In this document: positions 1 through 64,000 of the stretch, piece by piece
Layout of the letters: each line of letters starts with the position of its first letter
How positions within the stretch are numbered: position 1 is the first letter of the stretch
Source of the DNA: an uncultured virus (IMG/VR IMGVR_UViG_3300025684_000756)
Lineage: Duplodnaviria > Heunggongvirae > Uroviricota > Caudoviricetes
Length of the DNA: 64,000 nucleotides
Virus record (IMG/VR): IMGVR_UViG_3300025684_000756
Reading direction: 5' to 3' (one strand)
Notes under the pieces: model-generated
Databases searched by the model: none
The model's input: the letters and a program-made list of their open reading frames with translations, nothing else
What the model was told of the DNA's origin: nothing
Position numbers and translations under genes: made by a program

Positions 1-171
1 AGCAACTTCAGGATCTTTAGCAAGGTATACATAACCCGGCTTTGAATCTTCCCATTGTGTTTGAGCACCACTACCGCCTAGTCCGTTCTTTGTGATACTA
101 TCTAGAAACGGTTTGTATGTTGCGTGATAAAGTGGTTCACTTGCTTCAATAATGATATCGTTTATCTTCAT
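1..171 (-). CDS. Partial ORF (runs off window), ADP-ribosyltransferase-fold-like protein with capsid-targeting-like N-terminus
   Basis: Not in ORF track; own translation MKINDIIIE-ASEPLYHATYKPFLDSITKNGL...GYVYLAKDPEVA. LYHxT...SI..xGL...VYL pattern resembles KptA/ART folds. TATAAATA at 184-177 is 5 nt upstream. Confidence 0.55.
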   Translation of the reverse strand, partial: MKINDIIIEASEPLYHATYKPFLDSITKNGLGGSGAQTQWEDSKPGYVYLAKDPEVA

Positions 172-277
172 ACTAGTATTTATAGCTATGACACCGCAGA
201 TCTTTTCATTTAAATTTTTTTTTGCTACAGTTTTTTTTTGGGCTGTATACTGTTTCACTAACAGATTAAATATGCAT

Positions 278-520
278 ATGAAAATACGTTACTATAAAAA
301 TTTAGATAAATGGAGATGGATAGGATTCTTACTTGCAATGATCAGTGCATTTATTCTAAGTGGAGGTAACCCTGATACACAATGGCACGGATGGGTATTT
401 GCTTGTGCTAGTTGTGTAATATGGATTTATATGGGATATAAAGACCGAGACGTACCTCGAAGTTTAATGGAAGTGATGTATTTGTTGCTTGCCTTTAGAG
501 GAATATATGAATGGTTTTAA
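278..520 (+). CDS. Small 3-TM membrane protein (PnuC-like half)
   Basis: Three hydrophobic segments. Start moved from 152 to ATG 278, 5 nt after TAAATA 267-272. Confidence 0.5.
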   Translation: MKIRYYKNLDKWRWIGFLLAMISAFILSGGNPDTQWHGWVFACASCVIWIYMGYKDRDVPRSLMEVMYLLLAFRGIYEWF

Positions 521-524
521 AAGG

Positions 525-553
525 TTGACAACAAGACTATTGGGTGCTATACT
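525..553 (+). promoter_or_regulatory. Sigma70-type (early) promoter
   Basis: AAAAGG-TTGACA-17nt-TATACT with extended -10 TG. Confidence 0.8.
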
Positions 554-588
554 GTGAGTATAATTGAAGCTCTAGCAAAAGGTATCCA

Positions 589-1620
589 ATGTTCGATCAA
601 GATGTACAAAGAGTTGGTTTTGCATGTAAGTATATGCATCCAGATCAGTCACAAAAGCCTCGGATTCTCAAAGAAATACAACACCGTTACACAGAAGCAC
701 AAACAACTGTTGCTTGGCTAAAACGACAGACTGTAGAAGTTGCTGAGCAAAAGATGTGGGATATTATGATTCATAATATTGACAGCATGTACAACTTGAT
801 TGAGTGGGTAGGTAATCAACCAGAACAACACCGTATGGTACGACTAGGTAGCAATCAATTGCCTATGTACACACAACCTGACTTTAGATACTTTTGGTCT
901 AAGCCAGACGTAAGAGCAGAGTGTGCAAAAGGTTATGCACGAGCAGGTGAAATTGCTAGAAAGTTAGACGTACGAGTGAGTATGCACCCTGGGCAGTTTT
1001 GTGTACTAGCAAGTGACAGTGAAGATATAGTAGAACGTTCAATAGAAGAATTTGAATATCATGCAGATATTATTAGATGGATGGGCTATGGCCGCTCATT
1101 CCAAGACTTCAAGTGCAATGTACATATCTCAGGTAGACAAGGTCCAGATGGTATTAGACGAGTATTGCCACGTCTTAGTCCAGAAGCAAGAAACACTATC
1201 ACTATCGAAAATGACGAAAACAAATGGGGTATTGAAGCAAGTCTTGAACTGGCCAAAGATGTACCGCTAGTGCTTGACATACACCATCACTGGGTCAACT
1301 CAGGAGAGTATATTGAACCCTCAGACGATAGAGTAAGTCGCATACGTGACAGCTGGCGTGGTGTACGTCCTGCAATGCACTACAGTCAATGTAGAATTGA
1401 TTACTTGACGGATCATCCTGCTGATGTAAAGCCTGATATGAACACACTACTTGAAGCTGGATACAAGAAACAAAAACTTCGTGCCCACAGTGATCTCATG
1501 TGGAATGATGCATGTAATGAGTGGGCAGTACAGTTCAACGAACATTTTGATATTATGGTAGAAGCAAAGTGCAAGAACCTTGCAAGTAAACAACTAGCAG
1601 AGACAAAACATGCACATTGA
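589..1620 (+). CDS. uvsE: UV damage endonuclease UvsE/UvdE
   Basis: GFACK, RLGS, SMHPGQF, NVHISG, IENDE, VLDIHHH, LRAHSD, DIMVEAKxK motifs. Confidence 0.92.
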   Translation: MFDQDVQRVGFACKYMHPDQSQKPRILKEIQHRYTEAQTTVAWLKRQTVEVAEQKMWDIMIHNIDSMYNLIEWVGNQPEQHRMVRLGSNQLPMYTQPDFRYFWSKPDVRAECAKGYARAGEIARKLDVRVSMHPGQFCVLASDSEDIVERSIEEFEYHADIIRWMGYGRSFQDFKCNVHISGRQGPDGIRRVLPRLSPEARNTITIENDENKWGIEASLELAKDVPLVLDIHHHWVNSGEYIEPSDDRVSRIRDSWRGVRPAMHYSQCRIDYLTDHPADVKPDMNTLLEAGYKKQKLRAHSDLMWNDACNEWAVQFNEHFDIMVEAKCKNLASKQLAETKHAH

Positions 1621-1948
1621 TTGTTTGCATTATAAAGATAAAAGATCAGATAAGATATGGGGATATACTATAGACAAAGATCGATGTATTGTGTTTTATG
1701 GTAAAACAAAAGGCACTCTTAGTTTTATTGAACACATGGGTCAACACCTACCCCGGTATCCATTGCTTGGTGTTGCAACTGGTGATTTATCTATTCCTTA
1801 TACAACACAAAAAGCAAGAAAGACAAAACTGTCTAAAGGTTATGTGCCTGTGCTGGAAAATGAATTAAATGATTACCTTCCGGACTCATTTAAAGAAGCA
1901 TTGATGTTGGCAAAACTTGGAATGGGTCTGCGAGAAGCAGTCCGCTGA
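1610..1948 (+). CDS. WGR-domain-like protein
   Basis: SDKIW...FYGK...KxxKGY pattern. Confidence 0.45.
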   Translation: MHIDCLHYKDKRSDKIWGYTIDKDRCIVFYGKTKGTLSFIEHMGQHLPRYPLLGVATGDLSIPYTTQKARKTKLSKGYVPVLENELNDYLPDSFKEALMLAKLGMGLREAVR

Positions 1949-1961
1949 CATATATAAACTT

Positions 1962-2990
1962 ATGTCAATAATAGAAAAACCAACAAAAGATAAAATATTA
2001 ATTGTAAGCGAACCAAGATCAGGATCAACTGCTCTATGGACTTATCTGTGGGCAAGGTATTATCAAAATGGTGTAGGCGGAAAGCCAATGAGTTCTTGGT
2101 TAGAACCTTTTAATTACCAGTTTCATTTAGAATCAAAAACCGACACAGAGGTAAATGAATTAAAAGCAGATTGGTTAATGAGAATGATTTTAAAAAAGCC
2201 AAATAATCCTTGGTTAACCAAAATACTTCTTCCTACATTACTTCCAATTGAACATATACCAATGCATCATAAAGTACTTGCAGAGATAAATGGTAATAGG
2301 ATGCACATTGATAAATGGTTTGAAGACGAAAAGAATCCAACTGAAGATGAATTAAAAGAAAGAACCAGATGCTGGGATATCTATTTTAATGAAATGAAAG
2401 TAAAGACTGTACAAAATAAAGTAGTAGGAGATGTCTATTTTAATGATCCTAGTGTATATAGAATTAAATTGTATAGAAAAGACTTTATAGCATCATTAAT
2501 GTCTACAATGGATTTAAAGATACGTCAGTCAATTAGAAAAGAACAAGGTGAAGAAGATGAAAAACTAGATTGGCATGCAAGAAAAGATGAACTTGATAAA
2601 AGGCCAATATATGAATATCCTGATCTGTCAGATATGTCTACCGCAGAGATAGCTGACTTATGTGGGTTTTGGCAAAAAACATTTTTACGAGAAAATCTAT
2701 TAAGGTTTAATAGCACATCTACTCCTGGTATGAGATTTGATGCTGAATATGCTTATGAAGATATTAAAGATGAATTATTAAATTTTAATCCAGTTATTGA
2801 ATTTGACGAAGATAATCGTATGCACAACGGCAATCGCGAAATGCTTGTAAAGAAGTCTGGCATAACAATAACTAAAAAAGCACAGAACTACCAAGAAACA
2901 TATGAGAGACTTAGTAAGGCATATAGACAATGGCATAAACGTTGGCCAGATATTTGGGAAAAAAGAGGCTTACAAAGATTTAGTGTATAA
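1962..2990 (+). CDS. Sulfotransferase-like protein
   Basis: N-terminal SEPRSGST (PAPS 5'-PSB loop-like), EPF, LYRKD..ASLMS (3'-PB-like). ATG 1962 preferred over TTG 1917. Confidence 0.6.
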   Translation: MSIIEKPTKDKILIVSEPRSGSTALWTYLWARYYQNGVGGKPMSSWLEPFNYQFHLESKTDTEVNELKADWLMRMILKKPNNPWLTKILLPTLLPIEHIPMHHKVLAEINGNRMHIDKWFEDEKNPTEDELKERTRCWDIYFNEMKVKTVQNKVVGDVYFNDPSVYRIKLYRKDFIASLMSTMDLKIRQSIRKEQGEEDEKLDWHARKDELDKRPIYEYPDLSDMSTAEIADLCGFWQKTFLRENLLRFNSTSTPGMRFDAEYAYEDIKDELLNFNPVIEFDEDNRMHNGNREMLVKKSGITITKKAQNYQETYERLSKAYRQWHKRWPDIWEKRGLQRFSV

Positions 2991-2992
2991 CA

Positions 2993-3014
2993 CTTGCGGA
3001 AATTAATCCGCAAG
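2993..3014. terminator. Hairpin between convergent transcripts (probable bidirectional terminator)
   Basis: CTTGCGGA-AATTAA-TCCGCAAG perfect 8-bp stem. Confidence 0.65.
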
Positions 3015-3026
3015 CATACCACATTA

Positions 3027-3140
3027 TTAACTATAATGTACGTGGTGAGATCTACGTCTCGCATTTAAGAATCTGCAAAGCATATCACGACGATATTTTT
3101 TGTAAAGCTTCTTAAATTGATATAGTGTAAATGAATCCAT
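3027..3140 (-). CDS. Unannotated 37-aa basic peptide downstream of glutamine riboswitch
   Basis: MDSFTLYQFKKLYKKYRRDMLCRFLNARRRSHHVHYS*; strong SD AAGGAGG upstream; followed by hairpin. Confidence 0.75.
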   Translation of the reverse strand: MDSFTLYQFKKLYKKYRRDMLCRFLNARRRSHHVHYS

Positions 3141-3165
3141 ATCACATCCTCCTTTTACAAAGAAT

Positions 3166-3215
3166 GCGTTCCTTCGGCTTTCGGCCTACTTCCGTCCTAT
3201 GTTATGGATGAACGT
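3166..3215 (-). ncRNA. Glutamine-I riboswitch (glnA RNA motif)
   Basis: Minus strand ACGTTCATCC-ATAACATA-GGACGGAAGTAGGCCGAAAGCCGAAGGAACGC: P1 CGTTC/GAACG, P2 TCC/GGA, E-loop AGTA/GAA, P3 GGC/GCC. Confidence 0.85.
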
Positions 3216-3220
3216 GCTTT

Positions 3221-3226
3221 TATTTA
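3221..3226 (-). promoter_or_regulatory. T4-type late promoter driving riboswitch transcript
   Basis: TAAATA ends 5 nt before the aptamer's first base. Confidence 0.6.
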
Positions 3227-3254
3227 GCATATAATTATTTAAAAAGGAGCCAGA

Positions 3255-3431
3255 ATGCCTATTCCTGAAAGAATAACAATAACAATAGAGGAGAATAAAA
3301 TGGACGAAGACTTTGATTATATGAAAGAAATGGATCCTAAACAACCTGATATAGTTTATCCTAAAATAAAGATTTGGCATTTAATGCTATTTTTTGCAAT
3401 AGCATTACCAACTGCATGGTATTTTGTATGA
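3255..3431 (+). CDS. Small membrane-anchored hypothetical protein (58 aa)
   Basis: SD AAGGAG; C-terminal hydrophobic helix; not in ORF track. Confidence 0.5.
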   Translation: MPIPERITITIEENKMDEDFDYMKEMDPKQPDIVYPKIKIWHLMLFFAIALPTAWYFV

Positions 3432-3577
3432 ACTGTTATCAATGTCAAACTGAATTAATCGTAGGCGGTGATCACGATTGTGAAGAAGACGAAGATCATT
3501 TAATTGTAACTAACCTAAGTTGTCCTAAATGCGACTCACTGGTTTATGTATATTGGGGATCTAAAGAAGATGCATGA
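3428..3577 (+). CDS. Small Zn-ribbon protein
   Basis: CYQC...CPKC; ATGA overlap with upstream ORF. Confidence 0.6.
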   Translation: MNCYQCQTELIVGGDHDCEEDEDHLIVTNLSCPKCDSLVYVYWGSKEDA

Positions 3578-3899
3578 CGGGCCGGATACAACACTATATT
3601 CTATAATAGGATTATTAATTATATTTGTCCCTGCAATCTATTGGGTATATAGATGTAAAAGAGACCGCCCAGAAGACTATGCACACTTCTATGCTAAAGA
3701 TGAGATAGGACCAGATAAGCCTAAAAAGATGTTAAGTTGGGAAGGTGCTCTCTATATATTATGGAATTGGAAAACATATCTATTATATACATTAATGATT
3801 GTAAGTTTCTTTCTTTGTTGGTATGAATTAACCTTTGCAGAAGCATTAGTTGCACCCATTTTTGTTTGGGTATTATCTAAACTAGGTAAACTATTTTAA
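3570..3899 (+). CDS. Hypothetical membrane protein
   Basis: Multiple hydrophobic segments. Confidence 0.5.
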   Translation: MHDGPDTTLYSIIGLLIIFVPAIYWVYRCKRDRPEDYAHFYAKDEIGPDKPKKMLSWEGALYILWNWKTYLLYTLMIVSFFLCWYELTFAEALVAPIFVWVLSKLGKLF

Positions 3900-3917
3900 T
3901 GATAATCAAATAAAAGG

Positions 3918-3946
3918 TTGACTTATGGATCTTTATATGTTATAGT
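3918..3946 (+). promoter_or_regulatory. Sigma70-type (early) promoter
   Basis: AAAAGG-TTGACT-17nt-TATAGT, TG extension. Confidence 0.8.
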
Positions 3947-3975
3947 ATTAACATAATAAAAATATAGGAGCAAGC

Positions 3976-4110
3976 ATGTTTACTATAATCGCAATATTGG
4001 CATTTGTCGCAGGCATATATGCAATAAAAGCAGACCTTAATGAAGGCTATGCTTATTCTTTAATTGGATTAATAGTAGCATGGTTGATATGGATGCAGTA
4101 TGTTGGTTGA
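3976..4110 (+). CDS. Small 2-TM protein (44 aa)
   Basis: SD AGGAG; hydrophobic; not in ORF track. Confidence 0.5.
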   Translation: MFTIIAILAFVAGIYAIKADLNEGYAYSLIGLIVAWLIWMQYVG

Positions 4111-4197
4111 TGAACCTTTAAATTTACAAGCAATAATCTCTCTTTTACTAGTAGTCGGTATTATGGTTTATGTTATAATTGGTAATTGGCGTAACAA

Positions 4198-4701
4198 ATG
4201 AAGCCTATTAAAATTTACGAAACAACATTAAAAGATGTCTTATTAGATAATCCACAAGGTAGTTATATCTACAGAATAATGTTTAATGATGATATTCCTT
4301 TTTATGTTGGTATAACACTTAAAGGTGTTAAAGATAGATTTAAAACACATATAGCAAAGTTTGCAGGTATTAAAAAATATAACGATAGACCTAAATGCCA
4401 AGAAATGGTATTTGAAAGTAAAGAATTAAAATTTAAATGTATTGGTAGACAAACATATGGCTACAATACTATTCGTAATATATTAAAAAAGAATAAAATA
4501 AATTACGATATGCTTAATGCAAAAGTAATATTAGAACAATTTAGTGAGGAACCATTAAATGATTATGGAACTGATATTGGTAAATTAACTAATAAATTTT
4601 ATTTTGAAAAATATGAATCTAATATTATTGAAAAAGAATTACCATTAGCAAATGATGAAACTATTCATTTGGCTAATCAACAAATAATGGAGAACAAGTA
4701 A
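4198..4701 (+). CDS. GIY-YIG-like endonuclease
   Basis: YIY...FYVGIT...R...H, C-terminal E...P..N. Confidence 0.6.
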   Translation: MKPIKIYETTLKDVLLDNPQGSYIYRIMFNDDIPFYVGITLKGVKDRFKTHIAKFAGIKKYNDRPKCQEMVFESKELKFKCIGRQTYGYNTIRNILKKNKINYDMLNAKVILEQFSEEPLNDYGTDIGKLTNKFYFEKYESNIIEKELPLANDETIHLANQQIMENK

Positions 4702-6148
4702 TGGTTATGTATCCAGCTGAAAGGCAAAAAGAAATTATTTCTAAATTTCAAGAGCTTTTAAAAGAAGCAGATAACTTTCCAATGAGAAGTGATCCTGTTG
4801 AATATAGAAAGTTCTGGAGTGGAATCAGAGGAGAAGGTTCTAGTTTACTTGGATTATGTAATCATTTATCAGACCAACTAAATGTTGCCGCTGATGTAAT
4901 ATCAAAAATGCAAGAGGAAAAGAAAAATGGAACCAGTTGATGTAAGTAAAAAGCACTTTTATTTAAGTTTGGTTAAGAGTGCAGTTAGGCTATCAGGTTG
5001 TTTAGCCTCCGCCTACACAGGGTCAGTTATCATGTTAGCCGCTTTTCTTGCAGTAGCAGAATTTATAGGGATATGGGAAGAGCTATAATGGCTGACATCA
5101 TAGATTTCAAACCAAAAGAAACAGTATTCATTTTAAACTTTACTAGTCCTAGTCCTTTAAAAATGACAAAGACAGGTGGCGAGAATATTGCTTTAGAGAT
5201 ACGCAAAGTTGACGACACTCATGGTGTTGGACAAGCATGGGTGCCTGCAGTAAATATAAGACAAGCAAAAGACAAATTACAAAAAATGATTGAAGTGTTG
5301 GAGTTCCAAGACTAGTATAGGAGGAGTTATAATGGAAAAATTTGATTGGCCAAGAATGTACAAAGTTGAAGAGTACATTGAACGAGAGGCATATAATGCA
5401 GTAGAAGAGTTTGTTGTTGACTTTTATAATGTTGAAGAAATAGGTTTAATTCCTAAACAACAAATTGATGAAATGATGGCATGGCGAGAAGAACATGTTA
5501 ACGAGTATTCTGCTATGTGGGGTGCATTTACAGATGTCTACAATGTTTGGGAAATGGAAAATGAATTATAAAGTTATGTATATTCCTAAAATTGAGGATG
5601 AAGTTGCAGTAGCACAATTTGAAACTAAACAAGAAGCAGATGCACACATGGAGCATATTGCAAAAGTAAAGCCTAGAGTTTTACCATTTCATTATATAAA
5701 GGAGACAAAATGAAATTTGATGATTTACAATTTAAAGCAGATCCAGATGGGTTACCATTAATTAGAGCCAGAACAGAGATTAACGGCTTTGAGTTATCTG
5801 TGCTTAAAGAACCAAACGATCCTAACAAATATGAGTTTGTAGTCTATAATGCTTTGGGAGAAATGATCCTAATAGAAGGCATACATAATAATGAGTACGA
5901 TACAGTTATTAGATATCAAACATCTGACGATGTTGAACTTGTTATGAAAAGGCTAGAACATGGGATTGAAGCTACAGGAACTTTTTATAGATAATAAAAT
6001 TATAATTCTATATATTTTATTTGCTTTTTTATTAGGTGCTCTTGTCTTAATTGCATCACATCACTTACGTCAAATTCCAGCAATACAATATGCATGTGAA
6101 ATGGCTAAAGATGTAAGACCAGTTCCGCCTCCTATGATTTGTCCTTAA
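4701..6148 (+). other. Run of small hypothetical early ORFs (4701-4940, 4927-5088, 5088-5315, 5332-5571, 5561-5713, 5710-5994, 5960-6148)
   Basis: Tightly overlapping ORFs with SD sites; no recognisable motifs. Confidence 0.55.
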
Positions 6149-6675
6149 TAAGGATAATGCCCTAATTTATTATGATAAGTTTTATCTTCTATTTTTGCTA
6201 AAGCTCTATCTGAGCTAGTGTAGTTTATATTATGCACATTACACCACATACACAAGTTAATCATTTTGTCTTGCATTTCTATACTATAGTCATAGCATAT
6301 ATCTAATACTATATGTGTTTTGTCTTTGATAAAATTAAAATAATTAAATGGTAATTCTTTATTGGTTACACAGGCAGTTACATTACCACCTATAATATGT
6401 ACTTGCTTAATTCTTTCTGCTGTTAAATAAGATTGAATATTTTTATTATTTAAAGTAGGAATATCCATATCTAAATCTTCATTGAATTTAATATGCATAG
6501 GATCTAGTATTTCTGACCAATTGTTCAAGTAAAGTATTTTTACATTTTCATTTATTGATGCTTTCTTTATAAAAGATTTTTGTTTATCAAATGCAACATA
6601 TACTGATGCTTCTTGTTCTTTAGTTGATTGGTAAGGAACAGCTTGATCAATAATTGCAATTAAATGATTTCTCAT
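6145..6675 (-). CDS. Hypothetical protein, possibly isochorismatase/cysteine-hydrolase-like
   Basis: LIAIID...HIIGGNVTACV. Confidence 0.35.
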   Translation of the reverse strand: MRNHLIAIIDQAVPYQSTKEQEASVYVAFDKQKSFIKKASINENVKILYLNNWSEILDPMHIKFNEDLDMDIPTLNNKNIQSYLTAERIKQVHIIGGNVTACVTNKELPFNYFNFIKDKTHIVLDICYDYSIEMQDKMINLCMWCNVHNINYTSSDRALAKIEDKTYHNKLGHYPY

Positions 6676-6683
6676 AAATTTAT

Positions 6684-7523
6684 TTAGTGCCTAATAATTC
6701 TGTCTATAGATTGTCTTTTAAAAATATACGATAAGTCTTCATCAGACAACGGTGTTTCTAAATCACCTATCTCTGCTATCATTACACCAGTTTTATTACA
6801 AGGTAAACTCATGTCAATATAACTATGTAAATTATTTCTTTCAATCCATTCTTCTGTTTTACCTACACTATTAAATGGATATGGTTTGTAAGTTTGTGAT
6901 ACCCAACTAGGCCTATTTAGGTTTGCAATAATCTCACAACTAGCATGTAACTGTGGCCGTACCATATATTGCTTAACTGTATCTATATCATTATCTATTG
7001 CACAATGTCCTATATTCTTTCCCACAGTATTATAACCCATCATTAATTTACTATACTCAGATTCTTTAAAGTATTGATAGTCGCTATCCTCTAAAGGTAT
7101 CTGATAATGCATATCTTTATTATACTGGTATGCTCCAAACTTAGGTGCCCAATTATGATTTGGTGCAGATTGTATATGTGCAATAGATTCTACTAAATGT
7201 ATTTGTGTGTTAACTGCGGCCAAGTCTTCCATTACAGAATTACTAGGTTCTACGTTTGCATGGAAGTCTCTATGTAAATCATTTAATACTTTTGCATCAT
7301 ACTGATCGCTTATAGGTAAGTTACATTTATTTGCAAACACAATTAGTTTATTCCATTCCTCTTCCATTGATAGCTCACCTAGATTAGGTCTCCACCATGT
7401 TGTCCAATCAGGAATTGGTTGTCCTTTCATGTAGTCTGCAATTTCTATAAACTTTTTAGTTACTGGATTGTCATTTAGTTTATATGTGATATTGACATGA
7501 TCTATAATTATTGTGAGGTGCAT
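6684..7523 (-). CDS. Hypothetical protein (late, leaderless)
   Basis: 279-aa ORF; TATAAATA 7536-7529 is 5 nt upstream of ATG. Confidence 0.6.
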   Translation of the reverse strand: MHLTIIIDHVNITYKLNDNPVTKKFIEIADYMKGQPIPDWTTWWRPNLGELSMEEEWNKLIVFANKCNLPISDQYDAKVLNDLHRDFHANVEPSNSVMEDLAAVNTQIHLVESIAHIQSAPNHNWAPKFGAYQYNKDMHYQIPLEDSDYQYFKESEYSKLMMGYNTVGKNIGHCAIDNDIDTVKQYMVRPQLHASCEIIANLNRPSWVSQTYKPYPFNSVGKTEEWIERNNLHSYIDMSLPCNKTGVMIAEIGDLETPLSDEDLSYIFKRQSIDRIIRH

Positions 7524-7576
7524 ACTGATATTTATAATTGGTATCTTTAGTTGGAATAACCGATATACATAAGTGT

Positions 7577-8017
7577 ATGTTTATTCGTAACGTTGAACAC
7601 CTGTTGACAGGATTTGTGTTTTTATTAGTAGGAACGTTCTTTGGCGCATATGGATTACTCTTTTACGAAACAGGAACAATAGAAGAAATGGGTCCAGGGT
7701 GGTTTCCTTTCTTTATTAGTCTTGGTTTAATAGTACTAGGTGTAATACAAGTGTTAAGATCTATAGCCACAACAACATACGGTGTTGTTAGTTTTGAGAT
7801 TGCTAGACCTATTTTTATCACAGCATTGATTATAGGAATGTCTTATGCTTGGCCGTATATTGGTGCCGCTACTGCATTGGGATTAATAATGAGTGGTAGT
7901 GGATTACTTAATCCGAAATATGAACTCAAATGGTTTCTAGTAAGTTGGCTTTTTATTATAGCACTACTAGTGGCATTTAAATATGGCTTAGGAATGAGTG
8001 TTGTAATATGGAACTAG
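7577..8017 (+). CDS. tctB: Tripartite tricarboxylate transporter small subunit TctB
   Basis: 4-5 TM; G...MGPGWFP motif; directly upstream of tctA. Confidence 0.75.
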   Translation: MFIRNVEHLLTGFVFLLVGTFFGAYGLLFYETGTIEEMGPGWFPFFISLGLIVLGVIQVLRSIATTTYGVVSFEIARPIFITALIIGMSYAWPYIGAATALGLIMSGSGLLNPKYELKWFLVSWLFIIALLVAFKYGLGMSVVIWN

Positions 8018-9471
8018 TATACTTAGGAATTGAAACGGTCTTTTCCAATTACACTTGGCTGTACTGTATCTTTGGTATTGTACTAGGAACACTTGTAGGT
8101 GTATTACCAGGGCTTGGTCCTACTGCTACAATTAGTATGCTACTACCAGTAACATACGGACTTGGTCCAATACCAAGTATTATAATGTTAGCAGGAATAT
8201 ACTACGGATCACAATACGGCGGAAGCACTACTGCAATATTACTAAACACACCTGGCGAGAGTAGTGCAGTAATGACTTGCATAGACGGAAACAAAATGAC
8301 TAGAAAAGGCAAAGCAGGACCGGCAATATTTGCCGCAGGCTTTAGTTCTTTTATTGCTGGTGTGTTTGCTACGATACTATTGGTAACGTTATCACCTATG
8401 CTAAGTGTACTTGCATTAAAGTTTGGACCAGCAGAGTATTGTGCATTGATAGGTTTGGGCTTTTTAAGTGTTGGCATATTGACAACAGGAGATATTTTTA
8501 AAGGGATAGGCATGTGCTTTATTGGTGTGCTTATAGGAACTATAGGAACAGATATACAAACCGGGGTAATACGTTTTGCGTTCTTTGATGAACTAGAAGA
8601 CGGTATATCGTTTCCTATTGTTGCTATTGGATTATTTGCATTTGCGGAGATCATTAAGAACATAACTAAAGATGAAGCAATGCAACTATACAAAGGAACT
8701 ATTCAACTATTTCCAAGTAAAGAAGAATTCAAACGTATTATTCCACCAAGTATAAGAGGATCCTTTATTGGATCTTTCCTTGGACTAATCCCAGGAGGCT
8801 CAAGTACTATTAGTTCTTATGCGGCCTATGCTATAGACAAGAAGTATGGCAACAAAGATGCTGAATACGGCGAAGGTGCTATTGAAGGTGTAGCCGCTCC
8901 TGAGAGTGCAAACAATGCCGCAAGTCAAACAGGCTTTATTCCATTATTGTCATTGGGCATTCCGGAAAATGCTACAATGGCACTAATGCTAGGTGCATTG
9001 TTGCTAACAGGTATTGTACCCGGACCAGATATTGTTAGTAGAGAACCTGAACTGTTTTGGGGACTGGCAATTAGTATGTTGTTTGGTAATTTACTGTTGG
9101 TGATACTTAACATTCCTTTTATTAAGATATGGGTAACAGTATTGCGTATTCCTTACAATACATTGTATCCTATTATAATTGCAATTTGTTGTATTGGCAT
9201 TTACTCAATTAATAGCAATGTAAATGATGTTGTGATAACTGCCGTGCTTGGACTTGCAGGTTATGTATGTTTAATGTTACGATTAGAAGTAGCACCGTTG
9301 ATGTTAGGACTTATACTAGGTCCTATGTTGGAAGAATACTTTAGACGAGCAATGATGTTTAGCGATGGATCGTTTATGATTTTTGTAGATCGTCCTATTG
9401 CATTCACACTAATACTTTGTGCAGGTGCTCTTGGAGCATACGGACTCTACAATACTTTAAGAAATAAGTAA
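8008..9471 (+). CDS. tctA: Tripartite tricarboxylate transporter large subunit TctA
   Basis: GVLPGLG, YYGSQYGGSTTAILLNTPG, GVAAPESANNAA, PLLSLGIP motifs. Confidence 0.93.
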   Translation: MELVYLGIETVFSNYTWLYCIFGIVLGTLVGVLPGLGPTATISMLLPVTYGLGPIPSIIMLAGIYYGSQYGGSTTAILLNTPGESSAVMTCIDGNKMTRKGKAGPAIFAAGFSSFIAGVFATILLVTLSPMLSVLALKFGPAEYCALIGLGFLSVGILTTGDIFKGIGMCFIGVLIGTIGTDIQTGVIRFAFFDELEDGISFPIVAIGLFAFAEIIKNITKDEAMQLYKGTIQLFPSKEEFKRIIPPSIRGSFIGSFLGLIPGGSSTISSYAAYAIDKKYGNKDAEYGEGAIEGVAAPESANNAASQTGFIPLLSLGIPENATMALMLGALLLTGIVPGPDIVSREPELFWGLAISMLFGNLLLVILNIPFIKIWVTVLRIPYNTLYPIIIAICCIGIYSINSNVNDVVITAVLGLAGYVCLMLRLEVAPLMLGLILGPMLEEYFRRAMMFSDGSFMIFVDRPIAFTLILCAGALGAYGLYNTLRNK

Positions 9472-9475
9472 CAGT

Positions 9476-10516
9476 ATGATAGTGATTTCACATCCTCGTA
9501 GCGGTAGTAGTGCATTTTGCAGGATGCTACATTATGCACTTAACCCAACGTACAAAGGTGGAGTTGGAACAAGGCTGTCAGAGTTTTTAAACTTTGGCTC
9601 TAATGGAGATGGCAACAATAATGGCTGGCACTTTAATACGTTTCCTATAATACAACATTTTATAATTGGCAAAAACAAAGAACCGTTTCTGTGGAATCTA
9701 AATGTACTAGACCAAGGAGTATATGATATTCCAGTAGACGAAAACTGGCAGGATGGAATAAATGAATATTTGGCAGGCCGCTGGAAGTCACCAATGGTTA
9801 AGAAAGAAATATTGTTTACCAAAGACAACTGGCGTGGCATAATTTCAGATCAGATTAGAGCAAGAGTACGGTATATTGATCATTTACAAAACAATCAAAT
9901 ACCTTTTACATGTAAACATTTCCTGCTTAACGGGACCAGCCATTTTATAGACAAAGGAAGCAAGTACTATGAGATAGGACTCACTGAGCCCGATCGTCAA
10001 ACCGGGATCAAGAAGTATCCGCCTCTGTTGGATCATTGTTTTGACTTTAGGAAATACGATCATATTTTTCTACTAGCAACTAACCCTGCTCGTAGTGTAA
10101 TGAGTGGAGCATTGCTAAACAACTACAAACTAAAAGCAAAAGCACACAATTACGAAGCGGCTGAATACGAGCCGCTAGTACCAGAGATCAATCCTCCAGA
10201 GATACGTCCTGTACAACTGCAAAACAGACTAGGAGCAATACTAGCTCTATATCATGAACTGAGACACGGTTGTAAAGATTCAACTGTGATCACAAACACA
10301 CAGCTATTCAAAGACAATGCAGTTTCACACAAAGGCAAAACAATATCCTTTGATGAGTATGCAGAGAAAGACTCTTATAAAGAAATTCCTATACCTTATG
10401 CAAACCCAATAGAAGACTACCACAGCAACTCTGCAGAAATAGTTAAACAAGTTAAGAACATTGTAACCAGTCGGTATCCAGATATAGTAGACAAGTATGG
10501 GATAACATTCGAATGA
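9476..10516 (+). CDS. Sulfotransferase-like protein, paralog 1
   Basis: SHPRSGSS...SEFLN; NPARSVMS. Confidence 0.6.
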   Translation: MIVISHPRSGSSAFCRMLHYALNPTYKGGVGTRLSEFLNFGSNGDGNNNGWHFNTFPIIQHFIIGKNKEPFLWNLNVLDQGVYDIPVDENWQDGINEYLAGRWKSPMVKKEILFTKDNWRGIISDQIRARVRYIDHLQNNQIPFTCKHFLLNGTSHFIDKGSKYYEIGLTEPDRQTGIKKYPPLLDHCFDFRKYDHIFLLATNPARSVMSGALLNNYKLKAKAHNYEAAEYEPLVPEINPPEIRPVQLQNRLGAILALYHELRHGCKDSTVITNTQLFKDNAVSHKGKTISFDEYAEKDSYKEIPIPYANPIEDYHSNSAEIVKQVKNIVTSRYPDIVDKYGITFE

Positions 10517-11550
10517 TAATATATTCCCATCCACGAAGTGGTAGCACAGCACTACTTAAAATATACAAGTGGATAAACCGCACAGTCTACGGAGTAAAAA
10601 CACTAGACTTGGGAGAATGGTTAAACATTGGAGCCTTGCATGATGCTAGAGGACCTCATGCAAGAGTGGTTAGAGACTCACATCACAATTGGCGACCTTT
10701 TTATCAGCCACTGATACAGCATTTCATACACAACGGAGAAACCACTCCATTGGAACACACCTATTGCGAAATAGACACAAGAGTATTTGACTTGGATATT
10801 GGTTCAAAAGATTTTGTTAAACGTGCTGAGGAACAGTGGCCCTCAAAAGGCAATATTGCACACGGAGATCCTGTTGGGCATCCTCTAAAAGAAACCACTA
10901 AACGCTTTACCAAAGATCAAGTATTCCCACATATGGTGGAGCAACAACGTCTACGATTAAAGTATGTGAGAGAACTACAAAAGCACAACAAGCCTTTTGT
11001 TGTTAAAATCTTTCCTGGATATAAAAAATTCTTTGAGGACAGGGCTAAACCTCATTATCCACACATAGATTTTGAAGGCGTGTTTGGCATTCCTCAAGTT
11101 TACTCCAACGACTGTATTATAATTTCAAACAATCCAGGACGTAGTATGCTATCACAAGGCATACTGCTAAAGTACAAGTACGAATGGCATCACAACTATA
11201 TGAACAAAGTGCCTCCTGTAGAAGTTGAACCAGGATTAGAGATAAACTACGACTTTATAGAATCTAGTTATAAGATATTCGCAAACTTGTATGACGTTAT
11301 TCGAAGTGGTACCACTGATAATATAATAACCAAAGACACACTATTTAAAACACAAACCATTAGACTCAACAACAAAGAGTACAACCTAAAAGAATACTTT
11401 AACAAATTAGATAGGTCATATGCAATGCCCTACACTAGAGATCTAGAGGACTACTTTGTCAATGGTAAACAAGCAGTACAACAACTAAACACTCTTATAC
11501 TAAAACACTATCCAGATATAGTAGAAAAATATGGAATAAAAATCGAATGA
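10513..11550 (+). CDS. Sulfotransferase-like protein, paralog 2
   Basis: SHPRSGST...LGEWLN; NPGRSMLS. Confidence 0.6.
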   Translation: MIIYSHPRSGSTALLKIYKWINRTVYGVKTLDLGEWLNIGALHDARGPHARVVRDSHHNWRPFYQPLIQHFIHNGETTPLEHTYCEIDTRVFDLDIGSKDFVKRAEEQWPSKGNIAHGDPVGHPLKETTKRFTKDQVFPHMVEQQRLRLKYVRELQKHNKPFVVKIFPGYKKFFEDRAKPHYPHIDFEGVFGIPQVYSNDCIIISNNPGRSMLSQGILLKYKYEWHHNYMNKVPPVEVEPGLEINYDFIESSYKIFANLYDVIRSGTTDNIITKDTLFKTQTIRLNNKEYNLKEYFNKLDRSYAMPYTRDLEDYFVNGKQAVQQLNTLILKHYPDIVEKYGIKIE

Positions 11551-12578
11551 TAATATTTGCACACGCACGATCCGGTAGTACAGCATTACTTAAAATATTT
11601 AAATGGATTAACAAAACACACTATCATAAGAAAACTCTCGACTTAGGAGAGTTCCTAAACATTGGTAATAGAGGCGGAGACTCTGCACATATGTGGCGTC
11701 CTTTTTATCAGCCATTGATACAGCATTTTATACACGAAAAGAGAATAGAACCCAAAGAGCATTGCTATTGCGAAATAGATACTAGTGTATTTGATATGGA
11801 CTTTAGTAGCCCTGACTTTATTAACCGTAGTAATGAGATATGGCCTAGTAAAGGTATCGGATTTGCACACGCAGACCCTATTGGGCATCCTCTAAAAGAA
11901 GTCACTAAAACATTTACTAAAGAGGATGTATTCCCGCATATGATATTACAGCAAAAGTTACGATTAAAGTATATAAGAACATTACAACAACATAACGTAT
12001 CCTTTGTAGCAAAAGTTTTTCCAGGGTATAAAGAGTTCTTTGAAGGATTTGCTAAACCACATTATTCAGATATAGAGGATTTAAGGTACCTTGATACTCC
12101 AAAAGTTTACAATAACGATTGTATTATAATATCAGATGACCCTGTTAGGTCAATGCTGTCGCAGGCTATCATCCAAAAATACAAGTACAAAGGAACCGTA
12201 CACAACTATAGGAACGGCATGTCACCAGTAGAAGTAGAACCAGGTATAGTTCTAAACAAAGACTTTGTAGAGGCTCGTTGCAAAGCATTTGGAAACATAT
12301 ACAGCATAGTAAGACACAGGAATTCGAGACCCAGGGGCCGGTCCGGACATAACATAATAACTAAAGACACTTTGTTTAAAACACAAAGTATTAAACTTAA
12401 TAATGAAGTATACGACTTAAAAGAATACTTTAATACTGTAACATCTAGAAGTTACGAAATGCCTTATACTACAGATCTAGTTAACTACTTTACTAATAGC
12501 GAAGAAGCAATACAACAACTTAAGACTTACATACTAGAAAACTATCCAGATGTAGCAGAAGAGTATTTAATACTTTAG
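11547..12578 (+). CDS. Sulfotransferase-like protein, paralog 3
   Basis: AHARSGST...LGEFLN; DPVRSMLS; closely similar to paralog 2. Confidence 0.6.
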   Translation: MIIFAHARSGSTALLKIFKWINKTHYHKKTLDLGEFLNIGNRGGDSAHMWRPFYQPLIQHFIHEKRIEPKEHCYCEIDTSVFDMDFSSPDFINRSNEIWPSKGIGFAHADPIGHPLKEVTKTFTKEDVFPHMILQQKLRLKYIRTLQQHNVSFVAKVFPGYKEFFEGFAKPHYSDIEDLRYLDTPKVYNNDCIIISDDPVRSMLSQAIIQKYKYKGTVHNYRNGMSPVEVEPGIVLNKDFVEARCKAFGNIYSIVRHRNSRPRGRSGHNIITKDTLFKTQSIKLNNEVYDLKEYFNTVTSRSYEMPYTTDLVNYFTNSEEAIQQLKTYILENYPDVAEEYLIL

Positions 12579-12579
12579 A

Positions 12580-12612
12580 CCACTAAACGGATTAACGTCT
12601 TGATTTTAGTGG
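12580..12612 (+). terminator. Stem-loop right after paralog array
   Basis: CCACTAAA...ATTAA-CGTC-TTGAT-TTTAGTGG; no clear U-tract. Confidence 0.4.
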
Positions 12613-12714
12613 ACAGCGAAACCTCGTCGGCAAGAGCTATAGGCATACTCTAAGTATGACATAGCAGTAGAACACACAAAAGACTCGCTCAAACGAAAAA
12701 GACACAGATACAGG

Positions 12715-12743
12715 TTGACAAACACTCCGGATCAGTGTACACT
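12715..12743 (+). promoter_or_regulatory. Possible sigma70-type promoter
   Basis: AGG-TTGACA-17nt-TACACT. Confidence 0.55.
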
Positions 12744-12915
12744 AACTATACTAGTACGGTATAGGGGCCGTGGTTTTAGCAAGTATTAAATAAAAGTGCG
12801 TAGTTAACTAATAAAAAAATTTAAGCTACCGCTTATAAAAATACTGTAAAGCGAGGCGGGCCTCGCTTGACGGGGTTTGGTAAGTACATATGCACCGGCC
12901 AATCAAAGGAATGAA

Positions 12916-13962
12916 ATGCAATATAACGAACAACAATCACAATCTAACAGAAAAGTAATTAAAATTAAAAAAGCCAGCAATGCATTTATTATGTTTTGGC
13001 ATCTAACGGACTTCTGTAACTATAACTGTACTTACTGCCCTCCATGGCTAAAAGCCGGAGATTATCATATGGGCCGTAAACCTGGACATCCTACTAATGA
13101 AGAAATTGATATCTTCTTACATAGATTGCAATATGATATATTAAAAGACAATCGACGATCACATATTATGCTATCTGGAGGAGAACCAACAGTACATAAA
13201 AGGTTTGGAGAAATAGTTCATAGGCTATCAGTTGATATGGGTAGTGATGTATGTATTACTACTAATCTAAGTCGACCATTAAAGTTTTGGGAAGGGCTAG
13301 AAACATTACCTGCTGGAATGAATATATCATTACATCATGAAACAACAAACATGGATCAGATTAATGAAAAAATGGAATTCCTTGTTCCTGCTGGAGTACA
13401 GACTCAATTTAACTTAGTTTGCGATCCAGGTAACTGGGAAAAAGGAACTATGGAAATGTTTAATGGTTTAGATCCTAAGTTTCAGAAGTACATACATGCT
13501 TGGCCTTTACACGATAATAGTCATAAAAGAAATAGACACATCTACGAATATAGTGCAGAGCAGAGTAGATGGATGAAAGAACGTAACATAATTTATAGAG
13601 CAACTCGTAAAAGAGAAAAGTCTAAATTTAAACAAGAAAACTCTTTTGTATATTTTAGTGACGGAAGTACTTCTACTATTAAGCAAGTTAGCGAAACAAC
13701 ATTTAAACAAGGTGGACAAAACTGGTTTAATGGATGGAAGTGCAGAGCTGGGCAACAAGCAATTGATGTTAATTTTAGTGGCGAGGTATGGTCTAGTGTA
13801 TGTAAGTTTGTCAAGCTCGGTCGTATAGATGATTTTAAGTTATTAGAAGATGCAGTAGTATGTAATAGAGACATTTGTATTCATCCTATGGATTTAGGAT
13901 TAGATAAAATTGCACCAGGGGAAGCGGAGTTTGATACCTGGGGAAAGTTGCCAGTAGGTTAA
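12916..13962 (+). CDS. Radical SAM protein with C-terminal SPASM/twitch domain
   Basis: CNYNCTYC, SGGEPT, TTN, C-terminal CRAG...C...C...C. Confidence 0.88.
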   Translation: MQYNEQQSQSNRKVIKIKKASNAFIMFWHLTDFCNYNCTYCPPWLKAGDYHMGRKPGHPTNEEIDIFLHRLQYDILKDNRRSHIMLSGGEPTVHKRFGEIVHRLSVDMGSDVCITTNLSRPLKFWEGLETLPAGMNISLHHETTNMDQINEKMEFLVPAGVQTQFNLVCDPGNWEKGTMEMFNGLDPKFQKYIHAWPLHDNSHKRNRHIYEYSAEQSRWMKERNIIYRATRKREKSKFKQENSFVYFSDGSTSTIKQVSETTFKQGGQNWFNGWKCRAGQQAIDVNFSGEVWSSVCKFVKLGRIDDFKLLEDAVVCNRDICIHPMDLGLDKIAPGEAEFDTWGKLPVG

Positions 13963-13969
13963 ATACAGT

Positions 13970-15508
13970 ATGATCAATAATAACACTAAAATTTATCTAG
14001 ACATGGATGGCGTACTTGCAGACTTCTTTGGAGCATGGTCTGAAAAGGCAGGCGTTAAAAATTGGAAAGATATTCCGCCTGATCAAGTTAATACTACATT
14101 AGATGACATGATAGGAACTGATTTCTTTAACACACTTCCTAAGTTTCCTACTGCTAATACACTAGTTGATTTAGCAAAATCATATACCGGAGAGTATCAT
14201 ATTAATAGCTCACCATTGCGTAACGATCATGAGAATAGCGGACAATGGAAGAAAGTTTGGATTAAAAGAGAATTAAGCACACAACCTAAAACCATTATAC
14301 TTACAAATACAAAAGAGAAGTATGCAGTAAATCCAGATGGTAGTGCTAATATATTAATTGACGATAGAGGTGCTAACATACAAGCATGGGCTCACGCAGG
14401 CGGCATTGGCCTCAAGTATCAAGCAGATGAAAATACCATTGCTGAACTTAGAGCAAAATTAGATAAAGTTTTTAATATTACTCCAGGGCAAGATCCTAAA
14501 CTAACAGAAGGCAAAATTAAAAAGCATCCTGAAGAAGATGGTGCATACTTACTAGACTACAATGGTAAGGAATACAAAGTTTCAAAATTTCTCAATAATA
14601 ATTTAAGACATGCCGGCGAGTGGAGTATTTTTCAATTAGACAATAACGAATGGGAATGGGTAGATACTGTAACCGGTAGAAACTATGCTATTGAAAGAAT
14701 ACGACAGATAAATGAAGATGCAGTAGCATTAAGAGTTATAGATCCAAAACTACCTAACTGGAAAGAACCAAAAAAGCCTACCAAGCATCAAAGACGCAAA
14801 GCATTAACAAAGCAATACAATAAAACTGTAAAAGAGGACCCAGAGCTTAATGACGTTGAAGTCAGCTTACACGGAGATGCTAAAAAAGGTTATGTATTAA
14901 GTAAAATTGCTGTACCAAAAGAATTGCGTAATACAGGTATTGGCTCTAAGGTAATGAACGACTTAACAGACAAAGCAGATGCAGAAGGTGCTATTATCGC
15001 ACTAACACCAGATAACACTTACGGTGGATCTAAAACAAGACTTACACAATTTTATAAACGTTTTGGGTTTGTTCCTAACAAAGGAAGAAATAAAGACTTT
15101 CGTTATAGAGAAACTATGATACGTTATCCTGTTACAGAAGATATAGATTACACTCGACCAGATTTTGATAGCGAATGGGAAGAAGCTATGCGTTATCCTC
15201 AATTTGAAAAAATGGGTAAAGAGGCATGGATTGATCTTGCTAGTAGCGGAAGAATAATTAATATTAATGATGCATTATCTAATTTAATGTACAATACAGA
15301 TGCAGGCGAAAAGTTTAGAAATACATGGCACGAATTAGATGCAGACAAGAAGAAAAGATTTGTACAAGCTCTAGATAAAGAAAGAGTTGAATTACCTATT
15401 ATTGCCCGTTGGCCAGATGGTGGTTTAGAATTAATAGGTGGTAATACTCGTTTAACAGGATTAATGTTAAACAAAGGCGAAGCAAAGGCTTGGATATTTA
15501 ACGCATAA
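13970..15508 (+). CDS. Multidomain protein: HAD 5'(3')-deoxyribonucleotidase-like + unknown + GNAT + ParB/Srx-like
   Basis: YLDMDGVLADF/ILIDD; VPKELRNTGIG...FYKRFGF; PII...LIGGNTRL. Confidence 0.8.
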   Translation: MINNNTKIYLDMDGVLADFFGAWSEKAGVKNWKDIPPDQVNTTLDDMIGTDFFNTLPKFPTANTLVDLAKSYTGEYHINSSPLRNDHENSGQWKKVWIKRELSTQPKTIILTNTKEKYAVNPDGSANILIDDRGANIQAWAHAGGIGLKYQADENTIAELRAKLDKVFNITPGQDPKLTEGKIKKHPEEDGAYLLDYNGKEYKVSKFLNNNLRHAGEWSIFQLDNNEWEWVDTVTGRNYAIERIRQINEDAVALRVIDPKLPNWKEPKKPTKHQRRKALTKQYNKTVKEDPELNDVEVSLHGDAKKGYVLSKIAVPKELRNTGIGSKVMNDLTDKADAEGAIIALTPDNTYGGSKTRLTQFYKRFGFVPNKGRNKDFRYRETMIRYPVTEDIDYTRPDFDSEWEEAMRYPQFEKMGKEAWIDLASSGRIININDALSNLMYNTDAGEKFRNTWHELDADKKKRFVQALDKERVELPIIARWPDGGLELIGGNTRLTGLMLNKGEAKAWIFNA

Positions 15509-15536
15509 ATAAACTTAGCAGTTAAAGGAGTTGTCA

Positions 15537-16496
15537 ATGGGTATACCTAAAATTGAGTCTTATCAGATTCAAGATCTATCACTATTAGACGAAATAAATG
15601 AATATGTAGATAACACAGATTGGTATGCAATGACAGAACGGAATGATGCATATGAACAAGCATTAGCCGAAGGAATACTAACTGAAACAAAACATGGCCA
15701 ATTAAAAAAAATATATAGTCCCAACATAAACAAACAACTAGTTATAAAAGCAAGAATTGATGAGCAAGGTTTGTGGCCACACCACCATCTCCTGCCTGAA
15801 GAAGACAACGGTGTTCTTGTATTGCGTAGTATTGTTAGACAAGCATACGGCTGGGACGAAACTAGTGTTAAAAGAAGAGCACTTCCAGTCTGGAATCTAT
15901 TTGACTATATGAATAAAACATTCTTTAACAATGAACTTACATTAGATGGGCATGCCGAAGAAGTATCCGGTGCTAGGCACATATGGTATGATCAAAGTGA
16001 AAAAGATATTCCTGGTTGGGGAGAAGATGTTGGGCCAAATGGAAAATTTGATGAACGAGATCCAACTCCTGTTTTTGTAGCATATGCTAATGGCAAGTCT
16101 AGTTCAACTAGACGTATCGCTGGTGCCAATGCTAGAGGTCTAAGTAATGGTGTACATAGAGATTGGGATCAAAATTGGAGTGAAGATGAAATTGAGGATA
16201 ATGGATATTATTCTTTGTTAGTTCATATTAATAAAGAATGGGCATACTCTGAAGCAGGCGAGCTACTATTTTACGAAACTGTAAGCCCTGATAATGCTTT
16301 ATCTGTACATGAGAGAAGAGGATACGGAGTTGGCAGACCGACTCATATGTTTGGGCATGTTCCTGGATCTGTAATTTTATACCCTGCAACAGCATTACAT
16401 GCTACACATGGCATTCAAGCTAAAGCCGCAACATCCAAGTCGTTTTCTAAAAAGATAGTTTATAGGGTTCAACGCAGGTCTACACTTGCTAAATAA
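15537..16496 (+). CDS. 2OG-Fe(II) oxygenase-like protein
   Basis: HRD...W...GELLF...LHATH; late promoter TAAATA 15506-15511. Confidence 0.65.
   Translation: MGIPKIESYQIQDLSLLDEINEYVDNTDWYAMTERNDAYEQALAEGILTETKHGQLKKIYSPNINKQLVIKARIDEQGLWPHHHLLPEEDNGVLVLRSIVRQAYGWDETSVKRRALPVWNLFDYMNKTFFNNELTLDGHAEEVSGARHIWYDQSEKDIPGWGEDVGPNGKFDERDPTPVFVAYANGKSSSTRRIAGANARGLSNGVHRDWDQNWSEDEIEDNGYYSLLVHINKEWAYSEAGELLFYETVSPDNALSVHERRGYGVGRPTHMFGHVPGSVILYPATALHATHGIQAKAATSKSFSKKIVYRVQRRSTLAK
16490..16495 (+). promoter_or_regulatory. T4-type late promoter
   Basis: TAAATA upstream of 16526-18995 operon. Confidence 0.55.
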
Positions 16497-16525
16497 GTAT
16501 AGAATTAAGATAGGAGAATAATTCA

Positions 16526-16831
16526 ATGGGATTTTTTAAAGCAATTAAGTCTTTTTTCAGTGGACCAGAAGAAACCAAAGAAGATAAGAAACTTGCTAAG
16601 GCTTATAGAAAAGTAGTAGAGGTAAAACCATCTGCTATTACTGAGCCAATTGTTTTGGTTACTAATGAACTAGTAAAAGCCAAGACTTCAACTGAACTAA
16701 AAAAGATGACAAAGAAAGCACTTGACACATATGCCAGAGAAGAGCATAATATTGAACTTGACGGTCGTTTGACTAAAGATAAGATGATTGTTTCTTTTAA
16801 TAAAGAAATTAAAAAGAAAAAGAAGAAATAG
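16526..16831 (+). CDS. Small basic protein with Rho-N/HeH-like C-terminal motif
   Basis: LKKMTKKALDTYARE...LTKDKMI. Confidence 0.45.
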   Translation: MGFFKAIKSFFSGPEETKEDKKLAKAYRKVVEVKPSAITEPIVLVTNELVKAKTSTELKKMTKKALDTYAREEHNIELDGRLTKDKMIVSFNKEIKKKKKK

Positions 16832-16834
16832 ACT

Positions 16835-17647
16835 ATGTTACTCAGGGATCTATTAGTACCAACAGCAGATGTTGAAACTATTTTAATAAGACGTATACCT
16901 ATCAACGAAGGTGGACATGCGTTCAAGGACCCTACAACTAAAGAACTTCTTACTAAACAGAATGCTACGACAGCAGAAGTAGATGCCACCCTAAAAGCAT
17001 TAGGTTCACGTCTAGGCATAGACTTAATTAAAAATAAAACAGGGAGTACAATCTATCCAAACAAAATTACAGGCGATGGTGACACTAACTTAGATCCAAC
17101 TGACTTTATGAAAGTTGATCCTAGTGAAGATGCTAAAGTTAGTATGAACAAGTTCAGGGAATGGTTGACTAGCAAACTACTTGGAGCAGGCATCCAAGAT
17201 ACACATATTAAAAAGGGAGGTGACGGTCTTGCAGTTATGTCACCCATTCCCGGAACTGACGAATACTTACAAGTAGACTTAGACATTAGCACACCAGGAG
17301 ATGGACAATTTGCTAGGTGGTCTAGAAGAGGAGAGCCAGGATCAGCAAAAGGTGTTTTTAGGCATATACTTAAAAGTGCTATTGCAAGAGGTATTAATCC
17401 AAACTTAAAATGGTCTTTTAAGAATGGTTTAGTAGATGAGGTTACTGGAGAAGCTACAAAAGATCCAGAAACTATTGCCAAGAGATTATTTGGCGATAAA
17501 GGAAAAGCAACAGACCTAGATAATATAGGTGCAATCTTAAATGCACTAAAGAGTTACAGACCTGATATTGCCGATGATGTAATTGAAAAGGCACAACAAG
17601 GTGTTGCTAACATGAAGTTTGATTATAAATACGGAGAAGAAAAGTAA
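16835..17647 (+). CDS. Nucleotidyltransferase-fold-like protein, probable virion cargo
   Basis: MLLRDLL...INE-GG; GS...GDGD...QVDL acidic triad pattern. Confidence 0.55.
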   Translation: MLLRDLLVPTADVETILIRRIPINEGGHAFKDPTTKELLTKQNATTAEVDATLKALGSRLGIDLIKNKTGSTIYPNKITGDGDTNLDPTDFMKVDPSEDAKVSMNKFREWLTSKLLGAGIQDTHIKKGGDGLAVMSPIPGTDEYLQVDLDISTPGDGQFARWSRRGEPGSAKGVFRHILKSAIARGINPNLKWSFKNGLVDEVTGEATKDPETIAKRLFGDKGKATDLDNIGAILNALKSYRPDIADDVIEKAQQGVANMKFDYKYGEEK

Positions 17648-17952
17648 TGTGGGATATGTTAACACAATTAGCAACTGATAGGCTATGGATATACACAGGT
17701 ATTGCTGGAAGTATTTTTGGAGCCTTGTTTCTATTTTGGGTTAAAGATACATATATTGCATTTTGGGTGTTTACCAAATGGGATAACATATTAAATTTTC
17801 TTGTTGACAGATGGGGTTGGACTTGGTTTAAACACGATCCAGAGGGATGGAAAAAGATAAATCCAAAACTAACAGCTAAGGTTGAAGATTTAGAAAACCG
17901 TATTAGGAAGTTAGAAAAAACAAAAAAGATTATTATTAAGAATAAAGGTTAA
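17647..17952 (+). CDS. Membrane protein with C-terminal coiled coil
   Basis: N-terminal TM helix; KVEDLENRIRKLEK. Confidence 0.55.
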   Translation: MWDMLTQLATDRLWIYTGIAGSIFGALFLFWVKDTYIAFWVFTKWDNILNFLVDRWGWTWFKHDPEGWKKINPKLTAKVEDLENRIRKLEKTKKIIIKNKG

Positions 17953-17957
17953 AGTAT

Positions 17958-18995
17958 ATGTTACTAAGAGAGTTACTTAAAGAAGACGAAGAAACTAAAC
18001 AGGCTATTATTGCAAAGATTTCTGGCCTTCAGGCAGATAACGAACAGGATGCTGAGATACTTGATAGAATTTTTAGAACATTGCATAATGATGATATATC
18101 AGGTAAGATTGCACAAGCATTTGGACCTCCAACAGAAGATGATACTTTCCAACTTGAACCTCTTTTAAAAACACTTACACAAATTATATTCCATGCAGGT
18201 GTTAATTATAAAAGCCTAAGTACATTTCTAAGCAAACTAGAAAAAGGCAATGTTGTTGATGTTGGCAAAATTGTTAATCCGGGTGTAGGAAGTGTTAGAG
18301 ACTTCTTCGGCGGTGACGAAACAGCAACACGAGTATTTCAATCTATGGCAACATTAGGTGCAGGTAAAAAACAAAAAGGCCCTGGTGAATATGCACTTGC
18401 TATGCTATCTAATAAAATCAGATTAAAAAGCGATGGTGGAGATATTGAAGCCGCAGGTAAAGGGATTGAAGTTAAAGCCGAAACATCTACTGGAGGCGGA
18501 CGTCTTGGTGAAGGTGGACCTACTAACATAGTAGCAAAAGAATACTGGAGCCAACTTCCTAGTATAGCCCAACACTTTGAGAACGGTGGTAAAGGACTTG
18601 GACTTAAACGAGCAGTTCCTTACCTTGCATTAGATCTTCCACTTAACGATCCTGAAAAGAAGAAACAAAGACAAGACATACTTACAAAATGGTTTTCACA
18701 AGTCTTTAAAGACCCAGCTCCGTTTGTTGCCGCAATGATGCAAGACGATCCAGTTGTAGCAGAAAGAATGTACGGTAAAGCAAACTATGAGGCTTATAAA
18801 GCAAATTATGGATGGGACGGATTATTAGGCATTAACTTTCCACAATTAAAATATGTGATGGTTAATACAGGTGACGAGTTTGTTAAGATGATAGAAGCAG
18901 GACATTTCTCTAGTCTTAGCATAAGTTTAGTTCCTAGTAGTGCTAGGCCGTCAGAGGTATATGCACAATTAAGTCTTACAAAAGCAAAAGCATAA
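17958..18995 (+). CDS. PD-(D/E)XK nuclease-like protein, probable virion cargo
   Basis: MLLRELLKE-D N-terminus; GPGE...GDI...IEVK. Confidence 0.55.
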   Translation: MLLRELLKEDEETKQAIIAKISGLQADNEQDAEILDRIFRTLHNDDISGKIAQAFGPPTEDDTFQLEPLLKTLTQIIFHAGVNYKSLSTFLSKLEKGNVVDVGKIVNPGVGSVRDFFGGDETATRVFQSMATLGAGKKQKGPGEYALAMLSNKIRLKSDGGDIEAAGKGIEVKAETSTGGGRLGEGGPTNIVAKEYWSQLPSIAQHFENGGKGLGLKRAVPYLALDLPLNDPEKKKQRQDILTKWFSQVFKDPAPFVAAMMQDDPVVAERMYGKANYEAYKANYGWDGLLGINFPQLKYVMVNTGDEFVKMIEAGHFSSLSISLVPSSARPSEVYAQLSLTKAKA

Positions 18996-19077
18996 CTCGT
19001 ATGCTTTAAACACATAAACTTTAAGTTTATATCATCAACATGTTATATAAATAAAGTGTAAGCACAAAGGAGCCGCT

Positions 19078-19494
19078 ATGAATAAATTTAATATTGCGGT
19101 TGCTATGATGATAGGTATATTAATAGCTTTTGCTAGTCAAAGTAGTGCCGCCCCAACTGATAACGAAATTAAACCGGAAGCACCATCACAACCGGTTGTA
19201 CCACAGCCACAACAATCTTTTAAACCAGTGGTTTGCCAAGTCGCGGCAATAGTTGTTGATAATCTCAAAAACAAATATAACGAATTACCAGTATTTGTTG
19301 GAGACGGCCAGGATCAAGCAGGAACTAGTTATGTTGTCTCTCTGAATCAAGACAATGGGGAATTTACTATTGTACAATTTTCAGCAGACAGAGGTACTGC
19401 ATGTATTATTGGTTCTGGTACAGGAGCAAAAGTAATTATGATTCCATCAGAGAAAACGAAAGGTATGCCTGTTATTTTTCCAATAAGTAATTGA
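19078..19494 (+). CDS. Secreted/periplasmic hypothetical protein
   Basis: Signal peptide, two Cys; TATAAATA 19046-19053 upstream. Confidence 0.6.
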   Translation: MNKFNIAVAMMIGILIAFASQSSAAPTDNEIKPEAPSQPVVPQPQQSFKPVVCQVAAIVVDNLKNKYNELPVFVGDGQDQAGTSYVVSLNQDNGEFTIVQFSADRGTACIIGSGTGAKVIMIPSEKTKGMPVIFPISN

Positions 19495-19519
19495 CAATGA
19501 CAGACAAATATACTATAAT
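19491..19519 (+). promoter_or_regulatory. Sigma70-type promoter
   Basis: TTGACA-17nt-TATAAT. Confidence 0.7.
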
Positions 19520-19650
19520 GTTTTATATGCTTAACACTTTCTATTTGACAATAGTTATAGGAATGGTGTTAGGGTTTTATATTTTCTTGGGTTCATACTT
19601 CTTGATTATTACAATAATGTGTGTTCCTTTCTGGATTGCTGGAGAATTAT

Positions 19651-20385
19651 ATGGGCAAGAAAAATCTAATTTGGAACCTACAAGAAGAGATTAATTACAA
19701 TCAAGATTTTTTTATTCCACTTGACTTAAAGTTAGATCCAGAAGAGAAGAATAACTTTGCAATGCATTTTGCAAAAGAGTATCTACCTGGAATGAGCAAG
19801 ATGACAAACTTGTCTGTTGCTGATGGTAATGTAAAGGAATTTTTCCCAAACTCATATAAACAAGCCAACGACTTGCTAAGGCCATTAGGTTTATGTGCTA
19901 GAGCTATGACTTTATTTGTTTCTCCTCCTACTCCTGATATAGAACAATGTAGAAACGTACATATAGACTCTACTAAAACAAGAGAAGGAGATGTATTTCC
20001 TTTAGAAGCAAGACTTAGTTATTACGAAATGGCAGAGGTACCAGGGATTATAAGATGGTATCCTTCAAACAAAGATGAGGTTGAGTATGTTAAACTTCCT
20101 CAAGCTGATAGTGCTATATTTGAAGGAAAGAATAGTAGAATATATGCAACAGAATGGATAACCGCATTAAGACAAGGCAGACTTTCTTGGGAGGATGCAC
20201 CAGACTACATACACTCTACAACTACTTCTGTACCTAGTGCATTACTAAGAACTAACCTACCTCATCATGTTATACAAGGTCCAGGTGTTAGAATAACAGT
20301 TTCATGTCAAATACAATGGATACATTCAAAGAGTCCCGTAGGTACATGGCAACACATACGGGATAAGTATCTATATGAACAATAA
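19651..20385 (+). CDS. 2OG-Fe(II)/cupin-like protein
   Basis: HID...PHHV...RITVS; SD GGAG before ATG 19651. Confidence 0.55.
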   Translation: MGKKNLIWNLQEEINYNQDFFIPLDLKLDPEEKNNFAMHFAKEYLPGMSKMTNLSVADGNVKEFFPNSYKQANDLLRPLGLCARAMTLFVSPPTPDIEQCRNVHIDSTKTREGDVFPLEARLSYYEMAEVPGIIRWYPSNKDEVEYVKLPQADSAIFEGKNSRIYATEWITALRQGRLSWEDAPDYIHSTTTSVPSALLRTNLPHHVIQGPGVRITVSCQIQWIHSKSPVGTWQHIRDKYLYEQ

Positions 20386-20551
20386 AAAACAAAGAGAATT
20401 ATCTATGGATTACTGTAACAACTGCGGTCGGGGTAGCCACTGTGGTGCGCCAGTAATGGAAGACTTTAGACGACAGCCATATAATCATGGTATCGAAGGA
20501 CAAATATGTGTTTGTAAGTACTGTATGTGCGGAAGATGTGCAACTAAGTAA
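20375..20551 (+). CDS. Unannotated Cys-rich microprotein (58 aa)
   Basis: CNNC..HC...CVCKYCMCGRC; TAAGTA 5 nt upstream. Confidence 0.6.
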   Translation: MNNKKQRELSMDYCNNCGRGSHCGAPVMEDFRRQPYNHGIEGQICVCKYCMCGRCATK

Positions 20552-20584
20552 ATTACAAGAAGGTATTAACCACTTACATTTGAC

Positions 20585-20590
20585 TAAATA
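20585..20590 (+). promoter_or_regulatory. T4-type late promoter
   Basis: TAAATA upstream of 20630-26780 block. Confidence 0.55.
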
Positions 20591-20629
20591 TAATGAAAGT
20601 AGTTACTTAAATAGACGAGGAATAAAACT

Positions 20630-21577
20630 ATGAAATTTAGAGATATTGTACATGAAGACGGAGAGGGTGGCGGTGGCGCCGCTAGTACTTCTACTGTTTC
20701 TGCTGATGTTGGTGGACTTGCTTATCCTTTATTTGTTAAAGGTAAAACCCGCAGACAAAAAAGAAAAAATGCAAAAAAAGCAGTAGGACAAAAGAATTAC
20801 GGTGGACCTAGTTATATAGGTAAAGGCGTATATGAATCCGAAGGTGCAGATCTAATTGAAGCCGAAATTAATGAAATATTTGGTCTAGGCCAAAAGAAAA
20901 ATCCAGCTGTTAAGCAAAGTAGTGTATATAGAGTACTACAACAAATTTCTACAAACACAGATCCTTCGCCAAAAGATATTAAACTAGATGACGGACAGAT
21001 TATTGCTGTTACTCCAGATCAAGCAACAAGAATTGTTAACGCCGCAACATTACAAGGTAGATCTGGTGGATGGGAAAAACAATTAGGCGACTGGGAAATT
21101 TTTAAAAAAGTTGTTCAGTTTGCTAACGTACCTTTAGCCAAACTTCGTAAAAGTACACCAGGAAAACATTGGACAGAAGAGAGTGCAAAATTAGGTGAAG
21201 CTAACATAGTTGACCATGATGGTGTTATTTACAAAATGGATAGACAAGATCCAATGAACAAAACCGAAGTAGCAGTATTAGGTGGAGCAGGACGTTATAC
21301 ATTAGAAGGGCTAAGAGAGAAAGCAAGAACCGAAGCACAAGCACTAGCAAATGATCTCAAAGAAGGTGGAGCAAGTGGAATGACATTTCTTATGGCCAAA
21401 CAAAATATCTATCAATTATCCAATACTATAGAAACTATTGTATCAGCATACAACCAACTAGAACGTATTAGACGTAAAGGCGGAAGAGGATCAAGAGGAA
21501 TTACAAGAGAACATATCGAACCAGTACAAATTGGTATTAAAGTTTTAACTGAAGCAAAGGAAAAGTTTAAGCTATGA
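20630..21577 (+). CDS. Probable internal head (protease-processed) protein
   Basis: MKFRDIVHE-D; internal VYE-S, INE-I, LGE-A, LTE-A. Confidence 0.55.
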   Translation: MKFRDIVHEDGEGGGGAASTSTVSADVGGLAYPLFVKGKTRRQKRKNAKKAVGQKNYGGPSYIGKGVYESEGADLIEAEINEIFGLGQKKNPAVKQSSVYRVLQQISTNTDPSPKDIKLDDGQIIAVTPDQATRIVNAATLQGRSGGWEKQLGDWEIFKKVVQFANVPLAKLRKSTPGKHWTEESAKLGEANIVDHDGVIYKMDRQDPMNKTEVAVLGGAGRYTLEGLREKARTEAQALANDLKEGGASGMTFLMAKQNIYQLSNTIETIVSAYNQLERIRRKGGRGSRGITREHIEPVQIGIKVLTEAKEKFKL

Positions 21578-22275
21578 TACAGATAAGACTCATGCATGAA
21601 GGCAAATTAATTAAAAAGATCTCTAGCAGAGTCAGTGAATCTGTTGTGCTTCAACACTTAGATAATTTTGTAGGGGATTATGATGAAATTCATTATTACG
21701 GAAACGTGACAGAAGACTTTAAAGATACAATGAAAAAAGTAGGTAAGAAGATTGTTCCTGCCGCAATGGCGGCTGGTATTGCAATGGGTGCCGCAGATAA
21801 TGCAGGAGCACAGACATTTGATTTGGATCAAAATATTGGTTCACTTATTGGACAGGTATTCTCACCAAACTATCAACAATTAAAAAGAGAACGTGATGCT
21901 AATAGACGTGTTGAAAGAAGAGCATGGGAAGCAAAACGTAGAGAGCTTGACAGAGCAAGAGTTAGAGCCGCAAGAGAAGCTGGTAAGAGAGAAGCTGAAA
22001 GAATATATGGTGCACCTTCGTCAAATAAAAAGAGTGCTGTAGTTTATGATCAGGCCCGTCTTTCAAAAAGCGGAAGAACTATGTACTTGTATAAACCAAA
22101 TGGACAAGTACTTGCAATTAAAACAAAAGACTTGGAATGGATTGCAGGAGACTCTAAGAGAATGGGACATTACCTTAGTCCTACAGGAAAAGTATACTAT
22201 GTTAAGAATGGTGTTCCGTTACCAGAAGGAAGAGGAAGAGCTACACATAAAAAAATAAAGGACTTAGTCAAATGA
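21574..22275 (+). CDS. Probable internal head protein
   Basis: MIQIRLMHE-G; VTE-D; LPE-G. Confidence 0.5.
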   Translation: MIQIRLMHEGKLIKKISSRVSESVVLQHLDNFVGDYDEIHYYGNVTEDFKDTMKKVGKKIVPAAMAAGIAMGAADNAGAQTFDLDQNIGSLIGQVFSPNYQQLKRERDANRRVERRAWEAKRRELDRARVRAAREAGKREAERIYGAPSSNKKSAVVYDQARLSKSGRTMYLYKPNGQVLAIKTKDLEWIAGDSKRMGHYLSPTGKVYYVKNGVPLPEGRGRATHKKIKDLVK

Positions 22276-22631
22276 AAAATATGAGACAATTAATTAATGC
22301 CGTTATGGTTACAGAAGGCACATGGGCTTTACCAACTGCTGATGATCAAGTAGCTGATGCAAACAGAATGGGACAAATGGAATTACCTCTAGACGAAGAT
22401 AGTGTTGATGATGATAAGACTGATCAATTAAACAACCTCTTCATGTCAGTAGATGCATTAAAGCAAGAAGTTGAAGAACTAGCAAGACTAGATACTCAGG
22501 AAGGTGCTTCAGGTGTTGGAGACTTGCATGATCAGATTACTACAATGTACAATCTATTAGATAAATTTGATGATGTAATTGACAGGTCAACTAATATTGT
22601 ACCAACAGGATTAAGACAAGGAAAGTATTAA
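22272..22631 (+). CDS. Probable internal head protein
   Basis: MRQLINAVMVTE-G; LDE-D. Confidence 0.5.
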   Translation: MKNMRQLINAVMVTEGTWALPTADDQVADANRMGQMELPLDEDSVDDDKTDQLNNLFMSVDALKQEVEELARLDTQEGASGVGDLHDQITTMYNLLDKFDDVIDRSTNIVPTGLRQGKY

Positions 22632-22633
22632 TT

Positions 22634-25273
22634 ATGGACATGCGTAAACTTATTAATATTGTCGAAGCTGATCCAGCAGTAGGAACTATACCTGCTTCTG
22701 GTGCTACTCCAGTAACGGCTAGTGTTAAGCCTACGCCACCAGCCAAAGGTTCCGCCGTTCGCAAACAAGAAAAAGATGCCGCACAAGATCAATCAGCTTT
22801 ACCAGGTGGTAAAGAAGATCCAAATGCAGTTGAACTTGATAAAGATAACGGATTAGATAAAGGTACACTTGATGCTATTGAAAAAGCAGGTGTTACCATT
22901 AATGTAAAAGAAGCAGATATTAATTCACGTGATGACGATATTTTAAAAGATATACTTGCAAATAATCAAGAGGCGTGGAATAATTTTAAAGAAGGAAATG
23001 ACATTACAGATAATGATGATTTCTATCAACAATTAGTTAGTCACTTTATTAGTACAGATCAACTTTCACAAGATGATGTTGATAAAGGGGTTGCTGTTGA
23101 ACGTATTACAGGATGGCTAGACACACTAGCTAACAACGTGGAGGTTGTAGAAATGGACGACAACGATTTTGAAAAGTACGGTGACGAAGCCGATAGAGAT
23201 GAAAAGGCATCTGATGGTGATCGTAAAAATGCTGATAAGAATATTATCATGCAGATACGAAGAGCCGCAGATGGACAAAGACCTACAAAAATATTTGTAA
23301 ATGATGGTGAGATTATATTAGACCCAGCAACTGCTAAGAAAGTAAACTATGCATTTGATAATATTCGCCCACAAGCAAAAGGTCAATTTCAAGGTATGAT
23401 ACAAACCAAAGCAGGCCTAACTGATGTGATTAAGATGGTTGACGGCAAAACAATTCCAGAGGCTACCTCCACAGCCGAATCTAGAATGGGATATAGAGAT
23501 GCTGATAAAACAGGAAAAGGAAGTGAAATTGATAATGCGTTAAGACGTATGGTTCATGACATGGGAAAAGATATTAGAGACATTGAGCCAGGCACATTAG
23601 ATCAAATGAGATATAAAATTGCAAAACAAATGGGTCTTGCAGAAAATGAAGGAACCAGCACACGAAGGCAACCATTTAACGAAGGAACTATGACTAATGA
23701 CGTTGATTCAGATGCATTTACAGACTTTCTTAAAACAAAACATTTAGCAGTTGGCCCAGATCCGTTTGCAAATGCCGACGGCGAAGACTATGGCGAAGAA
23801 GAAATGGTAGCAATTATGAAGCAAGGTGCAGAAGATAAAGTTGGTGCATTCTTCTTTGATGATGAATTATGGGACGACCTGCATGTATTAAGAACAGAGC
23901 AAGGTGCAGATGCAAATGCTATGCCATTAATTTTAAACAGAGCTAAAGAGTTATTTGTTGATGAATCAGTTCAAGAAGAAGTTGCTCCTCGTACTGCAAA
24001 AGATATTGCACAAGAGATTAGACAAAAAGAATTAGAACTACAGAAGCTATACAAAACAGCAACTATGAAGGATTTAGAAGGTGCTAAAGACTTAATGAAT
24101 AGAACTAAATCATTAGACCGTATTAAGATTGGTGAGAGCTACGAAGGTGCTACAGCAGAAGAAGTAGCTGATGCAATTAAGCAACGTATGTTTGTTAATG
24201 GTATGATAGAGAAAGCACTTGAAAAAGGACAAGATCCTCAGACAATTATGTTAGCAATCGAAGATGTTGCACAATTTCACGAAGGTGCAGAAGAGCTAGG
24301 TTCAAGTGATATTAGCATTATGTGTAAAGAAGTTATGCAACAATTAGGCGGAATGGACGAAGCATATATTGATGATAATCAAATGGATTCAATTTACGAA
24401 GCCGCAGATATTAAACCAAAGTTAACATACGAAGACATTACTAGAGAATTAGAAGAAGGCCAAGTAGTTGATAAAGATATGGCATATGAAATTATGATGA
24501 TAGGCGATAACGACGCACAATTATATCAACAACAATACCTTCCAATCATTAAAAACTTAATGAGAAAACGTGATAAAGGCATTTACGAACCTGAAAAGGC
24601 TGTTAAGTTATGGCGTTATTGGGTTGACAATGTTGTTAAGAAACATGCCAAGGATCTTGGAATTGTATCGTCTAGACAAGTTAGCGGAGCCACTCGTAAT
24701 GAGGTTGCTAAAGAAAAAGAAGAACAAGAACGTATGGAAATGGATTTAGGTAATTGGGACAATAACAAGTCAGCTGGAACTGCTAAAGAATCAGTTGAAC
24801 AAGTTAACGAAGCAGAAATGTATAAGTCATTAGAAGATGTATATCCAGCAGGTCCTACAGAAATTTGGTATTGGAAGTCAGACAATGGTAGAGATTTTAT
24901 GATGGGAATGAAATGGTTATCTGAACGTGGTGTAGAAGTTACTAAAGCCACATTACAAGATACACATGTAAAGATTGGTACTATTGCAGAAACTAATCCA
25001 GAAAAAGTTTATAGTATGATGCAAGGCGAAAACTGGTCACCAGAAGGTGAAGCAAGAGAGCTTATTAGTAAGTCCGGGTCTGGACATACTAGTATGAGTG
25101 TTGGAGATGTTCTCGTTATTGGAGGCAAACTACAAATGGTAGATAGATTTGGATTTGTTAATCCAGAAGATAAGAAAGAAGTTTCCATGGCAGAGAGTAC
25201 ACTTTACTCACCAGAAAAAACAGCCGCACTAATAACAGATAAGATCTTTGAGGAGACTAAAAATGCAAAATAA
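22634..25273 (+). CDS. Large acidic multidomain (polyvalent) protein with C-terminal YodL-like domain
   Basis: MRKLINIVE-A; many hydrophobic-x-E junctions; HTSMSVGDVLV...VDRFGF. Confidence 0.6.
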   Translation: MDMRKLINIVEADPAVGTIPASGATPVTASVKPTPPAKGSAVRKQEKDAAQDQSALPGGKEDPNAVELDKDNGLDKGTLDAIEKAGVTINVKEADINSRDDDILKDILANNQEAWNNFKEGNDITDNDDFYQQLVSHFISTDQLSQDDVDKGVAVERITGWLDTLANNVEVVEMDDNDFEKYGDEADRDEKASDGDRKNADKNIIMQIRRAADGQRPTKIFVNDGEIILDPATAKKVNYAFDNIRPQAKGQFQGMIQTKAGLTDVIKMVDGKTIPEATSTAESRMGYRDADKTGKGSEIDNALRRMVHDMGKDIRDIEPGTLDQMRYKIAKQMGLAENEGTSTRRQPFNEGTMTNDVDSDAFTDFLKTKHLAVGPDPFANADGEDYGEEEMVAIMKQGAEDKVGAFFFDDELWDDLHVLRTEQGADANAMPLILNRAKELFVDESVQEEVAPRTAKDIAQEIRQKELELQKLYKTATMKDLEGAKDLMNRTKSLDRIKIGESYEGATAEEVADAIKQRMFVNGMIEKALEKGQDPQTIMLAIEDVAQFHEGAEELGSSDISIMCKEVMQQLGGMDEAYIDDNQMDSIYEAADIKPKLTYEDITRELEEGQVVDKDMAYEIMMIGDNDAQLYQQQYLPIIKNLMRKRDKGIYEPEKAVKLWRYWVDNVVKKHAKDLGIVSSRQVSGATRNEVAKEKEEQERMEMDLGNWDNNKSAGTAKESVEQVNEAEMYKSLEDVYPAGPTEIWYWKSDNGRDFMMGMKWLSERGVEVTKATLQDTHVKIGTIAETNPEKVYSMMQGENWSPEGEARELISKSGSGHTSMSVGDVLVIGGKLQMVDRFGFVNPEDKKEVSMAESTLYSPEKTAALITDKIFEETKNAK

Positions 25274-26780
25274 AGAATTTAATAAAATGTATGCTAAAAT
25301 AAGAGATCTTAATGATTCTGATATTTTAGATGAAGGAGCCTGGTCAGATCTGTGGCATGGTACCAGACAGGAAAAGAAATCAGACCAAGCAACAAAAGAT
25401 GCTTATGATGCATATAGATTAGAAAAGATTACTAAGAAGTTTGAGAAAGACGGTTTATCTCCTGAAGATGCTCGCAAGTATGCATACCGTAAAGTGTACG
25501 GTGCTCCGGTAGAAGAAGCAGAAGCAGATTCAATTGACTTCGCAAAAAAGAAGCAATTGAAACTACCAGATAATTTTTTTAGAAATATTGCGATGATGGA
25601 TAATCCCCATGCAGAAATAGAAAGATTACTAAATGATCCAAGCAGTCAAGGTGAAGTAGTTAGAAATTATTATACTTCTTATTCACAAGAATATGAGTTA
25701 GATCCTGTAAAAGATAAAGAAGAAATTATTGATTATCTTGTCCAAAATTTTGGAGATACAACAGTTGAAGATACACAAGACGAAGCAGAACAGATTAATA
25801 ATGAGTTAGATAGAATTCTAAAACTTTCTGGACTGTCTGAAGCTACAAGTCCGCCTGAAGTAATTAATCCTACTAAAGATAGTTCGCCAGCAGATCTCAA
25901 AGCCGCAATCAAGTATGCAAAATACATGAAGGCAAAGATGGATACTGACAAAGCAACAGCAACATATGATAAAGAAATTGATCAATTAGAAGGTTGGTTA
26001 AAATCTAAGTCAACAATGAAAACAGAAGGCAAGATGTCAGATGTGCACCAAGACGCACAAGAAAATGACAAAGCAGATTTTATTGCAATGCACAAAGGTC
26101 ATATGTCAGCAGAAGAAGCTGGCAAGATGTGGGACGAAGTACAAAAACAAATGAACGAAGATTTTGATAGCAGTCATCCTGACTTTCCTAAAGCACAGGC
26201 TTTCACTAGTGAAAAAGATGCTGTAAAAGATATAATTGCAAAGCATCCAGAAGCCGCAAAGACACTTCAGCAATCCGGTGATGTATTTTCTATATACGAT
26301 ACAGACTTATATATGGATTTGTTTGATCACTTCTCAGAAGATATGCCTTATGGAACACAAAAAGGTAGAGACGGTGATCCAGTAGAGTGGATCAATGATG
26401 AATTAGATACAATGGGAATACTTGAAAGTATTGTTGCTTATAAAGTTGAAGAAGGTACACAGAAACCTTATGTCTCATTAACTAAAGGTATTTGGACTGT
26501 TACTGATGGTAATGGAAATGATGTTAATGGCTTTGATAATAAAGAAGAAGCCTTTCTATATCTCGAAAAACATTATGATGAGTTATTAGATCCTCAACCA
26601 ATTAGATTAAAACGTACACAATCTGATATTGACTATATGAAGCAGATGGATAACTCACACGCATTAATATACGGAGAGAGCAGAAACACTTACTTCCATA
26701 GAGGAGATAAGGAATTTAAAGTTATCCCTGAAGGTTATAAGAAAACTAAAAACGGAACAATTACTAAAGTATTGAAATAA
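25263..26780 (+). CDS. Acidic multidomain probable internal head protein
   Basis: LDE-G, VEE-A, LSE-A, MNE-D, VEE-G junctions; ELDRILKLSGL. Confidence 0.55.
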   Translation: MQNKEFNKMYAKIRDLNDSDILDEGAWSDLWHGTRQEKKSDQATKDAYDAYRLEKITKKFEKDGLSPEDARKYAYRKVYGAPVEEAEADSIDFAKKKQLKLPDNFFRNIAMMDNPHAEIERLLNDPSSQGEVVRNYYTSYSQEYELDPVKDKEEIIDYLVQNFGDTTVEDTQDEAEQINNELDRILKLSGLSEATSPPEVINPTKDSSPADLKAAIKYAKYMKAKMDTDKATATYDKEIDQLEGWLKSKSTMKTEGKMSDVHQDAQENDKADFIAMHKGHMSAEEAGKMWDEVQKQMNEDFDSSHPDFPKAQAFTSEKDAVKDIIAKHPEAAKTLQQSGDVFSIYDTDLYMDLFDHFSEDMPYGTQKGRDGDPVEWINDELDTMGILESIVAYKVEEGTQKPYVSLTKGIWTVTDGNGNDVNGFDNKEEAFLYLEKHYDELLDPQPIRLKRTQSDIDYMKQMDNSHALIYGESRNTYFHRGDKEFKVIPEGYKKTKNGTITKVLK

Positions 26781-26792
26781 GGATCTAAGTAT

Positions 26793-28112
26793 ATGGCATT
26801 TTGCAGGTTACCCTGGCAGGGATTAATGATCACTCCACTTGGCGACTTTAGACTCTGTGCATTAACTAACGGGTTAGATTACAATCAGGGCATGTCGACA
26901 GATGAAGATGGCAAGCTCATGAACATAATGACTCATTCCCCAAATGAAGGTTTAAACGGAAAGTGGCATCGTGAAGTAAGAAAGAACGATGTGCAATCTG
27001 ATGGCTCTTGGCATGACATATGTAGTTGTTGCAGAGATAGAGAAATTGCTACTGGTAGTGACATTAAACACATTGCCGCTAGTAGAAGACAAAGTATGGA
27101 ACGTAGAAATCCTAGCACACATATTGTTGATGGTAGCACTTATAAAGACGTTAAAATGGACAAAGACGGATATGTAGATTGGATGCCTACTACACTAGAT
27201 ATTAGATTTGGTAACCTGTGTAATATGGCTTGTGTACAATGTGGACCTAACTATAGTAACAAATGGTATGAGGACTGGGTAGGCTTTTATGGAGAAAATG
27301 CTCCATGGGGTTTTGGACGTAGCAGACAACGTTTATCTAGAAACGAGCATAATAAACTTGTTAACAAACAAGAAGTAAAATGGTGGGAGACACAAACATG
27401 GTGGGACAAATTTGACCAGATGCTTCCTAACTTAGAACACATTTACCTCACAGGAGGCGAACCTATGATTGTTCCTGCACATGATGAGATGCTTGATCGT
27501 ATTATTGCTTCAGGTCGTGCTAAAGATGTTTACTTAGACTACGACACTAACCTAAGTGTTATTAATACTAAGTTAGCAAAACGTTGGGACCACTTCAAGC
27601 ATGTAGAGATTGCTGGTAGTATTGATGCAAGTGAAGACAATTATGAGTTTGTAAGACATGGTGGTAAGTGGGAAAAGTTTGATGAAAACGTTACCCGTAT
27701 TAAAGAATTTGAGAAGAACGGAGTTGTCAAACTTTATAGACTTACTGCTTGTATGCAACCTACAACAATATTTTCTATATTACAAACTGAACAATATTGT
27801 ATGAACAAAGGTATTCCGTTTCAAATAAGATTTGTAGATAGTCCTAAGATGCATAGTATAATGAGCTTACCTCGTTCAGCTAAAGAAGAAATTATAGAGA
27901 TATATAGTAAAGTAGATACTATTACATCGAGACTTGTAGTTGAATGGACTACTGATCACTTAGATGAGAAATACGAAAGTCCAGAAGATGTTAAACGTTA
28001 TGTAAGAATTATGAATTATCTAGATACATCTCGTGGTACAGACTGGAAAGTACAGACAAAAGGTACATGGGAAATGCTAAGTAAGCATTGTAACTTAGGA
28101 GAATTAAAATAA
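26793..28112 (+). CDS. Radical SAM protein with N-terminal twitch/SPASM domain
   Basis: FCRLPW...C...CSCC; GNLCNMACVQC; TGGEP; DTN. Confidence 0.88.
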   Translation: MAFCRLPWQGLMITPLGDFRLCALTNGLDYNQGMSTDEDGKLMNIMTHSPNEGLNGKWHREVRKNDVQSDGSWHDICSCCRDREIATGSDIKHIAASRRQSMERRNPSTHIVDGSTYKDVKMDKDGYVDWMPTTLDIRFGNLCNMACVQCGPNYSNKWYEDWVGFYGENAPWGFGRSRQRLSRNEHNKLVNKQEVKWWETQTWWDKFDQMLPNLEHIYLTGGEPMIVPAHDEMLDRIIASGRAKDVYLDYDTNLSVINTKLAKRWDHFKHVEIAGSIDASEDNYEFVRHGGKWEKFDENVTRIKEFEKNGVVKLYRLTACMQPTTIFSILQTEQYCMNKGIPFQIRFVDSPKMHSIMSLPRSAKEEIIEIYSKVDTITSRLVVEWTTDHLDEKYESPEDVKRYVRIMNYLDTSRGTDWKVQTKGTWEMLSKHCNLGELK

Positions 28113-28741
28113 TGGCAGACGCAAAAGATATTGATTTAGCAACATTAAAGAAGTGCTTGCCTAAAGCTAAAGAAGCTAACCTTGCTAAATTTATAGAAGG
28201 TATCAACGAAACATTTGATACATTTGATATGATTAACCCACAACGTCAAGCAATGTTCTTGGCACAGACTGCACACGAGTCAGGAAACTTTAGGTATACA
28301 GAAGAAAATCTTAACTATAGCGGTTCTGCTTTGATGCGTGTATGGCCTAGACATTATCCGACTAAAGAGATTGCCGCAGTCTACAATCGTAATAAAGAAA
28401 TGATTGGTAACAGAAGTTATGGCGGACGTATGGGTAACGGAGATGAAGCAAGTGGCGAAGGATGGAAGTATAGAGGTAGAGGTATTATTCAGTTAACTGG
28501 TAAAAATAATTATCGTGCTTGTGGTAAAGAACTAGGTATTGATTTATTAGAAAATCCAGAAATGGCCAAAGATAATCCAGTTGCAGTTTTAAGTGCTGGC
28601 TGGTTTTGGGAAACTCGTGGACTTAATAAATGGTGTGATAAAGGTGACGTTAAGAAAGTAACTAGACTTATTAACGGAGGCGACAACGGACTTAAGGATA
28701 GAGAACAGCATTATAATCATATACTACACGTCTTATCTTAG
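28112..28741 (+). CDS. Glycoside hydrolase family 19 endolysin
   Basis: FLAQTAHESG, ENLNYS, YRGRGIIQLTGKNNY, INGG.NGL.DR. Confidence 0.92.
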   Translation: MADAKDIDLATLKKCLPKAKEANLAKFIEGINETFDTFDMINPQRQAMFLAQTAHESGNFRYTEENLNYSGSALMRVWPRHYPTKEIAAVYNRNKEMIGNRSYGGRMGNGDEASGEGWKYRGRGIIQLTGKNNYRACGKELGIDLLENPEMAKDNPVAVLSAGWFWETRGLNKWCDKGDVKKVTRLINGGDNGLKDREQHYNHILHVLS

Positions 28742-28744
28742 TCT

Positions 28745-30133
28745 ATGCAAAATACAAGGAAACGTAATAAGCCTCCTAAGGCAAAATGGATAGCTGATAG
28801 AAACTCTGCTCTTGAAAAATTGCCAGAGAGGAACACTAGTAAGAAACAAACTCCAATTAATTTTTATTGTGATGAAATTGGATTTCCGTTGGACCACAAA
28901 CATTGTTTAAGTAGATGGTGCTATCAGTATGTGCTAAACTTAACAGGTACAGTAGACCAACATCACTTTACAAAAAACCCATTAATAGATCATGTTGCAT
29001 TACTAAGCACTAACAGAGAAGTAAATGTTAAACTGTTTGAACAAGGTTTATCTAGTACAGGTTCTAATGTAGTTGTTATAGGATTAATGGGAGGCTGGTC
29101 TAGTTATAAACTTGATGCAATTACAAAATGGTTTACTCATGAATCTCGTAAAAGTTTTTGGAATAATGAGGATTGCCAAATAGTTTTAGATTATAGTCAA
29201 GAAGGTTTTGACGAATACTTTGGCTCTATTCATAATTGGGTAAACGAACATAGTTTACATAACAGAGTTACAGTAGTATCTGGATCTTATAATTGTAAAA
29301 AAGTTTTAACTAATTGGGAACATATGGTTTCTAGGCAAAACAATTTTAATATAGTATGGTATGGATTTTTTGCAGAATGGATTAGTAATAGAGTTGAAAG
29401 TAAACCACAACCAGTTAATTATATTGCAGGCAACAAACGCCTTATGTGTCTTAATCGTAGACCTCATCCGCATAGAATGGTACTAGCTTCTATGTTAGAA
29501 AGAGAAAGCCTAATTGATAAGATAGAAATAAGTTTTCCTAAACATATGTCTGAGGCTGGACCTTATCGAACAGCTGGGCATGATAATGTACGTTTATTCT
29601 GGGATCGTACTGTAGATTATCAGAATGGTTTTATTGATCACTTAGTAGAACCTTTTAATAGTTTATTTAAGAAACTACCTTTAATAGCAGATACAGATGA
29701 CTTTGCTACTAATCATGCTACAGATTTTAATGTTGATTTATATAAAAACTTTCCAATTAATATTGTAACAGAAACATTATTTTTTACACAGAATGTTTTT
29801 CCTAGCGAAAAGTTATGGAAGCCAATGGCACAAGGACAGCTATTTTTAGTAATGGGTGCTAAAGACTTTTTACCTTCTTTACGTTCTATGGGATTTAAAA
29901 CTTTCTCTCCTTTTATTAACGAAGAATACGATACTATTGTAGACCATTTAGAACGTGCAGAAGTACTAGTTCGAGAGATTAAAAGAATAATCGAATTACC
30001 AGAAAAAGAATTTAAAGATATTTTAATTAACTGTCAAGAAGCGATCAAACATAATCAGAGTTTGATATTAAATAATAGCGAAGTTAAAAGACTAACTTCA
30101 AAAAATATTATTGAATGCTTCGAGAGTATATGA
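28745..30133 (+). CDS. Glycosyltransferase-like protein (GT10/exostosin-like C-terminus)
   Basis: CLNRR...HR; NIVTET...SEKLWKP...GFKTF. Confidence 0.5.
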   Translation: MQNTRKRNKPPKAKWIADRNSALEKLPERNTSKKQTPINFYCDEIGFPLDHKHCLSRWCYQYVLNLTGTVDQHHFTKNPLIDHVALLSTNREVNVKLFEQGLSSTGSNVVVIGLMGGWSSYKLDAITKWFTHESRKSFWNNEDCQIVLDYSQEGFDEYFGSIHNWVNEHSLHNRVTVVSGSYNCKKVLTNWEHMVSRQNNFNIVWYGFFAEWISNRVESKPQPVNYIAGNKRLMCLNRRPHPHRMVLASMLERESLIDKIEISFPKHMSEAGPYRTAGHDNVRLFWDRTVDYQNGFIDHLVEPFNSLFKKLPLIADTDDFATNHATDFNVDLYKNFPINIVTETLFFTQNVFPSEKLWKPMAQGQLFLVMGAKDFLPSLRSMGFKTFSPFINEEYDTIVDHLERAEVLVREIKRIIELPEKEFKDILINCQEAIKHNQSLILNNSEVKRLTSKNIIECFESI

Positions 30134-30339
30134 GAAGAGAAACTAAAACACGAACAATAGTAAAAGCATTAATTTATAGATTATGGATTATACTAACAAT
30201 ATGGATAATGTTAGTTCTTATGGGCGAAGAAACCGACGAAGCCCTAGGTGTTTCAGTTGTTACTAATATAGGATGGACCATTGTATATTATTACTACGAC
30301 AGACTTTGGTTAAAAATTAAATGGGGAATGGAAGAATGA
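30130..30339 (+). CDS. DUF2061-like membrane protein
   Basis: ET..RT.VKA..YR...YYYDRLW..IKWG. Confidence 0.6.
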   Translation: MRRETKTRTIVKALIYRLWIILTIWIMLVLMGEETDEALGVSVVTNIGWTIVYYYYDRLWLKIKWGMEE

Positions 30340-31607
30340 AAGTTGGATTTATTGGATTAGGTAAACTAGGAATGCCTTGTGCAGAAGTTATGGCAGAAAA
30401 ATATGATGTTACAGGATACGATATTGCAAAAGTATCTTCGATTAAAGTTAGTGTAAGACATACTATTAAAGATACTGTAAAAGACAGAGACATTATATTT
30501 GTTGCTGTACCTACTCCACATGATCCTGCTTACGGAGGAAGTACTCCAATTGCAGATAAAGAACCAAAAGACTTTGATTATAGTATAGTTAAAAGAGCAT
30601 TAGATGAAATTGATCTTCATGTAAACAAAACACAGTTAGTAGTTCTTATTAGTACAGTATTACCTGGAACAGTTAGAAGTGAATTAGTAGACCATATTAA
30701 ACATGCTCGTTTTATTTACAATCCTTATTTGATTGCTATGGGTAGTGTTGCCTGGGATATGGTAAATCCTGAATGTTTAATTATAGGAACAGAAGACGGA
30801 ACAGAAACTGGTGATGCTAAAATACTAGTTGATTTTTATAAACCTTTATTAGAAAACAATCCAGAAATTAATATTGGTACCTGGGACGAAGCTGAAGCAA
30901 TTAAAGTTTTTTATAATACTTTTATTTCAGTTAAGATTGGTTTAGTCAATATGATACAAGACGTTGCAGAAGCAAATGGAAATATTAATGTTGATGTTGT
31001 TACTGATGCATTAAAGAAAGCAACTCAACGTATTGTTGGTCCAAAATATATGACTGCTGGAATGGGAGACGGAGGAGCCTGCCATCCTAGAGATAATATT
31101 GCACTACGTTTTCTTGCACAGAAATTAAATTTAGGATATGATCTATTTCATTCTATTATGCAGTCTAGAGATATGCAGGCGAAAAAAATGGCAGAACGTT
31201 TACTTGAACTATCAACAGAATATAACTTGCCTATTGTTATACATGGTCGTGCATATAAGCCAGGAGTTGAATATACAGTTGGTAGTTACAGCGAACTAGT
31301 AGCACAATATGCCGCAGAAGAATTAAATCAAGTATACTATGTTGATCCATTAACTGGTGACAACTTACCTAAAAAGAATATGAAAGCAGTTATATTATTA
31401 GCACACAATGAACAAGTAACATATGCTGGTACGGGTGTAAAAGCAACAGAATCAGGATATTATTTTAAGTTTGCTAAAGGTAGTATAGTTGTTGATCCTT
31501 GGAGGACAACAAAAGAGATTCCAGGTTGTGCTGTTGTACACTACGGTAATCCTAGAAAGATATGGTCTGCTCAAAGTCAAAGGAAGAAATTTCTTGGTCT
31601 GTTTTAA
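30336..31607 (+). CDS. UDP-glucose/GDP-mannose dehydrogenase family protein
   Basis: GLGKLG, VPTP, STVLPG, AE.IK..YN, GGAC.PRD. Confidence 0.88.
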   Translation: MKVGFIGLGKLGMPCAEVMAEKYDVTGYDIAKVSSIKVSVRHTIKDTVKDRDIIFVAVPTPHDPAYGGSTPIADKEPKDFDYSIVKRALDEIDLHVNKTQLVVLISTVLPGTVRSELVDHIKHARFIYNPYLIAMGSVAWDMVNPECLIIGTEDGTETGDAKILVDFYKPLLENNPEINIGTWDEAEAIKVFYNTFISVKIGLVNMIQDVAEANGNINVDVVTDALKKATQRIVGPKYMTAGMGDGGACHPRDNIALRFLAQKLNLGYDLFHSIMQSRDMQAKKMAERLLELSTEYNLPIVIHGRAYKPGVEYTVGSYSELVAQYAAEELNQVYYVDPLTGDNLPKKNMKAVILLAHNEQVTYAGTGVKATESGYYFKFAKGSIVVDPWRTTKEIPGCAVVHYGNPRKIWSAQSQRKKFLGLF

Positions 31608-32391
31608 GAAGTAATACTAATAGAGCCATTCTAATATATAATCCATTTTCCATTTGCTCAAAATATTTTGCTCTTGGATCTTTATCAAACCAAACAGGTA
31701 TTTCTTCGTTGCGTGGGAACGGATGCATAACTATTGCATCTTCTGGTATGTGATGTATATGTTCTTTCTTCATACTGTAACTACCACTACTTCCTCTTTC
31801 TTTTTGTACTCTCGTTAGATAGTAAACATCACTCTTTGGCCATATACTCTTATCGTATGTATCTATAAAATGCTTTTTGCAATTAGGTAATGCTTTATCT
31901 AAACTATGTACTGTTCTGCCGTTTTCTATATCTCCAATAAATGTAATTGTAAGATCTTTGATCTTGTTAAATTTCTTATAGATTGTATACAAATCTAAAA
32001 GTGTTTGTGTAGGATGTTCTCCATTGCCATCACCTGCGTTTATTATAGGAACCTTACTTACTTTTGATGCTATTGATGCATCACCTGCTTGTTGACTTCT
32101 CAATACAATTAAGTCGCAATAGTTAGACATTGTAATAATAGTATCTTCTAGATTTTCTCCTTTAGACACCGAACTATAGTTTACATCATTAATTGAAATT
32201 ACTTGTCCGCCAAGTTTATACATTGCACTAGCAAAAGAACTGCTAGTTCTTGTACTTGGTTCGTAAAATAAGTTAGTTATTATTTTACCTTTTAAACTTT
32301 CTTGAAATTCTGTAGGAGCTGACTTTATATTATTTGCTAATTTAAATATTGAAATAAAATCAATTTTATTCAGTTGAACTAGGTGTTGCAT
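31552..32391 (-). CDS. pyrB: Aspartate carbamoyltransferase catalytic subunit
   Basis: FYEPSTRT, KGE.L.DT, INAGDG..EHPTQ.LLD, TRVQKER, HPFPR. Confidence 0.93.
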   Translation of the reverse strand: MQHLVQLNKIDFISIFKLANNIKSAPTEFQESLKGKIITNLFYEPSTRTSSSFASAMYKLGGQVISINDVNYSSVSKGENLEDTIITMSNYCDLIVLRSQQAGDASIASKVSKVPIINAGDGNGEHPTQTLLDLYTIYKKFNKIKDLTITFIGDIENGRTVHSLDKALPNCKKHFIDTYDKSIWPKSDVYYLTRVQKERGSSGSYSMKKEHIHHIPEDAIVMHPFPRNEEIPVWFDKDPRAKYFEQMENGLYIRMALLVLLLKTDQEISSFDFEQTISF

Positions 32392-33802
32392 GTAAGTTCT
32401 CTATCTTTTCCGGATCACAATGTTTAGAAAGTAAATCGTATACGTCATGTAATACAACTCTCCATTTATGTTTTCTACGTTGATCAAGTATGTCCATGTA
32501 TTTTATATATTCGTTTAAATGAAAGTATTGGTCTTCTAATTTATCATCATCAATATATTTTTCTAACAATCTAATCATTGAGAAGATCCAATTTCTATAT
32601 TTCTGTGAATGTTCGTATGTTTCGTTGAAGTGATGAAAGTTTTGAATAATTTCTTCTTTAGCACTTCGTGGCAGATATCTAACATCCAACCATTTAGGTC
32701 CTTCTAAAAATCTAAAGTTAGCCTTAATTTGGTATTTCTCGCATAGCTCAATTACTCTAAATATAGCATAAGGACTTTGTATTCCTACACAACTACTAAG
32801 GTACTCAATTTCTAATCCAGGAAATTCTTGAACCATCTCTAAATTTCTAATAAACCTTTCCCAATTACCAGGGTTACGAATTAATGTATATCTTTCTTCT
32901 GTATCATCGACACTTATACATAAGAATACCTGTTTAAACTTAGTTAACTTTTCTAGTAATCTTTTGTTAATGATTGTTAAGTTAGTGTCAAATCTTAATG
33001 TCATTTCTTTTGCTGTATCGGCTTCAATTAGTTTATCTAACGTTTGCTCTAGTTCAGGAACAACAAAGGGTTCTCCGCCTGTGAAATATATGTGTCTTAG
33101 TCTAGGAATGATTGCTTCAAACTTGTCTCTCCAAGTTTGTGTCTGCCACCATTTCTCTGAATTTGCAATATCAGTTTTACCATTCTTATCAGGTAGTAAG
33201 TAAAATGTTTTATATTTTCCTAGTTTAAAGATTGGTTCCCCGTCGTAGTAATCAAATGCAATCCAGTCGTCATACCACATACTACTATGCTGAGGGCTAC
33301 ACATCACACATCTCATGTTGCATAAGTTACCAAATCGTATGTGCAGGTTAACTACTCTTGATGTTGTTGAACCATCTGGTTGCATATAGTAGTGTGCTTG
33401 GCTTGGAACTACATAACCTTTAGTACGTTGGGCTGTACCAATTGAAACTCTCATTCTCTTACTAATGCCACGTTCTCTTAACTTCTTCCCGTAACGTGTG
33501 CCTTTCATTCCTTTAGTAGCTTCTTCTGACTCATAGCAATTACGACAACGTTGTGGTTTTTCATTTCTAGATAATTGTAGTCTGTGATCTTTGTGTGTTT
33601 TACTGTTTAGTGCTTCGTCAAAGTCATGTGTCATTACATTCATAACTTGATCGTTTTCATCTCTAGCCATCCCAAACGTTTCATCATAGTTTGCTAAACA
33701 ACAGATACTAAAATCTCCGTTTGATGATATTTCAAGTTGGCTCCAAGGTTCAGAACAAAAGCTGTCCTCGCTGAAGTTATAAGGGCTTGGTTTATAATCC
33801 AT
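32366..33802 (-). CDS. Radical SAM protein with N-terminal twitch/SPASM domain (paralog of 26793)
   Basis: FCSEPW...CC...CRNC; GNLCNMRCVMC; TGGEP. Confidence 0.88.
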   Translation of the reverse strand: MDYKPSPYNFSEDSFCSEPWSQLEISSNGDFSICCLANYDETFGMARDENDQVMNVMTHDFDEALNSKTHKDHRLQLSRNEKPQRCRNCYESEEATKGMKGTRYGKKLRERGISKRMRVSIGTAQRTKGYVVPSQAHYYMQPDGSTTSRVVNLHIRFGNLCNMRCVMCSPQHSSMWYDDWIAFDYYDGEPIFKLGKYKTFYLLPDKNGKTDIANSEKWWQTQTWRDKFEAIIPRLRHIYFTGGEPFVVPELEQTLDKLIEADTAKEMTLRFDTNLTIINKRLLEKLTKFKQVFLCISVDDTEERYTLIRNPGNWERFIRNLEMVQEFPGLEIEYLSSCVGIQSPYAIFRVIELCEKYQIKANFRFLEGPKWLDVRYLPRSAKEEIIQNFHHFNETYEHSQKYRNWIFSMIRLLEKYIDDDKLEDQYFHLNEYIKYMDILDQRRKHKWRVVLHDVYDLLSKHCDPEKIENLHATPSSTE

Positions 33803-33819
33803 AAATTTCTTTTCTCATT

Positions 33820-34731
33820 TTATATTAGACTCTGTACTAGAGTATTTACCGTTACGATACTAGTTATATAACTGATACCTTTTCCAGCAAAAACATGTCC
33901 TGTAGTTCCTGTTGTAATTCCAGCATGTAAACTAAATGTATTATTATCGTTATCTTTACCTTTGTATTCTGAAAATATCAATGCATTTTGCTTTGCACTT
34001 TCTGTTTGTAACTTTCCTAATGTTTCTGCATTCTTATTTACTAATTGATTTTTTGCTTCGTTGCTTAAAGGACTCTCTTCTGTAGCCGCAAATAAAGTGC
34101 CAATACCTACATAGTCTGCACCTAGTTCTATCATAGATTTGATATCCTCTTTTGTTCCAACTCCACCTACTGCTATAATATCAATTCCACTATAATATTC
34201 TCTAGCATAATTTATACAAAACTCAATTCCTTTTGCATCTCCAGCTCTACCAGCACCGTGGGGACTTTTAATACCTAGTGCATCTACTTGTCTATTTCCA
34301 GCCCACCGTGCATACCTAGATATATCAGTTGGAACAGATACAACTTTTAATATTAATTTAATACCAGAGTCTTGCATTCTACTTTGATGAGATGTTACTA
34401 CTGCTTCATTACTTCTATATAATTCATCAACTTGAATAAGTTCTACGTGACTAACTTTTTCTTCTATTAATAAATCGCACATAGTAGATTCTTCGTCTAT
34501 TAGAAATTGTGTGTCAATGCTTATAATTAAATCTGCATTAGGACACTCTTTATAAAATTCTTTTATATTTTTTCTAAGCCAATCATAACTCAACCTACCA
34601 GGGCCTGTATAATAATTGAAAGCACTAATACTAGGTACTGCTCCGGCCTTGCTTGTTGCAATAGCTAATTTTAAATCAGATACTCGATTCATAGCCATTG
34701 CTATAATAGGATATTTAGAATTGAATAACAC
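33820..34731 (-). CDS. Nitronate monooxygenase/FabK-like FMN TIM-barrel oxidoreductase
   Basis: PII..AM..VSD..LA.A.S.AG; IAVGGV; LGAD.V.IGT.F. Confidence 0.75.
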   Translation of the reverse strand: MLFNSKYPIIAMAMNRVSDLKLAIATSKAGAVPSISAFNYYTGPGRLSYDWLRKNIKEFYKECPNADLIISIDTQFLIDEESTMCDLLIEEKVSHVELIQVDELYRSNEAVVTSHQSRMQDSGIKLILKVVSVPTDISRYARWAGNRQVDALGIKSPHGAGRAGDAKGIEFCINYAREYYSGIDIIAVGGVGTKEDIKSMIELGADYVGIGTLFAATEESPLSNEAKNQLVNKNAETLGKLQTESAKQNALIFSEYKGKDNDNNTFSLHAGITTGTTGHVFAGKGISYITSIVTVNTLVQSLI

Positions 34732-34743
34732 ATTTCTCTCCGA

Positions 34744-34762
34744 TAAATAGTACTATTACTTA
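34744..34762. promoter_or_regulatory. Face-to-face late promoters for divergent genes
   Basis: + TAAATA 34744-34749; - TAAGTA 34762-34757; palindrome AATAGTACTATT 34746-34757. Confidence 0.5.
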
Positions 34763-34780
34763 TTAAGGAGTTTTTGTATT

Positions 34781-35578
34781 ATGCATCCGTATCCAAGACC
34801 AAATGAACGTATAGTTATAGTATCCGGAGGGTTTGATCCTCTGCATTCTGGACATCTAAAGTTACTTAAAGGAGCAAAAGAGTTAGGACAATATCTGCTA
34901 GTTGGTGTTAATTCGGATCAATGGCTAGGAATAAAAAAAGGAAAAAATTTTCAAAATATAAAGGAAAGACTTGATATTCTAAATTCTTTAGATATGGTTA
35001 ACTCTGCTATGGAATTTGATGATAGTGATGGAACTGCATGTAAACTAATAGATCATGTAAAGAAAACTTTTCCGGATAATGAAATCATATTTGCAAATGG
35101 TGGTGACCGTACTACCAATAATGTACCGGAGTCGAACATTACTAACATTACATTTGCATGGGGTGTTGGTGGAGAAGAAAAAACTAACTCTAGCAGTGAG
35201 TTATTGTACAGATGGGGAAAACACAATCCACAAACAGAACACCGTCCTTGGGGTGCCTGGACGGTGCATAGAGATTTAAAAACAACAAAAGTTAAAGAAT
35301 TAACAGTCGAGCCAGGGAAAAGTCTTTCTATGCAACGACATAAAGATAGAGCCGAGCATTGGTTTGTTGCAGAAGGTGAAGCAACAGTTTATACACTTGA
35401 TATAAGTTCAGACCATGAACTAATTGGCCATTTTCCAATGCACTCCTCCTTACATATAGATCAGGGCCAATGGCATATGTTATCTAATGAAACCAATAGC
35501 TTACTTAGAATTATTGAAATACAATACGGTTCTAACTGTGCTGAACAGGATATATTTCGGTTAAATGACCAAAAATAA
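34781..35578 (+). CDS. Cytidylyltransferase-like + mannose-6-phosphate isomerase (type II) cupin fusion
   Basis: SGGFDPLHSGH, NGGDR; RPWG, LSMQRH..RAEHW, IIEIQYG. Confidence 0.85.
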   Translation: MHPYPRPNERIVIVSGGFDPLHSGHLKLLKGAKELGQYLLVGVNSDQWLGIKKGKNFQNIKERLDILNSLDMVNSAMEFDDSDGTACKLIDHVKKTFPDNEIIFANGGDRTTNNVPESNITNITFAWGVGGEEKTNSSSELLYRWGKHNPQTEHRPWGAWTVHRDLKTTKVKELTVEPGKSLSMQRHKDRAEHWFVAEGEATVYTLDISSDHELIGHFPMHSSLHIDQGQWHMLSNETNSLLRIIEIQYGSNCAEQDIFRLNDQK

Positions 35579-35581
35579 TAC

Positions 35582-35610
35582 TTGACCTTTGATCTAAAGT
35601 GTAGTATAGT
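35582..35610 (+). promoter_or_regulatory. Sigma70-type promoter of replication operon
   Basis: TTGACC-17nt-TATAGT. Confidence 0.7.
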
Positions 35611-35644
35611 AACACTTGTAAATACAAACCTATAAGGAGATCAA

Positions 35645-35896
35645 ATGTTTACCCCAGAGCAAATTGCTAAACTAAAGTCCGTAATTAATGACGGCGTACA
35701 AATTAAACGTGAAGTTGAGGACCTAAATGGTGGACTCAAAGATACAGTTTCCGCGATTGCAGAAGAACTTGAAATTAAACCAGCAGTTCTAAATAAAGCA
35801 ATCACTAAAGCATTCAAAGGTGACTTTGAAAGAGATCAAACTGATCTTGAGGCTGTTGAAGAAATCCTCAACGTAACTGGTAATAAAGTTCCTTAA
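35645..35896 (+). CDS. DsbA/GapR-like dsDNA-binding protein
   Basis: 83-aa helical protein, LK..I......E.....LKD......E......LNK.I pattern. Confidence 0.6.
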   Translation: MFTPEQIAKLKSVINDGVQIKREVEDLNGGLKDTVSAIAEELEIKPAVLNKAITKAFKGDFERDQTDLEAVEEILNVTGNKVP

Positions 35897-35934
35897 GACT
35901 TACATAATTAATATTGTAGAAAAGAGGAAAGCTA

Positions 35935-36975
35935 ATGCGAATTGAAGATGAAATTAAACTAGATTTTAAAGATGTTCTCTTTAAACCTAAGAGAAGTAAA
36001 CTAGAATCTAGACGAGATGTCGACCTGCTCCGTACTTTTAAATTCCATAATTCTGGAAATGAATGGACAGGAGTTCCTATTGTAGCAAGCAACATGGATG
36101 GTGTTGGAACTTTTACAATGGCTAAAAAGTTGCAAGAACATAAGATGTTGACTATAATGCGAAAACATTATACACTTGATGAATGGAATCAAGCCATCGG
36201 TGACGGTGTTAAGATGAAGTACCTAAGTGTATGCACAGGAACAGCCGCAATCTGGGATCCAGACGCGGCAGACTTTGCAACAATGAATGCAGTATTAGAA
36301 GCATACCCGGATATTAAATTTATTACAGTTGATGTAGCAAATGCTTATCACGAAAACTTTGGAGACTTTATTTCACGTCTTCGTGACAGATATCCAAATA
36401 AAACTATTATTGCAGGCAATGTTATTACTGCAGAAATGGTTGAGGAGCTAATTATCAAAGGTGCCGACATTGTTAAGTGTGGTATTGGTCCAGGATCAGT
36501 ATGTACTACACGACTAATGACAGGTGTTGGAATTCCTCAGCTATCAGGTATTATCGAATGTGCAGATGCGGCAAACGGTATCGGTGGTCATATTATTGCA
36601 GATGGCGGTTGTGTATACCCTGGTGATGTTTCCAAAGCATTTGGAGCAGGTGCTCATTTTACTATGCTTGGTGGTATGTTAGCAGGCCATGATGAATCTG
36701 AAGGAGAGATAATCGATGGCATGGTAAAGTTTTATGGTATGAGCTCAGACGAAGCTATGTCAATTTATGGTTCTCGTAAATCTGGTTACAGAGGAGCAGA
36801 AGGTAAAGTAGTTACTGTTCCTCATAAAGGTTCTGTTGATAATACCGTAACAGAAATATTAGGCGGAGTTAGAAGCACATGTACATACATTGGAGCAAAC
36901 AGAATTAAAGATATGCCAAAGTGTGCAGTTTTCGTACGTTGCTTGAATACACATAATACAGTCTATGGAGGCTAA
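35935..36975 (+). CDS. guaC: GMP reductase
   Basis: KLDFKDVL.PKRS, NMDGVG, DVAN.Y, GIGPGSVCTTR, ADGG, FYGMSS. Confidence 0.95.
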   Translation: MRIEDEIKLDFKDVLFKPKRSKLESRRDVDLLRTFKFHNSGNEWTGVPIVASNMDGVGTFTMAKKLQEHKMLTIMRKHYTLDEWNQAIGDGVKMKYLSVCTGTAAIWDPDAADFATMNAVLEAYPDIKFITVDVANAYHENFGDFISRLRDRYPNKTIIAGNVITAEMVEELIIKGADIVKCGIGPGSVCTTRLMTGVGIPQLSGIIECADAANGIGGHIIADGGCVYPGDVSKAFGAGAHFTMLGGMLAGHDESEGEIIDGMVKFYGMSSDEAMSIYGSRKSGYRGAEGKVVTVPHKGSVDNTVTEILGGVRSTCTYIGANRIKDMPKCAVFVRCLNTHNTVYGG

Positions 36976-36978
36976 TAA

Positions 36979-37182
36979 ATGAGTCTAAACGAAAAAATTG
37001 ATGCTAGGATGGATGCACTCCAGCATTGGATGGAAACTAACTATCATATAGACCACGAAGAGGAAGTGTATAACTTGACACTATCTATATCCAAGTTTTG
37101 GTCTATAATGAATGATGCGGATAAGGATTATCTCCAAGTCGCACAAGATGCAATTAAAAATAAAACAATGTGGAGTACATAA
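36979..37182 (+). CDS. Hypothetical protein
   Basis: SD GGAGG; 67 aa. Confidence 0.6.
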   Translation: MSLNEKIDARMDALQHWMETNYHIDHEEEVYNLTLSISKFWSIMNDADKDYLQVAQDAIKNKTMWST

Positions 37183-37183
37183 T

Positions 37184-39829
37184 TTGTTCGTAGATGCTTG
37201 GCAGGATCGACAAAAAGAAATAGTTAATGTAGTAGAACGTGTTAATGGCAAGCGGGTAGTGAAAGTTTATCCTTGTCGTTATGTAATGTACTATGCAGAT
37301 GCTAAAGGCAAGTTTGTAGACATTGCTGGAAACAAACTTAGTCGTATTATGGTTGGCAATGCAAAAGCATTTGATAAAGAGAAACGTATTCATGGACATG
37401 GAAGAACATGGGAAAGTGATTATAGGCCTCTACAACGTTGCTTAGAAGAAAACTACAACGGTCAAGAATCTCCCAAGTTACAAGTTGCATTCTTTGATAT
37501 TGAAGTTGATTACGATAGAGAAAAAGGATTCTCTGATCCTAGTGATCCTTTTAATCCAGTTACTGCCGTAACAGTACACCTGGGTTGGTTAGATAGAACA
37601 ATTACATTTGTTGTTGCTCCTAAAAAAATGTCTAAAGAACATGCAGAAAGTATTGTATCAAAATTTGATGACACAATACTATGCGAAACAGAAGATTTAT
37701 TACTTGAATACTTTTTAGATATCATTGAAGATGCAGATGTACTAAGTGGTTGGAATTCAGAAGGTTATGATATTCCTTACATGGTTAATCGTGTTACTAG
37801 AGTATTAGGCAAAGATCAAACTAGACGGTTTTGTCTATGGGATAGGTTTCCTACTAAACGAGAATTTGAACGTTACGGAAAGACTCAAGAAACTTTTGAT
37901 ACAATTGGCCGTGTACACTTAGATTATTTAGAGTTATATAGAAAATATAACTATCACGAACAACATACTTATAGACTTGATGCTATTGGCGAATTTGAAA
38001 TTGGCGAAAAGAAAATTCCATATGAAGGATCTTTAGACCAGTTATACAATAATGACTTTGAAAAGTTTATTGCATATAATAGACAAGACGTTGTACTGTT
38101 AAAGAAACTAGATGAGAAACTACAGTTTATTGACTTAACAAATCTTATTGCTCACTCTAATACTGTTACACTTAGAGCTACAATGGGAGCCGTTGCAGTT
38201 ACAGACCAAGCACTAGTTAATGAAGCACATAGTAGAGGAATGATTGTTCCTGATAGGCCGAGGCGTAATAAAGAAGTAGCAAATGCCGCCGCTGGTGCTT
38301 ATGTTGCAGTACCTAAGAAAGGCATGCACGAATGGATAGGTAGTATGGACTTAAACAGTTTGTATCCTAGTATTATCCGTGCATTAAATATGAGTCCAGA
38401 AACTATTGTTGGGCAAGTACGTCAAACAGAAACTGAAGACATGATTGAAAGTTTCTTATCTTCTGGTAAAGGTGTTGCTGAAGCATGGGAAGGAAAGTTT
38501 GCTTGCCCTGAATACGAACATGTAATGAATCGTGACAAAGGCATTACCTTAACAGTTGATTGGGAAAATAATCAATCAGAAGAAATGTCTGCCGCAGAAA
38601 TATATGACTTAGTATTTTTTAGTGGACAGTCCTTAATGATGTCTAGCAATGGTACTATATTTTCGTATGCACAAAAAGGTATTATTCCTGGACTACTAGA
38701 ACGTTGGTATGCAGAACGTAAAGAGTTACAAGCAGAACTAAGAAAAGCAGAAACAAAAGAAGATAAAGACTTTTGGGATAAAAGGCAATTAGTTAAAAAG
38801 ATTAATTTGAATAGTGCATATGGTGCTTTACTTAATGCAGGTAGTAGATTTTTTGATATGCGATTAGGGCAAAGCACAACTCTTACCGGACGTTGTATTG
38901 CTAGACATATGGCAGGTGCAGTAAACGAATCGTTTACTGGTAAAAAAGATCATACAGGTGATGCAGTAATTTATGGAGATACAGATTCTGTTTACTTTAG
39001 TGCTTATCCATTATTCAAAGATGAAATTGAATCTGGCAAAGTAGAATGGACTAAAGATAAAGTTATTGAAATTTATGATACAGTAGCAGAACAAGTTAAC
39101 GATACGTTTCCAGGGTTTATGAACGAGGCATTTAATTGTCCTCAAGTACTAGGTGAAGTTATTAAAGCTGGTAGAGAAGTTGTTGCGTCTCGTGGAATTT
39201 ATATGACAAAGAAACGTTATGCAGTTATGATATATGACGAAGAAGGTTCTAGGAAAGATACAAATGGATCTCCTGGAAAACTTAAAGCAATGGGCTTAGA
39301 TATGAAACGTGCAGATACTCCAGAGTTTATGCAAAGGTTTCTAGAAGAAATATTAGGAATGACATTGGAAGGTACTGATCCTGAGATTGTTATGCAACGT
39401 GTAAAAGCATTTAGAGAAGAATTTAAGTCTCGACCTGGTTGGGAAAAGGGTACACCTAAGAGAGTTAATAACTTAACTAAACATACAGCCGTTTATGATA
39501 AGACTGGTAAATGTCGTATTGGACATGCATTGGCGGCAATAAATTGGAATAGACTTAAGAAGGCATTTGGTGACCAACGTAGCATGGATCTTACTGATGG
39601 ACAAAAAACTATTGTTTGTAAATTAAAAAACAATCCTATGCAAATTAATTCAATTGGTTATCCAATTGATGAGCTAAACATTCCTGATTGGTTTAAAGAA
39701 TTACCATTCGACCACGACGCTATGGAAGAAACTATTATTGACAGTAAAATAGATAACTTGCTTGGTGTGCTTAAATGGGATTTATCCCAAACAAAAGACA
39801 GAGGATTTGTTGATGACCTTTTTGGATAA
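37184..39829 (+). CDS. Family B DNA polymerase (gp43-like)
   Basis: FDIE, WNSEGYD, YN.QD exonuclease motifs; DLNSLYPS, K..LNS.YG, YGDTDS; probable TTG start at 37184 after SD GGAG. Confidence 0.96.
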   Translation: MFVDAWQDRQKEIVNVVERVNGKRVVKVYPCRYVMYYADAKGKFVDIAGNKLSRIMVGNAKAFDKEKRIHGHGRTWESDYRPLQRCLEENYNGQESPKLQVAFFDIEVDYDREKGFSDPSDPFNPVTAVTVHLGWLDRTITFVVAPKKMSKEHAESIVSKFDDTILCETEDLLLEYFLDIIEDADVLSGWNSEGYDIPYMVNRVTRVLGKDQTRRFCLWDRFPTKREFERYGKTQETFDTIGRVHLDYLELYRKYNYHEQHTYRLDAIGEFEIGEKKIPYEGSLDQLYNNDFEKFIAYNRQDVVLLKKLDEKLQFIDLTNLIAHSNTVTLRATMGAVAVTDQALVNEAHSRGMIVPDRPRRNKEVANAAAGAYVAVPKKGMHEWIGSMDLNSLYPSIIRALNMSPETIVGQVRQTETEDMIESFLSSGKGVAEAWEGKFACPEYEHVMNRDKGITLTVDWENNQSEEMSAAEIYDLVFFSGQSLMMSSNGTIFSYAQKGIIPGLLERWYAERKELQAELRKAETKEDKDFWDKRQLVKKINLNSAYGALLNAGSRFFDMRLGQSTTLTGRCIARHMAGAVNESFTGKKDHTGDAVIYGDTDSVYFSAYPLFKDEIESGKVEWTKDKVIEIYDTVAEQVNDTFPGFMNEAFNCPQVLGEVIKAGREVVASRGIYMTKKRYAVMIYDEEGSRKDTNGSPGKLKAMGLDMKRADTPEFMQRFLEEILGMTLEGTDPEIVMQRVKAFREEFKSRPGWEKGTPKRVNNLTKHTAVYDKTGKCRIGHALAAINWNRLKKAFGDQRSMDLTDGQKTIVCKLKNNPMQINSIGYPIDELNIPDWFKELPFDHDAMEETIIDSKIDNLLGVLKWDLSQTKDRGFVDDLFG

Positions 39830-39837
39830 CAAAGTCG

Positions 39838-39866
39838 TTGACATTTGCCTAAATTATATGTATACT
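39838..39866 (+). promoter_or_regulatory. Sigma70-type promoter
   Basis: TTGACA-17nt-TATACT. Confidence 0.8.
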
Positions 39867-39891
39867 GTAAAAACAATGGAGATTATGAATT

Positions 39892-40611
39892 ATGCTTAAA
39901 GACATTACACTAGACGTTTCGAAGAATATTGCTTCGCTTGGTACGTTTGAAGAAATTCTGGTAGAGAAAGATGCAGGTAAAACAAAGTTTACTGCTTATC
40001 CAGAAGATAGTACAATTACTGTACTAGCAGAAGCACCTAAAGAATATGATGAACTACCTGATAAGTGTGGTATGCTTAACTTACCTTTCTTTGTTGGTTT
40101 GTCTAACTTATATAAGACTGAAGACTCTAACGTAGCAACTGGCACAAATAGTAAGGATGAAACTGATAGATTTGTTTTTACAGACAAGAGCGGAAACAAC
40201 GATCATTATCGTTTAACTCCAACTAACTTAATGAAAACTAAGCCTAGGAGTTTTAAAGGTACAGAGTGGCAAGTTACATTGCAACCTGCGGCTAATAAGA
40301 TTTCCGAACTTGCAACAAGAGCAGGACTTTATACTAATATTGATCCTAATCTAATTGCTACTACTGCTGATGGGAAACTTATTTTTACATTAGGTGGACA
40401 AGCAGGTGGCGGACATATTGGTAAGTTTGTTATGGCAGATACAACACAGGATCTTAAACAACCTGTTACGTTGCCTATTAATGCATTAATTTTAGCATTA
40501 AAAACAGCAAGCCAGGGTACGCCTATTCTAAGTATTTCAGAGAAGGTTGCTAAAGTAGAATTTGATAGCGGTGTTATTGCTTATGAATATCTAATTATGG
40601 CTCAAGGATAA
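39892..40611 (+). CDS. Probable sliding clamp (gp45-like)
   Basis: 239 aa, beta-rich two-repeat pattern, YxYLI C-terminus, adjacent to polymerase. Confidence 0.55.
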   Translation: MLKDITLDVSKNIASLGTFEEILVEKDAGKTKFTAYPEDSTITVLAEAPKEYDELPDKCGMLNLPFFVGLSNLYKTEDSNVATGTNSKDETDRFVFTDKSGNNDHYRLTPTNLMKTKPRSFKGTEWQVTLQPAANKISELATRAGLYTNIDPNLIATTADGKLIFTLGGQAGGGHIGKFVMADTTQDLKQPVTLPINALILALKTASQGTPILSISEKVAKVEFDSGVIAYEYLIMAQG

Positions 40612-40633
40612 TTGACAGAAAAGAGGCACAAGC

Positions 40634-42181
40634 ATGACAACAAATAAAACCGATCTGTGGGCTACTAATAAAGACTATGCAGTTTTTTTACCTAGTATTT
40701 CTACATTCTATTCTACAATAGTAAGTAAAGACCAAAACGAGCCGGGCAAGAGTGTTCCACCAGAACGTGTTCCAGCTGGGTTTGAATCTGGTATTGAAGG
40801 ATTAAATTTCTTAAATAAAAAAGACGCATACTTCTATTATCCTTATGCACTTTACTCTGCAGGACATGCTCAGTTAGATCTAAGTAAAACTGATACTATG
40901 GAAAGTATGATCCAAAAGAGAGATCGCAAAGATACTTTTATCTTAGGTGATTCTGGTGGTTTTCAGATTGCAAAAGGTGTAATTAAATTTGACTGGGAAA
41001 ACTTTATGGAACGTCCAGGCGATGAAGGTTACAAAGGAAGTGCAGATAAAACTCGAGGGCAAATTTTAAATTGGCTCGAGCATACTGCTGATTACTCTAT
41101 GGTACTTGATATTCCAACTTGGGCGGCTAGGCCTCCTTTGAATGAACGTACAGGACTAAAGAGTTTTCAACAATGCCTAGACGGTACGTTGTATAACAAT
41201 GCATGGTTTATGGCTAATAGAAAGAACCAAACAAAGTTTCTAAATGTATTACAAGGTAGTACAAATGAAGAAGCAGATATTTGGTATGAAAATGTAAAAC
41301 ACTTCCCGTTTGAAGGTTGGGCGATGGGTGGTAATAATATGCAAGATGCCCACCTATTGCTTCGTAGATTAATTCAGATGCGTGACGAAGGAATGCTTGA
41401 ACCAGGTAAAGATGTTATTCATGTACTTGGAACAAGTCGATTGGAATGGGCAATCTTTTTAACGGCGGTACAAAGAGCCTTAAAGGCAACTGTCAATCCG
41501 AACTTACTCTTAACATACGACTGTGCATCTCCATTCGTTAGCACGGCATACGGCTTATCTTACACTCAACATGTACACACAAACGAACGTATGACTTATG
41601 TAATGGAAAAGGCTGTTGATAACCGAGACTTTAGCGGAAGTACTATTCCGTGGCCTTGGTCGTCAGCAGTTGGTGACCGAATTACAATGGGAGATGTCTG
41701 CTACTATAAACCAGGGCAGGCTAACAAAAATGGGAAAGTTGCTAAAACAAGCTGGGATACCTTTTCTTATAGTTTGATTATGGCACATAACGTGGATCAG
41801 CATATACAATCTGTTCAAAGAGCTAATGTATTAGCAGACATTGCTTGGCAACAAACACATCCTGATCCTAGACAATGGAGAAAGACTAGACAAAAAACTC
41901 AAGAAGGTCAAGTTGATCTTTGGGTTCCTCGTAATGTATTATACATGATGGAACTAGTTGATATGGTATTTAAAAGTGAAGAACCGTATAAACTACTTGA
42001 TCAATGTATACCATTAATGACTGAGTTTTCTGGACGTAAAACTCGTAAAACTGGTGCTGATTCTGTTAACGATTTATTTGATACAGACGACGGAGAGACA
42101 ACTGAAGTCATTGCAGAAGCAGGTGCGTTTGATGATCCTAATGATGCAGAACTTGAAAAACTAGTCATAGGAGTTGAATAA
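40634..42181 (+). CDS. TGT-fold guanine transglycosylase (DpdA-like)
   Basis: GDSGGFQ, MVLDIP, VLQG, AMGG, HVLG, TYDCAS align with TGT catalytic motifs. Confidence 0.8.
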   Translation: MTTNKTDLWATNKDYAVFLPSISTFYSTIVSKDQNEPGKSVPPERVPAGFESGIEGLNFLNKKDAYFYYPYALYSAGHAQLDLSKTDTMESMIQKRDRKDTFILGDSGGFQIAKGVIKFDWENFMERPGDEGYKGSADKTRGQILNWLEHTADYSMVLDIPTWAARPPLNERTGLKSFQQCLDGTLYNNAWFMANRKNQTKFLNVLQGSTNEEADIWYENVKHFPFEGWAMGGNNMQDAHLLLRRLIQMRDEGMLEPGKDVIHVLGTSRLEWAIFLTAVQRALKATVNPNLLLTYDCASPFVSTAYGLSYTQHVHTNERMTYVMEKAVDNRDFSGSTIPWPWSSAVGDRITMGDVCYYKPGQANKNGKVAKTSWDTFSYSLIMAHNVDQHIQSVQRANVLADIAWQQTHPDPRQWRKTRQKTQEGQVDLWVPRNVLYMMELVDMVFKSEEPYKLLDQCIPLMTEFSGRKTRKTGADSVNDLFDTDDGETTEVIAEAGAFDDPNDAELEKLVIGVE

Positions 42182-42717
42182 TGAAACGAGAATATCAAGT
42201 AGGAGTAAAAGATGATGTTATGTTCTTTACTGGTATAGAGATCGAAAGGTCTCCTGCATTTGGATTAATGACATTATTTGTAGTCGGAGTACATCCTTCA
42301 GAAGATATTATAAAGATGGCAGAAGAAAAGAATTGCGAAGCCATTTACTTTGGAGCAAATCAAAGTTTTCCTAATCCTACTGCTATAACATTGGCTTCAA
42401 TTAATATTTGGAAAGAATGGGAAACTATGATTAAAAATGTCTTGACAAATACTAAGATTTATTGTACACTAGATATAGACATTAAATGTTTAACTTGTTT
42501 TCAAGGAACAGAATTAAATAACTATAATAGGTTCATTCCAATGATTTCGGTGAAACTTCCGAACGTAGAAAGCCTTAACTACAATACAACAGTTAAGATA
42601 GACGATACAGATTTTGATGATACTAATCCAGGAATATGGTGTCATAGTTTGTATAGTTTAATGAACCGAAAGAATTTTACATCCTGGTGTGAATATAAAA
42701 ACGATAAACCTATATAA
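42181..42717 (+). CDS. Hypothetical protein coupled to TGT-like gene
   Basis: TAATG overlap; GIEIE.SPA.G..TLFV, IYFGAN. Confidence 0.65.
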   Translation: MKREYQVGVKDDVMFFTGIEIERSPAFGLMTLFVVGVHPSEDIIKMAEEKNCEAIYFGANQSFPNPTAITLASINIWKEWETMIKNVLTNTKIYCTLDIDIKCLTCFQGTELNNYNRFIPMISVKLPNVESLNYNTTVKIDDTDFDDTNPGIWCHSLYSLMNRKNFTSWCEYKNDKPI

Positions 42718-42726
42718 GGAGTTGCC

Positions 42727-43026
42727 ATGACAGACGAAACAAAAGATCGAGGACATGCTTTTCAAGCTCGTACACCAATTCCTCGAAAGCCAAAGCCTAA
42801 GTCGATAATGACTGATGAGAATTTAATTTCTGAAGAAGATGAACAGGAAACTGTACAAACTGAGGAAATTAAAGATGTTGCTGAACAAGAAGAAGTACTA
42901 GAATCTAGTAGTATTGAAAAACGTTTAGCGGCAATTGAAGAACAGATGGAAGTTACAAACAAATATTTAAGTGCAATAGATTGGAAAATTTGGTTGTATC
43001 TAAAATCTGAAAACTACATTGAATAA
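42727..43026 (+). CDS. Acidic coiled-coil hypothetical protein
   Basis: SD AAGGAG; C-terminal IDWKIW. Confidence 0.6.
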   Translation: MTDETKDRGHAFQARTPIPRKPKPKSIMTDENLISEEDEQETVQTEEIKDVAEQEEVLESSSIEKRLAAIEEQMEVTNKYLSAIDWKIWLYLKSENYIE

Positions 43027-43055
43027 TATTAACCCCTAACCTAAAGGACAGAAAT

Positions 43056-43427
43056 ATGTCAAAAGACATGATCTGGATCACCTTCCAATTAGAAGGTATG
43101 CATTGTTACCCTGCCGCGGCAACTGATCCTAAACTTGCTACCGGCGACGAATATGATGTGAGCTTTTTAGCAAGCCCGCATCGACACATCTTTCACTTTA
43201 AAGTACACATGGAAGTCTTCCATGATGACAGAGATGTAGAGTTTATACAGTTTAAACGATGGTGTTTAAATCTATATAAAGGCAGTATTCTTGAACTTGA
43301 CTATAAGAGTTGCGAGATGATTGCAGAAGACCTATATAAACAAATCAACGAAAAATATCCAAATCGTAGTGTTTGGATTGATGTATCAGAGGATAATGAA
43401 AATGGTTGTTTCCGACAATTCGATTAA
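43056..43427 (+). CDS. QueD/PTPS-like T-fold protein
   Basis: F...H...HRH.F...EF...K...SCE.IA...VSED. Confidence 0.75.
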   Translation: MSKDMIWITFQLEGMHCYPAAATDPKLATGDEYDVSFLASPHRHIFHFKVHMEVFHDDRDVEFIQFKRWCLNLYKGSILELDYKSCEMIAEDLYKQINEKYPNRSVWIDVSEDNENGCFRQFD

Positions 43428-43824
43428 TGTTCGTCCGCATGTCCGTTTTAGTGGACACAGGCGCAATAAGTCCCTTAACCTAGCTCATATTAAATATGAT
43501 CTGTTAAAGATATCTGAGCTATATGATGGGTATCTAACTCCAGATTTAGGGGAACTTCCCTTAAAGCTCTATACTTCCTACTTAGACGATCTTAAAAAGG
43601 CAGAGCAAATTTACAAGTATACTATTGATGAGCCTATTATGAGGCGTCATGAAGATACTGGTAACCGTAGCTTTACATATACTTTCCATGTACAAGGTAC
43701 TCCGGATCGTACTGCTAAAATTCTTAAGATTCATGTAGGCATTTATAAGAATGCTTATAGTGAAGCAGAACGTTGGGACTATAGAAGTGATGCTCCTTGG
43801 CAAATTGAAGTTGAGTGGGTATGA
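43402..43824 (+). CDS. Hypothetical protein
   Basis: ORF between QueD-like and glycosyltransferase; start uncertain. Confidence 0.55.
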   Translation: MVVSDNSINVRPHVRFSGHRRNKSLNLAHIKYDLLKISELYDGYLTPDLGELPLKLYTSYLDDLKKAEQIYKYTIDEPIMRRHEDTGNRSFTYTFHVQGTPDRTAKILKIHVGIYKNAYSEAERWDYRSDAPWQIEVEWV

Positions 43825-45005
43825 TGAGAAAGCTATTCTATATGGGATTAGAGCCCTATGAAGGCAGGTATACACTTCAGTTACAACAATGGAGTGTAGC
43901 GGCTTTCCAAAAGAGAAACATTGATTATGTAATTGTTCCTGGAACTACCATTGACAATACAAAAGCAATTAGTGTTGGACAAGTACTTGATGCACATGGA
44001 CGTTCGTACTTTGGTATGAGTCAACTTATGAATCTAGTACAGATGATGAGAAGTGGAGAATGCACTGGTGATGATGTTATCTTCTTTGAAGACATGTTTC
44101 AGCCTGGTATGGAATCATTACCTTATATCATGTGTCAGATACCAAAAGAGCAACGACCTAAGATTTTTCTACGTTGTTTAGCTCAGGCAATTGACCCAGA
44201 TGATTTTGTTCATGTATGGGGTATGAGTAAATGGATGAGTTTGTATGAACAGATGTGTAACGAAATTCCTAATGTTCATATTCTAGCAACAAATGAAGAA
44301 ATGGTTGCACATATGAGGATTGCAAACTGGACTGCTCCAATCTATAACATTTCTGGTTTAAGTTTTGGTAAACAAGAAGTACTTGGTCGCATTGGTGGTA
44401 ACGTACAAGACTGGGAAACTAGACAAGACAGAGTTGTATTTGCGGCAAGGTTTGATCAAGAAAAGCAACCTGATTTCTTTATGGATATCATTGAAAAGGT
44501 AAAAGACTCAGGACATCCTGTAGAATTTGCAGTACTAAGTGGAGGACCTTTGCGTTCTAATAATCCTAAGTATATTGAACGTGCAAAAGATTTAGAAGAA
44601 AGAGGACTTCTTAAAATATATACTGACTTGCAAAAAAATGATTATTATCATTTGCTAAATGATAGTAAAGTTTTGTTTAATTGTGCATTGCAAGACTGGG
44701 TAAGCAATACTGTAAGTGAAGCAGACACATTAGGTTGTAATGTAGTTTATCCTGCTTACAGAAGTTTTCCTGAAACTTTTTCTAATGACTTTACTCGTTT
44801 GTATATTCCATGGAGTCAAGAAGATGCAATTAATAAAATTATGAAAGGATTAGATTCTCCTAGTCCTAACATGGGAAAGATAAGTGACTGGACTGATAGT
44901 ACCATTGATCGTATGATTGATATTATGCAAGGAAGTTATAAACATAATGAATGGTCTAGGTCTGGTAATAGATACAGAGACCATGTAGCAACATCTAAAT
45001 ACTAA
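43821..45005 (+). CDS. GT-B fold glycosyltransferase (GT4-like)
   Basis: VVFAARFDQEKQP; Y..LL..SKV.FN.ALQD.....VSEA...GC.VV.P. Confidence 0.8.
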   Translation: MMRKLFYMGLEPYEGRYTLQLQQWSVAAFQKRNIDYVIVPGTTIDNTKAISVGQVLDAHGRSYFGMSQLMNLVQMMRSGECTGDDVIFFEDMFQPGMESLPYIMCQIPKEQRPKIFLRCLAQAIDPDDFVHVWGMSKWMSLYEQMCNEIPNVHILATNEEMVAHMRIANWTAPIYNISGLSFGKQEVLGRIGGNVQDWETRQDRVVFAARFDQEKQPDFFMDIIEKVKDSGHPVEFAVLSGGPLRSNNPKYIERAKDLEERGLLKIYTDLQKNDYYHLLNDSKVLFNCALQDWVSNTVSEADTLGCNVVYPAYRSFPETFSNDFTRLYIPWSQEDAINKIMKGLDSPSPNMGKISDWTDSTIDRMIDIMQGSYKHNEWSRSGNRYRDHVATSKY

Positions 45006-45017
45006 GAGGTAGTATAA

Positions 45018-46034
45018 ATGCAACAAGAAAGAGATGAATGGATTGCTATTACTGGATGCAATGGTTACATTGGTGGTCAGACAGTTTTAGAATTTAAAAG
45101 ATTAGGATATAAAATACTTGGTATTGATAGAAACCAATCAACTGGTTCCTGGTTGTCAGAACATATAGATTCTTTTATACCAGGTGATTATGTAAATGGA
45201 ATGTTTTTACATCAACTAAGACAGCTTAAACCTGTTGCATTTATTCATGTTGCTGGAGAAAGTTTAGTTGGTCCTAGTGTACTTGATCCTTCTAAGTATT
45301 ACATTAATAACGTAGGAGGAACATCTAAGCTTCTTTCAGCATTAAACACTATTGGTTTCAAAGGAACATTTGTATTTTCAAGTTCAGCGGCTGTTTATTC
45401 AGATACAGACCCTAAACAGAATCAAAGTATCAGAGAAACATTTGAAACCATTCCTCCTAGTCCATACGGTATGAGTAAATTAATGGCTGAGAAAGTTATT
45501 GAGGATTGTGCAAAAGCATATGGATTTAATGCAATAGCATTACGTTACTTTAATGCTTGCGGAGCGGATAAAGAAGTTAGACATGGACAAGTAAAATCTG
45601 CTACTCATTTAATTGCAAAAGTTATGAATGCTTTAATTAATAAAGAGGTGTTTACATTAAATGGTATCGACTATGACACACCAGACGGAACTTGTGTTAG
45701 AGACTATCTACATGTAGAAGATATTGCTAAAGCTCATAGAGTTGCATATGAACTTGGTAAAACTTTTAAACCTGGACAGTTTGATTACTTTAATTTAGGT
45801 ACTGGTAAAGGTTACTCTATTAAAGAAATTATTAGCACTATTGAAAGACATACTAACAAAAAACTATTAGTTCACAAAGGTCCTAGGAGACCTGGAGACC
45901 CTGGGAGGTTAGTGGCTAGTTCTAAGAAAATAGAAAGTACTGCTGGTTGGAAAGCAGACAATTCGTCTCTAGATAATATTATTAGAACATCATGGGCTTG
46001 GTACAACTCTCAGAGGTTTAAGGATTATGCATAG
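45018..46034 (+). CDS. galE: UDP-glucose 4-epimerase-like SDR
   Basis: TG.NGYIG, FSSSAAVY, PYG.SK, LRYFNA.GA, DGTCVRDY.HV.D, RRPGD. Confidence 0.88.
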   Translation: MQQERDEWIAITGCNGYIGGQTVLEFKRLGYKILGIDRNQSTGSWLSEHIDSFIPGDYVNGMFLHQLRQLKPVAFIHVAGESLVGPSVLDPSKYYINNVGGTSKLLSALNTIGFKGTFVFSSSAAVYSDTDPKQNQSIRETFETIPPSPYGMSKLMAEKVIEDCAKAYGFNAIALRYFNACGADKEVRHGQVKSATHLIAKVMNALINKEVFTLNGIDYDTPDGTCVRDYLHVEDIAKAHRVAYELGKTFKPGQFDYFNLGTGKGYSIKEIISTIERHTNKKLLVHKGPRRPGDPGRLVASSKKIESTAGWKADNSSLDNIIRTSWAWYNSQRFKDYA

Positions 46035-46228
46035 AAAGGTAATTAACATGACATGTATTAAAACAAAACGTGGACGGAAATTAGGTGAAGAGGAAGCTAA
46101 TCATAAGTTTCTACATTTAAAGATGGCTGGTAAATTTGTAGAAAACTTTTTCTTCGAGAATGAGATCCATGAAAAATGGAAAGATCACACAAGCAAAGAA
46201 TTTACTATTATATTTAGTGGAAATTAAC

Positions 46229-46552
46229 ATGTTAACAATTAATGATATTGGTGGTATTGTTGCTAAGGAAGATGAACGTTATATTGTTAAAGATAACACA
46301 CATCTAAACAACTTAGTACTAAGCTCTACTACACTTCATCCTCATAAAAATACAACCGGACATAACCATGTAGGACAAGAAGAAGTTTACATATTTACAA
46401 AAGGATCTGGAAAAATGCAACTTGATGATAAAACAATTTATGTTGAAGAAGGTAATATTGTATTAATTGAAGATGGAGTTTTTCATAAAGTATTCTCTGG
46501 TCCGCATGGTATGGATTTTATTTGTGTTTTTGATGGAAGGAGATCTCATTAA
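46229..46552 (+). CDS. Cupin-domain protein
   Basis: GHNH..QEEVY.F..G.G...G.FHKV. Confidence 0.8.
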   Translation: MLTINDIGGIVAKEDERYIVKDNTHLNNLVLSSTTLHPHKNTTGHNHVGQEEVYIFTKGSGKMQLDDKTIYVEEGNIVLIEDGVFHKVFSGPHGMDFICVFDGRRSH

Positions 46553-46809
46553 TGTCTAGTATGCCAACTGAAGAAGAAATGCAAGAATTTCAACAAGAAC
46601 TTTGGGATTTATTTACTCAACGTATAGGTCCAGATACAGATGGACACTTGTTAATGGTTGCTGGTATTATGATCGAATCAGCAATAGAGCTTTATACATG
46701 TGTGTTAACAGATGAAGAGGTTACTCGTCTCATGCATACAATTATAGAAACAATACCAGAATGTAGGGAGAAGATGGCTAAACGTCTAGGCACTCTTACG
46801 TTGCACTAA
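46552..46809 (+). CDS. Hypothetical protein
   Basis: Overlapping start/stop with neighbours. Confidence 0.55.
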   Translation: MSSMPTEEEMQEFQQELWDLFTQRIGPDTDGHLLMVAGIMIESAIELYTCVLTDEEVTRLMHTIIETIPECREKMAKRLGTLTLH

Positions 46810-47222
46810 TGAGAGTAGGTATTACATTTAGTACATTTGACTTACTTCATGCAGGACATGTTGGTATGTTACGAGAAGCAAAAGCAAATTGCGATTATCT
46901 TATTGTTGGTCTACAAAGCGATCCTACTATTGATAGACCGGACACAAAAAACAAACCAATACAAACAATGGTAGAACGTTATGCCCAACTAAATGCATTA
47001 AAGTTTGTTGACGAAATTGTTCCGTATCAAACGGAAGTAGATGTAGTGGATATACTAGAGTTGTTTCAGATAGATGTCAGATTCTTAGGAGACGAATACA
47101 GAGATAAGGATTTTACAGGTAGAGATGTTTGTAAAGCTAGAGACATTGAATTACATTTTAATAAAAGAGATCACCGATTTAGTACTACTGACCTAAGAAA
47201 AAGGGTGTGCGATAATGGGTGA
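46809..47222 (+). CDS. Glycerol-3-phosphate cytidylyltransferase (TagD)-like
   Basis: STFDLLHAGH, LIVGL, ER...L, FSTT.LR. Confidence 0.88.
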   Translation: MRVGITFSTFDLLHAGHVGMLREAKANCDYLIVGLQSDPTIDRPDTKNKPIQTMVERYAQLNALKFVDEIVPYQTEVDVVDILELFQIDVRFLGDEYRDKDFTGRDVCKARDIELHFNKRDHRFSTTDLRKRVCDNG

Positions 47223-47408
47223 AATAATTTTAGTAGTATATTTAAGTTTAGGTGGCGGATTTAATATGAGTATTGATCCAGAACAGATGTACGGGATAAC
47301 TAAAATTGAAGACTGTAAGAAACACCTTCCAACTATAATTAAAGAATATAATGCAACAGAAGGAACTTGCTTTATAGGCAAGATGACAGAAAGGTTAGAA
47401 AAAGCATA

Positions 47409-47675
47409 ATGTATAATACTAGGCATAAGATTGAAATTTATAGTAAGGATTTATGTCCTTATTGTGATATGGCTAAGGAGTTCTTTAAACAAAAAGAGTT
47501 AACTTTTGTAGAACATAAAATTGGTCATGCAGATAGTACATATCCAAATGGATTTACTAAACAGATGTTACTTGAAAGAGTACCAGGTGCTAGAACAGTA
47601 CCCCAAATTTTTATTGATGGAAAACTTGTAGGAGGCTGGACTGATTTAATAAATCATGAAATTTATAAATCATGA
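47409..47675 (+). CDS. Glutaredoxin
   Basis: CPYC, TVPQIFI, GG.TDL. Confidence 0.9.
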   Translation: MYNTRHKIEIYSKDLCPYCDMAKEFFKQKELTFVEHKIGHADSTYPNGFTKQMLLERVPGARTVPQIFIDGKLVGGWTDLINHEIYKS

Positions 47676-47929
47676 ATGAAATTAAATTGGATAAAAGTAT
47701 TGTAGAATTATCTAAAGTTAAGAAATGGTTAAATGCACATTGTGGCAAAAGATGGAAAGCCCGTGATTATAAAGGTCAAGAAATTGATTGGCGAAGAGTA
47801 CATAACCTAAGAAAGAGTTCAGATACATTTAATAACATGTCAATGACTACATATGTTTCTTTTAACAAACGAGAAGATATGTTAGAATTTATTGAAAAAT
47901 GGCCATCAGAAGTCTTGATTAATTCGTAG
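47672..47929 (+). CDS. Small phage hypothetical protein
   Basis: W...C...W...F...ED...F...W pattern shared with 58258-58584. Confidence 0.55.
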   Translation: MNEIKLDKSIVELSKVKKWLNAHCGKRWKARDYKGQEIDWRRVHNLRKSSDTFNNMSMTTYVSFNKREDMLEFIEKWPSEVLINS

Positions 47930-47964
47930 AAAGAGTGTATAATAAATTATGTTGTTGATAAATA
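47915..47964 (+). promoter_or_regulatory. Tandem sigma70-type and late promoters upstream of folE
   Basis: TTGATT-17nt-TATAAT (47915-47943); TAAATA 47959-47964. Confidence 0.55.
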
Positions 47965-48030
47965 ATACTAAGCTACACAAAGGTAGCCTAAAACAAATTA
48001 AAATTAATCCGTGTAAGGAAGGAAAATAAA

Positions 48031-48711
48031 ATGTCTTATAATAAAACTAAAACCGATCCCGTTCTGGGACAATCAATCCACGAATATCTAGTTAAGCAAG
48101 GAGTTGAAACTCCGACTATAGATAACAATCTAAGTCGTACAGACAAGATTGAAATAATTGAAAAACACTTCATTAAAATTATGGAAGCATTAGGACTAGA
48201 TCTAACAGATGATAGTTTAATGGATACACCTAAGCGAGTTGCTAAGATGTATGTAAACGAAATCTTTTGGGGTTTAGACTACGAAGCATTTCCTAAATGT
48301 ACAGCCGTAGACAATAAAATGAAATATGATGAAATGGTTGTAGAACGTAATATTAATGTTCAAAGTAACTGTGAACATCATTTTGTTATTATTGATGGAC
48401 TTGCTACAGTAGGTTATATTCCTAATCAAAAAGTATTAGGGTTATCTAAAATTAATCGTATTGTAGAATACTTTGCTAAACGTCCTCAGATTCAAGAACG
48501 TTTAACAGAACAAGTATTTCATGCTTTACAAGCTATCTTAGAAACTGAAAGTGTTGCGGTAGTTATTGATGCACAACATTATTGTGTTAAGTCTCGTGGT
48601 GTCGAGGATACTGGCAGTTCTACTGTTACTAGTAAACTAGGCGGTGTATTTAAATCCGACCCAGCTGTTAGAACTGAATTTATGAATATCTTTAATAAAC
48701 CCAAGAACTAA
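48031..48711 (+). CDS. folE: GTP cyclohydrolase I
   Basis: TPKRVAKMY, CEHH, GLSK..R, RPQIQERLT, H.C...RG. Confidence 0.96.
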   Translation: MSYNKTKTDPVLGQSIHEYLVKQGVETPTIDNNLSRTDKIEIIEKHFIKIMEALGLDLTDDSLMDTPKRVAKMYVNEIFWGLDYEAFPKCTAVDNKMKYDEMVVERNINVQSNCEHHFVIIDGLATVGYIPNQKVLGLSKINRIVEYFAKRPQIQERLTEQVFHALQAILETESVAVVIDAQHYCVKSRGVEDTGSSTVTSKLGGVFKSDPAVRTEFMNIFNKPKN

Positions 48712-49103
48712 TGACTAAAATATTTGAAAGTCCTGATAAAGGAAAAACAGTATATTCTAGAAAATTTGGAGAACAGGATATGTCTAAACGTAAACTTGAG
48801 GTGTCATCTACTGTAACATTTGACGATACAGGTTCCAATGAAACAATTGGTACAGTACCTGTGCTCACAACAACGGAAGACATTGGCTGGAATAATAGTC
48901 ATGCATTTGCTCCTGTATATAACGAAAGTAGCGAAGCTATTAACAAGATTAACAAATCGTTAGATGCTATTAATAAACGCCTTGCTATTCTAGAACCCAA
49001 CTTAGAATTAAATGAAAAGTTTGAAGGACTAAAACAATTATACCAAGAGTACAAAGCAATGGAAAAACTACTATCAGGACCTACTAACAACGAAGAGGAA
49101 TAA
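48711..49103 (+). CDS. Hypothetical protein
   Basis: IFESPD.GKTVY.R; C-terminal coiled coil. Confidence 0.6.
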   Translation: MTKIFESPDKGKTVYSRKFGEQDMSKRKLEVSSTVTFDDTGSNETIGTVPVLTTTEDIGWNNSHAFAPVYNESSEAINKINKSLDAINKRLAILEPNLELNEKFEGLKQLYQEYKAMEKLLSGPTNNEEE

Positions 49104-49107
49104 ACAT

Positions 49108-49656
49108 ATGCAGAAGATGTTTCTAGACCAAGTACAAGTTGATAATGCAATACAGGATATTGTAAGTCAAATGTATAAAGACCAATGGAGACCAGACTAT
49201 ATAGTTGGCATTACAAGAGGTGGGTTATATCCTGCTCTTATAATGAGTCATCAATACGAATTGCTTATGCATACTTTAGATGTTAGATTACGAGACGGTA
49301 CATCTACTAATGAAAGCAACTGTTGGATGGCTGAGGATGCATTTGGTTATATACCTGAATCAGCACAACCTATCTTCAAGTCAAGGTGGGATCCTAGTAG
49401 AAGAAAGAAGATTCTTATTGTAGATGATATCAATGATACTGGTGCAACATTTGAATGGATTAAAGCTGACTGGAGAGCTGGCTGTATGCCTCAAGAACAT
49501 GATTGTTGGAATGCTATATTCGGTAATAATGGTAATGTAAGGTTTGCTTCGATAGTAAACAATTTGAGTAGTGATATCAATATTAACTATACTTCAATTG
49601 AAATTAATAAAGCAGAGAAAGACCATTGGATTGTCTTTCCATGGGAGACAAAATAA
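49108..49656 (+). CDS. Purine phosphoribosyltransferase (Gpt-like)
   Basis: GITRGG, ILIVDDINDTGAT, WIVFPWE. Confidence 0.88.
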   Translation: MQKMFLDQVQVDNAIQDIVSQMYKDQWRPDYIVGITRGGLYPALIMSHQYELLMHTLDVRLRDGTSTNESNCWMAEDAFGYIPESAQPIFKSRWDPSRRKKILIVDDINDTGATFEWIKADWRAGCMPQEHDCWNAIFGNNGNVRFASIVNNLSSDININYTSIEINKAEKDHWIVFPWETK

Positions 49657-49983
49657 GTGCCACATTACGTTGTTGACGCATGTATTAAATGCAAGTATAC
49701 AGATTGTGTAGAAGTATGCCCTGTAGATTGTTTCTACGAAGGTCCAAATATGTTAGTAATCAACCCTGATGAATGTATTGATTGCGGAGTGTGTATTCCG
49801 GAATGTCCGGTTGATGCAATTATTGACGATTATCAAATGAAGGATTATCCTGACAAAGATTGGATTAAGATTAACCATGAGATGTCAGAGCAATGGCCTA
49901 ACATTACAGATCAAAAAGATCCTTTGCCTGAGGCAGAAGAATTTAAAGACACAAAAGATAAAAAGAGTTTAATGGAGAAATGA
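49657..49983 (+). CDS. fdxA: 7Fe ferredoxin
   Basis: [18 protein letters not shown]...CIDCGVC.PECP; GTG start. Confidence 0.92.
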
Positions 49984-50742
49984 TTGGCTATTAACTATAA
50001 CGAGTTAAGAGATTTAATAGATTTAAGTAAATGTCCTCACCTCATTGAAAAATACAAAGGTGTTGTTTCTTTGCCTCTTGACTTAGAACCATTTGTGTTT
50101 GATAACGAAACTGCTTTTTGGGATCTATGGACAAATGAGAATCATGTTGTTTGGAGAAATCATATTGATAGAGGATCTAGTAATTTAACTAGCCCAGAAC
50201 TATCACATACACAATGGCATGGGTTAGCACTACATGAGGACATGGAACTGTACGAACATGGATCTTGGGGTACTAAAATTACCGAAGAGGCTAGAAAAAT
50301 AAGTCCTATTATGGTACAAAGAATGTTCGACGAACTGCCATTTGTTAGAATAAGAAGTATTAGGCTTTGGTCTGCACATAAACAAATACCAGCACACTAT
50401 GATGGTAACATGCCAGACAGTTTAGATGGTAAAATGTTCTTTCCTACAGAAATTCGTATTATGTTACAAGATGATAATCCAAAACCTACATTCTGGCTTA
50501 CTTCTGCTAAAGAGCATAAACCTAATACCGAAGTACCAGCAGATCAAAAGCATTATGTTGTACTACCAGAAGGTACCAATACATTTGCATGGAATAATGA
50601 AGATTACTTGCATGGTGCAGATTTTGATGGATCAAACCGTAAAGTATTGGCAGTAATCAAAGGTTGGGTAGACTTAACAAAATTAGAAACCTTACTTGAT
50701 AAAAGTATTGCAAAGTACCCAGACTTTGTAGTTAAGATTTAG
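49984..50742 (+). CDS. 2OG-Fe(II)/Asp-hydroxylase-like protein
   Basis: IPAHYD...F.WNN...LHGA. Confidence 0.55.
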   Translation: MAINYNELRDLIDLSKCPHLIEKYKGVVSLPLDLEPFVFDNETAFWDLWTNENHVVWRNHIDRGSSNLTSPELSHTQWHGLALHEDMELYEHGSWGTKITEEARKISPIMVQRMFDELPFVRIRSIRLWSAHKQIPAHYDGNMPDSLDGKMFFPTEIRIMLQDDNPKPTFWLTSAKEHKPNTEVPADQKHYVVLPEGTNTFAWNNEDYLHGADFDGSNRKVLAVIKGWVDLTKLETLLDKSIAKYPDFVVKI

Positions 50743-50743
50743 G

Positions 50744-50772
50744 TTGACTTTACAGTTTAAATCTAGTATAAT
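50744..50772 (+). promoter_or_regulatory. Sigma70-type promoter
   Basis: AGG-TTGACT-17nt-TATAAT. Confidence 0.8.
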
Positions 50773-50793
50773 ACGTTATAACAAGGAGAGCAT

Positions 50794-51681
50794 ATGAAAT
50801 ACTATTATAGTGAGATATTTCACAGTATACAAGGTGAAGGACATTATACTGGTGTTCCTACTGCTTGGATACGTTTCTTTTTATGTAACTTACAATGCAA
50901 TGGATTTGGTCAGATAGATCCTACAAACCCTAGCACATATGAGTTGCCTTTTGAGGACTTTGATGTATCTAGTGTAGACAGAGTTGAAGACTTACCTGTA
51001 TGGGACAAAGGTTGCGACAGTAGTTATACTTGGGCAAAGAAGTTTAAAAGCCTAATGGGACATGAAGAGCCTGATGTATTAGCAAATAAAATTATTGATA
51101 TTATTAGAACAGATAGTAATCCAGAAGGACGATTCCTACATCCAGTTTCTCAATATAGACAACATTTATGTATTACAGGTGGTGAACCACTTATGATTAC
51201 TGGACAACGTGCAGTTATTGGAATATACAATGAACTGCATAGACAAAGTAACTTACCAGGTAGTATGACATTTGAAACTAATGGTACACAGAAACTAAGT
51301 GACGATTTTAAGAATTGGGTAGAGTCAATTGATACTGAAATATTTTTTAGTGTCAGTCCAAAACTATGGACAGTAGCAGGTGAGAAGCCCGAGAAGGCTA
51401 TTAAGCCAGACAATGTAGCAGAGTATTATAATTTATCTAAAGCAGGTCAATTAAAGTTTGTAGTAGGTAATAAGGAGGAACATTGGCAAGAAATGGAAAG
51501 TGTAATTGCACAATTTAGAAAAGCAGGAGTAAAATGGCCAGTTTGGGTTATGCCTGTTGGTGCAAGAGAAGAAGAACAAACTGCAACGGCAGGTGCTATT
51601 GCAGAAAGAGCATTCAAACGAGGATATAATGTGGCGGCAAGAGTGCATGTTTACTTGTTTGGAAATGCTATAGGAACATAA
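50794..51681 (+). CDS. queE: 7-carboxy-7-deazaguanine synthase
   Basis: EIF.SIQGEG..TG.P...IR...CNLQC(insert)CDS, TGGEP, ETNGT, SVSPKL, KFVV, R.H. Confidence 0.9.
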   Translation: MKYYYSEIFHSIQGEGHYTGVPTAWIRFFLCNLQCNGFGQIDPTNPSTYELPFEDFDVSSVDRVEDLPVWDKGCDSSYTWAKKFKSLMGHEEPDVLANKIIDIIRTDSNPEGRFLHPVSQYRQHLCITGGEPLMITGQRAVIGIYNELHRQSNLPGSMTFETNGTQKLSDDFKNWVESIDTEIFFSVSPKLWTVAGEKPEKAIKPDNVAEYYNLSKAGQLKFVVGNKEEHWQEMESVIAQFRKAGVKWPVWVMPVGAREEEQTATAGAIAERAFKRGYNVAARVHVYLFGNAIGT

Positions 51682-51735
51682 ATAACGTTGCTTACAGAAG
51701 GCAGTTTTACACAAAATAGAAAAGGATTTCTAACT

Positions 51736-52011
51736 ATGAATACAATTAAGGTTATTCCAGTGCTTTTTTCTACATTAGCAGTACTAGGTGCATGTTCACC
51801 TGGTCACATAGCGGCCAATAAAAACGGCAAAGCAGAATATGTTTGGGTTGGATGTCAAAAGGTTGTAAAGAATCCTAGTCCGTCAGGAGCATATGCTATT
51901 AGCCCTGACCCACTTCAGGATTTGGCTATTGGTGACAACTTTTACTTTAAACAAGTCGGTAATGACGGAACTGTTGGTCCAGTCGAAACTGGAGAACCTT
52001 GCAAACACTAA
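51736..52011 (+). CDS. Lipoprotein
   Basis: Signal peptide with LGAC lipobox. Confidence 0.65.
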   Translation: MNTIKVIPVLFSTLAVLGACSPGHIAANKNGKAEYVWVGCQKVVKNPSPSGAYAISPDPLQDLAIGDNFYFKQVGNDGTVGPVETGEPCKH

Positions 52012-52040
52012 ATTTTCTGATAATCCAAGGAGATAGAGAA

Positions 52041-52232
52041 ATGCAAGTTAAAGGTAAACTAGACGAACTAATGGAAGACAATGACTGGGCTCTTATATTT
52101 GGAGAGGACGGTCGTGTAAAAGGAATTTTTATTCCGCAAGGTAAACAAGAATCAGACGTGCCACAAGAAATGGAAAACTTACTCCGTGTAATGGGCATAA
52201 ATTTATATGAGGACGGAGCATCCGTCCATTAA
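52041..52232 (+). CDS. Hypothetical protein
   Basis: SD AAGGAG. Confidence 0.55.
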   Translation: MQVKGKLDELMEDNDWALIFGEDGRVKGIFIPQGKQESDVPQEMENLLRVMGINLYEDGASVH

Positions 52233-52241
52233 TTAGGAATA

Positions 52242-52271
52242 GCTAAACCCCTTTGGGGTTTGGCGTTTCTT
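52242..52271 (+). terminator. Intrinsic terminator
   Basis: GCTAAACCCC-TTT-GGGGTTTGGC then GTTTCTT. Confidence 0.7.
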
Positions 52272-52285
52272 ACTTAGGAGTGTTA

Positions 52286-52477
52286 ATGTCGAGACATTTT
52301 ATTGAAACTAATCCATGTGAAGGTATATGTGTAGCAGGGTACGGTCCAGAAGGTCAATATTGTATTGGCTGTTATCGTACTGATGAAGAACGTATAAATT
52401 GGAGAAATTACTCTGATGAAGAACGAAACGACATTATAGCACAAATTGTAATACGAGAGGAACAAAATGATGCTTGA
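52286..52477 (+). CDS. DUF1289-like Fe-S/Zn protein
   Basis: PC.GIC...C.GC.RT.EE...W. Confidence 0.8.
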   Translation: MSRHFIETNPCEGICVAGYGPEGQYCIGCYRTDEERINWRNYSDEERNDIIAQIVIREEQNDA

Positions 52478-52808
52478 TTGGCTTAAAAAGAAACTCAGTA
52501 AAGAAGTAAAGCATGATCCAACAATGGCTGAGAAAATGCAAAATAGCAAAGAACCTTGGGTTAATGTTATTACTTGTGATGTTAATAAGGATAATCCAAA
52601 AGAAGGATACTTTGAATTAGAATGGAATCCTGCATTTGTTAAGCATTTAATTAAAGCAAATTACTATGGGCCTACACCTGAAGCAGTAGTTGATCAATGG
52701 TTTACAGAACTATGTACAAACGTTAGTTTAGATGGACAAGCACAACAAAGTGCTATTGCTGATGGTAACCGAGTTCGAACTAACGAGAAAACGTTAAATC
52801 AGGCATGA
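52467..52808 (+). CDS. Phage hypothetical protein
   Basis: EPWV.V...GYFELEWN..F...VVDQWF. Confidence 0.6.
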   Translation: MMLDWLKKKLSKEVKHDPTMAEKMQNSKEPWVNVITCDVNKDNPKEGYFELEWNPAFVKHLIKANYYGPTPEAVVDQWFTELCTNVSLDGQAQQSAIADGNRVRTNEKTLNQA

Positions 52809-53071
52809 ACTGGTTATTAGTATTAGTTGCAATAAATCTGTATCCAGATGGTTCGGCAGAACATTATATATTGACAAGTCCAACATTTAATAGTTTAGAA
52901 CAATGCCAGCAAGAAGCAATAGTAAATCGTGAAAAAGTAGAGCAGTTAGCAATGGACTATCTTGGCGGCCCTGCTAAAATCTATTGTTTTGATCAAGATA
53001 ATCTTAAAGAATACATAGATCAAAATGCAGTAGGCAAACCTACTACCCCGTCAAAGAAGCATCCAATTTAA
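52805..53071 (+). CDS. Exported hypothetical protein
   Basis: Hydrophobic N-terminus, F.SLEQC. Confidence 0.55.
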   Translation: MNWLLVLVAINLYPDGSAEHYILTSPTFNSLEQCQQEAIVNREKVEQLAMDYLGGPAKIYCFDQDNLKEYIDQNAVGKPTTPSKKHPI

Positions 53072-53178
53072 TGTCTAAGAAAAAGAAAACACATGAATTG
53101 TCTGCATATGATAAACTTTGGTTAAAAGCAATGAATAGTTGTTTAGATCATGAAGGTAAAGTAATTCCATATTTTTGG

Positions 53179-53207
53179 TTGACAAATAAAAAATAGTGTG
53201 CTATATT
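53179..53207 (+). promoter_or_regulatory. Sigma70-type promoter
   Basis: GG-TTGACA-17nt-TATATT with TG extension. Confidence 0.75.
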
Positions 53208-53237
53208 ATAAAAACAATAAAACTTTAGGAGAAGTTT

Positions 53238-54221
53238 ATGTCATTTCTATTAGTTGACGCCGCTAACTTGTTTTTCCGTGCTAGGCATGTAATACGCCAT
53301 GGTACATCAGAAGAACGTGTTGCAATGAGTTATCACATTATATTTGCTAGTATCTTAAAGCAATGGCGTGAGCAAAAAGCTACTCATGTTGTATGTTGCT
53401 TTGAAGGACGTAGTTGGCGTAAGAATGTATATCCTCCTTATAAGGCACAAAGATCAGATGCTCGTGCAAAACTTACAGTTAAAGAGCAAGAAGAAGAAAA
53501 AATCTTTTGGGAAAGTTTTGACGTATTTAAAGAGTACCTAACTAAACGTACTAATGTAACAGTACTACAGAATCCTGGTGTTGAAGCAGATGATTTAATT
53601 GCACGTTGGATTGATTTACACCCTAACGATAGACATGTAATTGTATCTAGTGACAAAGACTTTGAACAATTGATTGCTTCTAATGTTGATTTGTACAATG
53701 GTATAACTGGTATTAAGACTACTATTGATGGCTACTTTGATGATAAAGGCAAACCTGTTAAGGACAAGAAAACAAAAGAAGTAAAAGCGGCTCCTAATCC
53801 AGACTTTATGTTATTTGAAAAATGTATGAGAGGCGATGTGTCTGATAATATTTTTAGTGCATATCCTGGTGTTCGTACTAAAGGTACTAAGAATAAAGTA
53901 GGTCTACAAGAGGCATTTGCAGACAGAGATAACAAAGGGTTTATGTGGAATAATCTAATGCTACAACGTTGGACTGATCACGAAGGCGTAGAACATTTAG
54001 TTAGAGATGATTATGAACGTAATGTTAGCATTATAGATCTACATGCACAACCTGAAGATATTATTAAAGAACTAGATGCTACTATTGGAGAAGCAGTACA
54101 AGTACCTAAGAAAACAGGAGTTGGTATACATTTTATGAAGTTCTGTGGTAAACACGATATGCAAAAGGCTGTAGATCAAGCTCAACATCATTCTGAATGG
54201 TTAAGTTCCGTATATGGGTAG
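53238..54221 (+). CDS. rnh: RNase H / 5'-3' exonuclease (T4 Rnh/FEN family)
   Basis: LVD..NL.FR, WRK..YP.YK..R, EADD.IA, SSDKDF.QL, GD.SDNI. Confidence 0.9.
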   Translation: MSFLLVDAANLFFRARHVIRHGTSEERVAMSYHIIFASILKQWREQKATHVVCCFEGRSWRKNVYPPYKAQRSDARAKLTVKEQEEEKIFWESFDVFKEYLTKRTNVTVLQNPGVEADDLIARWIDLHPNDRHVIVSSDKDFEQLIASNVDLYNGITGIKTTIDGYFDDKGKPVKDKKTKEVKAAPNPDFMLFEKCMRGDVSDNIFSAYPGVRTKGTKNKVGLQEAFADRDNKGFMWNNLMLQRWTDHEGVEHLVRDDYERNVSIIDLHAQPEDIIKELDATIGEAVQVPKKTGVGIHFMKFCGKHDMQKAVDQAQHHSEWLSSVYG

Positions 54222-54277
54222 GTTAAAAGTATACTTAACGGTATTTTGATGATAAATACAGTTGAAGGAATAAATTT

Positions 54278-54580
54278 ATGAGCAGACCTAAACCTACAGT
54301 AATATTAACACATACAGATCAAACAACATATAAGTCGGAAGAGGTACTTAGTGCCGATGCAATATATGCTGTTTTTCACAAAGACAAGCCTATTAATCTT
54401 CGTACTTTGAACTCGCTTGTATCTTATCCTGGACCTAAATATAAGAAAGTATCCTTTTCTAATCCAGGACATGCATTTAACTTGTCAGATCGATTAAACA
54501 AATTATTTAGAACAAACGATTTTTCTGTTGTTGAATTAAAAAACGGCAGGAAGATTGTTGAGCATGGATCTAGCAAATAA
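54278..54580 (+). CDS. Basic phage hypothetical protein
   Basis: MSRPKP...KYKKVSFSNPGHA; TAAATA 54253-54258 upstream. Confidence 0.65.
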   Translation: MSRPKPTVILTHTDQTTYKSEEVLSADAIYAVFHKDKPINLRTLNSLVSYPGPKYKKVSFSNPGHAFNLSDRLNKLFRTNDFSVVELKNGRKIVEHGSSK

Positions 54581-54944
54581 ACTAGTTAAACATTACATAG
54601 ACAAAAAGCCGAGACAAGGTATGTGGGAAACCACAGAAGTTACTCCTTATAGTATGTTTAAAAACTATACTGAAGGTAAGGAGAAAGGTCTAAGACTTAC
54701 TAGCTTTGGCTGGAATCTTATGCGGAAAGATTGGACTCATTACTCTCATCAATTACCAACTGGATTCCGTTTAAATGCTGGACACTTAATAGGATTGCAA
54801 AATCATTGCGATTGGCCTTACTATATAGGTGCAGGGTATTTGAGGCTGTTCGGAGAAGCAGATAACATAGAAGTACGACTTGTAAACAACGATATTATGC
54901 TATGGCTTAATAGTTTAAGCACGTTAGGCCAAGGTAAATTTTAG
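54564..54944 (+). CDS. Hypothetical protein
   Basis: GLRLT..G, PYYI. Confidence 0.6.
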   Translation: MDLANKLVKHYIDKKPRQGMWETTEVTPYSMFKNYTEGKEKGLRLTSFGWNLMRKDWTHYSHQLPTGFRLNAGHLIGLQNHCDWPYYIGAGYLRLFGEADNIEVRLVNNDIMLWLNSLSTLGQGKF

Positions 54945-54959
54945 AATATAAATATAAAC

Positions 54960-55547
54960 ATGAAAGACGTATTATTTAAAATCTTACCCGACTTACCTCA
55001 CCCACCAAATTGGATGGTCGACAATATTGATTTAAGATATCGACCTAAAATGGAAAAATTTAAAACAGAAGATCAAGAGTTCCTAAGAATAGACACATTA
55101 GACCAATGGAAAGACCAAGAGTATAACTGGATAAAGCCAATGTCCTCTAACGGAAATCTTCGTTATCGTTTTAATCAAAAAGACGAAGATTGGGTTACAG
55201 AAAACATTACAACTAAATTTGAAGCTAATAACTCTGGTGTTATGTTCTTTGATACACCTCAATTACCTCACACAGATACAACTAGGCAATATGTACTATT
55301 ATATAATATAGAAACAGGAGGCCCAGATGCTACCTTGAGCTTTTGGCGTGAAAAAGGTAAGGATGTTAATAGAGAACGTAATCTTGCAGTAGATAGAGGA
55401 GAACACTTAGAACTAATAAAGCAAATTCACGGCCCGGAAAATTGCTGGTATCTGTTTAATACTCAGGTATTACATAGTGTTGAAGGCATGGAAGGTAGAA
55501 GAACTAACCTTCAAATTAGTTTTAATGAAGAACCAGATTTCAGGTAA
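54960..55547 (+). CDS. 2OG-Fe(II)-like protein (late, leaderless)
   Basis: PHTD...LHSV...RR.LQI; TATAAATA 54947-54954. Confidence 0.6.
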   Translation: MKDVLFKILPDLPHPPNWMVDNIDLRYRPKMEKFKTEDQEFLRIDTLDQWKDQEYNWIKPMSSNGNLRYRFNQKDEDWVTENITTKFEANNSGVMFFDTPQLPHTDTTRQYVLLYNIETGGPDATLSFWREKGKDVNRERNLAVDRGEHLELIKQIHGPENCWYLFNTQVLHSVEGMEGRRTNLQISFNEEPDFR

Positions 55548-55555
55548 ATACATAC

Positions 55556-55987
55556 ATGAAAGACTGGAACCCCTATATTAAGGCCGGTTGGGAATTGGTT
55601 ACAGAAGCAACTTCGGTTACTCCTATATACCTAGATCCAGAAATTGAACATTTCCTAGTTTTCACAATCGCAAGAACAATCGAACGTAATGACATAGGTA
55701 GCGAATCTGTTGCTATTAAAATACTAGAAGCACGTTCTATTCCTAGAGGTAGATCCAGACAACCAATTCTCCGAGCTATTGGTGAAGAATGTTTGTTTAT
55801 AGATGCATGGGATATTAAAAAACGTAAATGGCCTAGTATGACATACTATAGTCAAATGGGTCAAATTGCTTTTATGCAGTCTTCTTTGTCTACTAGACCA
55901 AACAACGAACTATTAGAAAAGGCTAGTAATAGTTTTACTATGCTTTCTAAGGTACTTAAATCAGTTCGTGACCTAGCAAAATTCTAG
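55556..55987 (+). CDS. Hypothetical protein (late, leaderless)
   Basis: TAAATA 55545-55550 then 5 nt then ATG. Confidence 0.6.
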   Translation: MKDWNPYIKAGWELVTEATSVTPIYLDPEIEHFLVFTIARTIERNDIGSESVAIKILEARSIPRGRSRQPILRAIGEECLFIDAWDIKKRKWPSMTYYSQMGQIAFMQSSLSTRPNNELLEKASNSFTMLSKVLKSVRDLAKF

Positions 55988-56070
55988 TCCAAGATTCGGT
56001 AACTTCTCCCATATACAGTAAATATAGGTGTTACGGTAGAGCCGTAACTAAATATTTTTAGGAGATTAAA

Positions 56071-56553
56071 ATGATTGACCCAAGAATAGAAATATATGAC
56101 ATGATTTGGGATATTAGCAACAAGTTAAATGAGCTAACAATGAAGTTGTCAGAAATACCACATGAAATCGAAGAGTACGAAATGAACTTCCACGGACCAT
56201 GTGAGGGTGATTATATGCACCCAGACACACCAACACACGCCAAGCCAGACGGTTTTGGTGAAGATGCTTATTGGGACGCCCCAATGCAAGTTTGGATGGA
56301 ACCATCACAATGGGAGTGGGACGAGCATGATATGTTCGGAAATGCCGCTACAGACTATTGCTATGATAGCGATACTGAAGAATGGGCATACTCCGATGAG
56401 CCAGATTGGTCTAATGAGTACACATGGGAAATGGATTACGGTATGGAGTACGATAGTATCTCCGGTGATGACATGCCTCCTATGGAAGAAGGAATGGATG
56501 GTCCAATGGATGCAAACATTGAAGCACCAAAAGAAGAAAACAAAGAAACGTAG
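56071..56553 (+). CDS. Very acidic Trp/Tyr/Met-rich protein
   Basis: SD AGGAG; TAAATA 56019-56024 and 5' hairpin 56030-56048. Confidence 0.65.
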   Translation: MIDPRIEIYDMIWDISNKLNELTMKLSEIPHEIEEYEMNFHGPCEGDYMHPDTPTHAKPDGFGEDAYWDAPMQVWMEPSQWEWDEHDMFGNAATDYCYDSDTEEWAYSDEPDWSNEYTWEMDYGMEYDSISGDDMPPMEEGMDGPMDANIEAPKEENKET

Positions 56554-56558
56554 TAACG

Positions 56559-56586
56559 AGTCCGCTTTTATAAGGGGGCTTTTTTT
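56559..56586 (+). terminator. Intrinsic terminator
   Basis: AGTCCGCTT-TTAT-AAGGGGGCT then T-run. Confidence 0.6.
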
Positions 56587-56612
56587 ATATCTCCTAGTTT
56601 TGGCGAGTAAAT

Positions 56613-56645
56613 AAACCTGTATACATTATAGTATACAGGTTTTTT
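56613..56645 (+). terminator. Intrinsic terminator (second in tandem)
   Basis: AAACCTGTATAC-ATTATA-GTATACAGGTTT perfect 12-bp stem, T-run. Confidence 0.75.
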
Positions 56646-56708
56646 CTTGGCTAAGTTACTGTAATCATTGCAAGACCAAAAAAAGTTTAAAAAAGAACCA
56701 GAAAAAGG

Positions 56709-56737
56709 TTGACCTTTTAGGACCTATGTGTTATATT
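56709..56737 (+). promoter_or_regulatory. Early promoter
   Basis: AAAAAGG-TTGACC-17nt-TATATT, A-tract UP element. Confidence 0.8.
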
Positions 56738-56794
56738 ATATACATAATGCAGTTGCGAATGGCGTAATTGGTTATTAAATTAAAGGAGATTAAA

Positions 56795-57103
56795 GTGTCA
56801 GATATCGTTACTAATGAAGTTCTCGAAGCGGCAATTGAAGAAGTTGCCAAAGGTGAAACATTTAAATTTGTTGGTTTTGCTACCAGTAAAAAGGGTCGAG
56901 GTAAACTTCGTTTCTCAAATGACAAGAGGCGTACACGAACTTTGGTCCGTAATGGTTTTACTGACGTTAAGTTTATTGAACTTCCTTATGCAATGAACAA
57001 AGAAGAAATTCTTGCTAGTTCATTTGTTGATATGGTTACCCCTGTAGTTGTAATTGAAAATATTTCAGAAAATATGCAAAAAGAGGTTGACCTTTCTGCA
57101 TAA
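56795..57103 (+). CDS. Hypothetical early protein
   Basis: GTG start after AAGGAG. Confidence 0.6.
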   Translation: MSDIVTNEVLEAAIEEVAKGETFKFVGFATSKKGRGKLRFSNDKRRTRTLVRNGFTDVKFIELPYAMNKEEILASSFVDMVTPVVVIENISENMQKEVDLSA

Positions 57104-57115
57104 GGTGTGTATAGT
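57087..57115 (+). promoter_or_regulatory. Early promoter
   Basis: AGG-TTGACC-17nt-TATAGT. Confidence 0.8.
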
Positions 57116-57155
57116 AGTAACATAATTAAAATTAACCCATATAAGGAGCCACATA

Positions 57156-58265
57156 ATGGGACAAGCAGAAACTAAAGTAAATGAGCCAAACACTCTAAAA
57201 ATTAGCGAGTGTAAGCCAATTATCCGTAAAGCAGTTAACAAGAAACGTCCTGTGTTTATTTGGGGACCTCCAGGTTCTGGTAAATCGGATATGGTTGATC
57301 AAGTTGCAAATGAATTTGATAACAGTCTTGTTATTGATATGAGAATGGCACTTATGGACCCTACAGATATTAAAGGTGTTCCATATTACTCCGCTAACGA
57401 TAATACTATGAAATGGGCACCTCCAGCAGAATTGCCTAATGCAGAAACTGCTAAAGAATATGAAATTATTTTTCTTTTCTTAGACGAGCTTAATAGTGCT
57501 CCTCCAGCAGTACAAGCCGCGGCTTATCAATTGGTGCTTAATCGTAAAGTTGGATCTTATCACTTGCCAGATAATGTTGTAATTATTGCCGCAGGTAATA
57601 GACTTGGTGATAAAGGTGTTACTTATAGGATGCCTAGTCCATTAGCAAATAGATTCTTGCATATTGAGTTGAGAGTCGACTTTGATGATTGGGAGATGTG
57701 GGCAATAGAAAATGCTATCCATCCTCAGGTTGTTGGTTACTTGAAACAGTTTAAAGGTGACCTTTTTAACTTTGATCCTACAATGCACGACAGAGCTTTT
57801 GCTACTCCTCGTACCTGGGCTTTTGTATCTGATATGATTGACGACGATATGTCAGAAAGTGCTAATACTGATATGGTGTCAGGTCTTGTAAGCGAAGGCA
57901 TTGCAATTAAATTTATGTCTCACCGTAAGCATGCCGCAGATCTTCCAGATCCAGCAGATGTGCTAAGTGGTAAGGTTACTAAGTTTGATTCTAAAGAAGT
58001 ATCGGCTACATATGCATTGGTTGTTTCATTGTGTTACGAACTTAGAACAAAGTATCAAGATGCTAAACGTTCTGGTAAAAACGAGGACTTTAATAAATCC
58101 GCTGATAATTGGTTAGGTTTTTGTATGGAAAACTTTGAACCCGAAATGGTTATCATGGGTGCTCATACTGTTCTTAAAAATTATAAGGTGATTTTTGATC
58201 GTAAGAAAATGACAAACTTCCCGGAATTCTTTAAACGTTATGCAAACTTGCTAACAGATGACTAA
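57156..58265 (+). CDS. MoxR-type AAA+ ATPase
   Basis: GPPGSGKS, LFLDE, AAGN, LANRF, TPRTW. Confidence 0.9.
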   Translation: MGQAETKVNEPNTLKISECKPIIRKAVNKKRPVFIWGPPGSGKSDMVDQVANEFDNSLVIDMRMALMDPTDIKGVPYYSANDNTMKWAPPAELPNAETAKEYEIIFLFLDELNSAPPAVQAAAYQLVLNRKVGSYHLPDNVVIIAAGNRLGDKGVTYRMPSPLANRFLHIELRVDFDDWEMWAIENAIHPQVVGYLKQFKGDLFNFDPTMHDRAFATPRTWAFVSDMIDDDMSESANTDMVSGLVSEGIAIKFMSHRKHAADLPDPADVLSGKVTKFDSKEVSATYALVVSLCYELRTKYQDAKRSGKNEDFNKSADNWLGFCMENFEPEMVIMGAHTVLKNYKVIFDRKKMTNFPEFFKRYANLLTDD

Positions 58266-58584
58266 AAGAATTCGAGACTGGGCTATAAGCGATAAGTTAT
58301 ATGGCCCAGATGCTCGAACAATATGGCAGGACCAGCCTCCACAATCTTCGGAAGTTAGCGAGTGGCTCCGCGAACAACGAATTGGCTGGTCCTGCCGCTC
58401 TACTGAGCTAATACCCAGATGGCGGTTAAAGCAGTGGTGCAAAGATAACAATTTAAAACAATTAGACTATGATTATACTAAACATGAAATTTGGTTTAGG
58501 AAAGATGAGGATGCTATGCTATGGGATCTATCTAAACCAGATCAAATACAGACACAACCGGACAACCTTTTAAAAATGATTTAG
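58258..58584 (+). CDS. Small phage hypothetical protein
   Basis: WC...WFR.DEDA.LW.L. Confidence 0.55.
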   Translation: MTKRIRDWAISDKLYGPDARTIWQDQPPQSSEVSEWLREQRIGWSCRSTELIPRWRLKQWCKDNNLKQLDYDYTKHEIWFRKDEDAMLWDLSKPDQIQTQPDNLLKMI

Positions 58585-58594
58585 ATGGTGTTAA

Positions 58595-58816
58595 ATGAAA
58601 CAGTCATACGTTATAATTACTAGCCTAAAAGAAGGTGTACACCTTAAGTCTAGTGAAGATAAAAATAAAGAATTAAAATCTCTAGGATTTGATGTAGAGG
58701 TTGATATGCGGATAGGCTTGAAGTATACCCTAGAATGTAAACCAGACGAAGTTGAAACAATAGCCAAATCATTAATAAGTCCAACAATGGAAGACTACCT
58801 TATAATAAAAGGTTGA
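58595..58816 (+). CDS. PurS-like protein
   Basis: LK.GV...L.SLGF.V..MRIG..Y.L...L..P..EDY. Confidence 0.6.
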   Translation: MKQSYVIITSLKEGVHLKSSEDKNKELKSLGFDVEVDMRIGLKYTLECKPDEVETIAKSLISPTMEDYLIIKG

Positions 58817-58841
58817 CCTTTGGTCCTATTTGTCGTATAGT
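58813..58841 (+). promoter_or_regulatory. Early promoter
   Basis: AAAAGG-TTGACC-17nt-TATAGT. Confidence 0.8.
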
Positions 58842-58876
58842 GTATACATAATAAAAATAATAATACGGAGAGCCAC

Positions 58877-59482
58877 ATGTTTAAGAAAATAGTAATATTA
58901 TTAGCAGTTTTGTTTGCAGTTATGATAACAATAACTATTGCAGAAGCAAAGCCTAACTTTGAAAAAGAGTCTAATAAAGAACAAGCAATCAAGTCTATGC
59001 AAAAAGGCGGAATGATTGTATTTGTAAGACACACATATGCTCCTAAAGTAGAAGGTAATATGACTAAAGGTTACGATGGTAAAAAGCCATGCGAACAACA
59101 AAGAAATTTACTTTCAGAAGGCAAAAAGCAGGCAGAAGATCTTGGTAATTTTATAAGAGAAAACAACATTGGAATTGAAAAAGCATATGCAAGTCCTATT
59201 TGTAGATGTTGGGAAACTGCTGAAATTGCAGGAATAGAGTTTGAGAAGAATAACCTGTTCCAGGCAATGAATTGGAAGAAAGATCAAAAAGTAAAACAGA
59301 TGAGAGATATAATTAAATCCTGGAACGGTAAAGGAAACTTGTTTGTTTTTACACATTTCAAAGTAATGGAATCTGTGTTTTCAGGCTTTAAGGCAGACAA
59401 TGGACAGATGCTTGTAGTAAATAACAACTTAAAGCAAGTTGGAGTAATTAATATTCCATACAATTTTAACAACATAAAGTAA
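58877..59482 (+). CDS. Exported histidine phosphatase superfamily protein
   Basis: Signal peptide; VRH, R.L..EG..QA, SP..RC.ETA, TH. Confidence 0.82.
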   Translation: MFKKIVILLAVLFAVMITITIAEAKPNFEKESNKEQAIKSMQKGGMIVFVRHTYAPKVEGNMTKGYDGKKPCEQQRNLLSEGKKQAEDLGNFIRENNIGIEKAYASPICRCWETAEIAGIEFEKNNLFQAMNWKKDQKVKQMRDIIKSWNGKGNLFVFTHFKVMESVFSGFKADNGQMLVVNNNLKQVGVINIPYNFNNIK

Positions 59483-59490
59483 AAAACAGG

Positions 59491-59519
59491 TTGACCTTAG
59501 GGCCAACATATGCTATATT
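59491..59519 (+). promoter_or_regulatory. Early promoter
   Basis: AGG-TTGACC-17nt-TATATT, TG extension. Confidence 0.8.
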
Positions 59520-59548
59520 ATAAGAACAATAAGGAAATGGAGCCACAC

Positions 59549-60748
59549 ATGACCCAAGATATCGCAGAAAAAGCAAAAGAAAAATTAATCAAAGCAAGAA
59601 TTACTATGCTTCTAAAGTATCCTTTCTGGGGTCCTTTGAGTGCTAGACTAGTACTAGAAGAAGCACCTTGGTGTCAAACTATTGCTACTGATGGTCGTAA
59701 GTTTTATTATAACTCAGAGTTTGTATTAAAACTAGATGATCAAGAATGTGTATTTGGGTTTGCACATGAAGTTGGGCATATCATTTACGAACATATGACA
59801 AGACGTGGTAATAGAGATCCAGGACTATGGAATATGGCTGGTGACTATATTATCAATAATATGCTTGTTCGAGAAAATGTAGGTCGTACAATTACTACTG
59901 TTCCTATACTAGTTGACCGTCAATATGAAAATCATACTGCTGATGAAGTATATGATAAACTGTTTGATAATAATGCTGAAGTGCAACAAACACTTGACGA
60001 TCATTTAGACCTAGATGGTGAGGGTGATGAGCAACAAGGACAAGGTGGTAACAGTAGTGCCGGAAAGCCTAAGTTTAAAAAACTTTCTTCAGAAGAAAAG
60101 AAAGCTCTAAGAAACGAGTGGAAAGAAGCAGTAATTGATGCAGTTAATAAGGCAGGTGCTAGTAATGTACCTGGCGAAGTTAAACGTCTTGTTAAACAGA
60201 TTACTGAGCCAGTATTAGATCTCCGTGAGCTTTTTCAAATTCAGTTTAGTAGTTCGTTAAAGTCTGATTACACTTGGATGCGACCTAACAGAAAAGGTTG
60301 GCATACTGGTGCAGTACTTCCGGGTAATCTTCCAGGAGAACAGTTAGATGTTGTTATTGCACTCGATGCCTCAGGTAGTATTTGGGATAGCACACTATCA
60401 GACTTCTTAGGTATTGTACAAGGATCATTGGATCAGTTTGATGCTTATAATGTTAAAGTTATTACGTTTGATACCAGTGTGTACAACGAAGATAATTTTA
60501 CACAAGATGATGGACGTGATATGTCCGAGTATGCAATACAAGGTGGTGGCGGAACAGACTTTGACTGTATCTGGGAGTGGCTTAAATATAATGACGTTAC
60601 ACCGCATCAATTAGTAGTACTTACTGATGGTTACCCTTGGGGATCTTGGGGAGATGAAAATTACTGTGATACATTATTTGTAATTCACGGTAATGAGGAA
60701 ATTAAAGCACCATTTGGTATTACTGCTAATTATATGCCAAAGAAATAA
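59549..60748 (+). CDS. Metallopeptidase (HExxH) + VWA domain protein (DUF2201-like), MoxR partner
   Basis: T.ATDG, HEVGH, WN.A.D..IN; DASGS, GGGTDF, LTDG. Confidence 0.88.
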   Translation: MTQDIAEKAKEKLIKARITMLLKYPFWGPLSARLVLEEAPWCQTIATDGRKFYYNSEFVLKLDDQECVFGFAHEVGHIIYEHMTRRGNRDPGLWNMAGDYIINNMLVRENVGRTITTVPILVDRQYENHTADEVYDKLFDNNAEVQQTLDDHLDLDGEGDEQQGQGGNSSAGKPKFKKLSSEEKKALRNEWKEAVIDAVNKAGASNVPGEVKRLVKQITEPVLDLRELFQIQFSSSLKSDYTWMRPNRKGWHTGAVLPGNLPGEQLDVVIALDASGSIWDSTLSDFLGIVQGSLDQFDAYNVKVITFDTSVYNEDNFTQDDGRDMSEYAIQGGGGTDFDCIWEWLKYNDVTPHQLVVLTDGYPWGSWGDENYCDTLFVIHGNEEIKAPFGITANYMPKK

Positions 60749-60765
60749 TAACAGGAGAGGATTTA

Positions 60766-61731
60766 ATGGATCAGTTAACAGTTTGGATGGCACTCGGCTT
60801 TCTATTTGCAGGCTATTCAGTTATAGCAAACGATTCAGTACAAACACTAGGTACTTGGATAGCAAGTAACAATCAAAGATTTAAATGGACAACAATGTGG
60901 GCCGCCGCTTCGGCGGTTTTACTATGGTGTCTTTGGTATGGCTGGTATACTAATGGAGGAGATATTAGTTACGGTAGACTTACAAAGATACCATTCCAAG
61001 AAATAAAATGGTATCATGCAGGTGCACCATTAGTATTATTATTGTTAACAAGGATAGGTGTACCAGTTAGTACATCTTTTTTAGTTTTAAGTGCCTTTGC
61101 AAGTACATTTGTATTAGAGAAAATGCTTGTAAAGTCAATTATGGGATATGCAGTAGCAGGAGTATTTGCTTATTGTTTATGGATACTAATTGCACGTTGG
61201 CTAGATGAGAAGAATGATCCTGTAAAGGAAGAACGTAAAAAGTATTGGCGAGCAGGACAATGGGTAACTACAGGCTTTTTATGGTTCACATGGTTAAGTC
61301 ATGATGTTGCCAACATAGCAGTATTCTTACCAAGACAAGTTCCTTGGGATATGATGATAGGTGTAAGTTTAGTATTTGTACTAGGCTTAGGATTTATGTT
61401 TCGTGAAGGCGGAGGTAGGATACAACAAATTGTATTGGAAAAGCAACATACTAGATATGTAAGAAGTGCATGTATAATTGATGGTGCATATTTCCTTTGT
61501 TTGTACTTCTTTAAAGAACTAAACAACATACCAATGTCAACTACATGGGTATTCGTTGGACTACTATGTGGTAGAGAACTAGCAATCAGTACAATGAGTA
61601 ACGGATCATACAGATTAAAGAATGTGTTTCCTATTGTAGGGAAAGACTTTATGAAAATGATGATAGGATTAGGTGCAAGTTTAGGTATTGTATTAACAAT
61701 ACATTACATATTAGTACCAAACGGATTCTAA
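60766..61731 (+). CDS. PiT-like inorganic phosphate transporter
   Basis: Multi-TM; duplicated ANDS..PVSTS / HDVAN..PMSTT signatures. Confidence 0.6.
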   Translation: MDQLTVWMALGFLFAGYSVIANDSVQTLGTWIASNNQRFKWTTMWAAASAVLLWCLWYGWYTNGGDISYGRLTKIPFQEIKWYHAGAPLVLLLLTRIGVPVSTSFLVLSAFASTFVLEKMLVKSIMGYAVAGVFAYCLWILIARWLDEKNDPVKEERKKYWRAGQWVTTGFLWFTWLSHDVANIAVFLPRQVPWDMMIGVSLVFVLGLGFMFREGGGRIQQIVLEKQHTRYVRSACIIDGAYFLCLYFFKELNNIPMSTTWVFVGLLCGRELAISTMSNGSYRLKNVFPIVGKDFMKMMIGLGASLGIVLTIHYILVPNGF

Positions 61732-61761
61732 TACGGTTACACACCCTATTCAAAATGGCTA

Positions 61762-61797
61762 TAAGTATCAGTGAGCAAATAGAACTTGTTCACTGAT
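61762..61797 (+). promoter_or_regulatory. Late promoter plus 12-bp hairpin
   Basis: TAAGTA 61762-61767; ATCAGTGAGCAA-7nt-TTGTTCACTGAT. Confidence 0.5.
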
Positions 61798-61820
61798 TTA
61801 ATTTTATGGAGAATATTAAA

Positions 61821-62129
61821 ATGGCTGAAGAAACAAATCAAGCACCCGCTTCAACAGATGAAGCACCTGCTTTACCTAAAACTGGTCTTAACTTAGAAGA
61901 TCTAAAAGTGGTGTGTGGTGCGATTGAGATTGGTGCTAATAGAGGCGCTTATCGTCCAAACGAATTTAGGGTAATTGGAGAAGTATGGGAAAGAGTTACC
62001 GGCTTTATTAAAGCAACAGAACCAAAAGTTGCTGAAGCAGTAGAAAAAGCACAAGAAGGTGAAGTGAATGTTGAACCTGTTAATGCTGAGCCTGTTGCGG
62101 AAGTTACCGAAGATAACACAGGAAGCTAG
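61821..62129 (+). CDS. Phage hypothetical protein
   Basis: L...DL......I.....RGA....E...G pattern; SD GGAG. Confidence 0.6.
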   Translation: MAEETNQAPASTDEAPALPKTGLNLEDLKVVCGAIEIGANRGAYRPNEFRVIGEVWERVTGFIKATEPKVAEAVEKAQEGEVNVEPVNAEPVAEVTEDNTGS

Positions 62130-62138
62130 GAGTATATT

Positions 62139-62795
62139 ATGGCTAGATTTATTAAACACGTTGGGCAAGATGGAAAAGGTGCTCCAGTAGTAGTTGTATT
62201 CCGTGAGGTTCCAAATGATTCTGAAAACTGTTTGATTGTTAGAACAACAGACTTACCAGAATTACATCAAGCAGATCTTATTAAAGCAGTTGAAAGTGTT
62301 TCTGGACAAGATGCTAATGACATTGGCGACTTTTTACATAGACAAAAGTTTAACGATGGCACAGACATGTTATCAACAATTCATGCTAAAGGATGGTTAA
62401 CTAAAGTTCCTACTAAGCATATTGTTATGGTACCATCACCGGGTAATAAAATTAACTTAGAAGATTTAAACAAAGAACTAAAATTAATTAATCGTCCAAA
62501 ACCAGGTATCCCAGGCAAAGGTGGAGTAGCTACACGTTCAGGCGATATTGCAAATGATGCGAGCTCTGGAGGATCTCCAGGAGTGTTAGATGATAACGCT
62601 ATTGCCGCTAAACTTAGAAGTCAAGCAACAACTTTTGAAGCAGAAGCTAAACGTTTAAGAGCAGAAGCAGAAGAGTTAATTCCGTCTACTAGTACACCAT
62701 CTTTATCTACAGTTGATATTGTCAACGAGGTTGCAGAAGCTAGTGCAACACCAAAGAGACGAGGCAGGCCAAAGAAGGCTTCAGTAGAGGCCTAA
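62139..62795 (+). CDS. Hypothetical protein with C-terminal AT-hook
   Basis: PKRRGRPKK. Confidence 0.65.
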   Translation: MARFIKHVGQDGKGAPVVVVFREVPNDSENCLIVRTTDLPELHQADLIKAVESVSGQDANDIGDFLHRQKFNDGTDMLSTIHAKGWLTKVPTKHIVMVPSPGNKINLEDLNKELKLINRPKPGIPGKGGVATRSGDIANDASSGGSPGVLDDNAIAAKLRSQATTFEAEAKRLRAEAEELIPSTSTPSLSTVDIVNEVAEASATPKRRGRPKKASVEA

Positions 62796-62824
62796 TTTAA
62801 TTAGATCGATAAAGAAGAATATAG

Positions 62825-63127
62825 ATGAGTATTCGTAAGAAAGATCGTAGCTTTGAAGAAATGTTACGAGAGATACAGGTAGATAATGTGCCTGTTGAAT
62901 ATATAGATTACATTCGTGTTTATCTAGATGATGGATCTCAAATTGTCTTCAGGCAAAACGAATTAACTGGAATCAAAGATAGCAGTGATATCTTAGAAAT
63001 TAAACAGTTACAGGAATGTTTGGACCGTATTGTTGACTTTGAAGTTATGATGAATTCAGACTTAGTTAAAACTAAAGTAACTAGATTCGTAGGAGCTTTA
63101 TTAGCCACACATTTTTCGGAGAAGTAG
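62825..63127 (+). CDS. Hypothetical protein
   Basis: 100-aa ORF in operon. Confidence 0.6.
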   Translation: MSIRKKDRSFEEMLREIQVDNVPVEYIDYIRVYLDDGSQIVFRQNELTGIKDSSDILEIKQLQECLDRIVDFEVMMNSDLVKTKVTRFVGALLATHFSEK

Positions 63128-63130
63128 TAT

Positions 63131-63763
63131 ATGGATTTTGTTTTTATTAATCCAAGTGAAATTGCAACTAGATTCTTTCAAGTGTTTGAAAGATCACTTA
63201 CTATTGGCGTAAAGCTAACAGACGAGTTTATTCCCCAATATGATCCTGCCGAAGTTGGTCAGCTACCATTACTTGACTTTGGATTTCAAGGTTCATTTGA
63301 TACAATAGCATGGGATAAGCCAGGTGTTGCATTACAGAAGATGCACAAGTTTAAAGAATTTGATTTAAATGAATATCAAGATAATGAAGTCCCAGATGGT
63401 GTTATCTTAATTGATATGATCTGCCATCAAAGAGTATATGCTGTAACTAGTCAATGGTTAAGAGAAGATAGTAGATGGATTATGCAACGTAATGCCGATA
63501 TCAACAATGATAAACATGGTTATAAGGCTTTGGCTATCGAAGAGATAGAAAAAAGAAGATTATACGGAACAATACAAACTTACATTTATCCAGATAAATC
63601 AGTTAAATTTAAACTACACCCAATTGATATGGCATATATCACAAGTAAAGAAATAGTTAATAGACATTGGATTACTATCTACCCATCCTTAGTTGCTAAT
63701 AGAAATAGACCCGAAGTTACTAATTATTTGTTTAATGCTTGGATAGATAAAACATCTATTTAG
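63131..63763 (+). CDS. Hypothetical protein
   Basis: 210-aa ORF. Confidence 0.55.
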   Translation: MDFVFINPSEIATRFFQVFERSLTIGVKLTDEFIPQYDPAEVGQLPLLDFGFQGSFDTIAWDKPGVALQKMHKFKEFDLNEYQDNEVPDGVILIDMICHQRVYAVTSQWLREDSRWIMQRNADINNDKHGYKALAIEEIEKRRLYGTIQTYIYPDKSVKFKLHPIDMAYITSKEIVNRHWITIYPSLVANRNRPEVTNYLFNAWIDKTSI

Positions 63764-64000
63764 AGTATGCCCTGTAACTACCAAATAATAAATCCCAAAT
63801 AGGAACAAATAATCCATAGTTTCTATAAGGCTCTGCATGATGTACTAAATGCCATTTTCCAGATGTAATTGCTGGATACCAACTAAATTTAGGATTGTGT
63901 TCAATTACTTCTTGTAAGAAAGCGGCCCAAAAATAGTATGCAATACTAACCCACCATTCTCCGGTTATATAACTAAAGATTAAAGTAGGAACAACTTCTG
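63756..64000 (-). CDS. Partial fatty acid hydroxylase/sterol desaturase family protein (C-terminus)
   Basis: Own translation: ...EHN...HLVHH...NYGL...WD.LFGS*. Confidence 0.8.
   Translation of the reverse strand, partial: EVVPTLIFSYITGEWWVSIAYYFWAAFLQEVIEHNPKFSWYPAITSGKWHLVHHAEPYRNYGLFVPIWDLLFGSYRAYSK

Follow-up and report, generated by a model that had tools for sequence, protein, structure and literature searches.

A predicted glutamine-riboswitch cassette with an unannotated micropeptide gene in an uncultured marine phage

The locus studied here lies in a 64-kb stretch of DNA from an uncultured virus (the whole analyzed stretch is called the window), between two plus-strand genes. Nearly all genes of the window are on the plus strand, and the unit described below is antisense to its neighbors. 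An earlier note on this DNA had described a minus-strand unit made up of a TAAATA motif, an aptamer, a Shine-Dalgarno (SD) sequence, an open reading frame (ORF), and a hairpin; all of these elements are found in the sequence on that strand. Their coordinates are collected in Table 1.

Table 1. Features of the unit, in window coordinates
Feature	Position	Strand	Basis
TAAATA motif	3226-3221	minus	read from the sequence; context GCTAAATA
Type-1 glutamine riboswitch aptamer (glnA RNA, RF01739)	3216-3163	minus	cmscan
P1	3214-3210 with 3171-3167	minus	cmscan alignment
P2	3208-3206 with 3197-3195	minus	cmscan alignment
P3	3186-3184 with 3178-3176	minus	cmscan alignment
Expression platform (predicted)	3168-3143	minus	minimum-energy fold and covariation
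SD sequence AAGGAGG	3154-3148	minus	7 nt ahead of the ATG at 3140
37-codon ORF plus stop codon	3140-3027	minus	ORF list; substitution pattern; peptide family
11-pair hairpin	3017-2990	not assigned	folding energy compared with shuffles

The window has a G+C content of 31 to 38% and encodes a family-B DNA polymerase (PolB), a UvdE endonuclease, TctA and TctB transporter subunits, a carbamoyltransferase, a GMP-reductase-like protein, GTP cyclohydrolase I, a QueE-like enzyme, several radical-SAM proteins, and a GH19 lysozyme-like protein. By tblastn, the best matches of PolB are in phages of 337 to 490 kb, with Sinorhizobium phage Phosso (48% identity) and Agrobacterium phage Atu_ph07 (46%) followed by Vibrio and enterobacterial jumbo phages (41 to 43%). 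Because the polymerase is closest to those of phages of this size, we read the source as an uncultured marine jumbo phage. The nearest record (45 kb, rated 13% complete) contains neither the aptamer nor the cassette region. A strain variant (L121) is 98.7% identical to the window over 3.2 kb; its aptamer is the same, and its cassette departs from that of the window in a single base, located after the stop codon and ahead of the hairpin. Searches of 50,697 phage records by blastn with positions 2600-3700, 2990-3230, and 3138-3218 returned no useful match. Of the words sampled from positions 2000-4500, half or more occur in each of 14 DNA runs from 13 marine or viral metagenome studies, and six RNA runs contain small shares of the same interval. 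Contigs from RNA libraries (four runs) cover 2114-2508, 3456-3571, and 4196-4380 and not the cassette, and are uninformative about it either way.

RF01739 is the sole Rfam match that cmscan finds in the window. It scores 55.5 bits against a gathering threshold of 35 (E value, 1.7e-9), covers model positions 1 to 53 of 53, and is not truncated. The earlier note had placed the aptamer at 3215-3166 and had proposed the Rfam covariance model as a check; the match confirms that call to within three bases. The conserved aptamer stretches CGGAAGUAGG and CGAAGGAACGCA are intact, and the three helices meet in a junction whose joining strands, CGGAAGUA and GAAGGAACGCA, carry the consensus base at every conserved position. 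P1 and P3 consist of standard pairs throughout. P2 is short, with three firm pairs and one nonstandard pair flagged by cmscan. Plain thermodynamic folding fails to recover the aptamer. Given the sequence match, the window aptamer is expected to bind L-glutamine. Association with nitrogen metabolism or with gifB/DUF4278 genes, typical of the class and not obligatory for it, is absent at this locus.

Downstream of the aptamer, positions 3168-3159 (CGCAUUCUUU), the 3′ flank of P1, pair with the SD strand at 3152-3143 (GGAGGAUGUG). This 10-bp helix, hereafter the clamp, appears in the minimum-energy fold when the RNA begins at 3216, and the SD bases G3152 to G3148 are then paired with predicted probabilities of 0.91 to 0.99. 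The clamp takes in the last two bases of the 3′ arm of P1 and C3166, the base after P1. The AAGGAGG that it covers in part is the SD sequence named in the earlier note, and it stands in the sequence as claimed.

Flank and SD sequence change together across phage loci, in the combinations CACCU/GGGUG, CACUU/GAGUG or AAGUG, CAUCU/AGAUG, and CGCCU/AGGUG; the window's own combination is CAUUCU with AGGAUG. In an alignment of 59 leaders, consisting of the window and 58 of 89 distinct leaders picked by eye for a CAN..NUG linker (a choice that favors the helix, the remaining 31 of the 90 leaders having other linkers and being left out), 87.9% of the cells of a 6-pair clamp core are paired, compared with 37 to 65% when the partner columns are slid. 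In the same hand-picked set, 25 cells are changed on both sides, compared with 7.8 in shuffles, and none of 500 shuffles reaches 25. Pair 13:39 is CG in 47 leaders, UA in 6, UG in 5, and AU in 1, and pair 14:38 is CG in 37, UA in 18, and UG in 4, with no unpaired cell at either pair. A duplex test on all 109 listed loci is free of the hand-picking bias: at 85 of them the locus's own flank-SD duplex is more stable than the same flank with the SD sequences of other loci (Wilcoxon P = 8e-11), and because the loci are mutually related, this value and the other clamp statistics overstate independence. An SD-sequestering helix thus appears to couple the aptamer to the downstream gene as its expression platform, and by its anatomy the window RNA can be assigned to a known riboswitch class with a known type of platform.

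The TAAATA motif lies 6 nt before the first base of P1, and its position is conserved. Among the viral matches listed, TAAATA occurs within 40 nt upstream of 73 of 122 aptamers, against a background in which 3.6% of 40-nt windows drawn at random from these loci contain it anywhere. In 61 of the 122, the window's aptamer included, the motif ends 5 to 9 nt before the first P1 base (CGTTC), and the commonest spacing among these viral aptamers is the 6 nt found here. Elsewhere in the window, 17 of 34 plus-strand copies of TAAATA fall within 60 nt upstream of a plus-strand ORF start, and such zones account for 6.7% of the window; among 15 hexamers of the same composition, TAAATA has the highest gene-upstream share and the lowest total count. 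This concentration before ORF starts marks TAAATA as a gene-upstream signal of the window phage. The longer CTAAATA is not enriched across the window (15 found, 23.4 expected), and a scan for the sigma-70 consensus gave chance-level results. T4-type late promoters have the -10 consensus TATAAATA, some 6 nt ahead of the transcript start, and lack a -35 element, and we take GCTAAATA to agree with it at 6 of 8 positions. Our reading of the motif as a T4-type late promoter is an analogy, in which the word late is drawn from the motif only; among the ORFs scanned in the 64-kb window, we saw no late-transcription gene of the gp55-type sigma factor or gp33-type coactivator kind. The predicted transcription start, at about 3216-3214, coincides with the 5′ edge of the aptamer.

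The ORF proposed in the earlier note is borne out as a real gene, both by an excess of synonymous change in its frame and by its membership in a peptide family. Where codons differ among 15 family genes, the change is synonymous in 20% of cases in frame, compared with 6 to 8% in the other two frames, and most change falls at third codon positions. The predicted window peptide is basic (pI 10.4, net charge of about +7.7), and AlphaFold2 models it as one helix spanning residues 3 to 34 (mean pLDDT, 84.6). A phmmer comparison with 109 peptides encoded after other aptamers at the viral loci listed, a set chosen by aptamer alone, gives six matches to it (E values of 5.6e-5 to 3e-3). The family alignment (A2) has 16 members, is gapless over about 28 residues, and gives the consensus MDxFTxWCFxKLIKxHRxxKINxIL; the aligned ORFs are 28 to 41 aa long, and their products have a putative aromatic and basic helix at the N terminus. 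Searched against 1.84 billion proteins, the A2 profile finds 15 cluster representatives at an E value of 1e-3 or below. All are 29 to 64 aa long, the three longest being called from starts upstream, inside the aptamer, and no fused or longer form is among them. One of these matches (P0004) is 61% identical to the window peptide.

RF01739 scores above its gathering threshold at 15 of 15 family loci scanned (44.6 to 61.1 bits). The earlier note had suggested looking for the same cassette in related phages, and it is indeed found in others, for example at two uncultured loci (L123 and L124) and in the cultured phage Melnitz, discussed below. At L123, the peptide is 65% identical to that of the window, the aptamer scores 59.2 bits, ATAAATA precedes it with the same 6-nt spacing, a hairpin with a T-rich tail follows, and the unit is antisense to all its neighbors. 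At L124, the peptide is 46% identical, the aptamer scores 54.5 bits, and the unit is co-oriented with its neighbors. The gene neighborhoods of L123 and L124 are unrelated, suggesting that the cassette moves as a unit.

Searches of Pfam, NCBIfam, PHROGs, the PDB, and the ESM Atlas gave no match to the window peptide; the best results of the PDB profile search (E value, 1.3) and of the Atlas search (score, 0.76) give no functional lead, and tblastn against the 50,697 phage records yielded a chance-level match (E value, 9). Neither the window peptide nor any of the 16 A2 members matches DUF4278 (PF14105, the YRG-type repeats) at E values up to 10. As a positive control, seven of eight YRG-type peptides behind viral aptamers match DUF4278 at an E value below 0.01, three of the seven exceeding the Pfam cutoff. 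Since the YRG peptides match and the window family does not, the window family is distinct from them, and a DUF4278/IF17-like identity was rejected. In two samples that are not a census, the A2 profile found no match among 49 peptides encoded after bacterial aptamers (best E value, 0.046), and a narrower family pattern (A4) found no relative in species-representative bacterial genomes. Within the samples searched, the family apparently occurs only in marine phages and always behind RF01739. A literature search, with subscription journals and supplements outside its scope, returned no description of the window's peptide family.

Beyond the ORF lies a hairpin with a G-C-rich 8-bp core (3014-3007/3000-2993) and the loop UUAAUU. 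It folds at -20 kcal/mol (z = -5.1), and none of 200 shuffles folds as well. It stands between the stop codon of the cassette and the abutting stop codon of a convergent plus-strand ORF (1917-2990). The earlier note had taken this 8-bp hairpin for a terminator. The hairpin is real and extends to 11 pairs; the intrinsic terminator does not hold up, as a U tract is lacking (the tail has 3 T in 8), a terminator scan found 0 sites in 2700-3600, and a consensus scan stayed at chance level. It is probably a 3′-end or insulating hairpin shared by the two converging genes. Among the loci listed, hairpins follow 45 of 104 cassettes, compared with 90 of 520 background windows, and those with a T-rich tail occur after 21 of the 104, compared with 24 of the 520.

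A family peptide from another viral locus (L040) matches four isolates of the Methylophilales phage Melnitz with 62.5% identity. In the Melnitz record MZ577097.1 (locus L248), a permuted tmRNA ends, by Rfam, at 1422, and RF01739 follows 8 nt later, at 1430-1478 (52.8 bits). CACUU in the linker pairs with GAGUG, and the ATG at 1501 opens a 32-codon plus-strand ORF of the same peptide family as the window's. This ORF is unannotated in the record, where an ORF on the opposite strand (1524-1625) is annotated instead. The Melnitz cassette is co-oriented with its neighbors and adjoins an annotated late-transcription coactivator. The Melnitz paper describes the tmRNA as riboswitch controlled (Buchholz et al. 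2022, PMC9004378); the succession of aptamer, linker, and ORF suggests that the switch controls the micropeptide and not the tmRNA. The same paper states that the OM43 host of Melnitz lacks glnA (PMC9004378), and if this is true, the peptide family cannot act through glutamine synthetase (GS) there. At three further family loci a tmRNA ends 1 to 6 nt before the aptamer, and at two loci tRNA genes lie beside it. In such phages, 3′ processing of the tmRNA or tRNA would set the aptamer RNA free; that of the window would instead arise from transcription starting at TAAATA.

The window and Melnitz thus share the aptamer family, the anti-SD/SD design, and the peptide family directly downstream. They differ in what precedes the aptamer, which is TAAATA in the window and a permuted tmRNA, with no TAAATA, in Melnitz. 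They also differ in the phage itself: Melnitz is a 141-kb T4-like phage, whereas the window phage, with its polymerase nearest those of jumbo phages, is much larger.

Among cellular systems, the closest parallel is the gifB leader of Synechocystis sp. PCC 6803, a type-1 glutamine riboswitch that controls the GS-inactivating factor IF17 (PMC6212724). Klahn et al. (2018, PMC6212724) postulate that the gifB ribosome-binding site is blocked by pairing with a stretch that begins at the C following P1 and that glutamine melts this helix, and they report that the output of gifB reporters is induced by glutamine or ammonium. The earlier note had named gifB as an example of the nitrogen genes that such RNAs regulate. 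For the RNA the analogy with the window stands: both RF01739 aptamers lie in a 5′ leader immediately ahead of a gene for a small protein, and in both the proposed platform pairs the bases after P1 with the ribosome-binding site. It does not extend to the protein, which in Synechocystis belongs to DUF4278 and in the window is an unrelated 37-aa peptide of predicted helical structure. The window unit differs further in being carried by a phage rather than a cell, in having a T4-late-type motif before the aptamer where Synechocystis gifB has an NtcA-regulated promoter, and in that its RNA is predicted to begin at the aptamer itself. Because the clamp anatomy matches the proposal of Klahn et al. 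(2018, PMC6212724), we read the window element as a glutamine-ON translational switch, the direction being taken by analogy from that proposal.

Cyanophages and picocyanobacteria are described as having glutamine-riboswitch/DUF4278 units, known as YRG, Downstream-peptide, or Yfr6 units (Weinberg et al. 2010, PMC2864571; Klahn et al. 2018; McCown et al. 2017, PMC5473149). Like the window unit, these place a glutamine aptamer before a very short conserved ORF and are common in marine data. Unlike them, the window unit has no YRG repeat and no DUF4278 match, and its aptamer is of type 1, not type 2.

In IMG/VR, at least 120 viral loci fit a strict pattern of the aptamer core. Among those listed, 109 of 115 locus-strands with a full aptamer, the window's included, carry an SD sequence and a small ORF directly downstream, and the 107 complete ORFs have a median length of 38 aa (range, 18 to 81). 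The occurrence of glutamine riboswitches in phages is already in print: they have been reported in T4-like cyanophages (PMC9964418) and in Melnitz, Mosig, and pelagimyophage contigs (PMC9004378). The 2017 survey of McCown et al. (PMC5473149) describes riboswitches as rare in phages and gives two glutamine aptamers, both in cyanophages, compared with the at least 120 viral loci found here. Given this number and the layout common to most of the loci listed, glutamine sensing seems to be a regulatory device in wide use among marine phages, to which a jumbo phage can now be added, and the products that it regulates are tiny proteins that gene callers miss. To this record the present analysis adds a glutamine-riboswitch cassette in a jumbo phage, evidence for a predicted transcript start at the aptamer, covariation that supports an SD clamp in the phage versions, and an unnamed and apparently phage-only micropeptide family that includes a putative overlooked gene in a cultured phage.

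The main reading of the earlier note, a phage glnA-type glutamine riboswitch that controls an unannotated microprotein, is supported at the level of sequence analysis by the full-length RF01739 match, the covarying SD helix, the coding-type substitution pattern, and the aptamer-linked peptide family. We consider it likely that the locus is a self-contained, monocistronic phage unit in which a T4-late-type motif, a glutamine-ON translation switch, and a basic single-helix micropeptide act together. Transcription from the motif would begin with the first base of the type-1 glutamine aptamer. When glutamine is lacking, pairing of 3168-3159 with the SD strand at 3152-3143 would keep ribosomes out. 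Plentiful glutamine would close the aptamer, and P1 together with a long-range pair of the C after P1 would claim the clamp base; the SD would then be freed and the 37-aa peptide translated. The peptide would most likely bind a host or phage macromolecule in the nitrogen-replete infected cell.

The SD might be sequestered from the other side of the aptamer, by its 5′ half (the 5′ arms of P1 and P2, 3214-3206), or the switch might run in the opposite sense, with glutamine turning it OFF. The minimum-energy fold of 3218-3120 does pair the SD strand GGAGGAUGUG with CACGUUC-A-UCC of these 5′ arms, at -20.2 kcal/mol, but the energy is ordinary (z = -1.35, with 19 of 200 shuffles as good), and once the transcript is taken to start at 3216, the fold of lowest energy pairs the SD with the 3′ flank instead. 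Moreover, the 5′ arm is nearly invariant, and covariation joins the variable 3′ flank to the SD strand. As for the direction, type-2 glutamine riboswitches hold the SD inside a ligand-stabilized pseudoknot, a placement that would suggest OFF logic. Reporters of both riboswitch types nevertheless rise with nitrogen (PMC6212724). We judge a 5′-half clamp or a glutamine-OFF switch to be unlikely. Nor do we favor a reading of the RNA itself as the functional product, whether regulatory, antisense to plus-strand read-through, or a glutamine decoy, with the ORF incidental. Such a role would suit a unit that is antisense to all its neighbors in the window and at L123, that has its hairpin in common with the convergent gene, and whose first 31 nt of ORF are identical between the window and L123. 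It fits poorly with the co-oriented cassettes of L124 and Melnitz, with a strong SD at the right spacing in 109 of the 115 listed loci, and with a family in which the amino acid sequence is conserved, synonymous change is in excess in frame, and ORF length is held within the 28 to 41 aa of the alignment. We regard a purely RNA-level function as highly improbable.

If the peptide is the product, its target might be sought in nitrogen assimilation, as a phage analog of IF7/IF17 made at high glutamine to shut down host GS. In cyanobacteria, the riboswitch class mainly controls gifB/IF17-like DUF4278 proteins (PMC6212724); seven of the eight YRG-type peptides compared match that domain, and the window peptide is small, basic, and arginine rich. 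Against this stand the missing DUF4278 and NCBIfam matches of the window peptide and its 16 family members, in a comparison made with the DUF4278/IF17 profile and with the IF7 sequence outside it, and the presence of the same family in Melnitz, whose host is stated to be without glnA (PMC9004378). A GS inhibitor is thus very unlikely in our estimation. A broader reading, which we offer tentatively and ourselves hold to be doubtful, is that one portable cassette, built from a promoter or RNA 3′ end, a glutamine aptamer, an SD clamp, and a micropeptide, is common to marine phages ranging from T4-like pelagiphages and methylophages of 140 kb to the jumbo phage of the window. The peptides would be phage-specific effectors whose dose follows the glutamine pool of the host, and the window family would have its target in the machinery of gene expression and not in nitrogen assimilation. 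The gene-expression target is suggested by the frequent position of the family directly behind phage tmRNA or tRNA genes and by the host reported to lack GS. If this portable-effector reading were true, the switch would tie late infection to the nitrogen state of the cell. Melnitz and its host offer a tractable pair for the study of a putative nitrogen-gated phage micropeptide.

In bacteria, too, the aptamer pattern is frequent, notably in genomes named as marine Alphaproteobacteria and SAR86. In species-representative genomes, the aptamer pattern occurs at at least 123 loci; classed by record title, those listed comprise 60 from Alphaproteobacteria (mostly single-cell genomes, plus SAR116 and Pelagibacterales), 28 from Gammaproteobacteria (mostly SAR86), 27 from cyanobacteria, and 8 others. 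RF01739 scores above gathering at all five genome loci checked with Rfam. The window PolB is absent from three of the bacterial genomes (those containing L214, L179, and L222), indicating that these are not relatives of the window phage. The abstract of PMC6212724 calls the riboswitch exclusive to cyanobacteria, a statement from which the alphaproteobacterial and SAR86 loci differ; the bacterial loci fit a report of RF01739 in SAR86 and Pelagibacter metagenome-assembled genomes (PMC12379486). The alphaproteobacterial and SAR86 loci widen the range of hosts to be considered for glutamine riboswitches beyond cyanobacteria. Some of the genome loci have phage-like leaders with small ORFs of other families, and many of the alphaproteobacterial ones have a different context that is devoid of an SD sequence, in one case before an ammonium-transporter-like ORF.

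A divergent plus-strand ORF of 58 codons, with an ATG at 3255 and its own AAGGAG, is separated from the TAAATA of the glutamine riboswitch cassette by only 28 nt (window 3227-3254), and a TATAAT-like hexamer on the plus strand overlaps the promoter region of the cassette, so the cassette and the divergent ORF may compete for the same stretch of DNA. Comparison of the window with L121, a strain variant, shows that divergence starts just past the cassette (window 3340-3955): a short stretch (3340-3426) is replaced between the two, and L121 carries about 1.1 kb between window positions 3571 and 3955 that the window lacks. The cassette therefore adjoins a variable region. Within the cassette, the strand of the helix predicted to hide the Shine-Dalgarno sequence (GGAUGUGA) contains, at 3145-3147, an ATG followed at once by TGA, in a different reading frame from that of the peptide ORF. 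The same ATG-TGA occurs at this place in L123, a closer cassette in another neighborhood, and probably arises incidentally from the sequence that forms the helix.

In several loci of the basic micropeptide family, a permuted tmRNA ends 1 to 6 nt before the aptamer, or tRNA genes adjoin it; these aptamers lack TAAATA, and ARAGORN tmRNA calls run on across the aptamer. Among the matches listed, the flanks covered around viral aptamer loci contain tmRNA in 4 of 120 cases and tRNAs in 7. Three family loci carry other structured RNAs 3' of the micropeptide gene (at about 90-450 in each); in those phages the cassette therefore lies where RNA genes are abundant. The family also occurs in the cultured Methylophilales phage Melnitz, whose GenBank record annotates an ORF on the opposite strand (1524-1625) in place of the peptide-family ORF. 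The Melnitz paper ascribes the riboswitch to the upstream tmRNA (PMC9004378).

Besides DUF4278/YRG, at least six further small-ORF families lie 3' of viral glutamine aptamers (L001-L120), four of which are included in the table; a Pfam search returned no match for the tested members of these further families.

Features of the window and of other aptamer loci (L numbers)
Feature	Location	Strand	Details
TctB- and TctA-family tripartite tricarboxylate transporter membrane subunits	window 7538-9471		TctA, 478 bits
GTP cyclohydrolase I, phosphoribosyltransferase-like ORF and QueE-like radical-SAM gene	window 48031-51681		clustered
tmRNA/tRNA-adjoining aptamers	L040 134-631; L075 260-630; L042 597-1046; L066; L073
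manA RNA (RF01745)	L045, L057		3' of micropeptide gene
freshwater-2 RNA (RF02980)	L057, L068		3' of micropeptide gene
Glutamine aptamer and peptide-family ORF	L248, Melnitz (MZ577097.1) 1430-1599	+	32-codon unannotated ORF immediately 3' of aptamer
NGNGTSGY-bearing peptides	behind viral glutamine aptamers		about 64 aa
Peptides with C-terminal DPRLQ(K/G)I	behind viral glutamine aptamers		about 50 aa
Peptides with C-terminal NPFYP	usually behind tandem viral aptamers		45-53 aa
MKTKNNWQL... peptides	behind viral glutamine aptamers		32 aa

The type-1 glutamine aptamer pattern also has many matches in genome contigs beyond cyanobacteria (L125-L247). By record title, 60 of the 123 loci among the matches listed are alphaproteobacterial, many from SAR11-like single-cell genomes, and 28 are gammaproteobacterial, mostly SAR86. 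Many of the listed alphaproteobacterial copies share a distinct flank without a Shine-Dalgarno sequence (GCATGC ... AGCATG), and one alphaproteobacterial copy (L202) lies upstream of an ammonium-transporter-like ORF.

Elsewhere in the window, the TctA/TctB genes are an unusual auxiliary pair in a phage. The co-occurrence of GTP cyclohydrolase I, phosphoribosyltransferase-like, and QueE-like genes is suggestive of a 7-deazaguanine pathway. Near its own cassette, L123 likewise encodes a GTP cyclohydrolase I, 36% identical to that of the window.
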